From positions 64,001 to 128,000 of the forward strand of contig JBNKHE010000007.1 of NCBI GenBank assembly GCA_050290185.1: a stretch of 64,000 nt of DNA. The letters are read 5' to 3'. Position 1 is the first letter of the stretch. Every line of letters begins with the position of its first letter. Shown one piece after another: positions 1 to 64,000 of this stretch. The notes under the pieces were generated by a model. The model worked only from the letters and a program-made list of their open reading frames with translations. It searched no databases and was not told the origin of the DNA. Source of the stretch: Pontiella sp. (GTDB lineage Bacteria; Verrucomicrobiota; Kiritimatiellia; Kiritimatiellales; Pontiellaceae). The translations under genes were made by a program, and so were the position numbers.

Positions 1-19
1 CTACGGAAGGGAATGCGTA

Positions 20-1066
20 ATGAAAAAGGTTCTTTCAATATTTTTCGTACTCGCTTCCATCACGCTTTTTGCTCAAGGGCAGGAGCAATCGGGCATTGCC
101 GCAAAAATTACAGCCGCCAATGGCCGGCAATTTCCCGTTTTTTTGCAGGGCATGAAAGATGATGAAATTGTCTTTCAACTCTATAAGAGTACATCAAATA
201 AGGCGGTTCCGGCGCATCTGATTACTAATGTTGAGTTTGTTGGTCGCTTTGATGCTGATGGTATTGAACAGTTTTTTAGTACGGGTGACTATCAGGGCAT
301 GATCGATAAAATGAATGCGGATTTAAAGCCCTCCTTTGATGACTACTGGCAGTATATGTCGATAGACAACAACCTGCAGGATATCTATACCATGCTCATG
401 AAGGCTTATCTGAGGATGGGTAATGATGTCAAAGCGAGCGAGGCGGCTGCCATCCTGTTAAAGAACCCGGATGCCGGCGTCAAGGGGCAGGCCGAATCCA
501 TTGCAATAATAGCAGCTCTGGGCGAGGGCCGGGTTTCCGACGCGGAAGCTATGCTCGGTGAGATTAACTCTGCTCCTGGAAAACTCTATCTCGGTGCTTG
601 TGTTGAAAGAGCAAAGGGGTTGCCCAAGCAGGCCATTCAGCTTATTACGCAGTTGATCGCAGAATATGGCAACGATCTGGACTGGATGCCTCAGGCCGAG
701 CTGCTTAGTGCTCACCTATACGTGGATATGGGGATGACCAACTCTGCCATCAACACGGCGCGGCAGGTGAAGAATATCTATGCAAAATCGGACGTTGGCA
801 ATGAAGCTGCCAGATTCCAGGAAGAACTTGTTTTAGCGCAACAGAAAGCCGAAGAGGCGGCTAAAGCCAAGGCTGAAAAGGAAGAAGCCGATCGGGCTGC
901 AGTCAAGGCACGGGCCGCCGAACGAGCCAAAGGATATGGATTCAATGTCGATACGGAGTCGGAAGAAGCGAATTCGGTCGATCAGGAAGACGGTGGGACA
1001 GCGGACGGATCAGCGACAGGGGATCAGGAGGGTACTGAGGAATCTGCACCCGCTCCAGATGCCTAG
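20..1066 (+). CDS. Secreted helical-repeat (TPR-like) protein upstream of exbBD
   Basis: Signal peptide MKKVLSIFFVLASITLFAQ, helical repeats, acidic low-complexity tail; lies in front of exbB. Confidence 0.6.
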   Translation: MKKVLSIFFVLASITLFAQGQEQSGIAAKITAANGRQFPVFLQGMKDDEIVFQLYKSTSNKAVPAHLITNVEFVGRFDADGIEQFFSTGDYQGMIDKMNADLKPSFDDYWQYMSIDNNLQDIYTMLMKAYLRMGNDVKASEAAAILLKNPDAGVKGQAESIAIIAALGEGRVSDAEAMLGEINSAPGKLYLGACVERAKGLPKQAIQLITQLIAEYGNDLDWMPQAELLSAHLYVDMGMTNSAINTARQVKNIYAKSDVGNEAARFQEELVLAQQKAEEAAKAKAEKEEADRAAVKARAAERAKGYGFNVDTESEEANSVDQEDGGTADGSATGDQEGTEESAPAPDA

Positions 1067-1139
1067 GGTTGATTTAAGTCAGGCTTTTATTTAACCAGGT
1101 AGTTGAATTAATCTGAATAAGTAAACGGAGGAAACAGGA

Positions 1140-1922
1140 ATGAAGAAAAGAATCTTGATGATGATGCTGCTTTTCGCGGCAGGAGTGGTTCTGGCTCAGG
1201 ATGGAGGTACATTGGCGGTCGCGGCAGATGAGCCGGTCGAGAAGATTAGCCTCTGGGGCTTGATTAAGACTGGTGGTTGGGCTATGTGGCCGTTGGGCGG
1301 TTTCTCATTCTTTATGGTTGCTCTTGTGATCCAGAACTTCATTGCCTTGCGTCCTAAAACCCTCCTGCATACGGAAATGATGCCCGAGTTGCTTGACTAC
1401 ATGCTCAACGACAAGGTCAAGACCTCTCTCATCTACTGCCGCAAGCATCCATCCATGTTCACGAACACGTTCGGTGCCGGACTGGAACGTTGCCTTGATG
1501 TGGAAGGCACATATGATTTTAGTAAAGTGAAGGAGTCTGTGGAAGAAGCATCCGTGGAACAGCTTTCCAAGCTCATGAAGCCTATCGATTATCTTTCGAT
1601 CATTGGCGCCAGTGCTCCGATGCTTGGTCTCTTGGGTACGGTATCCGGTATGATCAAGGCCTTCCATACCATGGGTTCGCAGGGTATGGGTAATCCAGAC
1701 CAGCTTGCCGCCAATATTGGTGAGGCGCTTATTACTACCGCGACAGGTCTGATCATCGCTATTCCGGCCATGTTCTTCTTTTTCTTCTTCAAGAAGGGAT
1801 TTCAGAAGACCTTGGCGACGCTGGGTCGCAACGTGGGTTTCCTTTTTGATGCACTGGAAAGCGGCAAGACCCCGGCAGCTTACATGGATTTGGAAGCACT
1901 CGAGAAACTGGATCGCGATTAG
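1140..1922 (+). CDS. exbB: MotA/TolQ/ExbB proton channel protein
   Basis: Motifs APMLGLLGTVSGMI and ALITTATGLIIAIPA. Confidence 0.9.
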   Translation: MKKRILMMMLLFAAGVVLAQDGGTLAVAADEPVEKISLWGLIKTGGWAMWPLGGFSFFMVALVIQNFIALRPKTLLHTEMMPELLDYMLNDKVKTSLIYCRKHPSMFTNTFGAGLERCLDVEGTYDFSKVKESVEEASVEQLSKLMKPIDYLSIIGASAPMLGLLGTVSGMIKAFHTMGSQGMGNPDQLAANIGEALITTATGLIIAIPAMFFFFFFKKGFQKTLATLGRNVGFLFDALESGKTPAAYMDLEALEKLDRD

Positions 1923-1974
1923 TTTTCCGTACGGCCTTGCGAGGCATCCACGCTCTCAAGTATAGGATCTTATT

Positions 1975-2379
1975 ATGAAACTGGAATCCAAAGAACTCGG
2001 AGATGAGATAGAGATTGATATGTCGCCTATGATCGACATGGTCTTCCTTCTCTTGATCTTCTTCATTGTTGCTTCCCAGATTATTGATGAAAAACCGAAG
2101 ATTAACGTTCCTGCAGCGGCGGCAGCCTCCATTCCGGAAACGCTTGACAACCGGCTGATGATTACCGTGACGAAAGATGATGTGTTTTTCTTCCGGTTGC
2201 AGGAGGTTACGTTCGATGAGTTAACCATCAAGATTCAACAGGAGTTTGAAGCCAATTCTGATCTGCGTATCCTGATTCGCGCCGACGCAGAGGTGCCGTA
2301 TAAGACCAATGAAAAAATCATGATGGCGTGCGCAGAAGTAGGTGCTGTTGATATAATCTTTTCCGCAGTTGAGGAGTAG
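1975..2379 (+). CDS. exbD: ExbD/TolR biopolymer transporter
   Basis: PMIDMVFLLLIFF motif; IRAD motif. Confidence 0.9.
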   Translation: MKLESKELGDEIEIDMSPMIDMVFLLLIFFIVASQIIDEKPKINVPAAAAASIPETLDNRLMITVTKDDVFFFRLQEVTFDELTIKIQQEFEANSDLRILIRADAEVPYKTNEKIMMACAEVGAVDIIFSAVEE

Positions 2380-2386
2380 GAGACCC

Positions 2387-2824
2387 ATGGACCTTTCCAG
2401 TCAATATGAAGATGCAAAAATGGAACTGCAGATCGCTCCGTTGATCGACGTCGTGTTTCTTTTGCTGATTTACTTTATGGTAACGGCGCAGATTGTTCAG
2501 AAGGAAGGGGATATCCCCTTCATGTTGCCTGCCGACGTGCCGACGGTTGAAATGATTGACATCCCGGTTGAAGCGCGTATCCGCATCAACCCGGACGATT
2601 CCGTGATGCTTGAAGGCATGTCGTTCTCCTCATCAGATCGGAAGCTGGAGGGGTTGATCAACCAGATCGTTGGGCTTCGGAAAATGGCGGAAGCACAGCG
2701 GTCACCGTTCTTTGTTACGCTCGATCCGAATGAAGATACCCTGCACCGTCGGATTATCGACGTTATGGATGCATGCGCCGCGGCCAAGGTGAAGAACCTG
2801 ACCTTTGCGAAGAAGGGATCCTAG
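2387..2824 (+). CDS. exbD: ExbD/TolR biopolymer transporter (second copy)
   Basis: PLIDVVFLLLIYFMV; ATG at 2387 after AGGAG. Confidence 0.88.
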   Translation: MDLSSQYEDAKMELQIAPLIDVVFLLLIYFMVTAQIVQKEGDIPFMLPADVPTVEMIDIPVEARIRINPDDSVMLEGMSFSSSDRKLEGLINQIVGLRKMAEAQRSPFFVTLDPNEDTLHRRIIDVMDACAAAKVKNLTFAKKGS

Positions 2825-2850
2825 TTTTACTTATCAGATTCGTTTCCGAA

Positions 2851-2881
2851 GAGGGCCGTGCTTTTTGCGCGGCCTTTTTTT
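2851..2881 (+). terminator. Rho-independent terminator
   Basis: GGCCGTGC-TTTTT-GCGCGGCC followed by a T7 run. Confidence 0.8.
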
Positions 2882-2973
2882 CAGCTTTAAATTGTCGGAG
2901 CGGGATATATAATACATGGGTCATGTGAAGGAGAGGTATTAGCGGTAACGATCGTAATGAAAGGAGCTACGGT

Positions 2974-3402
2974 ATGAAATTTGCGGAATATCAGGATGTC
3001 AAATTAAAGAATCAGATTGCACCTTTGATCGATGTGGTCTTTCTTCTGTTGATTTATTTCATGGTTACGGCAACCCTCATCAAGAAGGAAGGCGATATTT
3101 CCTTTTCAATTCCTGTTTCGGGAGCGCCTATGACTGATTGGCCGGTGGAAGCCTATATTCAGATAGCCAACGATGGTGCTGTAACTCTAGAAGGCATGCA
3201 TTTCGACAGTTCCGATCGTGAATTACGCGACCTGGTGGGCCAAATTGCTTCGCTAAAGCAACTGGCCGATTCGCAGCAAACGGATTTCATCGTTACACTG
3301 GCTCCTTCGGATGACACGATGCATGGTCGTGTAATCGATGTCATGGATGCCTGCAGGGATGCCAAGGTCAGGCACTTGGCCTTTGCTCATAAAAATACAT
3401 GA
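2974..3402 (+). CDS. exbD: ExbD/TolR biopolymer transporter (third copy)
   Basis: QIAPLIDVVFLLLIYFMVTA identical to the second copy; IDVMDAC shared. Confidence 0.88.
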   Translation: MKFAEYQDVKLKNQIAPLIDVVFLLLIYFMVTATLIKKEGDISFSIPVSGAPMTDWPVEAYIQIANDGAVTLEGMHFDSSDRELRDLVGQIASLKQLADSQQTDFIVTLAPSDDTMHGRVIDVMDACRDAKVRHLAFAHKNT

Positions 3403-3422
3403 GGTGAACCATCGCAGTTTAT

Positions 3423-3451
3423 GGGGCCGTGTGTTTTCGCACGGCCTTTTT
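3423..3451 (+). terminator. Rho-independent terminator
   Basis: GGCCGTGTG-TTTT-CGCACGGCC followed by a T run. Confidence 0.8.
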
Positions 3452-3520
3452 GTTGGTTATGCTTCCAATGGTCCTTTTTTTACGTAAGATGCCTGATTCA
3501 ATTTCAACACAGGAAAACCA

Positions 3521-4327
3521 ATGAAGAAAACCAGGGTTGATCGCAAGTTCGCCGAGTTGGCAAAGCAGAAAAAAAAGGGGTTCATTGCCTATCTTTCAGC
3601 CGGGGATCCCAATCTGGCCGATACGGTCGACATTGTCCTGCGGTTGGAAGATGCTGGTGTGGACCTCGTGGAACTTGGCTTGCCTTTTTCAGATCCGTTG
3701 GCTGACGGGCGGGTAAACCAGGAGGCGGCCACCCGCGCGCTCGAAGCAGGCTCCACCTTTGACGGTGTTATGGAATGTGTCGCTAAAATCCGCGAACGCA
3801 GCCAGATTCCCATGATTTTCTATGCCTACATGAACCCATTGCTGTCGCGTGGATTCGAGCAATCCATGACCGCGGCCGCGCAGGCCGGAATTGATGGTTT
3901 TCTCCTGCTGGATCTGCCATTCGAGGAGGCCGGGCCATACAGGCAGTCGTTGAAGGATAATGAACTTAATGCCATTCAATTGGTAACACCAACGACGCCG
4001 GACGAGCGGATTGATAAAATCGTAAAGCGCGCAAGCGGCTTCATCTACTGTGTTTCACGCGAAGGTGTGACCGGAGTGCAGGATCATATTGCGGAAGGGG
4101 CGCAAGGCCTCGTGCAACGCATCAAAGATCGAAGCAGCCATCCGGTTGCGCTCGGTTTTGGTATCGGAACGCCGGAACAGGCGCGTGACGCTGCCATGCT
4201 GGCAGATGCGGTGGTCGTGGGGAGTGCCATCGTCAACCAATTCCACAACAATCCGCACACATCTGACGGCCGAGCCTCCGCCGCCGCCTTCGTCGCCGAT
4301 ATGGTTAAAGCCGTGAAGAGTGTATAG
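3521..4327 (+). CDS. trpA: Tryptophan synthase alpha chain
   Basis: ELGLPFSDPLADG and SREGVTG motifs. Confidence 0.96.
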   Translation: MKKTRVDRKFAELAKQKKKGFIAYLSAGDPNLADTVDIVLRLEDAGVDLVELGLPFSDPLADGRVNQEAATRALEAGSTFDGVMECVAKIRERSQIPMIFYAYMNPLLSRGFEQSMTAAAQAGIDGFLLLDLPFEEAGPYRQSLKDNELNAIQLVTPTTPDERIDKIVKRASGFIYCVSREGVTGVQDHIAEGAQGLVQRIKDRSSHPVALGFGIGTPEQARDAAMLADAVVVGSAIVNQFHNNPHTSDGRASAAAFVADMVKAVKSV

Positions 4328-4352
4328 ATCGAAATTTCAACGGAGCAGGGAT

Positions 4353-5435
4353 ATGGCAGGACGGTTTGCAGTCATTATGGCCGGAGGGAAAGGGGAGCGT
4401 TTTTGGCCCCTCAGCACATCCAAACGGCCCAAGCAACTGCTGGCACTGGTGGGTGACAAACCTTTGATTGCTCAGGCGGTCGAACGTCTGGACGGCTTGG
4501 TTCCTCCCGAAAATGTTTTTGTAGTCACCAATGCCGATCTCGTCGAGGCCACCCGGCAGGCCGCCCCGCTTATTCCTCCGGAAAATATCGTCGGCGAGCC
4601 GGTTGGACGCGATACCGCTGCGGCGGTTGCATGTGGCGGGGCACTCGTAAAAGCCCGCGATGAAAATGGAGTGTTTGCCGTTTTGACGGCCGATCAGGTC
4701 ATGGGCGATCTCGATGTCTTTTCTTCCACGCTTAAGGGCGGCATGGATCTGGCCGAACAGAACGACATTCTCGTAACCATTGGCATCAAGCCGACTCATC
4801 CCGCAACAGGTTTCGGCTACATAGAATCGGGCGAAGCATTTGATACCGCAGAAGGGGTCGAATTCCGCAAAGCCGATCGTTTCGTCGAAAAACCAGATGA
4901 AACCACCGCTGCTGAATACCTTTCCACCGGAAAGTTCTATTGGAACTCTGGCATGTTCATTTGGTCCATTCCCTCACTGGAAAAGGCATTCGCGAATCAT
5001 TGTGGGGAAATGTGCAGGCTGATGAATGAACTGACCGGCTATGCCGCAACCGGAAAGATCGTTGAAGGCATGGATGCGACCTATCCCTCGCTGGATAAAA
5101 TTTCCATCGACTATGCGCTGATGGAAAAGGCCGACAATATTATCATGGCCTGCGGCACCTTTGCCTGGGATGATGTGGGTTCCTGGCCCGCGTTGGAAAG
5201 CCACTTTCCTCAGGATGAAGCGGGCAATACAAAAATTGGTTCCGTTGAATCGCTGGATGCTTCCGGCAATATCATTATGTCCGAGGGACACCTGACTGCC
5301 GTCATTGGCGTCAGTGATCTCGTGGTCGTTCAGGCCGAAGGAGTTACCTTAGTCTGCCCGAAGGACCGCGCGCAGGACATCAAGAAGATGGTCATCGCGC
5401 TCCGGGATAAAGGTGGCTACACCAAACTACTGTAG
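4353..5435 (+). CDS. manC: Mannose-1-phosphate guanylyltransferase
   Basis: AGGKGERFWPLS, PKQLL, FVEKP, WNSGMF, WDDVGSW. Confidence 0.93.
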   Translation: MAGRFAVIMAGGKGERFWPLSTSKRPKQLLALVGDKPLIAQAVERLDGLVPPENVFVVTNADLVEATRQAAPLIPPENIVGEPVGRDTAAAVACGGALVKARDENGVFAVLTADQVMGDLDVFSSTLKGGMDLAEQNDILVTIGIKPTHPATGFGYIESGEAFDTAEGVEFRKADRFVEKPDETTAAEYLSTGKFYWNSGMFIWSIPSLEKAFANHCGEMCRLMNELTGYAATGKIVEGMDATYPSLDKISIDYALMEKADNIIMACGTFAWDDVGSWPALESHFPQDEAGNTKIGSVESLDASGNIIMSEGHLTAVIGVSDLVVVQAEGVTLVCPKDRAQDIKKMVIALRDKGGYTKLL

Positions 5436-5530
5436 GTGCGGGCCGGTATGGGCCCGCTGTGCAGATTAGGCACTCAAAAGCTATTGCCAAACCTTGCTGG
5501 TTTGGTATCTTCCTCGTCTTTCCCGCTCAT

Positions 5531-5615
5531 GCCGGAGTGGCGAAATTGGTAGACGCACGGGATTCAAAATCCCGCGACTTCGGTCATGTGGGTTCGAGTC
5601 CCACCTCCGGCACCA
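5531..5615 (+). tRNA. tRNA-Leu(CAA)
   Basis: GCCGGAG acceptor stem, CGGGA-TTCAAAA-TCCCG anticodon arm, long variable arm, GGTTCGAGTCC T-loop, 3' CCA. Confidence 0.95.
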
Positions 5616-5618
5616 GCT

Positions 5619-6770
5619 TTACTTCTCCGATCCAAGCCCGAAACGCTGGTATTCCTCGATGGCGTAGCGGTCGGTACAGCCGGCGACATAGTCGCATGCC
5701 GTGCGCCACAGTCCTTCTTGTTCGATGCGGGCGCGGGCTTTTTGTCCCATGGTTTCGGGATGCTCGATGTAGTGGAGGAAGAGTTTGCGCATCATGCCCA
5801 CCGATTCCCGCGTGGCGACGGCGACACCGTGGTGGAAGTAGAGGTTTTCGAACATGAAGGCTGAAAATTCGTCGAGTATCCGTTTCATGTCCGGGCTGAA
5901 GTCGACGACTCGCTGCGGTGCGGTCATGACCTCGCGGACGCTGTCAGGCTCCAGTTTATCCAGGGTTCCGAAGGCGTATTCGGTGACATCAAAAACCTGA
6001 AGTTCCAACATGCGGCGGATCGTGGCGCGCACGAACTGGTATTCGGAGAGGTTGGGATAGCGCTCTTGGGTGGCGGACGCCGCCATGCGCCAGAATTCCG
6101 TCGTTTCCAGTTGGGGCAACGTCACAATGCCGGCTTCGAGCCCGTCGTCGACATCGTGGGCATGATAGGTCATGTCGTCGGCGATGTCGGCGATCTGGGC
6201 TTCGATCGATTGGAGCGGGCCGATCGGATGGCCGTCCAGCGAGGCTCCTTCGATATGCGCTTCGTGCTTCAGCAAACCAGCGCGTACCTCCCAGCTCAGG
6301 TTCAAACCGCGGAAGCCGGGATAGGGCGATTCTATGACCTCGATGCACCGCAGGCTTTGCAGGTTGTGGTCGAATCCACCATGACCGGTCATCAGCGCGT
6401 CAAGGGCGTCTTCGCCGGCATGGCCAAACGGGCTGTGGCCGATGTCGTGCGCGAGGCAGATGCATTCGGTCAGGTCCTCGTTGGCTTTGAGGATGCGGGC
6501 CAGCGTACGGCCGACGGCCGACATTTCCATGGTATGGGTCAGGCGCGTGCGGTAGTGGTCGGCGGTGCCGTTCACGAAAACTTGCGTCTTGTATTCCAGC
6601 CGCCGGAAACAGCGGCTGTGGAAAATGCGGTCGCGGTCGCGCGCAAAGCACGAGCGCAGCGGATGCGGCGGTTCGTCGTGTTTGCGCCCGAAACTATTCG
6701 CGCTTTTGGTGGCAAAGGGGGCCAAATGGCTCTCTTCCGTCGATTCCCAGTCTTTTCTCGCATGCTTCAT
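5619..6770 (-). CDS. dgt: Deoxyguanosinetriphosphate triphosphohydrolase (HD family)
   Basis: RDRDRI, RRLEYKTQV, RTRLTH, HDIGHSPFGHAGE. Confidence 0.93.
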   Translation of the reverse strand: MKHARKDWESTEESHLAPFATKSANSFGRKHDEPPHPLRSCFARDRDRIFHSRCFRRLEYKTQVFVNGTADHYRTRLTHTMEMSAVGRTLARILKANEDLTECICLAHDIGHSPFGHAGEDALDALMTGHGGFDHNLQSLRCIEVIESPYPGFRGLNLSWEVRAGLLKHEAHIEGASLDGHPIGPLQSIEAQIADIADDMTYHAHDVDDGLEAGIVTLPQLETTEFWRMAASATQERYPNLSEYQFVRATIRRMLELQVFDVTEYAFGTLDKLEPDSVREVMTAPQRVVDFSPDMKRILDEFSAFMFENLYFHHGVAVATRESVGMMRKLFLHYIEHPETMGQKARARIEQEGLWRTACDYVAGCTDRYAIEEYQRFGLGSEK

Positions 6771-6823
6771 AGGGGATGGACTATAAGGTACGCCATTCAC
6801 GAGATCAAACCGGAGAAGTTCGA

Positions 6824-7360
6824 ATGTACGAAAAAACCCTTTCACGAAAGACGGTCTACGAAGGCCACATCATCAACGTGGATGTGCTGGATGTGGAGCT
6901 GGAAAACGGCAGGAAATCGATCCGCGAGATCGTGCAGCACGGCGTGGCCGTGGCGATCATTCCCCGGCTGGCCGATGGGCGCTTCGCCTTTATCCGACAG
7001 TTCCGCAAGCCGATGGAGCGGGTCTGCTTTGAAGTCTGTGCCGGCAATGTCGATCACGACGGCGAGCATGAGGCCGAAACCGCCATCCGCGAGCTGCAGG
7101 AGGAAACCGGCTACATCGCCGAATCGATGGAGTTGCTTGGGCCGATCTTCCCGAGCGTCGGCTACTGCACCGAACGCATCGACGTGTTCTACTGCGAGGT
7201 CACCGGCAAGGGCGAAACGTCGTTCGACGACGACGAGCGCATCGAAACCGTTATGGTCTCCGAGGCCGAGATGGACGAAATGATCCGCAACAACGAAATC
7301 GCCGATGCCAAGACCCTCGCCGCCTGGATGCTCTATAAATCCAAGAAAGTGAACGTGTAG
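6824..7360 (+). CDS. Nudix hydrolase (ADP-ribose pyrophosphatase-like)
   Basis: Nudix box AG...AIRELQEETG; DAKT C-terminal motif. Confidence 0.9.
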   Translation: MYEKTLSRKTVYEGHIINVDVLDVELENGRKSIREIVQHGVAVAIIPRLADGRFAFIRQFRKPMERVCFEVCAGNVDHDGEHEAETAIRELQEETGYIAESMELLGPIFPSVGYCTERIDVFYCEVTGKGETSFDDDERIETVMVSEAEMDEMIRNNEIADAKTLAAWMLYKSKKVNV

Positions 7361-7571
7361 GCACGAAGATTTAAACGTGCGTGAAAGTAACCCACCTTCA
7401 GCGCATATGTTCGGGAAAACAGCGATGCCCGAGCGAGAAACTGGTATAATTTGCCTGTAAAGATTCGGAATAAATGTCTCCCCGGTTTGTTGGGGAAATC
7501 GCCCAACTGCTTGATGGGCCATTATATATGGCACTTATAATGCTACGTTATGATCATTAACTGGGAGATAA

Positions 7572-7898
7572 ATGATGAAAACACGCGAACAAGCTGAAGA
7601 AATGGGAGTTGTGGAGCAGGATATGGAATGTGTCGGATTCCACGAACTGCTGGACTGGCAGATTATTCAATATCGCCAATCGGTGGATGAATACCGCAAG
7701 GAGCTTTCCCGAGAGCAGCATCGTTGCGTATCCTGGCAGGAAGCTGAACAGGAATTTTCAAAAATGGGCCTGAAGGACATGGGAGAACAATGGCGCGTTG
7801 AATATTGTGGACTCGTTTGCCCCGAAAGAAATAAGTGCCTGCTTGCCATGCAGTTTCTCAATGCCCGCCATACTGAACCGATGTACAAGGCCGGCTGA
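7572..7898 (+). CDS. Hypothetical protein with Cys cluster
   Basis: RBS GGGAG; YCGLVCPERNKC possible metal site. Confidence 0.6.
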   Translation: MMKTREQAEEMGVVEQDMECVGFHELLDWQIIQYRQSVDEYRKELSREQHRCVSWQEAEQEFSKMGLKDMGEQWRVEYCGLVCPERNKCLLAMQFLNARHTEPMYKAG

Positions 7899-8168
7899 AT
7901 ACATTGTTTCCACTCGATATAAAAGCGTCCCTATTTCCAAGTGGAGTTTCTTGGTTTCCAGATTTACTACCTGTCTCAGAGGTGTTGGAAAGTAGGCAGG
8001 TAATTTTTTGCCGAACGTTCCAAATCTATTAACGAAGGATGTTTATGCCGTAGTTCGTCGGCGGTCTCGTGTTCCTGATGGGAATTGACCTTGTATTTCT
8101 CACAATGCATGAAATAGGATTCCGCCCGTTGAAGAACTCGGTTATTGATAACGGAGAAAGGAAAAAAG

Positions 8169-8366
8169 ATGACTAAACTACTGATCATGGTGGCGTGGCT
8201 TGTTGCTAGTGTTCTGTCCGTCAATGCTCTGGATCGAAGTCTACGGGTCTACATTTTAGACTACGAAGTCAAACGCCCCCGCATCCTCAGGACCATCATC
8301 ATTGCGATGATCTGGTTAGCTGTCACTCTCGGCTGCCTTGTAGCAGTCGTCGGAGGAGAGCAGTAG
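8169..8366 (+). CDS. Small two-TM membrane protein
   Basis: Two hydrophobic segments; AAAGGA upstream; start uncertain (8145 or 8169). Confidence 0.5.
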   Translation: MTKLLIMVAWLVASVLSVNALDRSLRVYILDYEVKRPRILRTIIIAMIWLAVTLGCLVAVVGGEQ

Positions 8367-8437
8367 AAGGGCGGGCTCGAAAGCATAGGCAGCTTTCTTG
8401 ATATGGTCTGATGGATAGAGAACGATAAGCTGTCATA

Positions 8438-8470
8438 GGGCGTTCCGAGACTCGGGACGCCTTTTTATTT
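8438..8470 (+). terminator. Rho-independent terminator
   Basis: GGCGTTCCGAG-A-CTCGGGACGCC followed by a T-rich tail. Confidence 0.65.
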
Positions 8471-8535
8471 GTGGTTGCAGGAGCAGCGGTTTCGCGGCAT
8501 GCACTATTCACATCAGCCGGATATTCCCATACAGC

Positions 8536-8847
8536 TTATGCGGCAAACGAATCCACCCCGTGTTCCTTGGAAACGGACTCGCTGTCACGATAGGATTCCA
8601 GAAAACTGATGAGAGCGTTCAACGCGGCATCCGCATCCTGGCCATCCGCTGCCAGCTCCAGCATTTGGCCATGGGTAACGCCTAGGATTAGAATCTCGAA
8701 CAGGCTCCGTGCATCGGCACGATGATTATCGACGATAATCGTAATACTTGCATCGTACGCGCAAGCGATCCTTGCCATTTCGGCAGCAGGTCTCATGTGT
8801 AATCCAAGCCGGTTCTTTAGTTTTATCGTCCGATTCTTCCGTTTCAT
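8536..8847 (-). CDS. ptsH: Phosphocarrier protein HPr
   Basis: NRLGLHMRPAA (His15 site) and ADARSL (Ser46 site). Confidence 0.88.
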   Translation of the reverse strand: MKRKNRTIKLKNRLGLHMRPAAEMARIACAYDASITIIVDNHRADARSLFEILILGVTHGQMLELAADGQDADAALNALISFLESYRDSESVSKEHGVDSFAA

Positions 8848-9386
8848 TTTCTGCACCTTTCTCCACACAGGATTCCATACCATATTGCATCGGTTTCGGC
8901 TTACGTGTTGCCCCGGATACAAGACTGATAAAATGTGCATGTCTTAGGCCAATAAGAATGAAATAACATGCATTTTATAAAAAATATAAAAACACTGCTG
9001 TTTTTTCTGAAAAATTCCTTTGGGCAGAATGGATTGCAGAGTGTTTGCCCCGTGTATAATTTCAGTATTGAGAATCTTTTGCCTCATTCCTGTCGTCCGG
9101 ATGCGTTCGCACACCGTCTGGCGAGTGTCCCGGTTGCAGATGAGCGGTTCTGAGACGAAAGTTTAATGCGATACAAGTCCTCAACGGTAAGCTTAGTATC
9201 AACTTAGATTCAATACTTGCTCTCAAGTACGCTATCGCTGAACTGAAACGGCAAAGCTACGTGTCCCAATTCCTGCTCGGCAAGTCGGATAAACTTGTGG
9301 GGGGCTGCGATATTCTAGAGTTGTATGGACAGGAGTAGGATATGGATCTGCACGGTTGCTGGTTCATATTCATCCCCATCCATATT

Positions 9387-11615
9387 CTAGCGCCTTCGAC
9401 GGCGTTTGCCTTGGACGCGGGGTTTGCCGGTTTTGAGATCGGGCTGGATTCGGGGCTTGCGTTGGCGGCGGGGCTGGGCGAGCTGATCGGCGAGGACAAA
9501 GTCGATGAATCCTCGGGCGGTGTCGACTTTGGCGAGCGCGACTTCCACTTTCTGTCCGATGGTAAACATGACTTTTCCTGAGCGCGTGCGCGCCTGGGTC
9601 ATCTCTTCGTTGGCTTCAAGCCAGTCGGAGGTGATGGAGGCGAAGGTGACCATGCCGCGCTGGAGCGAGTCTGGCAGTTCAACGATCATGCCCTTGCCTT
9701 TGATGGAGACGATGTAGCCTTTGAAGGTGGCCGTCAGCGATGAATTCATCAGCTCGCTGTAATATTCGACGCGTTTCTTTTCGATGCTCTTCTTTTCCAG
9801 TTCGTCGGCCTTTTGTTCTGTTTCGGTGCAGTGGCGGGCAATCTCCTCGATCTGGTCGCCGGACATGCCGAATTCGGTTTCTTTTTCGACGGCCTTAAGC
9901 AGGCGGTGTACAAGGAGGTCGGGATAGCGGCGGATGGGTGAGGTGAAGTGTGTGTAGTCGTCGAACGCGAGGCCGAAGTGGCCGATCTGTTCGGCGGCAT
10001 ATTCCGCGCGTTTGAAGCTGCGTAGGATGGCGAGGTTGGCGGTGTATTCCACTGGAGTGCCGGCGGCCATGCGAATGGCCTCGTTGATCTCCTGCCGAGT
10101 CTGGGGAAGAGCGGGAATGCCTAGCGCCTGCAGCTCCATCCCCATGGAGGTCCACTGCTCTTCGTCGGGTTCGGCATGGATGCGGTAGATGGCGGGCTTC
10201 TCGGCGGCGATCAGGATTTCGGCGACGGCGCGGTTGGCTAAGAGCATGCAATCTTCGATCAGCTGATAAGCTTCTTTCGATTCCGAACGCGGCATCATTT
10301 TTTCGACCTTGCCCTTGTTGTTGAGCTTGATCTCGATTTCGGGGGTGTTGATTTCCACCGAGCCGTTGGAAACGCGCAGGGCACGGATCTTCTGCACCAG
10401 AGGCCAGAGGTTTTCCAATCGTTGCAATACATGCGCGGGAATGCCGTGGTCGGTTTTCCCATCGATAAATTTCTGCACCTGGGTATAGGTGAGCCGGGCC
10501 TTGGAATGAATCACCGAGGGGAACGATTCATAGCCGAGAATTTCGCCATCTTCGCTGAGGTGCAGGTGGACCGAATGGGTCAGATGGTCGTTTTCGGGAT
10601 TGAGGCTGCACACTTTGGTGGTCAGCTCGCGCGGAAGCATCATGACGGCGCGGTCGACGAGATAGATGCTATTGCCGCGGCGGTAGGCTTCCTTGTCGAT
10701 CTTTGAGCCGGGAAGGACGTAGGTGGAGACGTCGGCGATATGAACGCCGAGTTCCCAGCCGCCGTCGGGATGCGGTTCGAGCGATACGGCGTCGTCGTAG
10801 TCCTTCGCGGTTTCGGGGTCGATCGTGAAGGTGACGGCGTTGCGCAGGTCGCGTCGGCCTTCCAGGCGTTCGGGGGTGACTTCGCCGGAGATATTCTCTG
10901 CTTCTGCGATGACTTCCGTCGGGAAGGCCTCCCGGATGCCTGCGTCGGCCAACAGCGAATCGATGTCGACGCCGGGCTGCGACATTTCGCCGAGGTCCTC
11001 GACAATGGTGCCCATGAGCGGGCGAAAGGGATCTTTCCAATCTTCCAGTTGAACGATCACCTTGTGATTTCCGGGAATATTCTTTGTGTCTTCGACACGG
11101 ACATCCTGCCGGAAGCCGGGGGAATCGGGGATGACGTAGGAATAGTAGGGGGTGTGTTTAAGCAAGCCGACGGTACGGTCGGTGGCACGCTCAAGCACTC
11201 GTGCGACGCGCCCTTCGGCGCGGAGATCGGTCTGTCCTCGCCGTTCACGGCGCTGGGCAGCATATTCGGAGTGGAAGACTTCGATGGCGACCTTGTCGTT
11301 GGGCAGGGCGACGCCGGTGTTGCGGTCGGAGATGTAGATCTCGGACTCGCCCTCCTGGTCGGGGATGAAGATGGCGCCGCCTTTGGCCATCATCCGGATG
11401 GTGCCGACTATTTCGTTGCCGGATTGAGGAAGCCCCCAGCGGTTTTTACGCAGGCGTGTGATCTTGCCGGCGGCTTCGAGTTCGTAGAGTTCGTGACGGA
11501 AATCGGCCCGTTTCCCTTTGCTATCCACTTTTAATGCTTTGGCGAGCTCGTGCTGCTTCATGGGGTGATAGCCCGCGGATGACATAAATTGCAAAAGTTG
11601 GGACTCGAAGCTCAT
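9387..11615 (-). CDS. rnr: Ribonuclease R
   Basis: TIDPETAKDYDDA, HIADVS, YTHFTSPIRRYPDL; S1 domain and basic tail. Confidence 0.95.
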   Translation of the reverse strand: MSFESQLLQFMSSAGYHPMKQHELAKALKVDSKGKRADFRHELYELEAAGKITRLRKNRWGLPQSGNEIVGTIRMMAKGGAIFIPDQEGESEIYISDRNTGVALPNDKVAIEVFHSEYAAQRRERRGQTDLRAEGRVARVLERATDRTVGLLKHTPYYSYVIPDSPGFRQDVRVEDTKNIPGNHKVIVQLEDWKDPFRPLMGTIVEDLGEMSQPGVDIDSLLADAGIREAFPTEVIAEAENISGEVTPERLEGRRDLRNAVTFTIDPETAKDYDDAVSLEPHPDGGWELGVHIADVSTYVLPGSKIDKEAYRRGNSIYLVDRAVMMLPRELTTKVCSLNPENDHLTHSVHLHLSEDGEILGYESFPSVIHSKARLTYTQVQKFIDGKTDHGIPAHVLQRLENLWPLVQKIRALRVSNGSVEINTPEIEIKLNNKGKVEKMMPRSESKEAYQLIEDCMLLANRAVAEILIAAEKPAIYRIHAEPDEEQWTSMGMELQALGIPALPQTRQEINEAIRMAAGTPVEYTANLAILRSFKRAEYAAEQIGHFGLAFDDYTHFTSPIRRYPDLLVHRLLKAVEKETEFGMSGDQIEEIARHCTETEQKADELEKKSIEKKRVEYYSELMNSSLTATFKGYIVSIKGKGMIVELPDSLQRGMVTFASITSDWLEANEEMTQARTRSGKVMFTIGQKVEVALAKVDTARGFIDFVLADQLAQPRRQRKPRIQPDLKTGKPRVQGKRRRRR

Positions 11616-11639
11616 ATAGGGTTCCTGTATTTAGTATGC

Positions 11640-13094
11640 ATGAAAGTAGTGTTTCTTAGTAGTGAGATTGTACCATTCGCATCGACGGGTGGTCTAGGAG
11701 ATGTTTGCGCGGCCTTGCCGAAGGTCCTGGCTAAGCAGGGTGTGGAAACAATCCGCATGATTCCGCTCTATCAGCAGATTGACCGCGAAAAGTTCAAATT
11801 GACGAAGTGCGACATTGAGTTGCATATCCCGTTGGGAAACGCCTGGTTTTATGGCACGGTCTGGCAGCAGAAGTTTGAGGGCGTCACCACCTATTTTATC
11901 CATAACGAAGAATTCTTCGAACGTTCTGGAATGTACGGCACCTTGGATCATGGCTACGCCGACAACTTTGAGCGGTTTCTGTTTTTCCAGAAAGCTGTCG
12001 TTCGACTGATCGATGAATGGAATATTCAGCCCGATATCGTGCATTGTAACGACTGGCAGACCGCGCTGATACCGATGTTGCTGTATCACGGTATCGACGG
12101 CCATTTTCGCAATGGCCAGGAGAGGACGCTCATGACCATCCATAATCTGGCCCATCATGGATGGGCCCCTGCGGAAAAATTCTACATGACGAATCTTCCG
12201 GATGCCTGTTATACGATGGAGACCCTCGAATTCTACGGCGAAATTAACATGCTCAAGGGCGGTCTGGTGGGGGCAACTGCCATCAATGCCGTAAGTCCTA
12301 CTTATGCGGACGAGATCAAGACGCCCCAGTTTGGCTGCAGGCTGAACGGTGTGCTGTACCACCGTAGACATGTGTTGCACGGTATCCTGAACGGGATCGA
12401 TTACAAGCGCTGGAATCCTGCGACGGACCAGTATATTTCTGCTCATTACTCGATCGATGATCTATCGGGAAAGATGATCTGCAAGAAAGACGTGCAAAAG
12501 GCCGCCGGATTTCAAGTGGACTCCAACGTGCCGTTACTGGGTATGATTACTCGCCTCGATCGGCAGAAGGGGATCGATATCATTGCCGACGCAATTGAAG
12601 ATATTGTAGCGACCGGCGCTCAACTGGTGATTCTTGGCACCGGGGACAGCTATTACGAGGAGGCCTGTCGTGATTGGGCCGCGCGCTGGCCGATGCAGGT
12701 TTGTGCCTGGATCGAGTTTTCGCAAGCGCTGGCTCACCAGATTGAAGCCGGGGTTGATATTTTTCTCATGCCGTCTGAATTTGAGCCGTGCGGTCAGAAC
12801 CAGATGTATAGCATGCGTTATGGCACCATTCCCTTGGTGCATGGCGTCGGTGGTCTGGAAGACTCGGTGGCCGATTATGCCGAGAAGGGTGGAACCGGCT
12901 TCAAGTTTCACGGGCATTCGCCTGAAATCTTCATGCAGTGTTTAGACCGGGCACTGAATGTGTATAGAGACGGCAGGAAATGGACCGCACTGAAGAAGCG
13001 GGCGATGAAGCAGGATTTCTCTGTCGTGCATATGGCGAAGGATTACATGGCACTGTATGAAGCGATTCTCTCAGGCAATGCAACGGTGGATTGA
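11640..13094 (+). CDS. glgA: Glycogen synthase
   Basis: STGGLGDV, HCNDWQ, MPSEFEPCG. Confidence 0.93.
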   Translation: MKVVFLSSEIVPFASTGGLGDVCAALPKVLAKQGVETIRMIPLYQQIDREKFKLTKCDIELHIPLGNAWFYGTVWQQKFEGVTTYFIHNEEFFERSGMYGTLDHGYADNFERFLFFQKAVVRLIDEWNIQPDIVHCNDWQTALIPMLLYHGIDGHFRNGQERTLMTIHNLAHHGWAPAEKFYMTNLPDACYTMETLEFYGEINMLKGGLVGATAINAVSPTYADEIKTPQFGCRLNGVLYHRRHVLHGILNGIDYKRWNPATDQYISAHYSIDDLSGKMICKKDVQKAAGFQVDSNVPLLGMITRLDRQKGIDIIADAIEDIVATGAQLVILGTGDSYYEEACRDWAARWPMQVCAWIEFSQALAHQIEAGVDIFLMPSEFEPCGQNQMYSMRYGTIPLVHGVGGLEDSVADYAEKGGTGFKFHGHSPEIFMQCLDRALNVYRDGRKWTALKKRAMKQDFSVVHMAKDYMALYEAILSGNATVD

Positions 13095-13509
13095 TAAATG
13101 GTTTAAAACCACGGCAGAAGCCTCGCACCTTCGATCAGGGAAATGGGGCGAGAAACAGGCTGTCCGCTTCCTGAAATCCAGGCACTATAAAATCCTTGGT
13201 CAACGTGTGCGGGTCGGTCGGCACGATGAGATCGATGTCGTAACTGAGCATAAGGGCGTTCTGGTTTTCGTTGAGGTCAAGACGCGGAAAAACGAGACAT
13301 ACGGACGTCCGTTTTCGGCCGTGAACAACGACAAGCGCAAACGGCTGTCTCGCGCTGCGGTCGGCTATTTGAAAAAGCGAAACCTCAAGCCCTGTTTTAT
13401 CCGCTTCGATGTGATCGAAGTCATCGGTGAGTCCGGTAGGGGGGAGCCGGAAATCCGCCACATCGAAAATGCCTTTCAGCTCGACGCGCACTACAAGCTG
13501 TGGTGGTAG
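13078..13509 (+). CDS. yraN: YraN family (UPF0102) endonuclease-like protein
   Basis: GKWGEKQA, EIDVV, FVEVKTR, RFDVI. Confidence 0.9.
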   Translation: MQRWIDKWFKTTAEASHLRSGKWGEKQAVRFLKSRHYKILGQRVRVGRHDEIDVVTEHKGVLVFVEVKTRKNETYGRPFSAVNNDKRKRLSRAAVGYLKKRNLKPCFIRFDVIEVIGESGRGEPEIRHIENAFQLDAHYKLWW

Positions 13510-13516
13510 CATCTTT

Positions 13517-16500
13517 TTATGGCATGAAGACAGGAGTGTTGGTCATTGGTTTGACCGTCAGTTCCACGTATTCATCTACCCCGCCTGTGATGGTAGGATA
13601 GAAGTTTGTGGTTGCGGGAGAGGTTATTTCAAACCGGTTTGTCGCGGTGTAGACACCAATCCCATACGGTTCAGGGCTGAGTGTGGAAAATGAAAAGCGA
13701 CCTTCCGCATCCGTTGTTGAGTTGTATCCCGTCATTGGCAGCATGGCTTGATCAGAAAGTTTTCCAATTCCAACCAATACCCCTGCAAGCGGCGATCCGG
13801 TTTTCTGGTCAATAACCTTGCCGTTGAAGACCAGTCCTTTTTCGAGGGCATAGGTCTGATCAGATCCCGGCTCAACCTTTTCCTCGATCGGTTGCCACTC
13901 GTTTCCTGGATCTATTGATATGTAGTATTCAAGATCGGGGTGGGCATTAATGCCGCTGAATTTTATCGACCCGTTTGCATCGGTGAAATACCGGGGTCTT
14001 TGCGCGCTGAAACCGTGGCGCACCCCGTTTATCACGGCGAAGGCGGAAAAACGAACAGGTATGTCTGCCGCGGGGGATCCATCCGGCATGAATACCCTTC
14101 TTGTGACTGTCTCCAGAGAAACAGGTTCCAATGTTATTTCCTGAACAGGATTCTGCTCCGTTATAGTGACCGGATCGCTGATCAGCAGGGTATTTCCAGA
14201 GTGGGCAATGATTCGGTAGGTATAATCCAATGGTAGCGAGGTGTAGGAAAAACGTCCATTCTTTGGGCGTTTGGAGCCATACCCCAGCAGTTCCATCAAT
14301 TCACGTTCTTTGCGGAAGGCCTCCTTTGCCGCCTTGGAATGATGTTCTTTCCCCTCCACGGGAGTTAGCGGCAAGATCGGTCGGATATCCAGTTTCATGT
14401 CATCCAGAGACTGCTCTCCGGAATCCAATAGGATGCCGGAAATTCCTCCTGCGGGCTTAAGCATATAACTCAGTTGATAGGGAGTATTTCCCGGTTCAAT
14501 CAGCCGTTCGTGCGCGGCCTCATAGCCTTCGGATTCCGCTAGGTATCCAGCCAGTCCCTGACCCCGGCCAAGCATCACATAGATGGGGGCGGGAAACGAA
14601 GCGCGGCCAACGCCGTTTGAGATGTCGACCTGCATCTGGCTCCATCCGGAGCTTCCGCGATCACCCGCTTCTTTGCTCTGGTAGTACGCCGTGCAGTGCC
14701 CCTGGGCCTTGGGCAGGTTGTCGGGTGTGATGAAGGTGAATTCGATGGTTCGAGAACCGTTTTTCCAGACCGGCCGATCATCATCGATATTAATGGTCAC
14801 CGTTTTTTCCGTGGCTGGATCGAACTCGAGGGTCACCTCTTTTTTTGTGCCATTTGGCTGAATGGTTATTTCGTCCCCTCGCAGCTCATAAAGTTCGAAG
14901 TACCCAACTCCATCCTTTATTTCAACAGGAGCCTTGTGGCCCTCGATCCATTGTCTTCCTCCGAACCACTTCCCGGCTTCGCCTTTGGTCGCATAGGTGT
15001 GATACGTCACGGCAAATTGGTTGTTATTCTCAACAGGTACCTTTTCGAGCCGCGAGAGGTCTCCGATGATCCGGCCCCTGATCATGACGCTTCTTTCCAC
15101 CAGGGTGAGGTTTGTGACCTTGTTGGTGGCGAAAATGTCGTCTGCCAGCAGCCGGTTGTATCCATCGCCCTTTACAGAGAGGCCATACGCGATATCGTCT
15201 TCCAACGTGTCAATCTGCAGGGCTCCGTTTTCATCAGTCGTTCCCCACAGGATTCCCGGATCCCCATAGCGCATGTTTTTCGTTTGCCTTTTTTTGGAGC
15301 GCAGGAACACCTCTGCCCCGACAACCGGTTGTCCGGTTTTTCCGGAGATCACCTTGAATTCGTGCATCAGCCCATTCTTCAGCGTAATGACCAAGGGCCG
15401 GCTCTTTTCCAGCGTGAAGGCCTGATTTTCCAGCGGCTGGAAGCCTTTGGCCTTGATGCTTATTCTTACAGGATGCTGGGAACCATCTTCGATGGAAACC
15501 ATCCCGTTCGCATCGGTGGTTTTCTTGACCGGGAAGCATAATCCCGTCCAACCGTTGCCGCCGGTCTCAACGGCATAAAACCATTGAATCTCCAGCGCAG
15601 GCAGCGGCTTCCCCTCCTCATTTACAATCTGGATCGATGAAGTAAATCCGCGTTTAAGCTCAATGTTTATGTTCTCGATATTGTGTCCATTGCGGGGATG
15701 AATGGTTTCCGAAAAAAACGGAGCATATCCGGGGACATATGAAGCAACACGTATATCCGGGCGGTTTTGCACTTCAACGCTGAACGAGAGATCATCATTG
15801 GCGCGTCCTCCGTATGAACTGGAATAGCTTTTGGATGAGACCACGGTTAAGTCAGGATGCTTTGGAATCACATCTCCTTCGGGGATAATGAATCGTCCGG
15901 ATACGGTGATTTTTACCGGGTCTTCCCTGACAGCCTGAGGGGAGAGCTTCTCCTGGAAGTCTCTACTGTATAACTCCTGCAGTTTTTCAATGCGCTCCTT
16001 CGGGGTCATGATCCTGGCCACGGCATCGACCGTGGCATCGGCGGCTTTTGAAAGTGTGAAGAGCGAGAGTGCGGCCAGCAGGGTGATTGCGGAGAGGCGG
16101 GCCCAGCCTATTTTGATGCCGGGTTTGTAGCGGGGATGGATGATGCGTTTGATGCGGTCGACCGCCGAATCGGGCCGGTTGTCGCTAAAGTGGGCGGCCA
16201 GGGGTTCGAGTGGTGGTTGATTCAATGATGCTGTACGCGCAAACTCGTCGGTCAACGCCTTGGCATACTCGATACTGCATCCGGTGGTTTCGATGCTTTC
16301 CCGATCGCAGCACGCTTCGCGTTCGATTCGGATTTGCCGACTGATCCACCATACGGCCGGATTGAAGAACAGAACGGTTTCTATGAACAATTGTGCGAGA
16401 TTCACGAGATAGTCCCACCGTCGGATATGCGTCAATTCGTGCGCGAGTATGGCTTCGATGTGTGCGGGGGGCAGGGTGGTCATCATGGACGCCGGAACCA

Positions 16501-17119
16501 GTAGCATTGGTTTTAAAAATCCGATTACCCCGGGTGTTGCCAACGTGGTGGTCGCCATCATGCTGATTTTTTGCCGGATACCCATGCGTTCGCAGAGGTT
16601 TCGGAAGGTTTCGGTCCATCGGGCGTCGGTAATTTGGATGGCTTTTCTGCGATGCCGGGCCGCTCCGCACAAGAGTGCAAACATACGCAGTAACATCAGT
16701 GCAATACCGGTTAGCCACAATATGATCAGCCCGTTGAGGTTGTTCTTTTGGGTCGGTGGACTGGTTATTTCAGGCCGATTGATGACGGAAACCGGTGATG
16801 ACGGTTCGACCGAATAGGATGCGTTTGCCGATCGAGCTACCTTCGTGACTTTCTCTATGTGTGAAGTCACACCAGAGGCAGGGGGAGTACCGGCTGGTTC
16901 CTGCCGAAGAATGGAGAAGGTGACGAGCCAGCTGAACAGGATGAAAAAGAGTGCGGCGGTGCTGAGCCAATAACGCCAGCGACATTGTGCACTGGTTAGG
17001 AATTTCAACGCGAACATCAAGAGCGCGGAAACGACGATGCCCTGCCATAGCGAATGCAGTAGCGATTCTGCCAGGAGAGCAGCCGTCGGGGAGGCGATAA
17101 AGGTGTGGATGCTAGTCAT
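13517..17119 (-). CDS. BlaR1/MecR1-type M56 peptidase with large extracellular beta-repeat region
   Basis: HELTH zinc motif, FFNPAVWW, REACCD; repeated carboxypeptidase-regulatory-like units (TTDANG, TTDENG, TDANG, TTDAEG). Confidence 0.88.
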   Translation of the reverse strand: MTSIHTFIASPTAALLAESLLHSLWQGIVVSALLMFALKFLTSAQCRWRYWLSTAALFFILFSWLVTFSILRQEPAGTPPASGVTSHIEKVTKVARSANASYSVEPSSPVSVINRPEITSPPTQKNNLNGLIILWLTGIALMLLRMFALLCGAARHRRKAIQITDARWTETFRNLCERMGIRQKISMMATTTLATPGVIGFLKPMLLVPASMMTTLPPAHIEAILAHELTHIRRWDYLVNLAQLFIETVLFFNPAVWWISRQIRIEREACCDRESIETTGCSIEYAKALTDEFARTASLNQPPLEPLAAHFSDNRPDSAVDRIKRIIHPRYKPGIKIGWARLSAITLLAALSLFTLSKAADATVDAVARIMTPKERIEKLQELYSRDFQEKLSPQAVREDPVKITVSGRFIIPEGDVIPKHPDLTVVSSKSYSSSYGGRANDDLSFSVEVQNRPDIRVASYVPGYAPFFSETIHPRNGHNIENINIELKRGFTSSIQIVNEEGKPLPALEIQWFYAVETGGNGWTGLCFPVKKTTDANGMVSIEDGSQHPVRISIKAKGFQPLENQAFTLEKSRPLVITLKNGLMHEFKVISGKTGQPVVGAEVFLRSKKRQTKNMRYGDPGILWGTTDENGALQIDTLEDDIAYGLSVKGDGYNRLLADDIFATNKVTNLTLVERSVMIRGRIIGDLSRLEKVPVENNNQFAVTYHTYATKGEAGKWFGGRQWIEGHKAPVEIKDGVGYFELYELRGDEITIQPNGTKKEVTLEFDPATEKTVTINIDDDRPVWKNGSRTIEFTFITPDNLPKAQGHCTAYYQSKEAGDRGSSGWSQMQVDISNGVGRASFPAPIYVMLGRGQGLAGYLAESEGYEAAHERLIEPGNTPYQLSYMLKPAGGISGILLDSGEQSLDDMKLDIRPILPLTPVEGKEHHSKAAKEAFRKERELMELLGYGSKRPKNGRFSYTSLPLDYTYRIIAHSGNTLLISDPVTITEQNPVQEITLEPVSLETVTRRVFMPDGSPAADIPVRFSAFAVINGVRHGFSAQRPRYFTDANGSIKFSGINAHPDLEYYISIDPGNEWQPIEEKVEPGSDQTYALEKGLVFNGKVIDQKTGSPLAGVLVGIGKLSDQAMLPMTGYNSTTDAEGRFSFSTLSPEPYGIGVYTATNRFEITSPATTNFYPTITGGVDEYVELTVKPMTNTPVFMP

Positions 17120-17502
17120 TTGTTCTTCCCTTCATCGGCAATGGCTTCGTTGATGATTCTACGCATTTCGAGCAATTCATCGGAAGATGCGTTGCTGGAT
17201 GCCAGATGCTGCACCAATCCGGAAAGCGAACCATCGAATGTGTTTTTAACAAATTGAAGGGCCAAGCTACCTAATACGGAGTCTTTTTCCCTGGTCGGCG
17301 AGTAGTGGTAGATTCCTCCGCACTTAACCCGTTGAAGAAATCCCTTTTTGTGCAGGCGTTGGACCACCGTCAGTATGGTGGTGCGCGCATAGCCCCTTTT
17401 TTCGACGAGAATTTCCGTGACCTCCGGTACGGTACATTCCTGCTTGTCCCAAATGATTTTCAGGACATCGAGTTCAAGTTGTCCCAACGATGATGTTTTC
17501 AT
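17116..17502 (-). CDS. BlaI/MecI/CopY family repressor
   Basis: LGQLELDVLKIIW, YARTTILTVVQRLHKKG; overlaps the M56 gene start (ATGA). Confidence 0.92.
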   Translation of the reverse strand: MKTSSLGQLELDVLKIIWDKQECTVPEVTEILVEKRGYARTTILTVVQRLHKKGFLQRVKCGGIYHYSPTREKDSVLGSLALQFVKNTFDGSLSGLVQHLASSNASSDELLEMRRIINEAIADEGKNK

Positions 17503-17518
17503 GGTTTCTCCTCGAAAT

Positions 17519-17553
17519 ACTACAGTTGTAGTGTTTGATACTACGCGTGTAGT
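17519..17553. promoter_or_regulatory. Tandem BlaI-type operators
   Basis: ACTACA-GT-TGTAGT (17519-17532) and ACTACG-CG-TGTAGT (17540-17553) match TACA-NN-TGTA, directly upstream of the repressor. Confidence 0.8.
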
Positions 17554-17897
17554 CTTCTGGCAACTGAGATCTTAAAAAAAATGCATAACTGCATGCATAC
17601 GTTCCAGAGGGAAAGGCGTGTGGTTTAACTCCTAGGGCCTGGAGTTGCGGGAGAAATGGGCATGGCGCGCTTGAAATCGAGTGCGAGGCGGATGCGGACC
17701 TCCATCCCAGCCATGCATCTGCCTACGCTAGAGACCTTGCATTTATGCAGGGAGATACGATGCGGATAAAAGCTATCCGCATCGGCTGCACGCGATGTCT
17801 TCCATCTCGTTGAGTGAAGCGTAGCTTGGACTTTGGCGGAGACGGGGTAAATAATGGAGCCACGGGTTTGCCCGTGGGGCTCCATGTTCTTGGTTTC

Positions 17898-18344
17898 CTA
17901 CATCGTCGGCTGAGCGGTTATTTCGCCGAAGTAAAGCTTTTCAAACTGATGGACGAGTTCATGAAGTTTTTCCACGTTGGCGTGATCGGTGGTCTGTTTG
18001 CACTTCATTGCATAGATCACCATTTCATGGAGTTTAGAGATTTTAAGGGCATAGTCGTCGCAACCAGGCTTAATGCGCTGCGCCATGAAATAGGCGGTCA
18101 CGATTTCGCTGAATTCGTCGGCTTGCTTGTCTTTGATCATGACCCATCGAACGGTCTGGTTTTGGTTTTCATTGGCCTCGATTTTCGTCATGGCCTTCTC
18201 AATGACGGATATCTGTTCTTCCATCAGCGTGATCCGCATCGGATCGTCGTAGATCCCGCACGGCATCTGGCAATGTGCCCATACGGTTGTGGTGATGGCT
18301 GCAAACAGGACCGTAATAGTAATATATATGGCTGCTTTTTTCAT
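17898..18344 (-). CDS. sodN: Nickel superoxide dismutase precursor
   Basis: Signal peptide ending VWA followed by the Ni-hook HCQMPCGIYD. Confidence 0.88.
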   Translation of the reverse strand: MKKAAIYITITVLFAAITTTVWAHCQMPCGIYDDPMRITLMEEQISVIEKAMTKIEANENQNQTVRWVMIKDKQADEFSEIVTAYFMAQRIKPGCDDYALKISKLHEMVIYAMKCKQTTDHANVEKLHELVHQFEKLYFGEITAQPTM

Positions 18345-18372
18345 GATGTACTCCTTCTGTTTATGGTTATCC

Positions 18373-18996
18373 TTACAGTGTGTTGAAGATGCGGTCCCCG
18401 GCATCACCGAGACCGGGAACGATGTAGGCATTTTTGTTGAGGCGCGAATCAATGGTGCAGCAAAAAATATCCACATCCGGGTGGGCCATGGATACCTTTT
18501 CAACGCCTTCAGGTGCCGCGATGATGCAAAGCAGGGAAATGGTTTGCGCTCCCCAGTCCTTAACCATGGCAATACCTTCGCTGGCCGACCCGCCGGTGGC
18601 CAGCATGGGATCCAGCACGAATGCGATTGGAGGCGGCGAATCGGAAAACTTGCGATAATATTCCACGGGCTGGTGCGTCGACTCGTCGCGGTAGAATCCC
18701 AGGTGCCAGACTTCGGCCTGTGGAATCATGTCCAGCACGGCATCGCACATGCCGAGGCCGGCCCGTAGTATGGGAACCAGCCCAAGCCGGCATTCGAGCT
18801 CGCTGCATTCCATGGTTTCAAGCGGGGTTTCAACAGTCCTGGAACGCAGAGGCAGAGAAGCTGTTGCTTCATAACCCAGCAACAGGCTGAGACGGCGGAC
18901 TTGATCGCGGAAGAGCTGGGGCGGGGTATTTTTATCGCGCAGCGCAGCCAGATGATGGCTGACCAGCGGATGTTTGAGTTCTACAACCCGGCCCAT
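18373..18996 (-). CDS. upp: Uracil phosphoribosyltransferase
   Basis: PILRAGLGM, DPMLATGGS, PGLGDAGDR. Confidence 0.96.
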   Translation of the reverse strand: MGRVVELKHPLVSHHLAALRDKNTPPQLFRDQVRRLSLLLGYEATASLPLRSRTVETPLETMECSELECRLGLVPILRAGLGMCDAVLDMIPQAEVWHLGFYRDESTHQPVEYYRKFSDSPPPIAFVLDPMLATGGSASEGIAMVKDWGAQTISLLCIIAAPEGVEKVSMAHPDVDIFCCTIDSRLNKNAYIVPGLGDAGDRIFNTL

Positions 18997-19008
18997 GGCG
19001 GCTCCTTC

Positions 19009-20586
19009 CTATTTGGCGTATTCCACGCACCGGGTCTCGCGAATGACCGTGACCCGCACAGTTCCGGGGATCTTGACGGTATCCCCGATCTCTTTGGCAA
19101 TGTTCTTGGCCAGTAGCGATGCACCGTGGTCGTTGAATTTGGTGGGTTCAACCATGATACGTATTTCCCGGCCCGCCTGTACGGCATAACTGCTCTTAAC
19201 GCCGGCATACTGGCTGGCGATTTTTTCGATCTGTTCCAGTCGCTGGAGATAGAGGTCGGTGGTTTCGGCGCGGGCTCCCGGGCGGGCGGCGGTAATGGCA
19301 TCGGCGGCATCGCAGAGTACGGCGTAAACGGTTTCGCGTTCCATATCCTCGTGATGCGAGCCGACGGCATTCCAAACCACGCGGTCTTCGCCGTATTTCC
19401 GCAGCAGGTTTGCTCCAAGAACAGCGTGGCCTCCTTCGGCCTCATGGTCGATGGCCTTGCCGATGTCATGGAAGATTCCAACGCGTTTGGCGATCTTGGG
19501 ATCCAAACCCATTTCGCCTGCCATCAGGGCCATGATATGTGCCGCTTCCATGGAGTGGTCGAGCATGTTCTGTTTGTAGCTGGTGCGGAATTTAAGCTTG
19601 CCCAGCGTATGTACCAGCTCGGGGGCCACACCGGTGATCCCCAGTTTAAACAAGGCGTCCTCGCCTGCCTGCCGGGTCGTTTCATCGATCTCTTTCCTTA
19701 CGTTGGCTACCGTTTCCTCGATGCGCGCGGGATGGATGCGGCCGTCTTCGATCAGGCGCTGGAGGGCTACACGGGCCACTTCTCGACGGATGGGATCGTA
19801 GCAGGAAAGAACCACCACTTCGGGCGTTTCATCGATGAGTACGTTGACGCCGGTTTCGGCCTCGAACGATTTAATATTGCGGCCTTCGCGGCCGATGATC
19901 CGCCCCTTGATGTCGTCGCTTTCAAGTGCAACGGCACTTGTGGTTAAATCGGAAACAGTTTCGGCGGCATAGCGTTGGATGGCGGTTGCAATGATTTCGC
20001 GTGCCTTTTTCTTCGCCTCTTCCTTTGCATCCTTCTGAATGTGGCGGACGAGAGCATTGGCTTCTCCCTGAAGCTCGCTTTCCATCCGTTTCATAATGGT
20101 TTTTCGGGCTTCATCCCTGGAGAGCTGTGCTGCTTGTTCCACGCAGTTTGTCTCTTCGGTTATGAGTTTGTCGAGGTCGCGTTGCTTCTCGTGGAGAACG
20201 GCCTTCTGGTCGCCAATCTCGGTCATGCGTCCAGAAAGTTCCAGTTCTTTGGAACTAAGCATTTCAAGCTTGCTCGTCAGATTTTTTTCGCGATCGACGA
20301 CGCGTTTTTCGAGATCTAGAATTTCTCTGCGCTGGCTGGTATTTTCCTTTTCTGCTTTTTCGCGTGCTCTGAGTACAGCGTCCTTTGCTTGGATTTTGGC
20401 TTCGCGGCGGATCGCATCGGCTTCTCTGTTGACTTCGGCCAAAATGGCCTTGGCCTGTTTGCTTGCCGCTATGGCATTGGTTTTGGTGAGATAGGCATGG
20501 AAAAAGAATCCCAGCACCAAAAAACCAAGGCTAATAAGCAGTCCTTGTCCTGCATATAATTCTTCCACGGTTACCTCCTGTTTCAT
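19009..20586 (-). CDS. rny: Ribonuclease Y
   Basis: N-terminal TM, coiled coil, KH (KGRIIGREGRNI), HD (HDIGK). Confidence 0.95.
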   Translation of the reverse strand: MKQEVTVEELYAGQGLLISLGFLVLGFFFHAYLTKTNAIAASKQAKAILAEVNREADAIRREAKIQAKDAVLRAREKAEKENTSQRREILDLEKRVVDREKNLTSKLEMLSSKELELSGRMTEIGDQKAVLHEKQRDLDKLITEETNCVEQAAQLSRDEARKTIMKRMESELQGEANALVRHIQKDAKEEAKKKAREIIATAIQRYAAETVSDLTTSAVALESDDIKGRIIGREGRNIKSFEAETGVNVLIDETPEVVVLSCYDPIRREVARVALQRLIEDGRIHPARIEETVANVRKEIDETTRQAGEDALFKLGITGVAPELVHTLGKLKFRTSYKQNMLDHSMEAAHIMALMAGEMGLDPKIAKRVGIFHDIGKAIDHEAEGGHAVLGANLLRKYGEDRVVWNAVGSHHEDMERETVYAVLCDAADAITAARPGARAETTDLYLQRLEQIEKIASQYAGVKSSYAVQAGREIRIMVEPTKFNDHGASLLAKNIAKEIGDTVKIPGTVRVTVIRETRCVEYAK

Positions 20587-20694
20587 GTTAGGCCACGCCC
20601 CGTAGAAAACCCGATGCAATCAGACGGCACCATATGGGCGGCATGACCCCCTTATAATTGAATTCACAGCGTATACTGTGACACAGGAGTTTGT

Positions 20695-21264
20695 CTAATG
20701 TTCGTTTCGAACTTTAACGATTTTTGTCTGTGTGATCACAAAATCGACAGGAATGTCGTGAGAGTCGATGGGGATGTGTGGAAATAGCTGGAAATCGAAG
20801 GCGACCGCGGTGGAAATTCCAGAAAATCCGTGCAGCAGGCGGTCATAATATCCACCGCCGCGCCCGAGTCGGTTCCCTGCGGGATCAAATGCGACTCCCG
20901 GCACAATTATCAGATCCACACTCTCCACCGCCAGCAAGGAAGGCGATTCCGGTTCCAGAATGCCATAATTGCCCGTTATAAAGCGTGTTTCGGAACATAT
21001 GCCGGCCAGCTCATAGTAATTACCTTCGGTATTGAACACCGGGATGCAGGTTTGTTTTTCCTGTTTCCAGCAAAGTTCGAACAGTGCATCCAGTTTCACC
21101 TCACCCTTAATGGCGTTATAGAGCGCAACCATTTTTGCCCTTTTAAACGCATCGAGTGTCTGAACCTTTTGGATGATCGCTTCGCTGGCGCGCATAATCC
21201 ATTGAGGATCCAGCACGTCCCGTTTTCCAGCAATGTCTTTCCGTAGCTGGGTTTTTGAGGTCAT
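20695..21264 (-). CDS. ygfA: 5-formyltetrahydrofolate cyclo-ligase
   Basis: VPGVAFD, RLGRGGGYYDR. Confidence 0.93.
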   Translation of the reverse strand: MTSKTQLRKDIAGKRDVLDPQWIMRASEAIIQKVQTLDAFKRAKMVALYNAIKGEVKLDALFELCWKQEKQTCIPVFNTEGNYYELAGICSETRFITGNYGILEPESPSLLAVESVDLIIVPGVAFDPAGNRLGRGGGYYDRLLHGFSGISTAVAFDFQLFPHIPIDSHDIPVDFVITQTKIVKVRNEH

Positions 21265-22577
21265 TTTTTCTTCCTCAGCGAGTTCCAGTAATCGATCCGT
21301 TTACGGATCGTCTCTTCGTATCCTTGATCCGTTGGTTCGTAGTAAACCTTTTCGGTTGGTACATATTGCTGGTCGACGAAATGGCCTGCTCCATCATGGG
21401 CATATTTGTACTTCTCGCCGCCCTTATCGGGTTTTGGGCCGCTCTGGAGATATTTGGGGATGGGAAGGGTGCGTCCGTTTTCCACATCATCCAACGCTGT
21501 GTTGATCGCACGATAGGCGGCGTTGCTTTTGGGTGCGCACGCGAGATATGTCGTAGCCTGCGCTAGTGTAATGCGTGCTTCCGGCATGCCGATAAACTCC
21601 ACCGCCTGCATCGCGGAGACGGCCAAGGTAATGCCGCGCGGATCAGCGTTGCCGATGTCTTCCGAGGCCAGAATGATAAGACGCCGGGCGATAAAGCGCG
21701 GATCCTCTCCGGCATAGAGCATTTTGGCCAGCCAGTAGACGGCGGCATTCGGGTCGGAACCCCGCACGCTCTTGATGAAGGCCGAGATTGTGTCGTAATG
21801 CTCATCTTCATCATGATCATAGACGACCGCCTTCTTTTGCACCGATTCCTCGATTTCATAGCGGGTGAGGTGAACGATGCCATCTTCTTGCGGGGGGGTG
21901 GTCAGTGCGGCAATCTCAAGGGCGTTCAAGGCGCGGCGCGCATCCCCTTCGCAGACGGCCGCCAGATGCCGTAATCCCTCTTCGGTTGATGTGACCATGC
22001 TGTTTAGGCCAATTTGCGCGGTCATGGCGCGTTGAAGTATTTCGAGGATGGCAGGTTCGGTAAGCGATTGGAGCTGGTAAATCTGTGAGCGGGAATTAAG
22101 CGGTGTATTGATGAAGAAGAACGGATTGTGGGTGGTCGCTCCGATCAGGATGATGTTGCCGTTTTCCACATAGGGAAGCAGGACATCCTGCTGTGATTTG
22201 TTGAAACGATGGATTTCATCGATAAACAGGATCGTATCCTGTCCATTCATCTTTTTCCAATGGGTGGCTCCTTCCAGAATTTTGCGGAGGATGGCGACGT
22301 TGGCCAGAACGCCGCTGGCGCGCTCGAATCTGCGGTTGGTCGTTTTTGCAATGACCTCTGCCAGCGTGGTCTTGCCGCAACCGGGTGGTCCATAGAGGAT
22401 GATGCTTCCCAGACGGTCGGCTTCGATGGCGCGGCGAAGCAGTTTGCCATCGCCCAGGATATGTTCCTGTCCAACGATGTCCTCCAAACGCTGCGGTCTC
22501 ATGCGTGCCGCCAGCGGGGCGGTGCCGGCTCCGGCTTTTAGTTCGGTCCTATCCGGTTTTTCATTAAAGAGATCCAT
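21261..22577 (-). CDS. rarA: Replication-associated recombination protein A
   Basis: PLAARMRP, GPPGCGKTT, DEIHRFNKSQQD, SAFIKSVRGSD. Confidence 0.95.
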   Translation of the reverse strand: MDLFNEKPDRTELKAGAGTAPLAARMRPQRLEDIVGQEHILGDGKLLRRAIEADRLGSIILYGPPGCGKTTLAEVIAKTTNRRFERASGVLANVAILRKILEGATHWKKMNGQDTILFIDEIHRFNKSQQDVLLPYVENGNIILIGATTHNPFFFINTPLNSRSQIYQLQSLTEPAILEILQRAMTAQIGLNSMVTSTEEGLRHLAAVCEGDARRALNALEIAALTTPPQEDGIVHLTRYEIEESVQKKAVVYDHDEDEHYDTISAFIKSVRGSDPNAAVYWLAKMLYAGEDPRFIARRLIILASEDIGNADPRGITLAVSAMQAVEFIGMPEARITLAQATTYLACAPKSNAAYRAINTALDDVENGRTLPIPKYLQSGPKPDKGGEKYKYAHDGAGHFVDQQYVPTEKVYYEPTDQGYEETIRKRIDYWNSLRKKK

Positions 22578-22689
22578 GGAGGGAAGATAGCGCGGAAAAG
22601 GGTTTAGATGAACTGCGAATGATCGGAAATGCGTATGATTCTGCCAACCGGCACGAATCAAAAACAAGAAAACGAAGCTTTGGAAAAGG

Positions 22690-22875
22690 AACCCCGCAAT
22701 GGCCGTCTGGTAGGCGTGCCTCTATCACCGTGGTAATAGATGTGGGAGCGAATCAAGCCAGTTCCCGGAACCCTCCCTTGTTCAAGGGCATGCGGTTGCC
22801 AGCCTGAAGCATAAGCTCCCTGATAAGTATCATTGGGTAGGAGGAAGAGCCTAAAGTCGCGTACCTCGCAGAGCA
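22690..22875 (-). ncRNA. ssrS: 6S RNA
   Basis: ~185-nt rod: CUCUGCGA pairs with UUGCGGGG, UAGGC/GCCUA and GGGAGC/GCUCCC flank an A/U-rich central bubble; upstream of rarA-ygfA-rny. Confidence 0.8.
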
Positions 22876-23005
22876 TCATCCCTTTCCTAAGCTTCAATAA
22901 ACATATAGCACATGGAGACGTTGGGTACGATGAAAAAATGGTTTTAGAAGCCATTTGTTCGAGTTGGAATTTGCTATTCGAACTGCGCAGGGATACCTTA
23001 ATGTC

Positions 23006-23497
23006 ATGGGAAGTTTGAAACAAACACTACTGAACAAAGATCATGCAGGATTGCAGTTTCTTAAGTATGTGATATGCGGTGGGTTGGCTTTTCTCGTCGA
23101 CTACACCGTTTTTTATTTTTTGGCTATCCGGCTTTTCCCGGCGCTGACGCCGGATGACTTTGTTGCCCGGTTGCTTGGCCTGAAACTGGCCCCCATCTCC
23201 GAGGCGCTGCAGTTGCGAAACTATTGGATTTGCATCTCCACGGGTTTTGTTTTCTCTAATGTAGTAGCCTATGTCACGAATGTACTTTTTGTCTTCAAGG
23301 GCGGAAAGCACAAGGTTCACCATGAGGTGCTGTTGTTTTTTGGTATTTCTCTGGTTTCATTCCTTTTGAGCAGTCTGACCGGCGATCTGCTGATCCGGTT
23401 TTTTGAGGTGCAGACCAGCGTATCAAAGCTGGTGGCCATCGTATTCGCGATATTGATCAATTATTCCGGCCGGAAGTTTTTCATCTTTCACGGATAG
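23006..23497 (+). CDS. GtrA family membrane protein
   Basis: QFLKYVICGGLAFLVDY, four TM segments, NYSGRKFFIF end. Confidence 0.85.
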   Translation: MGSLKQTLLNKDHAGLQFLKYVICGGLAFLVDYTVFYFLAIRLFPALTPDDFVARLLGLKLAPISEALQLRNYWICISTGFVFSNVVAYVTNVLFVFKGGKHKVHHEVLLFFGISLVSFLLSSLTGDLLIRFFEVQTSVSKLVAIVFAILINYSGRKFFIFHG

Positions 23498-24353
23498 AAT
23501 GATCCTGGTCCATTTTCTTGTACACCCGCACATAATCTATCTCATAACGGGTCGGGAAATCCGTATGGGACGGGTCGCCCCCCATCTTTCCTCCGATAGC
23601 CAGGTTCAGCAGCAGGTATTGCGGTTGATGAAACGGGTTTTTCGGTCCCCATTGGTCATCAGGATTGACCGCCTGGGCAAGATCGATCGTATTCAGCAGG
23701 ATCCCGTCGATGTAGAGTTTGATGGCATGCTCGTCCCAATCCATGCACCAGACGTGGAATTTTTGATCGAAGCCGGAGTCGTTGAAAGATGAGACCGGCT
23801 TTCTGGTGCTGTCCCATTCCGGAACGGAGCGCTGTCCCGTGCCCCAGCAGGCGTTGGCCAGAATATTTCCGTCATAGAACTCCATCAGGTCGATTTCACC
23901 ATTATGCGGCCAATGACCATCGACCCCGAGAAACCAGATAGCAGGCCAAAGGCCCTTCTCGGTTTTTATGCGTGCCTTGATCTCAAAACGACCATATTTC
24001 CAGCTGTGCCGTCCTTTCGTGGTTAGACACGCCGAGGTGTATTCAATCGTTTTCCGGTTTCTCCGCCAGTCGGGGCTTCCTTTTTCATAACGTGGATTTG
24101 TTTTATGCTCCCTTAGTCCTTCAATGACGAGGAAGCCGTTTTCGCAAAAGGCATTATCGGATTGATACCACTGCAACTCTTCGTTTCGGACAAAGCCATG
24201 CTCATAAGTCCAGTTTATCGGATTCGGTTCGCCGCCATTTTCAAATTCATCGGCCCAAACCAGCTGGTAACCTTTTAAATCACCTCCGTCGGCAAAGCAG
24301 GAGGCCACCGCGGCCATGAGAGATGTTATCGTGAGTATTGTGCGGGCTTGCAT
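23481..24353 (-). CDS. Glycoside hydrolase family 16 (laminarinase-like), secreted
   Basis: WADEF, NEELQWY, catalytic EIDLME, LLNLAIGG, IDYVRVY. Confidence 0.92.
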   Translation of the reverse strand: MQARTILTITSLMAAVASCFADGGDLKGYQLVWADEFENGGEPNPINWTYEHGFVRNEELQWYQSDNAFCENGFLVIEGLREHKTNPRYEKGSPDWRRNRKTIEYTSACLTTKGRHSWKYGRFEIKARIKTEKGLWPAIWFLGVDGHWPHNGEIDLMEFYDGNILANACWGTGQRSVPEWDSTRKPVSSFNDSGFDQKFHVWCMDWDEHAIKLYIDGILLNTIDLAQAVNPDDQWGPKNPFHQPQYLLLNLAIGGKMGGDPSHTDFPTRYEIDYVRVYKKMDQDHSIRER

Positions 24354-24405
24354 GGCAATCCTGCCTGTTTTGTTGTGCTGGTAAACGTTTGTCGGACGAT
24401 GGTGT

Positions 24406-25053
24406 TTAGCGGCGGTTCAGCCGCTCGATTTTATCGAGAATGTGTTTGGCGCAGGCCTCTTTGCCGATGCAGCCCCAGTATTCGAAATCCTCAGCATCCG
24501 TAGCGAGGAAGCTGAAGGTTCCGGTTGTTGCGCCTAGGGTTGACGGGCTGTTGAGAACGATTCCGTCGAGCTGCTTATCCTGTAGTTTCCGCCGGGCGTT
24601 TGTTTCGCCGTCGGAGGTCTGCAGTGCGAAGCCTATCGCGATCTGGTTCTGATGCTTTTGGCCTGAGAACGTTTTGGCGATGTCGGGGGTCGGCCGCAGG
24701 TGAAGAACTAATTCTTCCGCTGATTTGGGCATTTTTTCCGCATGTTTCGTCGCGGGCGTGTAATCGGCCACGGCGGCGGCAAAGATAATGGCATTGGTGT
24801 GGGGAAACAGGCCGGATGCCGCAGCAAGCATGTCATCGGCACTGACAACCTGATGGATCTTTCCGTTTCCATCCAGCCGGGGAAGATTTTCCGGGGAAAC
24901 CGGTCCGCTCACAAACTCAACCGTGTATCCGCGTTGCACGGCTTCCTCCGCAATGGCTTTGCCCATCAAGCCACTGCTGGCATTTCCGATGAACCGCACA
25001 GGATCTATATATTCATGCGTTGGACCGGAAAGAATGAGGACCGTTTTTTTCAC
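24406..25053 (-). CDS. coaB: Phosphopantothenate-cysteine ligase
   Basis: GPTHEYIDPVRFIGNASSG, AAAVADY. Confidence 0.9.
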   Translation of the reverse strand: MKKTVLILSGPTHEYIDPVRFIGNASSGLMGKAIAEEAVQRGYTVEFVSGPVSPENLPRLDGNGKIHQVVSADDMLAAASGLFPHTNAIIFAAAVADYTPATKHAEKMPKSAEELVLHLRPTPDIAKTFSGQKHQNQIAIGFALQTSDGETNARRKLQDKQLDGIVLNSPSTLGATTGTFSFLATDAEDFEYWGCIGKEACAKHILDKIERLNRR

Positions 25054-25090
25054 AGGGGCAAGCTTCCTTCGGAGAAAAGGTTTTTTTGCG

Positions 25091-25645
25091 CTAGAATACG
25101 GAGTTAAGGATGATCTGGGTGATAACCGTGGGTGTACTCATCCGTCCATATCCGCTTGTGCCGCATGCCAGCCGGCCTTTTTCAGGCCCGACCTGGTGCC
25201 ATCCAAGTTTCAGCAGTTTGCGCGCGTTTTCCTCGACAATCGGTTGCTCCCACATCTGAACATTCATTGCCGGGCAAAAGATGCGTTTGCAATCGGACTT
25301 CAGTGAAAGTGCGCTGCAGCAGACTATGTCATCGCCAAAGCCATGTGCAATCTTCGCAATGGCATTAGCCGTGGCAGGAATCACGGCGAATGCATCGGCT
25401 TCGGTGGCAGGGTACAGATGGGGGTAGATCACATCGTTTCCGTCCGACGCGATATCGGGAAACATCGAGGTAATTACCTTTTGCTGTGTGATGGCAGCAA
25501 ACGTGAGCGGTGCGACAAATTTCGTTGCCGATTCCGTCATGACAATTCGTACGTCGCAGTTGGCTTTTACCAATTGGCTCGCCACCTCAACCGTCTTGTA
25601 GGCGGCAATGCCCCCTGTTACGCCGATCAGTACTTTAGGTTTCAT
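25091..25645 (-). CDS. coaC: Phosphopantothenoylcysteine decarboxylase
   Basis: GVTGGIAAYK, PATAN, PAMN, LACG. Confidence 0.9.
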   Translation of the reverse strand: MKPKVLIGVTGGIAAYKTVEVASQLVKANCDVRIVMTESATKFVAPLTFAAITQQKVITSMFPDIASDGNDVIYPHLYPATEADAFAVIPATANAIAKIAHGFGDDIVCCSALSLKSDCKRIFCPAMNVQMWEQPIVEENARKLLKLGWHQVGPEKGRLACGTSGYGRMSTPTVITQIILNSVF

Positions 25646-25738
25646 AGTCGCTACGCTCCTTTGGTTGTTGCGTTGCAGAAAGGCCGGTTTTCCACCGTTC
25701 AACCATTGTGGTGAACGACCAGAAACCGGGAAACCGGT

Positions 25739-26296
25739 TTATACTTCCATGATGTCTTTTTCCTTGGCCGCGAGCATGGTGTCCATTTTTTTGATGTGCT
25801 CGTCGGTGCTTTTCTGGATTTGATCCAGGGCGGCATCGCGTTCGTCCTCGGTGACATCGCCATTCTTTTGAAAAGATTTGATTTGATCGTTGGCGTCGCG
25901 ACGGATGTTGCGGACGGCCACGCGTTGCTCCTCGGTAACGCGTCCCGCCATTTTAACCATATCTTTGCGGCGTTCTTCGGAAAGCTCCGGAATCGGAACG
26001 CGGATCAGGCGGCCATCATTCATCGGGGTGATACCTATATTGGCCGCAACGATGGCTTTTTCAATCAGGCCAAGCGAAGAAGGATCGAACGGACTGATCA
26101 CAATCAGCCGTGGTTCGGGGGTGGAAATGTTGGCAATATCGCGCAGGCGGGTGGGAGTCCCGTAATAGTCCACGGTAATGGTATCCACCAGAGCCGGATT
26201 GGCCTTGCCCGTACGGAGTCCTGAGAGTTCCTGTTGCAGGAACTGCACGGTTTTATTCATCTTGTCTTCAGTTTCGAGTATTACATCGTCGATCAT
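25739..26296 (-). CDS. frr: Ribosome recycling factor
   Basis: LRTGKANP, RVAVRNIRRDAN. Confidence 0.96.
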   Translation of the reverse strand: MIDDVILETEDKMNKTVQFLQQELSGLRTGKANPALVDTITVDYYGTPTRLRDIANISTPEPRLIVISPFDPSSLGLIEKAIVAANIGITPMNDGRLIRVPIPELSEERRKDMVKMAGRVTEEQRVAVRNIRRDANDQIKSFQKNGDVTEDERDAALDQIQKSTDEHIKKMDTMLAAKEKDIMEV

Positions 26297-26313
26297 CTGT
26301 TTTCTCCCTGCCG

Positions 26314-27027
26314 TTAACCATGGGTGACGAGTGTGCCGGAATCCTTGCCGGCGAGCACTTCAACCATACCGTTTTTCTTGAAAAAGTCGAAGACTACAAT
26401 AGGAATGTCGTTTTCCATGCACAACGAAAAAGCGGCAGCATCCATAATCTTTAGCTGCTTGGACAGTGCATCCTGATAGGAGATTTCCTCAAAACGCGTA
26501 GCTGAAGGATCCTTCACCGGATCAGCGGTGTAGATCCCATCAACCTTGGTCGCTTTCATGAGTACGTCGGCTTCGATCTCGGACGCACGTAAAGCCGCGG
26601 CGCTATCGGTTGTGAAATACGGATTGCCTGTGCCCGCGCCGAAGATAACCACACGACCTTTTTCCAGATGGCGTATGGCCTTGCGGCGGATGAAAGGCTC
26701 GGCGATGGCCGGCATCGAGATGGCGGTCATGACGCGGGTTTGGATGCCAGCGCCTTCCAATGCATTCTGTATGGCCAGTGAATTAATCACTGTGGCAAGC
26801 ATGCCCATGTAGTCGCCCGTTGTGCGGTCGGTGCCTTTGCCGGCTCCGGCCAATCCCCGGAAAATATTCCCTCCGCCAACCACCACAGCAATTTCGGCAC
26901 CCATATCGAGCATCTGCTTAAATTCGGCAGCAATTTTTTCCAGCAGTTCTGGGTCGTGATTGAGTCCTTTTTCCTTGTTCTGCAATGCTTCGCCGCTGAT
27001 TTTTAACAGAATGCGTTTATACTTCAT
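26314..27027 (-). CDS. pyrH: UMP kinase
   Basis: LKISGE, GGGNIFRG, GNPYFTTD. Confidence 0.96.
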   Translation of the reverse strand: MKYKRILLKISGEALQNKEKGLNHDPELLEKIAAEFKQMLDMGAEIAVVVGGGNIFRGLAGAGKGTDRTTGDYMGMLATVINSLAIQNALEGAGIQTRVMTAISMPAIAEPFIRRKAIRHLEKGRVVIFGAGTGNPYFTTDSAAALRASEIEADVLMKATKVDGIYTADPVKDPSATRFEEISYQDALSKQLKIMDAAAFSLCMENDIPIVVFDFFKKNGMVEVLAGKDSGTLVTHG

Positions 27028-27120
27028 AAATTCCTTTCATGTGTTCAGGCCAAAAGATTAGAACATGCATGTGGCAGTGTAAATTTCCAATCGCCGGAAT
27101 CTTGGATGGATGTGTAAGAA

Positions 27121-28329
27121 ATGAAGCGTTTTTGTTTGTTGATGGGGGTGCTGGCCGGAGTCACGGCCGGAGTGGCTGTTCTTTGGTTTTCTCAAGGAAG
27201 AACCAGTGTTGCCCAACCTCCTGTCCGGGCGCTATGGATTACCCGTTTTGACTACGCGGAGCCCGCGGATGTTGGTCACATCATTTCGAACGTTGTTGCC
27301 GCCGGTTTTACCGATGTGTTTTTTCAGATCAGGGGCAACGGAACGGTATTTTACAATAGCCGCATAGAGCCTTGGGCCTATGAACTTTCCGGCGAAGATG
27401 TTTCCCTGCTGGGTACCGATCCCGGTTGGGATCCGTTACAGCTGGCGATCGATGAAGCAAAGGGGACGGGGCTCCGAATCCATGCCTATATCAATGTGCT
27501 TCCGGGCTGGAAGGGGCTATCGGATCCCCCGGCTGCTGCAAGGCAGCTCTGGACCGAGCATCCTGACTGGTTCATGGTGGATTCCATGGGGCAAAAGATG
27601 CTGCCGACTGCTGGTTGGTACTCGTTTGTCAATCCGGTGCTACCGGAGGTGCGCGAACATTTGTGCGACATCGTTCGGGAACTCTGCCGCTATAATATCG
27701 CCGGCGTTCACCTCGATTATATTCGCTACCCGCACGACTACCACATTGTGGCAGGACCACGTTATCCTGATGCGACGGAAGAGGAACTCATGCGCCACTC
27801 CGATTTTTCGTACGATCCGGCTTCAATCGGGGGGCTGGCAGCGGCATACGGTGCGGACGTCACCAAGGAGGACGTGACTGAATTCCGTTGTGATTCGGTG
27901 ACCCGGGTTGTTCTCGACATATCCCGCACCCTGCAGGAGGAACGGCCGGGAAGCTGTTTGCTGAGCGCCAGCGTGATGGGGAATCCGGTGGAGGGTAAGC
28001 ATTATGCCTATCAGGATTCCGGCGAGTGGATCCGCCACGGAGTGCTCGATTGGGCGGTGCAAATGAACTATGGAACCCGATCGTTCGAACGTTACTTAAA
28101 GGGTGTGAAAAAAGCCGGGGGGAGAAAAGGATTCCGAAATTCGGTTCTGGTCGGCATTAACTGCAAGAATGATATTGATGATCTCCTTGCACAAATAGAG
28201 CTGGTTGAAGAATCAGGGTGTCGGGGGCTGGCGTTGTTTTCCTACAGCTTTCTTTTCGACGAACATCATCAACCTACAGAAAAGGGCCGGATACTTCTTC
28301 CAAAGATCCGGCCCGCTTCAATGAATTGA
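27121..28329 (+). CDS. Glycoside hydrolase-like 10 (GHL10) family protein
   Basis: RALWITR, QIRGNG, GWDPL, GVHLDYIRYP. Confidence 0.8.
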   Translation: MKRFCLLMGVLAGVTAGVAVLWFSQGRTSVAQPPVRALWITRFDYAEPADVGHIISNVVAAGFTDVFFQIRGNGTVFYNSRIEPWAYELSGEDVSLLGTDPGWDPLQLAIDEAKGTGLRIHAYINVLPGWKGLSDPPAAARQLWTEHPDWFMVDSMGQKMLPTAGWYSFVNPVLPEVREHLCDIVRELCRYNIAGVHLDYIRYPHDYHIVAGPRYPDATEEELMRHSDFSYDPASIGGLAAAYGADVTKEDVTEFRCDSVTRVVLDISRTLQEERPGSCLLSASVMGNPVEGKHYAYQDSGEWIRHGVLDWAVQMNYGTRSFERYLKGVKKAGGRKGFRNSVLVGINCKNDIDDLLAQIELVEESGCRGLALFSYSFLFDEHHQPTEKGRILLPKIRPASMN

Positions 28330-28334
28330 ATGGG

Positions 28335-30356
28335 TTACAGGCTGTCGGGGAGGGCAAGATCCTTCAGGCCTTGTTCCTGCTTTTCCATGGGTGCCGGTTG
28401 ATCCGCGATCGGTACTTCTACTTCGTCCGATTTATTGTGTTCAGCAAGTTGTCTGGCCGTCTCAACGGCCTGTTCAACTTCCTGTTTAAGGGTCGCTTTC
28501 TTATTGGCATCGCTTTCGCGGTCCGCGGCATATTTGCAGGCGTTTGCGTAAGACATCCATGCCTGCAGGTTTTTAGGGGCCAGTTCCGTGGCGGTCTTGA
28601 GCGATGCCACCGCGCCCGTGAAATCCTTTAGCAACAACTGGCTGTTGCCCATGCCGATCCATGCGCCGGGAATCCGGGCATTGTTTTGGAGGAGCAGGGC
28701 AAAGATGTTTTCCGACTCCTTGGGCCGGTTGAAGGCCAGGAATATCTTGCCCGACCCAATCAGCTCACCCGGGTTTCCCGCCCTGCAGGAATCGGCATGC
28801 CGGGCATATTCAGCACGGGCATCTTCAAGTTTTTTCAACCCCGCCTGTTGTGCTTGCGTGTTGTTCAGGATCGTACGGTATTCCTCTTTGTCCAGCAACA
28901 GGATGGCCGTGGTTCCATCAAAATACGCCAACTTCCATACTCGCTGTGATAGCAACGTGACAATACCGCTCGCGGACGAGGGGTAGAGCGTATTGATGAT
29001 GATGGCTTCAGGACGGTATTGATCCATGATGGCGTCGTACGCTTTGCGCCTGCCCATCATCATTCCGTTAAGATCCTCCAGCAACTGCTTGTCATAGCGT
29101 CCCGGTCGATAGTCGATGAAAATCTTGCGGCCGGGATACTTGAAGGCCAGATAGCCGCCGTCGGCCGCTAGGTTAATGGTTTTAGTGCCTTCGGGAAACG
29201 CGGGATCATTCATGATGGATTCGGCACCGCTGGGATAGAGTTCCTCCTGGATTCCCAGTCCAAAGTTGGATGCGCTGCCGGTTTTGACGTAGGCACAGTT
29301 GCTCGTTACGGGAATGAACGAAAGGACAAACAGCAGGATGAGTACAACACTGGTCGCAGGAATCAAATACTTGGACTGCGTGCCCATCATGTGTTCCAGG
29401 GAACTGTGGATATACTCACTGATGGCAGTAAGGCTGAGCACGATGAAAGGAAAGGCCATGACTGCAAACAGCATCGCCATTTTAGGAGAAGTCCAAACCA
29501 GGAACGCGCTGTAGATGGCCATTGCGGTCAAGGTGAGCGGAAGCCTTTTCTTCAAGGTGATCAGGCCGCCCGCACCGAGAATCATCACGAAGAGGATCAG
29601 GGGTTTGAGCACTGGAATCTGGAAATAGTCGATAAAGAGCGAAGACCAGTAGGATGGTGCTCCCGATTTGATGTTGGCAATAACCTGGCCGTGCAGTTTA
29701 AAGATCGATGGATTGATCGCCGTCACCGCGAACATGGAGACGGCTAGGATGGCATATACGCCGGCATCAATGCCCTGTTTTTTACGGGTACGAGCAGCCG
29801 CTCCCTTACTTTGCTGCGCAGTCTGAATGGCGGTCAGCGCAACAATCAGTGGTCCGTAGATGAACGATCCATGCATATTCGTCCACAGGATCTGGATGGG
29901 AATCAGGGCTCCGAACAAAATCGCCGGTTTCTTTATGGTGGTCACCATATACAGGGTGGCAGCGATGCAGAGCATCATAATCACCTGAGGCCCGACGTCC
30001 AGCGATTGGAACATCAGGTGTCCGACGATCAGCAGAGCAAAGCCCTGGCTGATGGGGCCTCCCCATTTCTTGGCTACCTGAAGCAGTAGGAGAAAGGTGC
30101 CCAGAAGACCGGCAATGTTAAGTAGGATGAGGAGGTTTGCGCCGCCGATATTCCATGCGGAGTAGGCGAGCTTGTCATAAAGCCATGTTGTGTTGACCGG
30201 ATTGTCCGCCGTTACATATGAGAGCGGGGCATTGGTTCGTCCCTGGGCGAGGTGAGTCCAAATTTCCGGAGTGCTGATGGTTCGGAAGCCAATGGCGGCG
30301 ATGAAAAGAAGCCCAAGTATTACGAGTAATGTCGGACCGAACTGCTTTTTGCTCAT
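28335..30356 (-). CDS. Multi-pass membrane protein with C-terminal TPR (GT-C-like)
   Basis: IWTHLAQGR, WTNMHGSF, FIDYR; C-terminal TPR. Confidence 0.65.
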   Translation of the reverse strand: MSKKQFGPTLLVILGLLFIAAIGFRTISTPEIWTHLAQGRTNAPLSYVTADNPVNTTWLYDKLAYSAWNIGGANLLILLNIAGLLGTFLLLLQVAKKWGGPISQGFALLIVGHLMFQSLDVGPQVIMMLCIAATLYMVTTIKKPAILFGALIPIQILWTNMHGSFIYGPLIVALTAIQTAQQSKGAAARTRKKQGIDAGVYAILAVSMFAVTAINPSIFKLHGQVIANIKSGAPSYWSSLFIDYFQIPVLKPLILFVMILGAGGLITLKKRLPLTLTAMAIYSAFLVWTSPKMAMLFAVMAFPFIVLSLTAISEYIHSSLEHMMGTQSKYLIPATSVVLILLFVLSFIPVTSNCAYVKTGSASNFGLGIQEELYPSGAESIMNDPAFPEGTKTINLAADGGYLAFKYPGRKIFIDYRPGRYDKQLLEDLNGMMMGRRKAYDAIMDQYRPEAIIINTLYPSSASGIVTLLSQRVWKLAYFDGTTAILLLDKEEYRTILNNTQAQQAGLKKLEDARAEYARHADSCRAGNPGELIGSGKIFLAFNRPKESENIFALLLQNNARIPGAWIGMGNSQLLLKDFTGAVASLKTATELAPKNLQAWMSYANACKYAADRESDANKKATLKQEVEQAVETARQLAEHNKSDEVEVPIADQPAPMEKQEQGLKDLALPDSL

Positions 30357-30437
30357 AACTTCTCCCTAGGTTGGTTCAGCAATGTATCAAGGTAGGATGA
30401 ATCTCAATTGATTTGCAAGTGTGGGTTTTCCTGAAAA

Positions 30438-32942
30438 TTAAAAGAGATCCAGCTGTGATATATCGGCTTTAAGCTTATGCGGACGCTTTTTAGCGATCTT
30501 GGGTTGGCCGGTCTCTCCAAGCTCGCCTTCCTCAAGGTTTTTGAGAATGTCGGATGCCCGTTGAATGACTTCGTCGGGAAGGCCGGCCAGCCGTGCCACC
30601 TGAATGCCGTAGCTTTTATCCGCCGCACCTGGAACAATCTTGCGCAGGAAAGTGATCGAGTGTCCCTTTTCCTTTACGAGCACACTGAAGTTCTGCACGT
30701 TGGGCAAGGTAAGTGCGAGATCGGTCAGTTCATGGTAGTGCGTGGCAAAGAGGGTCTTTGCCTTCATCGCCTCGTTCTTACAGAGGAACTCTGCCACCGA
30801 CCACGCAATACTGATGCCGTCAAACGTACTGGTGCCGCGTCCGATTTCGTCGAGCACGATCAGGCTCTTCGGGGTGGCGTTGTTCAGGATGTTGGCGGTC
30901 TCCTGCATTTCAACCATAAAGGTCGAGCGTCCGCGTGCCAGGTCGTCGCTGGCACCGACGCGCGTGAACACTCGATCCACGATGCCGATCTCCGCCGAGG
31001 CCGCAGGAACAAAGCAACCCATATGGGCCATGATCGTGATCAGTGCCACCTGACGGATATAGGTTGACTTACCCGCCATATTGGGACCCGTAATGATGAT
31101 CAGCTGGTGGGTTTCCCGGTCGAGTGAGGTGTCGTTGGGAACAAACCGTTCGGCATCGGGCATCTGCTCAACGACGGGATGGCGGCCGTCATGGATATTA
31201 ACGCGGCCGTCGTCAGCCATGGCCGGACGTGCATAGTTGTTCGACAGCGCACGCTCGGCAAACGTGGCCAGCACATCGACCTGTGCGATTGCCATCGCAT
31301 TGCGTTGGATGGTTTCCAGATGCTCGACCGCCTGCCGCCGGATTTCGGTAAAGATTTCCTGCTCCAGTCCTATGGAACGCTCCTGCGCGCCGAGGATCTT
31401 GTTTTCGTATTCCTTGAGTTCCGGCGTAATGAAGCGTTCGGCATTGACCAGCGTCTGCTTGCGGATGTAGTCCTCCGGCACGAGGTCGAGGTTGCTCTTA
31501 CTCACCTCGATATAATATCCGAACACCTTGTTGTGCCGCACCTTCAGTGATTTGATGCCGGTACGTTCCATTTCCGATGCCTGATACTCAGCCAGCCACT
31601 TTCGACCGAGGGAGGCTGCGTCGCGCAATTCGTCGAGTTCGTTATGATAGCCTTGCCGGATAACGCCGCCGTCTTTCAAGTTGATCGGCGGCTCGTCTAC
31701 GATGGCGGAATCGATGAGTGCTACCAATTCGGGCAGGGAGATAATCTGTTCGCCGAGTTGTTCTAGGATTGTTCCTTTGCCGGAAAGCAGGGCCTTGATC
31801 ATGGGCATCTGTTCGAGCGAAACGCCCATGGCGCGCACGTCGCGCGGGTTTCCGCTCGTCGAGCCAATGCGCGAGATCAGCCGCTCGACATCCTTGATGT
31901 CGCCCAGTACATCACGCAGCGAGCGAAGGTAGGTCTGGTTATTCACCATCAGCTCCACCGCATTGTGCCGGGCCTGGATCTGCTCCAGATTATTAAGCGG
32001 CCGCAGCAGCCATTCACGTAGCAGGCGGCCGCCCATCGCCGTGCTGGTGGAATCGAGCACATGTAAAAGCGTCGCCTTGTAGGCTTGCCGGTTCATGTTG
32101 ATCGGAGCCACCAGTTCCAGATTCGTTGCCGTGGTTTCGTCCATCAGCATGTAGTCGGATGGATTCTTTACGCGGATGTTGCGTACGTGCGACAGATTGC
32201 GCCGCAGCTCGGTCTTAACATAGTAGAGCACCGCGCCCGCCGCGCCGAGCGCAGAGGGCATTGCGGTGCAACCGAACCCTTCAAGCGAATGCACATCGAA
32301 ATGGCGTTGCAGGAAATCGGTTGCCGAAGACGTTTCAAAGGTCCAGTCCTCACCGGCTGTGAGGAGCGTGTTGGTGATTTCAAGGCCCAGTTCGCTGAAG
32401 GCCGGATCGTTGAGCTGATCTTCAGCGACAATGCATTCCGCCGGCGCATAGCGCGACAGGTTCGCCTGTACATTCGCCACATCGTCGGTCTCCTCGATCC
32501 AGAATTCGCCGGTCGAAAGATCGAGCATCGCGAGTCCGAAGCATTCTTTGTGGCGGAACAGCCCGGTCAGGAAATTGTTCTGGTTTCCGTCGAGCTGGAC
32601 CTCGTCAAGGATCGTGCCCGGAGTAACGATCCGCGTTACGTCTCGCTTGACCACGCCCTTGGCCGTGGCCGGATCTTCGACCTGCTCGCAGATGGCCACT
32701 TTTTTTCCGGCCCGTACAAGCCGTTCTAGATAGCCCGAAGCCGCATGGTAGGGGATGCCGCACATCGGTGTGTTGTGGCGTTTGGTCAGGGTGATATCCA
32801 GAATATCCGAGGCGGTTTTGGCATCGTCGAAAAACATTTCATAGAAGTCGCCGAGCCGGAAAAACAGGATGGTGTCCTCCGGCAGCTCGCGCCGAATCGA
32901 CCGATACTGCGCCATCATGGGTGTTTCTTTCTTCTCTGCCAT
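30438..32942 (-). CDS. mutS: DNA mismatch repair protein MutS
   Basis: [37 protein letters not shown]. Confidence 0.97.
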
Positions 32943-33292
32943 AGATCTCCCGAAAATCAAAGAAGCCCAGTTTATCCAGACCTCGAGATGAATCAATCAT
33001 GAAAGCCCGCAGATGCACGCAGGTGGACACCGATATGCTGTTTAGATCGGATAAAGTCGGAAGGGATGGTTCGACGAGCCGTCCGTGCGTGGGTTCGGTA
33101 CGTGGACTTGGCGTTTGTGTTGCGCTTTTTGCTAAAAACAGGACCCTCGTGAAGCGGTGCGGAGAGTGCTTTCTACCTTTTTGTGCCGGCTTTCGAGGTT
33201 TCGAAAACGGTGGAAGCAAGGGCGATCGTGGAGATGATGCCGATTATGGGATATTTCATATTTTGCTTGAGGGTTCATTTGCAACGGTCTGT

Positions 33293-33757
33293 TCAGCGTT
33301 CGATCAATCCGTCAACCAGATTGCCGGCTTCGCGTAACCATGCGGTTTCGGTGGCGCGCATTTTCTTGCGCTTGGCATCAGTGTCGTCTTCGGCACCGGA
33401 GAGATGGTCGAAGCCGTGGGCGATGTAGAGGGCCAGCTCGTAGTCGATGCCTTTATGGTCAGGGCCAACCTGCACGGCGCGGTCGACATTGATGATGAGG
33501 TCGCCGCTCCATGCGTCGTCTTCGCCGGGAACGGGGTCGTAGCGAAAACTGATTACGTCGGTGGGGCGGTTTTTGCCGAAATACTCGCGGTTGGTCTGCG
33601 TGATCGCTTCGTCATCGACGAGCACCACGCAAACCTCGCTCCATCGATCAGGCTTCATGATCGATTCGAGTTTTGTGCCGATCCAATCAGTCAGCTTTTG
33701 TAGTCGGCTGATCTGTATCGGATGATTGTGCTGATGGTTTTGGATGCTTGTTGTCAT
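33293..33757 (-). CDS. ybeY: rRNA maturation endoribonuclease YbeY
   Basis: TDVISF, HGFDHLSG; downstream of phoH and 7TM-HD. Confidence 0.88.
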   Translation of the reverse strand: MTTSIQNHQHNHPIQISRLQKLTDWIGTKLESIMKPDRWSEVCVVLVDDEAITQTNREYFGKNRPTDVISFRYDPVPGEDDAWSGDLIINVDRAVQVGPDHKGIDYELALYIAHGFDHLSGAEDDTDAKRKKMRATETAWLREAGNLVDGLIER

Positions 33758-35993
33758 TGTCTTTGGGGTAGGGGATTCGGCCGTGGAGCATGTTGGACAG
33801 CGAGAAGATGAACGACTGCTTGACGACCTTGATTTCAGCCATGGTGAGATTGGCATAGTCCATCTGCCCATCACGGATCTTCATGGCGAAGATGTCGTCG
33901 AGCAGGTTGGAAATCTTTTGCGGCGTTGGTTTCTCGATGGAACGCGAGGCTGCCTCGGATGCGTCGGCGAGGGAGAGGATCGCCATTTCCGGGGAGACGG
34001 CGGGGGCGCCGCCATAGCGGAAGTCGCTGTCGTTGATCAGGTCGGCCATGTTGGCGGCGCTATCGCCCGCCTGAGTCTTGGCCTTGTGATAGAAGAAGGA
34101 GATCAGGCCGTTGCCGTGATGCTGTTCAATGGCATCGAGGATGGGCTGGGGCAGCTTGTGGCGTTTGGCCAATGTGAGGCCTTCCTTGACATGCGAGGAG
34201 ATAACAAGGGCACTCATGTGCGGGGAGAGTTCGTCATGCGGGTTTTCCTTGTGCTGGATATTTTCGGTAAAGAATTCCGGTTTGGCCATTTTGCCGATGT
34301 CATGATAGTAGGCGCATACACGGATCAGTAGGGAGTTGGCCCCGATCGCTTCGGCTGCGTTTTGTGCCAGCGTGGCAACCATCAGCGAGTGGTGGTAGGT
34401 GCCGGGCGCCTGCATGGCCATCTTTTGGAGGAGTGGATGGCCCATGTCGGACAGTTCCAGCAGGGTAATGTCGGTGGTGATTTTAAACAGCTTTTCGAAT
34501 ATCGGGATCAATAGCAACGTCAGGACGGTCGAGAGCACACCGGAAAGAATGACGCAACCCAGTTGACCGGCCAGGCCGGTGATGGCTTGCTGGTTCATGA
34601 GCGCGAGCAGCAGCACATAGAGGATCTTGACGGCGCAGATCCACAGGCCTGCACGGAAGAGACTGGAACGGCGGTGGACATTGCGGGCCGTACAGGTTGC
34701 CGTTATGGACACCAGCATGCCCATGGCGAACACGAGGAACGATTGATCGAGCAGGACGGCGATGGCAAAACTGTTCCAGAAACCCAGGCAGATGGCTGCG
34801 CTTCCGCCGAGGAGAATGCCGGCCAGCAGCACGGCGAGTGCGTGCGGCACCAGAAAGGCCACGGTCGAGGGCGATAGCAGGGTTTGGTGGGATGCAAGAT
34901 AGGATAGCAGGCTGGCCGTGCCCAGGGTGAGCAGGGACAGAATGATCATGAGAAGCAGCTTGTCGACCTTCCGGATCAACCGGCCGTTGCCGATACGCAG
35001 GATGACGACCGTGGCAATCAGCCCCACCAGCAGGAGGATGCCATTACCGAGAATTTCCAGAATCAGTTCGCTGATGTCGCGGCTTTCCTGGATTTTTTGA
35101 ATGTGTTTCTGAAGCAGCAAGAGATTTTGCTCGTCCGCCCGGTCCCCTGCACGTACCAGAATGGTGCCAGCGGGGTAGAACTGCGTGATGGGCTTAGTGG
35201 CATCCGCAGCCATCTGTCGGAGGTCTTCCGTGGCCACCTTGTCATAGCTGAGGTTGTCCTCCACAACGGAGAAGAGCAGTTTGTCGAGCTGGTTCCGCTG
35301 GGTATCGTTTTCGATCCCGTCCGTAATGGTCCATACGGCTTGCCGGCGGGAATAGATATTCTTCAGGGATTCTTTTTTGGGAGAAGTATCGGGTTTTTCA
35401 ATGATGGATATGGCGCGGTTCGGGTTTTCGGTTACAAAAGCTTCACGGGTCTCATCCGACATGATGCCGGTGGTCATGACCTGCTGAATACCGGCTACGA
35501 TCCGTTCCTTGATTGGAATAATCGAGTCAGATGGAAACGCCTGGGCAAATGCCGCTGCATCACTGATGTCGGATCCCAGTAGCAGGTCGTTGAGGGAGGC
35601 GGCTTTAGCGGTTTTTTCGTTTTCCGGCGCATTAGCCAGCTGAACGAGCCGGTCGAAAACAACCTGGATTTTCTGCACGGCGCGTTTGCGTGGTGCGGGA
35701 TTCATCTTGAAGATCAAGGGGAGGTTTTTGGCTTCCTGCTCCCGTGCGAGTTCCGTGTCGCGCAGGTTTTTACACGTAAAGTCAACCTGAGCCTCTACGG
35801 TCGTGGGAATCACCTGTCCTTCCTGATAGGTAACCTGGGGTACGATTCCGCGCCCGAAAAAGAGCCATGTTACGGAAAGCCACAGTACAATGCCCAGTCC
35901 GAGCGCCTGGTAGGGGATATCCTTCCGGCGCTTGACTTCGGTTTTGCGTTCGGCAATGCCCTTCTGCTTTTTTTTCAAAATCTTTGATTTCAT
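33687..35993 (-). CDS. 7TM-HD phosphohydrolase (PgpH-like)
   Basis: Extracellular domain, 7 TM, APGTYHHS, YYHDIGK, HHG. Confidence 0.9.
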   Translation of the reverse strand: MKSKILKKKQKGIAERKTEVKRRKDIPYQALGLGIVLWLSVTWLFFGRGIVPQVTYQEGQVIPTTVEAQVDFTCKNLRDTELAREQEAKNLPLIFKMNPAPRKRAVQKIQVVFDRLVQLANAPENEKTAKAASLNDLLLGSDISDAAAFAQAFPSDSIIPIKERIVAGIQQVMTTGIMSDETREAFVTENPNRAISIIEKPDTSPKKESLKNIYSRRQAVWTITDGIENDTQRNQLDKLLFSVVEDNLSYDKVATEDLRQMAADATKPITQFYPAGTILVRAGDRADEQNLLLLQKHIQKIQESRDISELILEILGNGILLLVGLIATVVILRIGNGRLIRKVDKLLLMIILSLLTLGTASLLSYLASHQTLLSPSTVAFLVPHALAVLLAGILLGGSAAICLGFWNSFAIAVLLDQSFLVFAMGMLVSITATCTARNVHRRSSLFRAGLWICAVKILYVLLLALMNQQAITGLAGQLGCVILSGVLSTVLTLLLIPIFEKLFKITTDITLLELSDMGHPLLQKMAMQAPGTYHHSLMVATLAQNAAEAIGANSLLIRVCAYYHDIGKMAKPEFFTENIQHKENPHDELSPHMSALVISSHVKEGLTLAKRHKLPQPILDAIEQHHGNGLISFFYHKAKTQAGDSAANMADLINDSDFRYGGAPAVSPEMAILSLADASEAASRSIEKPTPQKISNLLDDIFAMKIRDGQMDYANLTMAEIKVVKQSFIFSLSNMLHGRIPYPKDNDNKHPKPSAQSSDTDQPTTKAD

Positions 35994-36014
35994 GATGGTC
36001 TCCGTGTTGGCGGA

Positions 36015-36965
36015 TCAAGTGGTCCGCTTTTCGCGGTAGGCTTCGATGACTTTCTGTACAAGGGGATGCCGTACCACGTCGCGTTCGGTGAGTTCGATGA
36101 TTTCCAGTCCTTTGATATTTTCCAGGATGGAGCGAGCCTCGATCAATCCCGATGCTTTTCGGTCGGGCAGGTCAATCTGGGTCAGGTCACCGGTGATGGC
36201 GCATTTTGAATCGAAGCCCAGGCGGGTGAGGAACATGAGCATCTGTTGCGGTGTCGTATTCTGTGCTTCATCGAGGATGACAAAGGCATGATTGAGCGTG
36301 CGGCCGCGCATATAGGCCAACGGAGCCACTTCGATGATTCCGCGTTCGATATGGCTTTCGACCGTCTCGGCCGGAAGCATGTCGTAAAGGGCGTCGTAAA
36401 GCGGACGCAGGTACGGAGCCACCTTTTGCTGGAAATCCCCCGGAAGGAATCCGAGATTTTCTCCAGCTTCGATGGCGGGGCGGGTCAGGATGATTCGGCT
36501 GATCTCATCCTTCAAGAGGGAGGAGACCGCCATGGCCATAGCCAGGTAGGTCTTGCCGGTGCCCGCTGGGCCGATACCGAATGTGACGGTGTTATTCTGC
36601 ATGGCATCCAGATAGATCTGCTGGCCGAGAGTCTTCGGGAAGACCGAAGGTTTTCGCTGGCTGACGTCGATCCGGATACTCGCCAGTTTTTCGAATACAT
36701 TGTCTTCGCCTTCGCCGAAAGCTTCATAGGCATAGGTGGCGGCCTGGGCATCAAGCCGGCCGTGGTTGCGGGCCTTGCGCAAGTCTTCGATAAATCCGGC
36801 AATCCGTTCTGCGTTCTCGTTGGGTCCGTTGATGCCCACGGTGAGATCGCGCAATACCAACTCCAGGTCATGATCACGTTCCATTCGGTCGACCAAGACT
36901 CCCAGCACCGCCCCTACATCGCGGGCTTCGCTGGCATTGTCGAAATGGATAATCGTCGCGCTCAT
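36015..36965 (-). CDS. phoH: PhoH family ATPase
   Basis: [23 protein letters not shown]. Confidence 0.95.
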
Positions 36966-37224
36966 GGAAGAGAGTCCTTTTGAAAATGGCCGGAAAGCTG
37001 GCCGCTACTCGCCTGGCTGAATTCTCGCAGGCATGGAATCTGGTAATTCATTGCGTAGAGTTAATGGGTTTTTTAAGACGCCGTCAACAGGTATTCCCGC
37101 CGAACAAGCTTCTGAAAAACAGGCTTAATTTCGCGGACGGAATGGATTTGGTACGCGAAATGCTTCATGTCTGCCAATTCCGTCACACAGGAAAATTGAA
37201 GTAAACTAGAAGGATATTGGGAAA

Positions 37225-38571
37225 ATGATAAAGAAAGATAATGTAAAGCTGTCCATTGCAGTCGGACTGATGGCCTTGTTCTGCATCACCAGCTGCGCTC
37301 CGGTTACGGTAACCAGTATGCCGCCGGGTGCGCGTGTCTATTATAAAGGCAACGATAAGCTGATCGGAACCACGCCGGTCAGGGTGAATCTGGTTGCCAA
37401 TGACAAGGAGCTTGTTGTCCGTAAGGCGGGGTATTTTTCAAAGACCGTCGTCATCTCTCCAATCGATCCTGTAAACACCAATGTGGAACTGAACCGGCGT
37501 GACCGGGTGTTGATTCTCAGCAACCCGGATGGCGCCGATCTGTATGTAGAAGGCGAGGGGCGTGTTGGGTGCACTCCTTATAAGCTCGATTACGATAAAC
37601 CGTATCGTACTTTCCAGGTCAAGGCCGCGGGATATGCCACACAGACCTTTACTGTTCCCGAAGACCCGGAAGAGCATGTGATGATCGACCTGAATCGCGA
37701 TGACGCGGTGCAACTGGTCACACGGCCCAAGAATGCCGAAGTGTTGGACCTCACCGGCAACAACCTGGGGTCAACACCGCTGGCGGTTCCGGCCAGTGAA
37801 GAGCGCACCTATGAAATCCGCAAGGATGGCTACTATTCGCAGCAGGTGACCGTCGATGCCGACTCGGAAAGTCCCGTGGTTGTCGAGCTGGAGCGCGAAC
37901 CCATCATCATCGTGAACAGTGAGCCGGAAGGGGCCTACATCGTATACCGTGGCGTTGCGCTCGGACAAACCCCGTTCAGGCAGTTGGTCAAGGAAGATAT
38001 GGAAGTCCAGATCAAGGCCGACCGCTACTACACCAAGAACATTACGCTTGCGCCGGATTCGCCGCGCGCGATCAATGTTGAGCTCGAACCCATGCCCTAC
38101 GTGACCATTCAGAGTAAGCCGGAAGGCGCGACACTCTATCTTTCGGGTGGGGTGGAGATGGTCGGTACAACGCCGGTCGAGGTTTTGATTGAAAAGGATA
38201 CCGCCTTTGAAATGCACAAGGACGGCTATGATATCAAGCCGTTCATGCTATCGGCCGAATCCAGCAGCGAGGTGACTGTTCCCATGGTTAAGTCGATTGC
38301 TGCCATTGAGAAAACAATTCTCATAGACAGCGACCCCAGCGGGGCCGAAGTCTACCGTCCCGGTGGCGCAGAGCTGATCGGGAAGACCCCATTTAAACAG
38401 CGTGTCCGCGGTGAACGTACCTTCGAGCTGCATCTTGATGGCTACAAAACCAAGATCGTTACGGTCGCCACCGACTCTGCGGACAGCGTACTCTTTGCAT
38501 TGGCTAGGGATGAATCGGCGAGGAATGTCACGGTCAGCGACCCCTTGTTGAATACCCCTTCATCCTTCTAG
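37225..38571 (+). CDS. PEGA-repeat lipoprotein
   Basis: Lipobox-like ITSC; repeated SxPxGA...GxTP...KxGY units. Confidence 0.85.
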   Translation: MIKKDNVKLSIAVGLMALFCITSCAPVTVTSMPPGARVYYKGNDKLIGTTPVRVNLVANDKELVVRKAGYFSKTVVISPIDPVNTNVELNRRDRVLILSNPDGADLYVEGEGRVGCTPYKLDYDKPYRTFQVKAAGYATQTFTVPEDPEEHVMIDLNRDDAVQLVTRPKNAEVLDLTGNNLGSTPLAVPASEERTYEIRKDGYYSQQVTVDADSESPVVVELEREPIIIVNSEPEGAYIVYRGVALGQTPFRQLVKEDMEVQIKADRYYTKNITLAPDSPRAINVELEPMPYVTIQSKPEGATLYLSGGVEMVGTTPVEVLIEKDTAFEMHKDGYDIKPFMLSAESSSEVTVPMVKSIAAIEKTILIDSDPSGAEVYRPGGAELIGKTPFKQRVRGERTFELHLDGYKTKIVTVATDSADSVLFALARDESARNVTVSDPLLNTPSSF

Positions 38572-38593
38572 CCAATGCACTTATCTAATTCCC

Positions 38594-38618
38594 GAGCCCC
38601 GATTAGGGGCTTTTTTTG
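38594..38618 (+). terminator. Rho-independent terminator
   Basis: GAGCCCC-GATTA-GGGGCT followed by a T run. Confidence 0.8.
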
Positions 38619-38821
38619 TTAAAACACATGTTGCAACTGTGTCTAAATAGGCGGTTTATAGATTATATTCGTAAAATTTTAGATCAAAAAAACTTTCCTT
38701 CGGGCCATGTTATGTGGATATTTCGAAATTTCCTGGGGTAACCAGGGTGTGAAAGTGCGAAACAGGTAGAATATTCGTTCTTTTTAGAAATCAGGGATGT
38801 TAAACCAAGGAGTAGACTCAG

Positions 38822-42346
<3,525 letters not shown>

Positions 42347-42368
42347 CCCAGCGGTTGCCTGAAACAAG

Positions 42369-42398
42369 AAAGCCCGTCCTTGCGACGGGCTTTTTTTG
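42369..42398. terminator. Terminator between convergent genes
   Basis: AAAGCCCGTC-CTTGC-GACGGGCTTTTTTT. Confidence 0.8.
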
Positions 42399-42399
42399 T

Positions 42400-42759
42400 T
42401 TAGGCTGCGAGCCGGGGGTTCTGTGCGGCACGCCGGCCAATGGCCTGCCGCAGTTTGAAGTGCGCGGTGGCATCCAGTTTCAGGAAAATGCGATGGTGCG
42501 ACCGGATCTGCAAAACATAGACGGGACGTAGGGCACGCCGATGCGGGAGAAAGTGAATCCAGTTGAACAGGAGGAAGGTCGGTGGCGCTTCCGAGGGAGC
42601 GGCCAAACGCAGATAGTGGACCGCTGACAGATGTATGCGAAAGACTGGCGCAATCCCCAAGAGACGTCCGATGATCTCTTCTCCAGCAAGCTCATAGGAA
42701 TAAAGAGAGCCGAAAGACAATGAAGAGAGGACATGCTTGCCGGCAATCTTAGCCGACAT
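42400..42759 (-). CDS. Hypothetical protein, paralog of the upstream ORF
   Basis: Shares SYxL, NW, PVYxLQ and RIFxKLD with 42749-43087. Confidence 0.65.
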   Translation of the reverse strand: MSAKIAGKHVLSSLSFGSLYSYELAGEEIIGRLLGIAPVFRIHLSAVHYLRLAAPSEAPPTFLLFNWIHFLPHRRALRPVYVLQIRSHHRIFLKLDATAHFKLRQAIGRRAAQNPRLAA

Positions 42760-43087
42760 GGCGGCCGCCTAACGTAGATTTCATATCGATATGGGAGCCG
42801 CGGTCAAGTTTCATGAAAATCCGGGGTGAACGCTCATCGGCCTGCAACGTGTAAACCGGAGAGACCATCCTGTGCGAAGGGCTGAATTTGAACCAGTTGA
42901 TCCGGTTTAGTTTGGTGACATCCTGGTCCTCGGCTTCGCGGAGATCCATGACCTTATTCAGCGGGATGGAGTTCAGGGTGATGAAGCGAAACAGCTTGGT
43001 GGTAAGCGATTCGGAAGTCAACTGATAGCTGACAAACAGCCCGACATCCATGTCCACCAGACTCAAGATCTTCTTTTTTGATTTCAT
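42749..43087 (-). CDS. Hypothetical protein, paralog of the downstream ORF
   Basis: Same shared motifs; AAGG RBS. Confidence 0.65.
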   Translation of the reverse strand: MKSKKKILSLVDMDVGLFVSYQLTSESLTTKLFRFITLNSIPLNKVMDLREAEDQDVTKLNRINWFKFSPSHRMVSPVYTLQADERSPRIFMKLDRGSHIDMKSTLGGRHVG

Positions 43088-43211
43088 CCTTTAAAATGTA
43101 GCACGGTATGTGCCACGAGGATTAAACGAGGTGAAAACGCTATATTTCGCGTTTTTCCGGCGTAATGCGCATGAAATCCCGTGCTGTCGTTCGCAGGGGT
43201 GAGAAAGCGTG

Positions 43212-43838
43212 TCAGCGATTTTTACGGGTAAAGGCCATCGGAAAGATGATATCGCTCAAGCAGCAGGGGATCCAGACGGCGATGAACAGAAAGAACGAGA
43301 TCAAGACCCCTTCAACAAAGGAGAAGTGACCGGACTGGGCTCGCAGGATATGGAAAAGGGATGACGCGGTGCTAAGCAAAACATGTCCTCCATGCGGGAA
43401 ATGCGTTTGGCTGGAGAAAAAGGCTGCTCCGATGCCCAGCAGGGCGGCCAGATTGATGATTACCGGCATTTCCACGATGCCGAGATGTACCTGGGCGTTC
43501 TCCATCCCGAGCATAAGTTCTGCCCAGTAGGGGACCAGGCAGTCGCTAAGGGTCGCGATTCCGATTGAGCCAAAATAGCCGACCAGTACGACGGCGAGCA
43601 TGCCGGATTTGCTGTGGCGTGGGCGTCCGCGATAGTTTTTGTAGACGGCTGCGGTTACCAGCGCGCTCAGCACGACATGCAATGGATGGGTAAACTCGAA
43701 CAGGGATTCCGCCCTTTCCGTATCGATGGCACTCGGAGCAATGCGCTGGAGCAGGAAAACAACGGCCACGCCGAGTGCGGCGCCAAGCAGCGTAAACGGT
43801 CCGTGATGCTTCAATTCTTTTAATATGGCGGATTTCAT
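43212..43838 (-). CDS. His/Cys-containing membrane protein
   Basis: HHGPFT, HPLHV, HFPHGGH, WIPCCLSDI; several TM segments. Confidence 0.7.
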   Translation of the reverse strand: MKSAILKELKHHGPFTLLGAALGVAVVFLLQRIAPSAIDTERAESLFEFTHPLHVVLSALVTAAVYKNYRGRPRHSKSGMLAVVLVGYFGSIGIATLSDCLVPYWAELMLGMENAQVHLGIVEMPVIINLAALLGIGAAFFSSQTHFPHGGHVLLSTASSLFHILRAQSGHFSFVEGVLISFFLFIAVWIPCCLSDIIFPMAFTRKNR

Positions 43839-43885
43839 GCGCGGTCTTCTATCAGAGTACCCAGGGCATAGCAAGCGGGGCGGAA

Positions 43886-44185
43886 CTAATTGTTGGGTAT
43901 TGAACCTAGCGTTGTAAGTAATTCAGGAGGCGGGTTGGTGATTTTCAGCCGTTTGTTGCGGCCGGTCTCGCCGGAAAGGATTTCGATGGTTGACTTGGCA
44001 ATCTTCCACTGCTTGGACAGGAACTTTACGAGGTAGGCATTGGCCTTGCCCTCCACCGGCGGGGCCTGGATACGCACTTTGAGTGCCTCGTCACCCATCA
44101 CGCCTGCGATGCCATCCCGGGAAGCGCGCGGTACAATCCGCAAGGTGATAATGATGTTTCCGTCCTTTTCTTCAAACCATGCCAT
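43886..44185 (-). CDS. DUF167/YggU family protein
   Basis: VPRASR, APPVEGKAN, SGETGRNK. Confidence 0.88.
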   Translation of the reverse strand: MAWFEEKDGNIIITLRIVPRASRDGIAGVMGDEALKVRIQAPPVEGKANAYLVKFLSKQWKIAKSTIEILSGETGRNKRLKITNPPPELLTTLGSIPNN

Positions 44186-44237
44186 TGACTTCGCCTTCTT
44201 CGAAATTCGGGTTTTATTGCGCATTACGCTGAAATCG

Positions 44238-45194
44238 TCAAAACATAAGGTTGAATAGCCATCCCACAATCAGAATGCCGATGGAGGCGGTTGCAACAAA
44301 TATAGCGATCAAGCGTGGCTTCATCACTTTGCGTAGCAACACCATTTCGGGGAATGAAAGCGCCGTGACGGCCATCATGAAGGCCAATGCAGTGCCGAGA
44401 CCAACGCCTTTGCCAATCAGAGCCTCCGCAATCGGAATCGTGCCGAGTGCGTTGGAGTAGAGGGGTATGCCGCACAGAACGGCAATCACAACACTCAGCG
44501 GGTTGTTGGAACCGGCATACTTCGAAAGCATGTCTTCCGGCGCCCAGCCATGAATCGCCGCTCCGATGCCAATGCCGATCAGTAGATAGATCCAAATGCG
44601 CTTAAGAATGTCGGCCACATGTTCACCGGCATAGGCCAGCCGTTGCTGCTGCGTCATGTCGGGATGGAGTTTATTGAACGCTTCGCCACTGAAGACGGCG
44701 GCTTCCAGATGCGTCTCCGGCTTGAAACGGCCGATGATTATGCCGCTGACCACACCAATAAGAACGCCCATGGCGGCATAGGTGACCGCCACTTTCCATC
44801 CGAAAGAGGCCAGCAGGATGGCGAATGCCGCCTCGTTCACAATCGGAGAGGTCACCAGAAACGAGAAGGTGACGCCCAGCGGAATGCCCGCTTCCACAAA
44901 GCCGATAAAGATCGGGACCGATGAGCAGGAGCAGAACGGGGTAATGATGCCCAGCATCGAAGCCGCTACATGTGCGCCCGGACCGTGGATGCGTTCCAGC
45001 ATCTTCTTGGTTTTCTGCGGTTGGAAATAGCTGCGCAGGTAGGAAATGACGAAGATCATCAGCGACAGCAGAATCAGGATCTTTACCGTATCGTACAAAA
45101 AGAAATGCACACTGCCGCCCAGTTGCGAATCCACCGTCAGGCCGAATGGGCCTTCAACGAGTTTTGTGATGAAATGATCCAACCATATGAACAT
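44238..45194 (-). CDS. DUF318/ArsP-type permease
   Basis: TPFCSCSSVP, LSFPEM. Confidence 0.88.
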   Translation of the reverse strand: MFIWLDHFITKLVEGPFGLTVDSQLGGSVHFFLYDTVKILILLSLMIFVISYLRSYFQPQKTKKMLERIHGPGAHVAASMLGIITPFCSCSSVPIFIGFVEAGIPLGVTFSFLVTSPIVNEAAFAILLASFGWKVAVTYAAMGVLIGVVSGIIIGRFKPETHLEAAVFSGEAFNKLHPDMTQQQRLAYAGEHVADILKRIWIYLLIGIGIGAAIHGWAPEDMLSKYAGSNNPLSVVIAVLCGIPLYSNALGTIPIAEALIGKGVGLGTALAFMMAVTALSFPEMVLLRKVMKPRLIAIFVATASIGILIVGWLFNLMF

Positions 45195-45206
45195 AAGGTC
45201 TGGTTC

Positions 45207-45908
45207 CTAGATCGTATTATAGAGAAAGTAAAGACCGGCCAGGATAAGCAGGATGCCCAAGGCAAACTTGATGTGGCGGGCGGTTTTTGTTTCGCGGTTC
45301 CACGCCGAAAAATGCTGGGCCAGTTCAGTCGCGGTTCCGGCCGCGACCAGTACGGTGCAATGGCCGAGTGCGTACAATGCCAGCAGCAGAAAGCCAAAGA
45401 CCGGATGGGTGGATGCGGAGGAAAATACCAGTGCCAGTACAGGAGCAAGGAAAGCAAACGTGCAGGGGCCCGAGGCCACGCCGAACAATAGTCCGAGCAA
45501 TAGCGCTCCCGTCGCTCCTCTTCTTTTGACGTTCTCCTTGCGGGCGCCCATCCATGGAACCGAAACGACATCCATCAGATGCAGTCCGATGAGGATAAAC
45601 ACCGTGCTCATTAGATAGCCGCCGACCGCGCCGGCGTCGCCGGTCATGCGTCCTGCGAGCGTAGTGGCCACGCCGATGACGGCCATGGTGATTAGAATGC
45701 CGAACGCAAAAAGGGCGGAGAGCCCGGCGGCCAGTTTCGGGGTGTTCACCTTCTGGTCATTCACGTAAGCAATCAGCAGGGGAATGCTGGCCAGATGACA
45801 GGGGCTAAGGATAACGCTACAGATGCCCCAAACAAATGTGGCGGACAGCGCAAGTATGGGCGAGCCGGTCATGCCAGCGTTCAGGGATTGTAAAACATCA
45901 ACCAGCAT
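45207..45908 (-). CDS. CcdA/DsbD-type thiol-disulfide membrane transporter
   Basis: LSPCHLASIP and GPCTF. Confidence 0.85.
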   Translation of the reverse strand: MLVDVLQSLNAGMTGSPILALSATFVWGICSVILSPCHLASIPLLIAYVNDQKVNTPKLAAGLSALFAFGILITMAVIGVATTLAGRMTGDAGAVGGYLMSTVFILIGLHLMDVVSVPWMGARKENVKRRGATGALLLGLLFGVASGPCTFAFLAPVLALVFSSASTHPVFGFLLLALYALGHCTVLVAAGTATELAQHFSAWNRETKTARHIKFALGILLILAGLYFLYNTI

Positions 45909-46290
45909 CCAGCGATACTCCCAGTTCAATAAACATGTGTTCAATCTCTTCGGTCGAAAAGAATCCCTGATGTCGGTAGAGCTCGTTGCCGTCCGCATCG
46001 AAAAAGATCTGTACCGGAATCAGTTCGACCCCGTATTCGTCGACAGCCTCCTCATGCTCCCAAACATCGATAAAATCAACTTGCAGCTTGCCGGCATGTT
46101 TTTTCCGGAGCTCCTCCAGTACTGGTTCCATCAGTGTACAGGCGGTGCATCCTTTGGAGCCCAGATCCAGCAGTCGCGGGATTCCGGTTATTTGAGCGGG
46201 GAGTGGCGTGCTGGTCTTTTCGGATTTTTTCAGCATAACCACACCTGCAATGGCAGCAATCACTAGGAAAAATATAATCAAGCGTTTCAT
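45898..46290 (-). CDS. Membrane-anchored thioredoxin
   Basis: CTAC motif, IPVQIFFD. Confidence 0.85.
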   Translation of the reverse strand: MKRLIIFFLVIAAIAGVVMLKKSEKTSTPLPAQITGIPRLLDLGSKGCTACTLMEPVLEELRKKHAGKLQVDFIDVWEHEEAVDEYGVELIPVQIFFDADGNELYRHQGFFSTEEIEHMFIELGVSLDAG

Positions 46291-46300
46291 TACAGTATAC

Positions 46301-46660
46301 TCACTTTCGATAGATCTGCGTCAGTTCGTCGAGATCGGTGGCTTTGATTTTCTCCAGACGGATCCGGTCCTCCTCGATCTCCGGGGAATGTTCTACGGAC
46401 TCAAAAACCCAGTTGAGGGTATTCCATGAATCGGAACTCCGGTCGGCGAGGCGGTAGTGCATCCATCGCCCCTCCTTGCGTCCTTCAACCAAGCCCGCAT
46501 GTTTTAAAATGGATACATGTTTCGAAACCGTCGACGGGGCCAGTTTCAACAGTTCGATAATCCGGCACACACAGAGTTCTCCTCCGCGCAACGCCATTAG
46601 AATCCGCACCCGGTTCGGGTCGGCCAACGCTTTGGTCTTGGTCGTGAATGTCGCAATCAT
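46301..46660 (-). CDS. ArsR/SmtB family repressor
   Basis: KALADPNRVRI, ELCVC metal site, STVSKH; palindrome TTCGT-CAAATA-ACGAA at 46671-46686 upstream. Confidence 0.9.
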   Translation of the reverse strand: MIATFTTKTKALADPNRVRILMALRGGELCVCRIIELLKLAPSTVSKHVSILKHAGLVEGRKEGRWMHYRLADRSSDSWNTLNWVFESVEHSPEIEEDRIRLEKIKATDLDELTQIYRK

Positions 46661-46813
46661 ATTTTTATAATTCGTCAAATAACGAAATAAAGATATCAGG
46701 CGAATCCAGATTGGCCAATCTTATTCATGAAAAAGGAGTCGTGGGGATGGTTCCGGCTTTCCGTGAGCAGAGATCTTTTGTTTAATGCGGCTTTTACTAT
46801 GAACGGAGTGGCA

Positions 46814-47761
46814 ATGGGTAAAACTTTCAGCAAAGTGGCTGTTTTGATGGGCGGTGTTTCATCGGAACGTGAAATTTCATTGAAATCGGGCAAAGCGATT
46901 GCGCAGGGACTGCGCGAGGGTGGATATGAGGTGCGGGAAATAGACATAACCGCAAAGCAGTTTTCCATCCCTGCGGATATCGAGGCGGTTTTTGTGGCGT
47001 TGCATGGGCAGTTTGGCGAGGATGGAGAAATTCAACAGATCCTGTCCGAAAAAGGAATGCCCTTCACGGGCTCGGGGCCGGAATCCAGCCGGGTCTCCTT
47101 CGACAAGATTCTAACCCGCCGGCAACTGGAGAAAAACGGCATTCCGATACCCCGGGGCGAGGTGGTTAAGAAAGCTTCGGACCGGACTGTTCCCGTACCG
47201 CTGGTGGTGAAACCACCCCGCGAAGGATCAAGCGTAGGGTGCTATCTGGTTTTCGAGGAACATGCGTGGGAGTCGGCATTCGAGGGCGCGGTGCAGTATT
47301 CCGGGGAGGTGCTGGTGGAGGAATACATCCCGGGTCGCGAGCTGACGGTCGGGGTGGTGGAGTCGATATCGCACGAGCCTTCGGCATCCGCTGTAGCTGC
47401 AGCAGACCAGTCGGCGACCAGACTCGTGCTGCCGGTGGTGGAGATAAAGACGGTGTCGGAGTGGTATGACTTCGATGCAAAATATGTGACCGGCGATACG
47501 CAGTATGTTGTACCTGCCGAGCTGGATGACGAGACAACTGTGCGGTTGCAATCCATCGCCCTTGCGACATTCGACTGCCTGGGAGCCTCGGGCTTTGGCC
47601 GGGTCGATTTCAGGCTGTCTCCCGAAGGCAAACCCTATGTGCTGGAGCTGAATGCCATCCCCGGATTTACCGCCACAAGTCTGCTCCCTAAAGCCGCTCA
47701 GGCGCATGGAATCGGTTTTTCAGAGCTTTGTTGTCGAATCATGGAAATGGCTCACTTGTGA
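46814..47761 (+). CDS. ddl: D-alanine--D-alanine ligase
   Basis: GGVSSEREIS, LHGQFGEDG, GSSVG, YDFDAKY, ELNAIPG. Confidence 0.95.
   Translation: MGKTFSKVAVLMGGVSSEREISLKSGKAIAQGLREGGYEVREIDITAKQFSIPADIEAVFVALHGQFGEDGEIQQILSEKGMPFTGSGPESSRVSFDKILTRRQLEKNGIPIPRGEVVKKASDRTVPVPLVVKPPREGSSVGCYLVFEEHAWESAFEGAVQYSGEVLVEEYIPGRELTVGVVESISHEPSASAVAAADQSATRLVLPVVEIKTVSEWYDFDAKYVTGDTQYVVPAELDDETTVRLQSIALATFDCLGASGFGRVDFRLSPEGKPYVLELNAIPGFTATSLLPKAAQAHGIGFSELCCRIMEMAHL
47736..47754 (+). repeat. attL core
   Basis: GAATCATGGAAATGGCTCA. Confidence 0.85.
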
Positions 47762-47857
47762 AAAAGTGCTGATATTAAAGGCTATTATCAATAATATAGC
47801 TTGCATTCAATACGTCACTTGATACAAAACGCTCCATCTTAACGAAGGGGCAAAATC

Positions 47858-49570
47858 ATGATGACACCAATCAATATTCCGCATTCCAAGCCTAGAGGGA
47901 AGCGAGGCACCTATGTCTATCGCCGAAGTATTCCGAAGGAGCTGCGGGAGAGTGTTGGGCAATCTGAGTATGTGATTTCGCTGAAGACCTCCAATCCCGT
48001 TGAGGCTGCTCCTCTGGCCATTGCCTTGGATGAGGAGCATACAGCTCTCTTCAAGCGTCTTAAGAGGCAGCTGGCGGAAGGACGTAAACCTGTTGACCCA
48101 TTAGCCGCCTTCAACGAGGTGCTAGCTCCCATGGTTCGCGATAGGGTAAACAGCTTTCTTAACGATGATGATTTCCTTGGCTGTTCAACCGAAGCCCTAG
48201 AAGAATACCACTGGCAGCTTCAACAATGCCATGACCGACTCTTCAATCTCCCTGAACTGGGTGACTGTCTATTGGATATCCATCTGGTTCATGAGGGGGC
48301 AACGATGACTCTCAAGGATTCCATGAGGCGTTTCTGTGGGTGGGTCGAGAGTATGCCCTATGGGACATCTATTCGGCTGTGGCGAAGAGTGCGCGGTCTG
48401 TTTGATGAAGCTACTAAAGCTCTAGGCGACGGGATCAAGGAGGAGTTGGAGAATGCATCTCCAGCCGGTTGGGAGCCTAGACAGTTGGTGGCCGCTGCCG
48501 CCGTCACGAAGAGAGATGACTCCAGAGGCCGAAGTTTGCGGGTAATCCTGAAGGAGTACCTTGGGTTAAACACCAAACGTGCTCCGAGTGCTATTCAAGG
48601 GATGACAAGCGACTTGGACTTATTCTTGGAGTTCTGTCAGAAGAGCGATATGGCCGTGACGGATGTGACGAAAGCAATGCTTACCGCCTTTCGGGATGAC
48701 TGCCTAGTGAAGCTGCCAGCCCAAAGGCACAGGAAGAAGGAACTGAAGGGTAAGAGTCTCTCCGAATGTATTCGTATCACAGAGAAGGAAGGCTTTGCCA
48801 AGCTGACTCCTGTCACCATACATGGCCGCTTTAAGACCCTCAGGACGCTCCTAGAACACGCGAAGACCGAGGGTGATATCCAGAGGAACCCAGCGGCCAA
48901 CATCAAGGCGGGGGAGCGTATGAAGGTCATTGCAGGGGGCGGCATGATGAATAAGAAGGCGTTCACCGCTGATGAGACAGAGGAAATGAAGAAGCTCATT
49001 GGGGATGAAAGCTTCAATATTTGGTTGGAGACCCCCGACTTTAAGTGGATTACGGCAATCGGCTATCACCAAGGCATGCGGTTAGGGGAAGTAACCCAGC
49101 TACAGAGCAAGGATGTTTACCTAGATCAAAGTAGTGGGGCGTATGTCATTTCGATTAATGATGATCACGAGAAAAAGAGTCTCAAGAAGCAATCCTCTAG
49201 GCGAATCATTCCGTTGCATCCTGAGCTACGCAAAATGGGGTTTCTTGAATACATCGATGCCAAGGGTATGCAGCCAGATGATTTCATCTGGTCTCAGAGT
49301 CTGAGCTGGGAGCCAAAGTGTAAATGGTATGGTAAGTATACTTCCACATACAGACGAAAGATTGCACCTGTGGCAGTACCTGATGCAGACCGGAGGAGGG
49401 AGCTTAAAGGATATCATTCGCTACGGCATTCGGCAATCTCTCGGATGCTGGCCAATGGGATTCCTGAAGATGAACGCAAAGGTATCGTAGGGCATAGTGC
49501 GGGGGATGTTCATGCTGGATATGCTGGGGGCATTACCGTTCAGCAGATGGCTAAATGGATGACCTATTAG
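47858..49570 (+). CDS. Tyrosine recombinase/integrase with N-terminal DUF6538-like domain
   Basis: YVYRRSIP N-terminus; catalytic GMRLGE, HSLRH, VGH and HAGY. Confidence 0.92.
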   Translation: MMTPINIPHSKPRGKRGTYVYRRSIPKELRESVGQSEYVISLKTSNPVEAAPLAIALDEEHTALFKRLKRQLAEGRKPVDPLAAFNEVLAPMVRDRVNSFLNDDDFLGCSTEALEEYHWQLQQCHDRLFNLPELGDCLLDIHLVHEGATMTLKDSMRRFCGWVESMPYGTSIRLWRRVRGLFDEATKALGDGIKEELENASPAGWEPRQLVAAAAVTKRDDSRGRSLRVILKEYLGLNTKRAPSAIQGMTSDLDLFLEFCQKSDMAVTDVTKAMLTAFRDDCLVKLPAQRHRKKELKGKSLSECIRITEKEGFAKLTPVTIHGRFKTLRTLLEHAKTEGDIQRNPAANIKAGERMKVIAGGGMMNKKAFTADETEEMKKLIGDESFNIWLETPDFKWITAIGYHQGMRLGEVTQLQSKDVYLDQSSGAYVISINDDHEKKSLKKQSSRRIIPLHPELRKMGFLEYIDAKGMQPDDFIWSQSLSWEPKCKWYGKYTSTYRRKIAPVAVPDADRRRELKGYHSLRHSAISRMLANGIPEDERKGIVGHSAGDVHAGYAGGITVQQMAKWMTY

Positions 49571-49730
49571 GTATTGGCTACCAAGGCCGCTTGAAGCTTG
49601 AGTGGTTGCATAGGAAAATCTCGAAGATTAGTTGGTAGTTGCGCTGGCGACTCTTCATAGAAATAAGAGGCCCAATCTGAGGTTACCCCTCGGAGTGGGT
49701 CTTGCTGTTTCAACGCCTAGAGTGTTCTGT

Positions 49731-52136
49731 TTAGGATTGTTGGGGTCTTTTCTTTATGAGTTTCCGGAACTGAGGTTGCTTGTTCCTCCATGTGAACCAA
49801 TACTCTACTCCAAGATAGAGCTCGTTCGTTCTGTCACAGATCTCAAAAAAATCCTTGTTATAAGATGCGTATTGCTTGTGTTTGTCGCTGGCTTTCTTCC
49901 ACGCTGTTGGCAAACCATTATGATCGGCACAGAGCTCTGTGCTGGTTAAAATCAGAATGTTATTGTATGGGCGACCAGCAACACGATTCGCTCTCGCCTT
50001 GTTTACCAATGGTTTAATCAACTTAATCTCATCAGGGCTCAACTTATCTTTCATGGTTGAAAAAACGAGAGTACAGCGTGGAAACTCTCTACCTAAGCGA
50101 CTCATGCGAGTGACATCTTTCTTTTCGAACAAGTTGAATGTTTTGCATTCTGCAAATATTACGATTTTCTTCGGGGCACCGTATCTTGATTCTTCGAAGA
50201 GAATCCCTAGGTCTGCTTCTAGGGGTTTTTGAGCTCCACCTTCTGATTTGCGAGCAGTAAAACTCATCATGGTAGTAGTAGCACCTTCAAAGACGCTTCT
50301 AAAAAACCTGAGTGACAGCAATACAGAGTAAGCACCTTGTGCGCTATTGGGTAAGCTAAACGGGCCGATCGTTCGGTAAGTCCATTTTAGAGCGTCAGGA
50401 TCTCCTGATGGTATTTCATAGGAGTCCAGACATTTTGGACACATCAGTGTGTAATCAGCTTCTGTGATTGAGAACCAAGACCGTTGCTGGCAAGTTGGGC
50501 ATTGACACTCTATCCCTAGTTGAAGCGCTCTACTATTTATTAACCCTTCGATAGTTCTGGTTCCGTCATCGTATAATCCTTCTTTATTGGCGATTTGTTT
50601 AATTCTATCGCGAAGTGCTTTCTTTTTTATGGTTTTCCCTTCGGAGTGCTCTGAAAGTAGCTTGATAACTCCCTTCGTAGCTAGAATGCCAATATACAAC
50701 TCTCCTCCGAGTTGCTTCAGCATTTGGGTTGCGATTCGTCCGGCTGTAGAGAGCTCAATATCCCATCCCTTTGCCTTCATCCATGAAGAAAAAACAGTTG
50801 TAGGGTTTAGAATCGGAACATGGATGTTCCATCTCGGAAAATCAGCTAAGTAAACTAGACCTTTTTTCGATAAGCGCCACTTAGGGTAGAACAATGGGAT
50901 ATGCATAGTTCTCTCATCATCTGGAAGAACTTCTGCTACAAGTTCGGAGATGGAATAGATGCGTACTTTTACTTCATTCGCAAAATGGGGGCCTCCACTC
51001 TGAGGGTATTTGGTAGCAAAAGATGGCGCTAAAGTATCGACGGTGGCTCGGTCTCCTGATACGCGTATATCATAACGGTCTACATTATCGCTCTCAATGG
51101 TATAGCTTACATTCTCCTGCGACTCATTTTGCCATATATGCGGGTACCAAGGTTGAGTAAAAAACTTAGCGTCACTCTTCTGCTCTGCAATAACTGCTCT
51201 TATATCCGAGATAAATGAATCTAGTTGATCTTTGGAGATATGAGCACTTGGTATTATAGTTGCCGCACGAATATCTGCCGGATTATCGGGGTTCCGATAT
51301 GTTTCTTCCGCCAAGAACTTAAACACTTGATCCAGTACGCTCTCGGTATCACTAACCTGAATCGGGATTGGTATTATGTTTCGCGCTGTCGCTCTGAGGT
51401 TTAAGTAATCGATGACATCTAGCGGCTGTGAAGCATCTAAGACGAATACACTTGAGTTGCCTAGGTGAAGATTTGTGGTTCGTACATCGCCGATGTAAAG
51501 AGAGGTCATTCTGCGATGAAATAAGTTCTGTGGATCAAGCAGGTCGAGAAAGTTGGTTAGTGAACAATCCACATCAACAAACTCTAGGGCGCTATACATT
51601 CCGCTCTTGGAATACAGTTCCTCAACTTCTTTACAGAGCGAGCCAAAGACAGAGGACAAAAAGAGTTTGTAAGGATGTCCGAAGGCTGGTGTTACTATTT
51701 TTGGGAGGTTACTGGGCTTAAATCGAAGCTCTTTTCTGTAATAATGGCGAAGTACCTCAAACGCACTAATACCATGAGAGATCGTTCCATCATTGCGAAT
51801 GCTTGCGATGAGGTCTGAAGCATATATGACTTCCCTGTTTTTACATGAAGAATGTTCCTTATCGGTTTTGTGGAAGCAGACAATGAAGTCTGGATCATAG
51901 CTATCTATATAACCTTTAACAAGGTCTGCTGGCTTCGCATTCGATGCAAATCGTTTTTTCCAGCTGCTAGGAATCCTTCTCAATAAAGGTATTGTTGGAT
52001 TATATTGTCCACCCCAAAGGAATGTATTGATTTCTATGGCCTTCAATAGTGATTTGGTGTCGTTGGGCCGAACCAGGAATGCGAGTCGTAATGGTCGAAG
52101 AGTTTGTTCAATATTGACATTGTCCATCGCATTCAT
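49731..52136 (-). CDS. Large hypothetical protein with Zn ribbon and C-terminal PD-(D/E)xK-like domain
   Basis: CPTC...CPKC; EAD...AECK; AAGGA RBS. Confidence 0.7.
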   Translation of the reverse strand: MNAMDNVNIEQTLRPLRLAFLVRPNDTKSLLKAIEINTFLWGGQYNPTIPLLRRIPSSWKKRFASNAKPADLVKGYIDSYDPDFIVCFHKTDKEHSSCKNREVIYASDLIASIRNDGTISHGISAFEVLRHYYRKELRFKPSNLPKIVTPAFGHPYKLFLSSVFGSLCKEVEELYSKSGMYSALEFVDVDCSLTNFLDLLDPQNLFHRRMTSLYIGDVRTTNLHLGNSSVFVLDASQPLDVIDYLNLRATARNIIPIPIQVSDTESVLDQVFKFLAEETYRNPDNPADIRAATIIPSAHISKDQLDSFISDIRAVIAEQKSDAKFFTQPWYPHIWQNESQENVSYTIESDNVDRYDIRVSGDRATVDTLAPSFATKYPQSGGPHFANEVKVRIYSISELVAEVLPDDERTMHIPLFYPKWRLSKKGLVYLADFPRWNIHVPILNPTTVFSSWMKAKGWDIELSTAGRIATQMLKQLGGELYIGILATKGVIKLLSEHSEGKTIKKKALRDRIKQIANKEGLYDDGTRTIEGLINSRALQLGIECQCPTCQQRSWFSITEADYTLMCPKCLDSYEIPSGDPDALKWTYRTIGPFSLPNSAQGAYSVLLSLRFFRSVFEGATTTMMSFTARKSEGGAQKPLEADLGILFEESRYGAPKKIVIFAECKTFNLFEKKDVTRMSRLGREFPRCTLVFSTMKDKLSPDEIKLIKPLVNKARANRVAGRPYNNILILTSTELCADHNGLPTAWKKASDKHKQYASYNKDFFEICDRTNELYLGVEYWFTWRNKQPQFRKLIKKRPQQS

Positions 52137-52691
52137 CCTTCTTTAACCCATCAACAAGTAACCTATTTCATTTTTTGGTGCAATCATCTGAATGCCTATA
52201 TGTGAAAGAAGCGAGTCCAAGTTTCCCCCGTGGGGGTATCGTTTCGATAGGGGTGGGGGAGCTGAAAACACCCACTAATAGGATGGGGAGACAGAAGGTC
52301 ATCCCATATGGTAAAGTTGTGCGGCTCGTTGCTTGGAGACTCCTAGTTGCTCTCCTATACGGGTAAAGCTCTGGCCTTCGGTCTCCACTATTGAAGAGGA
52401 AGACGCTCAGTCTCGGTATCATTCTGTATCAAATAGACCAATCAACAGCACAGGACTCGTTCTTCTTATTACGTTGTAGCCAAGCATATCAACACCGATT
52501 GCAAAACCGTACGTCGATCCTATTGTTCGACAGCATTGTGAGAGAATCCGAGTATTTACTGAGTCCCGCCCCAATCAAATCGACAAGCAACAGGGCTGAC
52601 CTCGTGACTTCTCTTAGCTGCTTACTTTAGGAAGAAAGCGTCCTTCTGAACGTCCAGTTCAAAGAATCGGTTTATTGTGTCTAGAATAGGT

Positions 52692-52898
52692 GGCACCCAT
52701 GCATGCTTCATCCCGCATATGAACCAGATTCTTAGGTCTGTATTCTGCCGCATGTATGGCGACACGAATATGCTGGCTGAGTTCAAGAGGCAGATCGAAG
52801 AGCAGAGCGAGGGCTTCGATGTGGAATACCCTGAGCCGCCTACCCAAGGCGGTCTCGATGTAAGTCAGGTGATGTATTCGCAGTACTTTTTTGCCTAG
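52692..52898 (+). pseudogene. C-terminal fragment of a T7-like single-subunit RNA polymerase
   Basis: GTHAC...MNQILRSVFCRMY...PEPPTQGGLDVSQVMYSQYFFA-stop; catalytic HDS and everything upstream are absent. Confidence 0.8.
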
Positions 52899-52940
52899 CC
52901 TGCATCACTAGTGTTACACCCTGTCAGAGAGGGTGTTGCG

Positions 52941-52963
52941 CTTATTCCCTCACTATAGGAAGA
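52941..52963 (+). promoter_or_regulatory. T7/T3-like phage RNAP promoter (+1 at G52958)
   Basis: CTTATTCCCTCACTATAGGAAGA vs T7 TAATACGACTCACTATAGGGAGA and T3 AATTAACCCTCACTAAAGGGAGA. Confidence 0.75.
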
Positions 52964-53294
52964 ATGACGGGCAACTCTCCGTTTCTCTTCAAGCCACACC
53001 CGTGGCCACTCTCTTGCGTATCAGCCTCACCGCCTTCCATGGTTTTTGTTTCTCCTGTCCATGGTCGAGCGGTCGAGCATCGCTTTGGTTTTGCTGAGCT
53101 GCTTGGCTAACTTAGTGGGGAACCTATGGGCTATTGCCCGTACCCGCTCAAAGCCTCACTCAAAGATTTTCTCTCGATGCATCTCAAACCGCTGCAAATA
53201 GATAGGTACATATTTGTAGTGTTTGTGGTCGCTTCACGAGGCAGCAACTTGTTTGCCCATTCCCATTTTAATCAACCTAAGAAAGGAACCCAAA

Positions 53295-55055
53295 ATGTTA
53301 AACACAAAAGAAGTATTCGACCTTGCAAGAGCACAGAAGTTAACCCTAACGGATGATCCGTTGGCAGTCGTAAATGCGTACCCAGATAGTCTCGGTGTTC
53401 AGCTTTTCGATTGGCTTTGGGGAGAACTCGTTGAGGAAGGCCGAACGACACGCAATAAGCCAAACTTTAAATGCACCCGAACGGGAAAGGACTTGCGCGG
53501 AGTTGAAGTTAAACGTCAAGCAATGGCCGCTGTGCTGCTAGACCTCCTGTATTATGATGTCGTGGCCATCTACGGTGACGAACATATGTACACGCGCAAA
53601 GTGGGGCTTCCTGATCGATTGTCAATCAGTGGAATAGCTGTTCCTTCATGGTATCGCTATTCATCACTTTTGGTTTGGCTTGAGGCTGAACTTAAGCACC
53701 GCAACCTGTTGACTGTTTCGCAGGGGTGGCCAACTTTTCAGAACGAGAAGAGCGGCTATAAGATCACAGGTAGGCCAAACCTTTGGGCTGCTGATGGGCG
53801 ACTTCTGACACGACTTGAACTCGTGAAATCCTGTTCCAATCTCGCGGGGTTCTTCCCAGAGAAACGGCGGGACTGTATCGACCTGAAGCAAAACGGGGAG
53901 TCGGACTATTTACGAGCACCAGACCTCCTGATTCAAAAGAAGGATGAACTTGGTAAGGCTCAACCTTGGGCTGTATCCGGTAACTCTCTTGCTGATGAAA
54001 CCCGAAGACGTTTACTCGCAGTCAATCGCTTCAATGTTGAACATGATTGGACGGCATACCGTGCGAATCTAAGTGATGCCTTGAGTATAAGCGACACTCT
54101 TCGGGAACGGTTACTGTTTGCTCAAAATATGGATGACAAGCAGAAGCGGAAAGCTCGTCGAAGAGCTGCCGCTGATATGCTCGGTGTAACACACGGAGGG
54201 GACATTGAGTTCCGCAAGACCGTTGAGGTGATGCCGAATGTCTTCTCCAATGTTGAAGTGCCGGTAGGTGTCTTATCAAAGCAGTCAGAGCCGATCTTCA
54301 AGAACATACCTGTTGACCGTCGAGGGAACACGATGCTTCTGGAGTACGAGCGGAAGCTGGTTGACCCATGGCACACCATGCGGATTGCTGGCAGTCGGTC
54401 GGAAGAGATGGCTATCGGTCGAATGTATTGGAGCATGTCGCATATTCAGAAAGCACTTCGATTTTCACTTCAGGTGAACGGAGAGTCGACAGTTGAATGG
54501 GACTTCAAAAATATGCATCCGAAAATCTTGTACGGTCGAGCCGGTATCAAAGAGGTAACCCATGACCTCTATGATTATGTGTGTGATGAAGTGGGGGACT
54601 CAGAGCTGGTCTTGAGGCCACTCGTTAAGGTGCTCTTCAATGCCATGATAAATGCTAAGACCCCCGATGAGGCATTTCGTGCCGCTAATCGGAGCATGTA
54701 TAAGAATCCACACCAACCAAAGAAGCGGGATGTTTGGCTACCCATTGCGGAGAAAGTCAGAGGTCTAAACAATGGAGTTTACTCTTCGGATTTTCTGATG
54801 CCGATTATCCGAAAAGTTCATGCCCCCATTGCCGATTATTTCTGTACCGGTATTGGAGTAGAGCTTCAGGCTGTGGACGCTGAGATCGCTCTGAGGGTCA
54901 TGGAAAGATGTACTCAAGATTACGGACAACCGGTTGTCGGTATTCACGATTCGTTCCGTGTCCAAGAGTCGGCTGAGAGTTCGCTCAGACAGGTGATGAG
55001 GGAAGTCTCGGAAGAGATTCTAGATGGGACGGTTCTGGAGATAACGAAGAGCTGA
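53295..55055 (+). CDS. Family A DNA polymerase / T7-RNAP-like palm polymerase of unknown function
   Basis: GRMY, motif A-like VEWDFKNMHPKILY, motif B-like RPLVKVLFNAMINA, LQAVDAEI, motif C GIHDSF; AAAGGAA RBS. Confidence 0.72.
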   Translation: MLNTKEVFDLARAQKLTLTDDPLAVVNAYPDSLGVQLFDWLWGELVEEGRTTRNKPNFKCTRTGKDLRGVEVKRQAMAAVLLDLLYYDVVAIYGDEHMYTRKVGLPDRLSISGIAVPSWYRYSSLLVWLEAELKHRNLLTVSQGWPTFQNEKSGYKITGRPNLWAADGRLLTRLELVKSCSNLAGFFPEKRRDCIDLKQNGESDYLRAPDLLIQKKDELGKAQPWAVSGNSLADETRRRLLAVNRFNVEHDWTAYRANLSDALSISDTLRERLLFAQNMDDKQKRKARRRAAADMLGVTHGGDIEFRKTVEVMPNVFSNVEVPVGVLSKQSEPIFKNIPVDRRGNTMLLEYERKLVDPWHTMRIAGSRSEEMAIGRMYWSMSHIQKALRFSLQVNGESTVEWDFKNMHPKILYGRAGIKEVTHDLYDYVCDEVGDSELVLRPLVKVLFNAMINAKTPDEAFRAANRSMYKNPHQPKKRDVWLPIAEKVRGLNNGVYSSDFLMPIIRKVHAPIADYFCTGIGVELQAVDAEIALRVMERCTQDYGQPVVGIHDSFRVQESAESSLRQVMREVSEEILDGTVLEITKS

Positions 55056-55288
55056 CCGAAGAACCGCATTGCAGCTGGCAGTAAGGCTGGCTGCTAACTG
55101 CTTCCACTTATTGCCAGCTCTGCTGAGATGGGAAGATACCACGGAGAGTTGCAACCTCCTGTAGGTATCATTTCCTCCTGTCTCGCTTCGCTCCACTAGG
55201 ATTGCACAGGTTATCCCTGCACATGTCGTAACATCTTAAACATTAATGAGAAAGGAGGGGTCGAGTATCCCGAACAATAAGGAGCAAA

Positions 55289-56092
55289 ATGCAAAAATCA
55301 AACAGAAGAAACTTCACGCCTTCACCCGTAGCTGTAGCAATGGCTTCCCCCAAAGGTGGACTGAGCCGCGAGGAACAGATAAGGCGTGACCGTCTGGCCA
55401 ACGCAAAGAAAGGATCGAATGAGGCCGTAAAGGTGAAGGCCAAAAGCCGTCGCTATGGGTTGACCCAGAAGGGGAATAGCTCCGGCATACCTTGTGTCGG
55501 TCTCGCTCGCTTCAACCCTAAGATGCTGAGTCGCCATACTCGGAAAAGCATTCTGCCCGCTCAGTTGGGGGTAGCTGCTGCATTGGGCCACCTACCAAGA
55601 GGAGATAAAACTCTCCCACTCCAAGCAATATGGCGACAACGTACACGAGCCGGTAGCGGCGACCGTGTAGCAAGGGGCTTGAAGCCAGCCAAGACGCGAG
55701 TAACAACGTGTCTCTTGGAAGCTGGCGTTTGGTCTGACACCGATAACGATGTCATTGCGGGGAAGTTCAAAGGATCTCACCTTGGATGCCAAGCGGCAGC
55801 GGATGGCTACTGCGAGAAACTCGGACAATGCCGCCTTTTGCTAGAGACCCTCGTGAGGCTTGGAGAGTTCTCTCAGCTACCCGATGCCAATCAGCGTCAA
55901 GATAAGCTACTGCATCTTCCTTCAAGTCGTACCTGTTGCGTAGGCTGGAAGCGGCTCCTGTACTGTCTGCTGCTGCCGACCAAATGCGCGGACTTCATGA
56001 CTGACTCAGCGCGTAACCTTGTTGCTCAACTGGCTAGGAACGCTGGGCTAACCGTTGACCGCCATGGGAACTGCGAGGAGCCGAAACGATGA
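55289..56092 (+). CDS. Hypothetical basic protein
   Basis: AAGGAG RBS; ATGA coupling to the next ORF. Confidence 0.6.
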   Translation: MQKSNRRNFTPSPVAVAMASPKGGLSREEQIRRDRLANAKKGSNEAVKVKAKSRRYGLTQKGNSSGIPCVGLARFNPKMLSRHTRKSILPAQLGVAAALGHLPRGDKTLPLQAIWRQRTRAGSGDRVARGLKPAKTRVTTCLLEAGVWSDTDNDVIAGKFKGSHLGCQAAADGYCEKLGQCRLLLETLVRLGEFSQLPDANQRQDKLLHLPSSRTCCVGWKRLLYCLLLPTKCADFMTDSARNLVAQLARNAGLTVDRHGNCEEPKR

Positions 56093-56181
56093 ACACAACA
56101 CAATCATGCAGCCGACTAAGCTTCAGAGAAAAAAGGGCAGTCCATACCGCCCGTGAGTGTATGGGGAAAGAAAGTAAATGA
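56089..56181 (+). CDS. 30-aa small ORF (absent from the ORF track)
   Basis: GAGGAG RBS; ATGA overlaps at both ends; MNTTQSCSRLSFREKRAVHTARECMGKESK. Confidence 0.55.
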   Translation: MNTTQSCSRLSFREKRAVHTARECMGKESK

Positions 56182-56789
56182 TTAGACAGCTAAGCTTCAC
56201 AGATGCTGTGAGGCGTGAGGCTCTTGCTAAAAGTAGACTTGAACGAGTCAACCAGAAGTTAGAAGCCATAGGGGATAATAAGTCCTCAACGATGAAGCGA
56301 GAGCTTCTGTCGAAGCGGGAACTGCTGCTGAAAAAGAAAGAAAGGCTTGAAGTGACCCTTCGAGATATTCAGCAGATGGTTGCTGCACACCAAACCAGAA
56401 CCGGTAAGGAACTTCCATATGTTCGGCATTGTCAGTTGAAGGCTGAGGCTGATGCCAAGGAACAACTGAGAGTAGAGCTTGAGCATCTGAAAGCAACTGC
56501 AACAGAACTCCCTGAGGGTGGCAAGGTAGTCAATGACTCCGATGCCATTCTTCAAGGTGTGAGTCAAGAAGCGTTGGACGCTGGGTTGCTCCAGATTCAA
56601 GAAACTCTCAGTGGTTTACTTAGAGGGAAGCCTCTGGTTGAAGTCCCCTCAGATGTTAAGCGTACACCGCCCAAGCCAAAGCCCAAGGTATCACCTGTAG
56701 CTGCCCCGATGAATAAACCCACGGTTGCACCTGCTCTAGACCTGAGCGGTCTTGATGAACTCTTGGCGGAATGCGAGGCGTTGCCGTGA
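56178..56789 (+). CDS. Hypothetical coiled-coil protein
   Basis: Heptad-rich N-terminal half, Pro/Lys-rich linker, acidic tail. Confidence 0.65.
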   Translation: MIRQLSFTDAVRREALAKSRLERVNQKLEAIGDNKSSTMKRELLSKRELLLKKKERLEVTLRDIQQMVAAHQTRTGKELPYVRHCQLKAEADAKEQLRVELEHLKATATELPEGGKVVNDSDAILQGVSQEALDAGLLQIQETLSGLLRGKPLVEVPSDVKRTPPKPKPKVSPVAAPMNKPTVAPALDLSGLDELLAECEALP

Positions 56790-57277
56790 GACATCCAGAA
56801 CATTCAAGGCACTACAGCCTAGAAGCAAGGCAGAAGCTGGATGCTATCTATCGGCGCATTGATCGAAACCAAATGATGAAGGAAGCAGAGCAGCTAAAGT
56901 ATCCTGAAGGCCGTCTCCCCACGCCATGGCCTGAGCGGTATCAACGGCTGTATGATAAGTGGCTAGAGTTGGAGCATGAAGGCTTCGCGATACGACTCCA
57001 TGAAAGTAGAAGATTCAATGATGAGCTTTCGTCCAAGTACTGCGAGAAACTCAGAAAGCTTCACTCCATCTGGCGGTACTTACCTGAAGATGATCCGCGA
57101 AAAGTTGCAACCCAAGCGGCCATCGAAAAGTTGGTGAATCATATCAATGGTCAGATGGAAGGCTTAGCCTATTTGTTTGTTCCTGAGCTGAAACCAACAA
57201 ACCGCCTTTGCGGTGGAATCTCAGATTCAGCACTCAATGAGATAGCCAGCGACTATGTTTCGAAAGCAGGGTGCTAA
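56786..57277 (+). CDS. Hypothetical protein
   Basis: GTG start overlapping the upstream TGA. Confidence 0.6.
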   Translation: MRHPEHSRHYSLEARQKLDAIYRRIDRNQMMKEAEQLKYPEGRLPTPWPERYQRLYDKWLELEHEGFAIRLHESRRFNDELSSKYCEKLRKLHSIWRYLPEDDPRKVATQAAIEKLVNHINGQMEGLAYLFVPELKPTNRLCGGISDSALNEIASDYVSKAGC

Positions 57278-57278
57278 G

Positions 57279-57653
57279 ATGGATGAACCTAAGGCCACCA
57301 CAAGCGACCGACTGAGTGCTCTATGCAATCAACTCCAGGGATTGCTCAAAGTCCGCCATGAGCTGCCTCATTTGACCGTCACACCGTCCGAGTTGGTTGA
57401 TCATGAGTCAGGTATGGTTTGTCTGACTGTCACCTTCAAGGACGGCAAGAAGCTCCTCTCGGTTATCACTGGAGATGCAGACCTCAATGCAGAGGAAGGT
57501 GTCAACGATATGGTGACACTCCGAGCGGAAGCCCATCGCTGCCTATGTGGGTATCTCCAGTCTATGTGGGATATGTTGGTCGCCAACGAAGAGTTGCTTG
57601 TGGACTTTAACTCGAAGATCCGCACAAAGAGAACTCTTGGCGGCGGTGCGTAA
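57279..57653 (+). CDS. Hypothetical protein
   Basis: ATG 1 nt after the upstream stop. Confidence 0.6.
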   Translation: MDEPKATTSDRLSALCNQLQGLLKVRHELPHLTVTPSELVDHESGMVCLTVTFKDGKKLLSVITGDADLNAEEGVNDMVTLRAEAHRCLCGYLQSMWDMLVANEELLVDFNSKIRTKRTLGGGA

Positions 57654-57905
57654 TCCCATCAAGAAACAAACAGTAGGTGAAGTGGCCTGCAACCCATCAC
57701 ATTTTATCCGTCGGTGAAATGACCGATACCCTAGACTCGACGGCAGAACTTGCCGCTCTTAACCGAACGTCCCTCAACACCTAAATCAGTAATCAAGACC
57801 CCGTTGTAGCTATGCATAAAGTATGGCGCGGGGTCTTGCTGGTTTACACCGATTGTATTTTGCAATCACAGGCTCTCTCCGCCTATGGAGAAGAAAGCAT
57901 GTACG

Positions 57906-58241
57906 ATGAAAAGTTACACTGACTACACCCCTGAAGAGTTGTCCGAACTCTCCAAAGACCCAGCTAGGTTTCAAGAGCTGGTTGCCGAGGCCAACGGCGA
58001 ACTTGCAATGAAGCAGAACGCTCAGCAAGCCGAACAGGCAATCGCTCAGAACAAAGCCAATGCTGAACTTGAAGTCACCCAAGAGCGCGAACGCCAAGTT
58101 GAAGACCTCCAGCAGCATTTGGATGCTCAAGGCTACAACGCAAAAATGACCGGCAAAGGGTTGGTCTTGAATACAGCTCCAATGAACCCGCTTACGGGTC
58201 GGGCCTATGGCGACACAGGTGCAACCGTAGACGCTGGCTAG
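57906..58241 (+). CDS. Hypothetical Q/E/A-rich helical protein
   Basis: Coiled-coil-like composition; start uncertain (57885 or 57906). Confidence 0.6.
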   Translation: MKSYTDYTPEELSELSKDPARFQELVAEANGELAMKQNAQQAEQAIAQNKANAELEVTQERERQVEDLQQHLDAQGYNAKMTGKGLVLNTAPMNPLTGRAYGDTGATVDAG

Positions 58242-58282
58242 AAACCGAACCACAATCAAAACTATCAAAAGGAATAAACTAA

Positions 58283-58843
58283 ATGAAAAACGAAGCAAAC
58301 ACCCAAGAGTTCACCCTGCCTAAGCAACTGAATATCACCACTACTGTTCCAACCTCACAGCTGCCTCTTCTTCGAGTTGAGACCGTCGAGGGAATGAGCA
58401 TTGCGGCAAACGACAGGGTGAACCTGCCTTGGTTGGCGGCCAATCTGCACCTAATCACTGAAGCCCAGTGGGAGTTCATTAAGTGCGACCTGAAGAGCAT
58501 CCTAATGGGAATCCTAATGGAGAACGTCAACGCGACGAAGCGGAACCAACGCATGGTCGAGACCGCCCAGAAGCAAGCAGACGCACGTAAGGCGGCTCAA
58601 GAGGAGTCCAACCTGTCTGACTTGAAGAAATACCTGTTGCCTTCCGAGGCCGCCATTATGGCTGCCACATGCGGGAACTCATCTTCCAAGGAAAAGAAGT
58701 TCATGGTGAACCTCTTCAAGGAGCTGGATATCATGAACCCAGACGGCTCGTGGAATGAACAGGGAATCTACATGCGAGAATGGGAGCTTGAGGCAAAACT
58801 TTTGGATCGTGAGCCTGTGAATCTCGTTGAAGTGCCGAAGTAA
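58283..58843 (+). CDS. Hypothetical protein
   Basis: AAGGA RBS; followed by a terminator. Confidence 0.65.
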   Translation: MKNEANTQEFTLPKQLNITTTVPTSQLPLLRVETVEGMSIAANDRVNLPWLAANLHLITEAQWEFIKCDLKSILMGILMENVNATKRNQRMVETAQKQADARKAAQEESNLSDLKKYLLPSEAAIMAATCGNSSSKEKKFMVNLFKELDIMNPDGSWNEQGIYMREWELEAKLLDREPVNLVEVPK

Positions 58844-58874
58844 TTAAACCATCTGTCTTCTAAGATAACCCCAT

Positions 58875-58915
58875 AAACAGGGAGAGTGCCATTAAGGTGC
58901 TCTCTCTGTTTTTTT
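58875..58915 (+). terminator. Rho-independent terminator ending the ORFan operon
   Basis: AAACAGGGAGAGTGCC-ATTAA-GGTGCTCTCTCTGTTT followed by T run. Confidence 0.8.
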
Positions 58916-59120
58916 CGTTAGCGGGAGTCGAGTAGCGAGAAGGGGAGTTTGAAAAGATCCTTGGCGGTCATGTGGCTGTGAATCTCGTTCAGGTTCACAA
59001 GCAGTAGTATGACCTGCTAGCAAAGTTTGCTAGGGATGGCTTGAAGACCCACTTTCAGGGAAAACTCTGGGGTGGGATTGTGACTTGCCTTAACGGCTTC
59101 GTTATGAATAGATCTTTCAT

Positions 59121-59798
59121 GTGAAAGAGGGTTCTAGTAAGAAAAAAACTTCGATTGACTGGAAAGGTGTATGGGCCGCCGTCGGGTTGCTGTTTGTTGC
59201 ATCCTGCTTGTATTCATATACCCATGATACATTTGCCACACTGGGTGTGCTTATTTTTGCAGTTATAGTCATGGCGGCTAGAAAGAAATACAATGAATTG
59301 TTTGTTCTGATTTGCCTTTTCTCGTCCATATTTTTCTACATCATTGGTGCAGCACACATCGCAATCGTTATTGTGTGCATACTTCTCATTCAACAGTTCA
59401 TTCGCACCATCAATAGAAAATTTAACTATGATGAAGTTTTTCCTTATTTTGGCATATTAACGATCCTTATTGGGTTTTATTCTGGAATCTATGCAAAGTA
59501 CGGAATGCTGGAAAACGGAAAGCTGATTTACGATCAACCTAGCGCTACATATTTTAGTATCGTTACATGGACGACTCTTGGCTATGGGGATATCCAGCCG
59601 AGTGAAGAATCAAGAGGTTGGGCTGCAAGCGAAGCACTGTTAGGTTATATTTTCATGGCACTTGGCATCGCATTGTTTGCTCATGTAGTGAACTCTAGGC
59701 AACATTTGCGCTCAGAAATGGGGGCGATGAAGATTAGTGAGAACGAAGCACCCGCTTCACAATCGCATAATAACGGTGATAGAAATGACACTCGGTGA
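59121..59798 (+). CDS. Potassium-channel-family membrane protein (Ion_trans_2-like)
   Basis: YFSIVTWTTLGYGDIQP pore/selectivity filter; extra N-terminal TMs. Confidence 0.82.
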   Translation: MKEGSSKKKTSIDWKGVWAAVGLLFVASCLYSYTHDTFATLGVLIFAVIVMAARKKYNELFVLICLFSSIFFYIIGAAHIAIVIVCILLIQQFIRTINRKFNYDEVFPYFGILTILIGFYSGIYAKYGMLENGKLIYDQPSATYFSIVTWTTLGYGDIQPSEESRGWAASEALLGYIFMALGIALFAHVVNSRQHLRSEMGAMKISENEAPASQSHNNGDRNDTR

Positions 59799-60564
59799 AA
59801 TTACGATTATTTTTGCGGTTTTAGAAGTTCCAATCATGCTGTTGGGCAAGCTCGATTATTATCTTTCTGCGAGCGTAAAAGACAAAGTCGGTGATCTCTT
59901 ACTAGCAGTAAATCAATCGGTTAAGCATGCATTGTCATGGAGGTTCTATTTTGTGTTGCTGTTTTTCAGCATGTTTTTTACGACGATTATTTTCGGTTTT
60001 ATGGGTTTGGCAGATGTTTTCCTAAGTTCAGGAAGCTCCGAGACGATAGCGTTAAAATCAGCAGCGCCCATATTATTGGCTTTGGTTTTGAAAGTTATCT
60101 TTTGGGATTACTTAATGGCACTAAAGTCGGCGTGGCTTATGAAAGCATACCTATCAGTTGAGGTGGTCACGAAAGCAGACAAAGCTCAGCTTGTAATAAG
60201 TATTTTCACAGACCTTGCTTTAACTGCATTTCTAACAAGTATATTTATTAATTTCGGAGGGCTTCTTCAAGAGCATGCCTCTGATGTTGCAAGCTCAGAA
60301 GTTGTCCGCCCATTGTCACTGAAGCTATCTGAGTTCTTTGATGAGATTAAGTTTGCTATAATGAAATCTGTACAAAATGCTCATTATTTTTTGAATGGAT
60401 CGCTGGCGTTCTATATCTGCTTTATGCTTGCTTGGCTCGGAAGAGATGAAAGCGGAATCACAGAATCAGGTCGAATTCGAACATCTCCATTTCAGACTAT
60501 TTCTTTGATTCTGACGATATTGATAGTGGTGCTATTGGGTGCCTTTTATATGGCGGACAAGTAA
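59785..60564 (+). CDS. Multi-pass membrane protein
   Basis: Roughly six hydrophobic segments; overlaps the channel gene stop. Confidence 0.65.
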   Translation: MTLGEITIIFAVLEVPIMLLGKLDYYLSASVKDKVGDLLLAVNQSVKHALSWRFYFVLLFFSMFFTTIIFGFMGLADVFLSSGSSETIALKSAAPILLALVLKVIFWDYLMALKSAWLMKAYLSVEVVTKADKAQLVISIFTDLALTAFLTSIFINFGGLLQEHASDVASSEVVRPLSLKLSEFFDEIKFAIMKSVQNAHYFLNGSLAFYICFMLAWLGRDESGITESGRIRTSPFQTISLILTILIVVLLGAFYMADK

Positions 60565-60720
60565 TTGACACGCTTATAAGTCAATGGTGTCTTCCTGTAC
60601 GCCGTACCTTCGCCGACTTCCCTTTAATGACCGGAAGGAAGAGCTTGAAGAGGAACCCAATGATGAGTAGGGGGAGGAGCCAAGGGTGGGATAGGAAGAG
60701 GGATTCTAGGATTTGAGAGG

Positions 60721-61299
60721 TCATGACAGGGTGGTTTGATTCCCTCGCCGCAAATCAGCAGGAAGTAGTTTGTCGATTTCTTGTTCTGAAAACGTGAGTT
60801 CTTCGTTTACCTGTAATGCTGTCGTTGCGGCCTTATATGCCTTGCTGATAGTGCGGGGGCTTCCTTCATAAATATTTTTCAACTGCATTTGCAGAGCATC
60901 CCTTCTGTTAATTATTTCATCGGTGTTGATGACTCCGGCATTGATGTCAGTTAGAAGGGCTAAATAGCTTTCACGCACATCCCATAGGTCATTTGCTGCA
61001 TCAGAGTGTTTTTGTGAAACTTGGCCGAGGTCACTTCCTTTGACGTAGGTGTTAAGTGCTAGCAACGCCGCAGAGATAAGACCTGTTATAATGCCGCATA
61101 CTGGACTCTCTCCCAGCACGGTGGTAAATACGCCTGTGGTTGTTAATGCCGACAAGATAATCTGAATGATTTTGATGGTTGAGTTGCGTGAGAATACAAT
61201 GTCAGCACACTTTTCTTGGGTTTTGTGGCTCCATGCAACTCGACCAAAGCATTCACGGATATGCGACTCAAGGATCTTAACTTGGGAATCGGACGCCAT
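60721..61299 (-). CDS. SLATT-family 2TM effector (CBASS)
   Basis: IRECFGRVAWSHKTQEKCAD, two TMs, PRT...AY; overlaps the CD-NTase gene. Confidence 0.85.
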   Translation of the reverse strand: MASDSQVKILESHIRECFGRVAWSHKTQEKCADIVFSRNSTIKIIQIILSALTTTGVFTTVLGESPVCGIITGLISAALLALNTYVKGSDLGQVSQKHSDAANDLWDVRESYLALLTDINAGVINTDEIINRRDALQMQLKNIYEGSPRTISKAYKAATTALQVNEELTFSEQEIDKLLPADLRRGNQTTLS

Positions 61300-62158
61300 A
61301 AATCTCTCTCCATTTCTGCTTTGCTGACCATTCTTTATTTTTTGACTGATATTCGATTGCTTCAAGTGATTTATTATATGCAACTGTCGCTTTATATCTG
61401 AAGTTTGTAATGTTTGAAATCCACTGACCACTACCTATTGCAAACCACAAGGTTTTATCTGATGGCTCGTTCTTGAGATATTGAAAAAAATCTCGGCTCA
61501 TCCAGTCATAGTACAGGTAAGATTGGTGTTTATTACTCCAGTTGGTAAGAAAACGGTAGGCGAGAGTATCGATTAGAAGACCATTAATCGGAACTGTGCA
61601 GTAATATTTCCATGCCCGAGCCATTCGGCATAGGTTTTTTAGGTTATAGTTGGTAAGAATGTTCCCGTTGTTGATGGCGTCTATTTCGGGAATCGGATTC
61701 GTGACCTTCCAGCTTCCACCATTATTTGAGTCTGCATGAGTGTATTTATTATCAGTACCTACTTTGAAAACAGGGAGTACCTCAAACTTCGTCTGGTCGG
61801 AAAAATCCACTGTAACTATCTGACCGTCCCCTTTAAGTGTGGTCGTTGGATATGTTTTGGCAATAGAGTTCTTTACAGCCTGAATCAATGCTGACTGGCC
61901 ATTTCCAAGATAATCACTGTATTGGTGGTATGTTCGTAGTGGCATTTCAAATAGCATGTCAATATCACTTACCCACCCATTAGCAGTTCCGCGACCGTAT
62001 GAACCCACGAATCTTCCTCCTGAGGTCGTGTCCATGTGCCAGAAATCAAGATTTAGGCGCTTACAAATAGCTAAATACCTATCTGAAATAGTCGACTTCA
62101 TATTTGTGGAGATCTTTAGATCATCGCTAAAGTGCTTAAAATATTGCTCTTCACTCAT
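61277..62158 (-). CDS. SMODS/CD-NTase cyclic oligonucleotide synthase (CBASS)
   Basis: VGSYGRGT...SDID, GDGQIV, FEVLP, GGSWKVTNP, LCRMARAW. Confidence 0.9.
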   Translation of the reverse strand: MSEEQYFKHFSDDLKISTNMKSTISDRYLAICKRLNLDFWHMDTTSGGRFVGSYGRGTANGWVSDIDMLFEMPLRTYHQYSDYLGNGQSALIQAVKNSIAKTYPTTTLKGDGQIVTVDFSDQTKFEVLPVFKVGTDNKYTHADSNNGGSWKVTNPIPEIDAINNGNILTNYNLKNLCRMARAWKYYCTVPINGLLIDTLAYRFLTNWSNKHQSYLYYDWMSRDFFQYLKNEPSDKTLWFAIGSGQWISNITNFRYKATVAYNKSLEAIEYQSKNKEWSAKQKWREIYGVRFPS

Positions 62159-62258
62159 TTCATCGACTCGTAATCATATTGAAAATATACTGCTAATAAT
62201 GTACGAATCTATATTTGCACTTAATATTAGTATTTTCAAGATGGATGGGTAGTAGGAC

Positions 62259-62978
62259 ATGGAAAACTCACTCGATTTATTGACAGACGAACGGGAACTA
62301 ACCAAGTTCATGGACAATCCTACGAGGGCAGTTGCTGAGGTCTTCATTGGGATCATGAAATCCGATAAGTGGTCTAAATATGAATCTGGATTTCGGTTGT
62401 TTGATTCTCTTCTCAAGAAACGGCTAATCCAGCAACTTGTTTCCGAGGTCGAACGGTATCAAGAAGCAGGCAAGGTCAAAATGGACTACATGGAGACCGA
62501 CTATAACAGGATGGCCCTCAAGGAGGTCTTCAAGATTATCGATGAAGATCCCCCAGACGAAGAAAAGTTCAAGGCCATCAAGTCGCTGTTTCTTTGTAAC
62601 ATCGAAGGAAAGGCGACAGAGGGAGACCAGATGCTGACTTATCAGTATTTGCAGGTCGTGAACAAACTCTCTTCGGGCGAAATAATTCTGCTCAAGAGCA
62701 TGTGGGAAGCCAAAGACTACTCTAAACGGAAAGATGGGGTCACTTACCAGTTCAAGGATGAGTTCAAACGAAACTGGTGTAACGCAATGGCGATTCAGGC
62801 GGGATTCTCCTCAAAGCACGGGACTTTGGTTGAACTTCACGCCAAGAAACTCCACGAACTCAGACTAATGGGAAAACTGCCAGAGCCAGTGCTTGATGGA
62901 CACATCAATCCATCCGAGAACAACATGCTGACTCCTTTGGGGATTAATCTGTGTGAGTTCATCACAAAGTATGGGTAA
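62259..62978 (+). CDS. Hypothetical protein, possibly Abi-alpha-like
   Basis: Helical N-terminus, LSSGEIILL, wHTH-like end LTPLGINLCEFI; AGGA RBS. Confidence 0.55.
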   Translation: MENSLDLLTDERELTKFMDNPTRAVAEVFIGIMKSDKWSKYESGFRLFDSLLKKRLIQQLVSEVERYQEAGKVKMDYMETDYNRMALKEVFKIIDEDPPDEEKFKAIKSLFLCNIEGKATEGDQMLTYQYLQVVNKLSSGEIILLKSMWEAKDYSKRKDGVTYQFKDEFKRNWCNAMAIQAGFSSKHGTLVELHAKKLHELRLMGKLPEPVLDGHINPSENNMLTPLGINLCEFITKYG

Positions 62979-63356
62979 CAAAACTCCAGAGAAACCTTGG
63001 TCTTAAACCCAACAAGAAATGCTAGAGGCCATGGCAGACCCTAGATATTCGACTTGTGAATCATGCCGAAGAACAGTTCGAGACAGATTTAAATGCTCAC
63101 CTTGGTTTGAGGTCGATATCCCCAAAAAACCTAAAGCCCATTTTCTTGACCATCTCAGGCATCTGAGCGGAGCCGCAAAGGGCTGAACATTCAAGTGCAA
63201 GACCGGTTTGGCTTGGAGATTTCTTGCTGAGGCGAAATTATTTTCATACCTCGACCTGATACAGCAATCAGTACATATTTCAAAATGTATCAAAATATCA
63301 CCTTTTGTAAGGTTTTGCATTGCAGTGATTTAGTGTTTTGGTCGAAGGTGGGCGTT

Positions 63357-63375
63357 GAATCATGGGAATGGCTCA
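63357..63375 (+). repeat. attR core with displaced original ddl 3' end
   Basis: GAATCATGGGAATGGCTCA followed by T CTA TAG. Confidence 0.85.
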
Positions 63376-63409
63376 TCTATAGTTTTCTCATTGATTCAGA
63401 GGTACACGA

Positions 63410-64000
63410 ATGGCTGCTCGGAAGACGAAGAAATCACAATATAAACCGCAATATGTAAGGGCCAAAAAACGCAAGGGAGCGGATAAGGCCGTGGTTGCCC
63501 AAAGAAGCGTCGTGGTGCTTGTGGTTTTGTTGATTCTGGCCGCCCTCGCCATTGGAATCGGACTGGGATTCCGGTGGGTCGGCAAGAAGCTTTTTTCCGA
63601 AAACCCACGGTTTGAAATCCAGCATCTGGAAATCACCTGCGACGGAAAGTTGAGCGAAGAGAAAATCCGGGAATATACCGGGTTGCATGAAGGCATGAAT
63701 CTTTTTGCCTTGTCGTTCGAGGAGATTCAGAACGAACTGGGCAAGGTGCCGATGGTTGAATCGGTCGAACTCGAGCGCAAGTTGCCCAGTACGCTTTCGG
63801 TTGTCGTCAAGGAGCGTGTTCCGGTTGCGCGGGTTCTGATCCATAACTACAAAACGCCGCGCCTCATGGATCGGTACGGTGTTGTCCTTCCTCCGCGTGT
63901 GAGTGCTAAACTGGCAACGCTTCCGCTCATTAAAGGACTCGATGACGAGGTCAGGGTGGGGGAGCGGACGGAAAACCGCGATGTGGATTGTGCTCTCGAA
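63410..64000 (+). CDS. ftsQ: Cell division protein FtsQ/DivIB (runs off the window)
   Basis: My translation: MAARKTKK..., one TM, POTRA-like region NLFALS...VELERKLPSTLSVVVKERVPVA; GAGG RBS; normally follows ddl. Confidence 0.85.
   Translation, partial: MAARKTKKSQYKPQYVRAKKRKGADKAVVAQRSVVVLVVLLILAALAIGIGLGFRWVGKKLFSENPRFEIQHLEITCDGKLSEEKIREYTGLHEGMNLFALSFEEIQNELGKVPMVESVELERKLPSTLSVVVKERVPVARVLIHNYKTPRLMDRYGVVLPPRVSAKLATLPLIKGLDDEVRVGERTENRDVDCALE

Follow-up and report, generated by a model that had tools for sequence, protein, structure and literature searches.

The 64,000-nucleotide stretch of Pontiella sp. DNA analysed here (the window) carries a 15.6-kb genomic island, which interrupts ddl at its 3′ end and has a GC content of 47% against 52-54% around it. 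The island is bounded by a direct repeat (D9), its 22-bp attL core lying at the ddl 3′ end (47733..47754, + strand) and its attR, identical at 20/22 positions, directly before ftsQ (63354..63375, +); in relatives the site is empty, ddl adjoining ftsQ with a single copy of the att core. Integration takes place in the last ddl codons, within the dcw cluster, the island supplying a new 3′ end to the gene (47733-47761, 63354-63382). Inside attL we find a DUF6538-type tyrosine integrase (47858..49570, +; Pfam DUF6538 6e-14, Phage_integrase 1.5e-6) and then, on the opposite strand, a gene for an 801-aa cargo protein (49731..52136, −) that has no Pfam, NCBIfam or PADLOC match above cut-off and belongs to an unnamed conserved family (136 relatives among 7,999 candidates scored); it is a candidate defence nuclease, having two CxxC pairs and, close to its C-terminus, what looks to the eye like a PD-(D/E)xK motif.

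Next along the + strand, behind a short phage-derived segment described below, is the gene considered here (53295..55055), followed by six co-directional ORFs (55289..58843, +) that profile searches assign to no family and that possibly form one operon with it; for the first of the six no relative was found, and none of them matches the loci of relatives or the phage. The island is completed by a two-TM potassium-channel-like gene (59121-59798; Ion_trans_2, E 1e-9) and a CBASS pair comprising a SMODS cyclase and a SLATT_4 2TM effector (60721..62158, −; PADLOC 1e-119 and 5e-77, together with Pfam). Profile searches detect no helicase or primase domain in the island, no replication origin was identified, a repeat scan shows no iterons, and the contigs of four runs hold no attL-attR circle joint, a type of data that cannot show absence. 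A prior sequence-only reading had supposed a polymerase from a mobile element; the att-flanked island, its integrase and the empty site in relatives agree with this.

The gene encodes a protein of 586 aa, here P0001, identified from its ORF and from profile and structure searches as a winged-helix (wHTH)-polymerase of the TV-Pol / divPolA2 family (PHROG 4756). An RBS-like AAGGAA lies 8-13 nt 5′ of its ATG; the alternative start upstream, TTG 53223, has no such site. The catalytic core (54417..54956, +) consists of a hairpin Arg (G375-R376-M-Y), motif A (E401-W-D403-F-K-N-M-H408-P, H408 occupying the place of the steric gate), motif B (R441-P-L-V-K445-V-L-F-N-A-M-I-N453-A) and motif C (G-I-H551-D552-S553-F). 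PHROG 4756, a family of unknown function, matches residues 375-574 (E 8e-35), and phmmer against 1.84 billion representatives returns 3,139 proteins at E ≤ 1e-3 (466 at 1e-10); just one of these, P0002, aligns over the full length, at 29% identity. Its genomic locus was sought but not found, one search giving two distant loci. For P0001 no match passes the cut-off in Pfam, NCBIfam or PADLOC, a PDB sequence search is likewise empty, and a word-based protein search recovers only the self-match.

Conservation was assessed in an alignment of 125 sequences, P0001 and 124 of the 149 other listed phmmer matches, with fragments mostly left out; being made from the best matches to P0001, it is biased to P0001 residues. 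R376, R389, K445 and H551 are invariant (125/125), D403 is kept in 124/125 and D552 in 123/125, and the fingers Asp and the RxxxK pair are represented by D424 (116/125) and R441 (123/125); 110/125 sequences hold the full set D403/H408/R441/K445/N453/H551/D552/S553. The strings quoted in the sequence-only reading (GRMY, FNAMINA and GIHDSF) are thus all present in the frame and conserved across the alignment; judged from the sequences, the presence of these motifs is not down to chance.

We compared AlphaFold models of whole P0001 and of its N-terminal part alone with known structures by VIA-align. In our model, residues 190-586 adopt the core fold common to PolA and T7 RNAP, with matches to the apicoplast Pol (Z 14.3, rmsd 6.5 over 279 residues), Klenow (Z 13.0), yeast mtRNAP (Z 11.8, rmsd 3.8 over 235, the lowest rmsd) and T7 RNAP (Z 10.5); the best structural matches in BFVD are divPolA2 phage proteins, including that of Barba31A (E 1e-13). 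The core aligns to PolA palms, with D403 ending the strand 397-404 and D552 placed in the 548-557 hairpin, in agreement with the RRM palm and its two conserved Asp in TV-Pol. R376 lies on strand 376-378 of a beta-hairpin, and a two-helix thumb is formed by helices 232-248 and 259-295 (pLDDT 50-91). Residues 297-360 constitute a low-confidence insertion of ~60 residues, common to P0002.

Where PolA has its exonuclease, the model places a winged-helix domain (residues ~67-180; 53493..53834, +), with ADAR1 Z-beta, MarR, eS10/eS19 and MotA among its matches; the best of these (Z 6.3, rmsd 3.0 over 75 residues) is weak, at the level of a common fold and below that which proves homology. Folded alone, the N-terminal part returns almost only winged-helix proteins, in agreement with the search using the whole protein, and the domain has weak profile matches to PadR/S19e (E 0.1-0.6). 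No exonuclease appears among the 50 matches listed for the N-terminal model, and the acidic pattern of such an enzyme was not found in residues 1-371, where just 2 columns of the 125-sequence alignment are ≥60% acidic. Modelled in this way, P0001 would comprise a winged-helix head on a minimal family-A polymerase core without exonuclease. The absence of a recognisable exonuclease, claimed from the letters, therefore stands, a winged helix occupying its place; the ~370 aa of N-terminus that had been left unassigned become partly assignable, to the winged helix and the thumb helices (232-295), the insertion at 297-360 remaining of low confidence.

To place the active site we compared P0001, by motif offset, with a T7-like RNAP (from locus L011) and a phage DNA polymerase (L012). 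Five residues beyond the motif A Asp (D+5) the RNAP has Gly, the DNA polymerase Glu and P0001 His (H408); at K+8 of motif B both reference enzymes have Tyr-Gly and P0001 Asn453-Ala454; for motif C, P0001 shares HDS with the RNAP, the DNA polymerase having HDE. The description of HDS as RNAP-like is therefore apt, the same triplet being found in the T7-like RNAPs compared. Motif B had been described as replaced, which is right for the O-helix Tyr-Gly at K+8 but not for RxxxK itself, which is ordinary. P0001 has 98 residues from K+8 to motif C, where the L011 RNAP has 157 and the L012 DNA polymerase 113. The specificity loop of T7 RNAP is located between motifs B and C, and the short interval in P0001 therefore leaves no room for it. 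All three marks of DNA polymerase I—the Glu gate, the YG of motif B and an HDE motif C—are likewise absent. Since Glu is the steric gate in family A and His acts as one in PolC (PMC13492167), the choice between NTP and dNTP is not readable from H408. The gate residue and motif C co-vary (Glu with FDE in AUR84708, L019:3470-4762; His with HDS in 110/125 relatives); from these sequences, the family may hold both DNA-type and RNA-type subgroups.

The family itself is already in print (2008, 2024), and P0001 is a new member of it. Our family profile (A1, which includes P0001) matches the divPolA2 representative AUR84708 (MG592441.1:25475-26710 = AUR84708.1) at E 3.4e-44 over profile positions 31-430, and so over both domains, and matches the ICP1 protein ADX88146 at 1e-59. 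According to Yutin et al. 2024 (PMC11348598), divPolA2 proteins have an active palm, no exonuclease and an uncharacterised N-domain, with roles as repair DNA polymerase or RNA polymerase favoured. P0001 shares the active palm, the lack of exonuclease and an N-terminal globular domain, but differs in setting: divPolA2 proteins of barbaviruses and of Vibrio/Aeromonas phages are phage-encoded beside a regular PolB, whereas P0001 resides on a chromosomal island with no such context. We regard the phage/PolB setting as context rather than as part of the definition, because the family also occurs in 17/401 genomes of the phylum. AUR84708 further differs in its DNA-polymerase-like Glu at D+5 and FDE motif C, where P0001 has His and HDS and is ~150 aa longer.

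The TV-Pol connection, raised in the sequence-only reading, is also sustained. Iyer, Abhiman and Aravind (2008, PMC2579912) described a subset of TV-Pol proteins that carry an extra N-terminal domain, known stand-alone as well, and are encoded beside integrases, resolvases or transposases, and predicted primase-polymerase activity for this subset; the signature D-x4-H, K-x7-N, HD[SG] and the recombinase-linked context of P0001 fit this subset. P0001 has the TV-Pol thumb, hairpin Arg, two palm Asp, fingers Asp and RxxxK and no nuclease, and its family shares the TV-Pol neighbourhoods of integrase, resolvase or transposase among defence genes; the N-domain was predicted to be all-helical in the 2008 paper, whereas our model of it is a winged helix. 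One locus (L065:5299-6195, G332:C128) encodes a stand-alone winged-helix N-domain with no polymerase core, comparable to the stand-alone TV-Pol N-domain described in 2008. Ma-LMM01, named in the same paper, has no match to the family profile at E 0.1; its best ORF, gp030, matches weakly (E 0.002 pairwise, 0.58 genome-wide), carries the same hairpin-R, D-x4-H, K-x7-N-G and HD-G signature and adjoins two transposases, from which neighbours we infer it to be the TV-Pol of the 2008 paper. On sequence grounds, then, P0001 would be a divPolA2 by tested profile match and a TV-Pol by motifs and context. The view that divergent members are poorly characterised needs qualifying to this extent: the family has been described under both names, and for the wHTH-bearing branch no measured activity was found in the literature searched, which did not cover most subscription journals.

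Two further comparisons help to delimit what P0001 might do. According to two reports (PMC7581432; bioRxiv 2022.12.02.518924), the only assayed TV-Pol is CcPol-MP of SCCmec, a primase; like P0001 it has a family-A core, lacks an exonuclease and is encoded on an island with a recombinase, and it shows that such a core can prime. The same sources describe it, however, as Pol I-derived, keeping E710/F762, using dNTPs, needing an OB-fold SSB and adjoining a helicase, none of which is seen for P0001; among the downstream ORFs, where an SSB or helicase partner might lie, profile searches give no family match. Because of its SSB requirement, its retained E710/F762 and its use of dNTPs, we place CcPol-MP in a different branch from P0001. 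T7-like single-subunit RNAPs, for their part, have the palm fold, RxxxK and HDS motif C in common with P0001, but are 820-840 aa long against 586 aa and have the D+5 Gly, the O-helix Tyr-Gly, the specificity loop and a promoter-binding N-domain, all of which P0001 lacks, having a winged helix instead.

Beyond P0001 itself there are 16 matches in the phylum, 15 of which were fetched as loci, one contig being too short. At 11/15 a tyrosine or serine recombinase lies within ≤6 kb of the family gene (two are DUF6538-type), a twelfth has transposases, and at L060 and L051 the integrase beside the family gene is similar to that of our island. Over 17 loci (15 from the phylum and two from metagenomes), the scan covered 147 of the 174 ORFs nearby and turned up neither a helicase nor a primase domain. 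The family is also carried by lytic phages such as ICP1. Amongst individual members, L059:7780-10590 (G249:C2) encodes a 937-aa fusion of a reverse transcriptase (RVT_1, E 5e-12, residues 144-285) to a full family member (544-936); it adjoins an MmeI-type RM gene and recalls the UG9 RT + PolA systems. A 689-aa member, L061:9605-11671 (G208:C71), sits in a prophage with terminase, ~430 unrelated N-terminal residues replacing most of the winged helix.

The reading we favour, tentatively and with a little less than even confidence, is by analogy: P0001 may initiate replication of the island after excision, acting at a specific site and needing no primer. The integrase would excise the island (the att sites being observed), the winged-helix head would then bind somewhere specific on it, and a chain would be started without a primer by the minimal palm/fingers core; the product would probably be a short RNA or mixed primer, because P0001 lacks the Glu that serves PolA as steric gate, and host replication proteins would extend it. 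The priming and replication role is drawn from the prediction of Iyer et al. (2008) and from the primase CcPol-MP. In its favour are the core fold, the conserved catalytic residues, the profile match to AUR84708, the signature of Ma-LMM01 gp030, the recombinase linkage, and the att duplication with its empty site; against it count the absent helicase, the failure to find an island origin or, in contigs, a circle joint, the weakness of the gp030 match, the separate branch of CcPol-MP, and the preference of Yutin et al. (2024) for repair or RNA polymerase roles.

A rival reading is a miniature single-subunit RNA polymerase, its winged helix reading a promoter of its own (distinct from the T7-like site discussed below) and its core transcribing the island genes. 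The HDS of motif C, which two T7-like RNAPs also have, the missing Glu gate and the low rmsd to mtRNAP (3.8 Å) point this way, Yutin et al. (2024, PMC11348598) raise the option, and a neighbouring Atlas cluster is named ‘DNA-directed RNA polymerase family protein’, albeit automatically. We nonetheless consider it unlikely: there is neither a Gly at D+5 nor an O-helix Tyr, the interval between motifs B and C is 98 rather than 157 residues, P0001 has none of the bulk that processive RNAPs carry at the N-terminus and exit channel, repeat searches found no repeated island promoter, and a His can serve as steric gate, as reported for PolC (PMC13492167).

A role as defence or repair cargo—a nucleotidyltransferase acting as an error-prone gap filler, or making abnormal nucleic acid during phage infection—appears rather unlikely to us. 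Defence genes often adjoin the family (CBASS here; AbiEii, RloB, MmeI and AIPR in relatives), umuDC adjoins the member at L052, and the RT fusion at L059 has its parallel in the UG9 RTs, which, according to PMC9226505, function together with a polymerase of family A and show enrichment in defence islands. Saying this, any integrative island normally carries defence genes, the partner genes differ between loci, P0001 has no PADLOC match, and the presence of the family in lytic phages such as ICP1 also speaks against it.

The feature specific to this locus, seen once, is the phage RNAP-promoter relic ahead of P0001. The 285-bp segment (52691..52975, +) is a remnant of a temperate T7-like phage, comprising the last 68 codons and stop of an RNAP gene (52692-52898) plus spacer; the short ORF 52677-52898 corresponds to the extreme C-terminus of a T7-like RNAP (Pfam RNA_pol, E 5e-10; PHROG 414, positions 751-816 of 816), and the segment has 73% DNA identity to the RNAP gene end and next spacer at L012 (G061:C12), the one close relative that a scan of genome contigs brought up. 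Over 69 codons, 26 are identical, 30 synonymous and 13 changed, with no stop, so that the relic is undecayed. The phage at G061:C12 (L029-L031) is temperate, T7-like and 43.9 kb long, with integrase, RNAP, gp2.5, portal and capsid, the structural module being on the opposite strand; it has nothing in common with the P0001 genome beyond the relic, and no other piece of a T7-like RNAP gene is present in that genome. Chimeric assembly is ruled out by an X4 contig that spans 52503-53880, and thus both junctions, at flat depth (one study only).

Within the relic is a T7-like promoter site (52942..52963, +). The phage has six repeats of such a site, and the core CCCTCACTA at 52947-52955 is in register with one of them; the phage repeats take the form CTG[AG/C]CCCCTCACTA, five with TAGGG 6-8 nt later, where the T7 layout is contiguous instead. 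The site points into P0001 from ~340 nt upstream, the relic ending ~20 nt past the core. It is significant by synteny only and not by motif score: it scores 7.1, a value reached at 412 genome positions, while those of the phage itself score 23-25; the T7-like motif has 1 match at ≤2 mismatches (1.78 expected), and CCCTCACTA occurs 4 times in the genome (2.6 expected), the 13-mer being unique. Since it lacks the phage's upstream CTGAC and has a low matrix score, the site either derives from a sister phage of other specificity or has drifted; by eye, we take it to be nearer the T7/T3 consensus. The 342 nt 3′ of the promoter have a folding z of −3.4 (single sequence), and a sigma-70 scan gives background level only.

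A T7-like RNAP gene is present at none of the other 19 loci of the family, and a one-mismatch promoter core occurs at 1/19, outside the upstream region of the family gene; the shared spacer motif is confined to the G061:C12 phage among genome contigs and absent from viral contigs, eight viral contigs with the site's 16-mer being taken as chance with no RNAP nearby. PF00940 was found in 0/201 genomes of the class at E 1e-4, in a search run without a positive control. No report of a T7-like promoter ahead of such a polymerase gene was found in the literature searched, the PICMI ‘RNA polymerase’ proving a false lead (a DUF3987 primase). The suggestion that P0001 might itself read this promoter is not borne out: self-recognition is unsupported because there is no room for a specificity loop and no T7-like RNAP gene at the 19 loci, and the site arrived with a piece of phage RNAP gene. 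Going by the sequence context, its natural reader would be the phage enzyme and not P0001, and most likely both relic and promoter are incidental to P0001.

If the promoter works, this is an island coupled to the RNA polymerase of a helper; otherwise the relic is an ordinary recombination scar. Had the island captured a working promoter on purpose, a T7-like temperate phage would, on infection or induction, use its RNAP to transcribe P0001 and the ORFs behind it, a coupling we consider improbable; we hold it equally doubtful that the island is a satellite of such phages, in which the helper RNAP would switch on, or prime for, a wHTH-polymerase that starts island replication, CBASS also being carried. 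The primary origin of T7 lies just behind gene 1, and by analogy the captured segment would perhaps also include a helper origin. The orientation of the site, the end of the relic so soon after its core, the undecayed codons and the temperate habit of the related phage suit such a coupling; against it stand the single instance, the 0/19 loci with RNAP, the restriction of the spacer motif to one phage, the low score, the 200 bp of useless coding sequence that came along, and the lack of recognised capsid-hijack or packaging genes. Islands with T7-like promoters, integrase-bearing and with no RNAP of their own, were reportedly described in enterobacteria by Chen and Schneider in 2006; they resemble ours in pairing an integrase with a T7-like promoter, but are said to have tandem promoters, whereas here a single site lies inside an RNAP-gene relic before a TV-Pol gene.

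That P0001 is an inactive or decaying passenger is highly improbable, for although it is very divergent (29% identity to its only full-length relative) and has the 60-residue low-confidence insertion, its catalytic positions are all intact, frame and RBS are in place, and the insertion is common to P0002. To return to the initiator reading and the enzyme behind it, the core of this family is near the smallest common to DNA polymerase I and T7 RNA polymerase, and so bears on NTP/dNTP choice and on priming; being divergent and having a long insertion, P0001 is itself a poor model of the family. Two further members, at L039 (G429:C18) and L041 (G238:C111), contain 6 and 4 in-frame TAG codons, respectively, at least one at a common position, with motifs otherwise intact, which suggests from sequence that these elements come from a TAG-recoded source.
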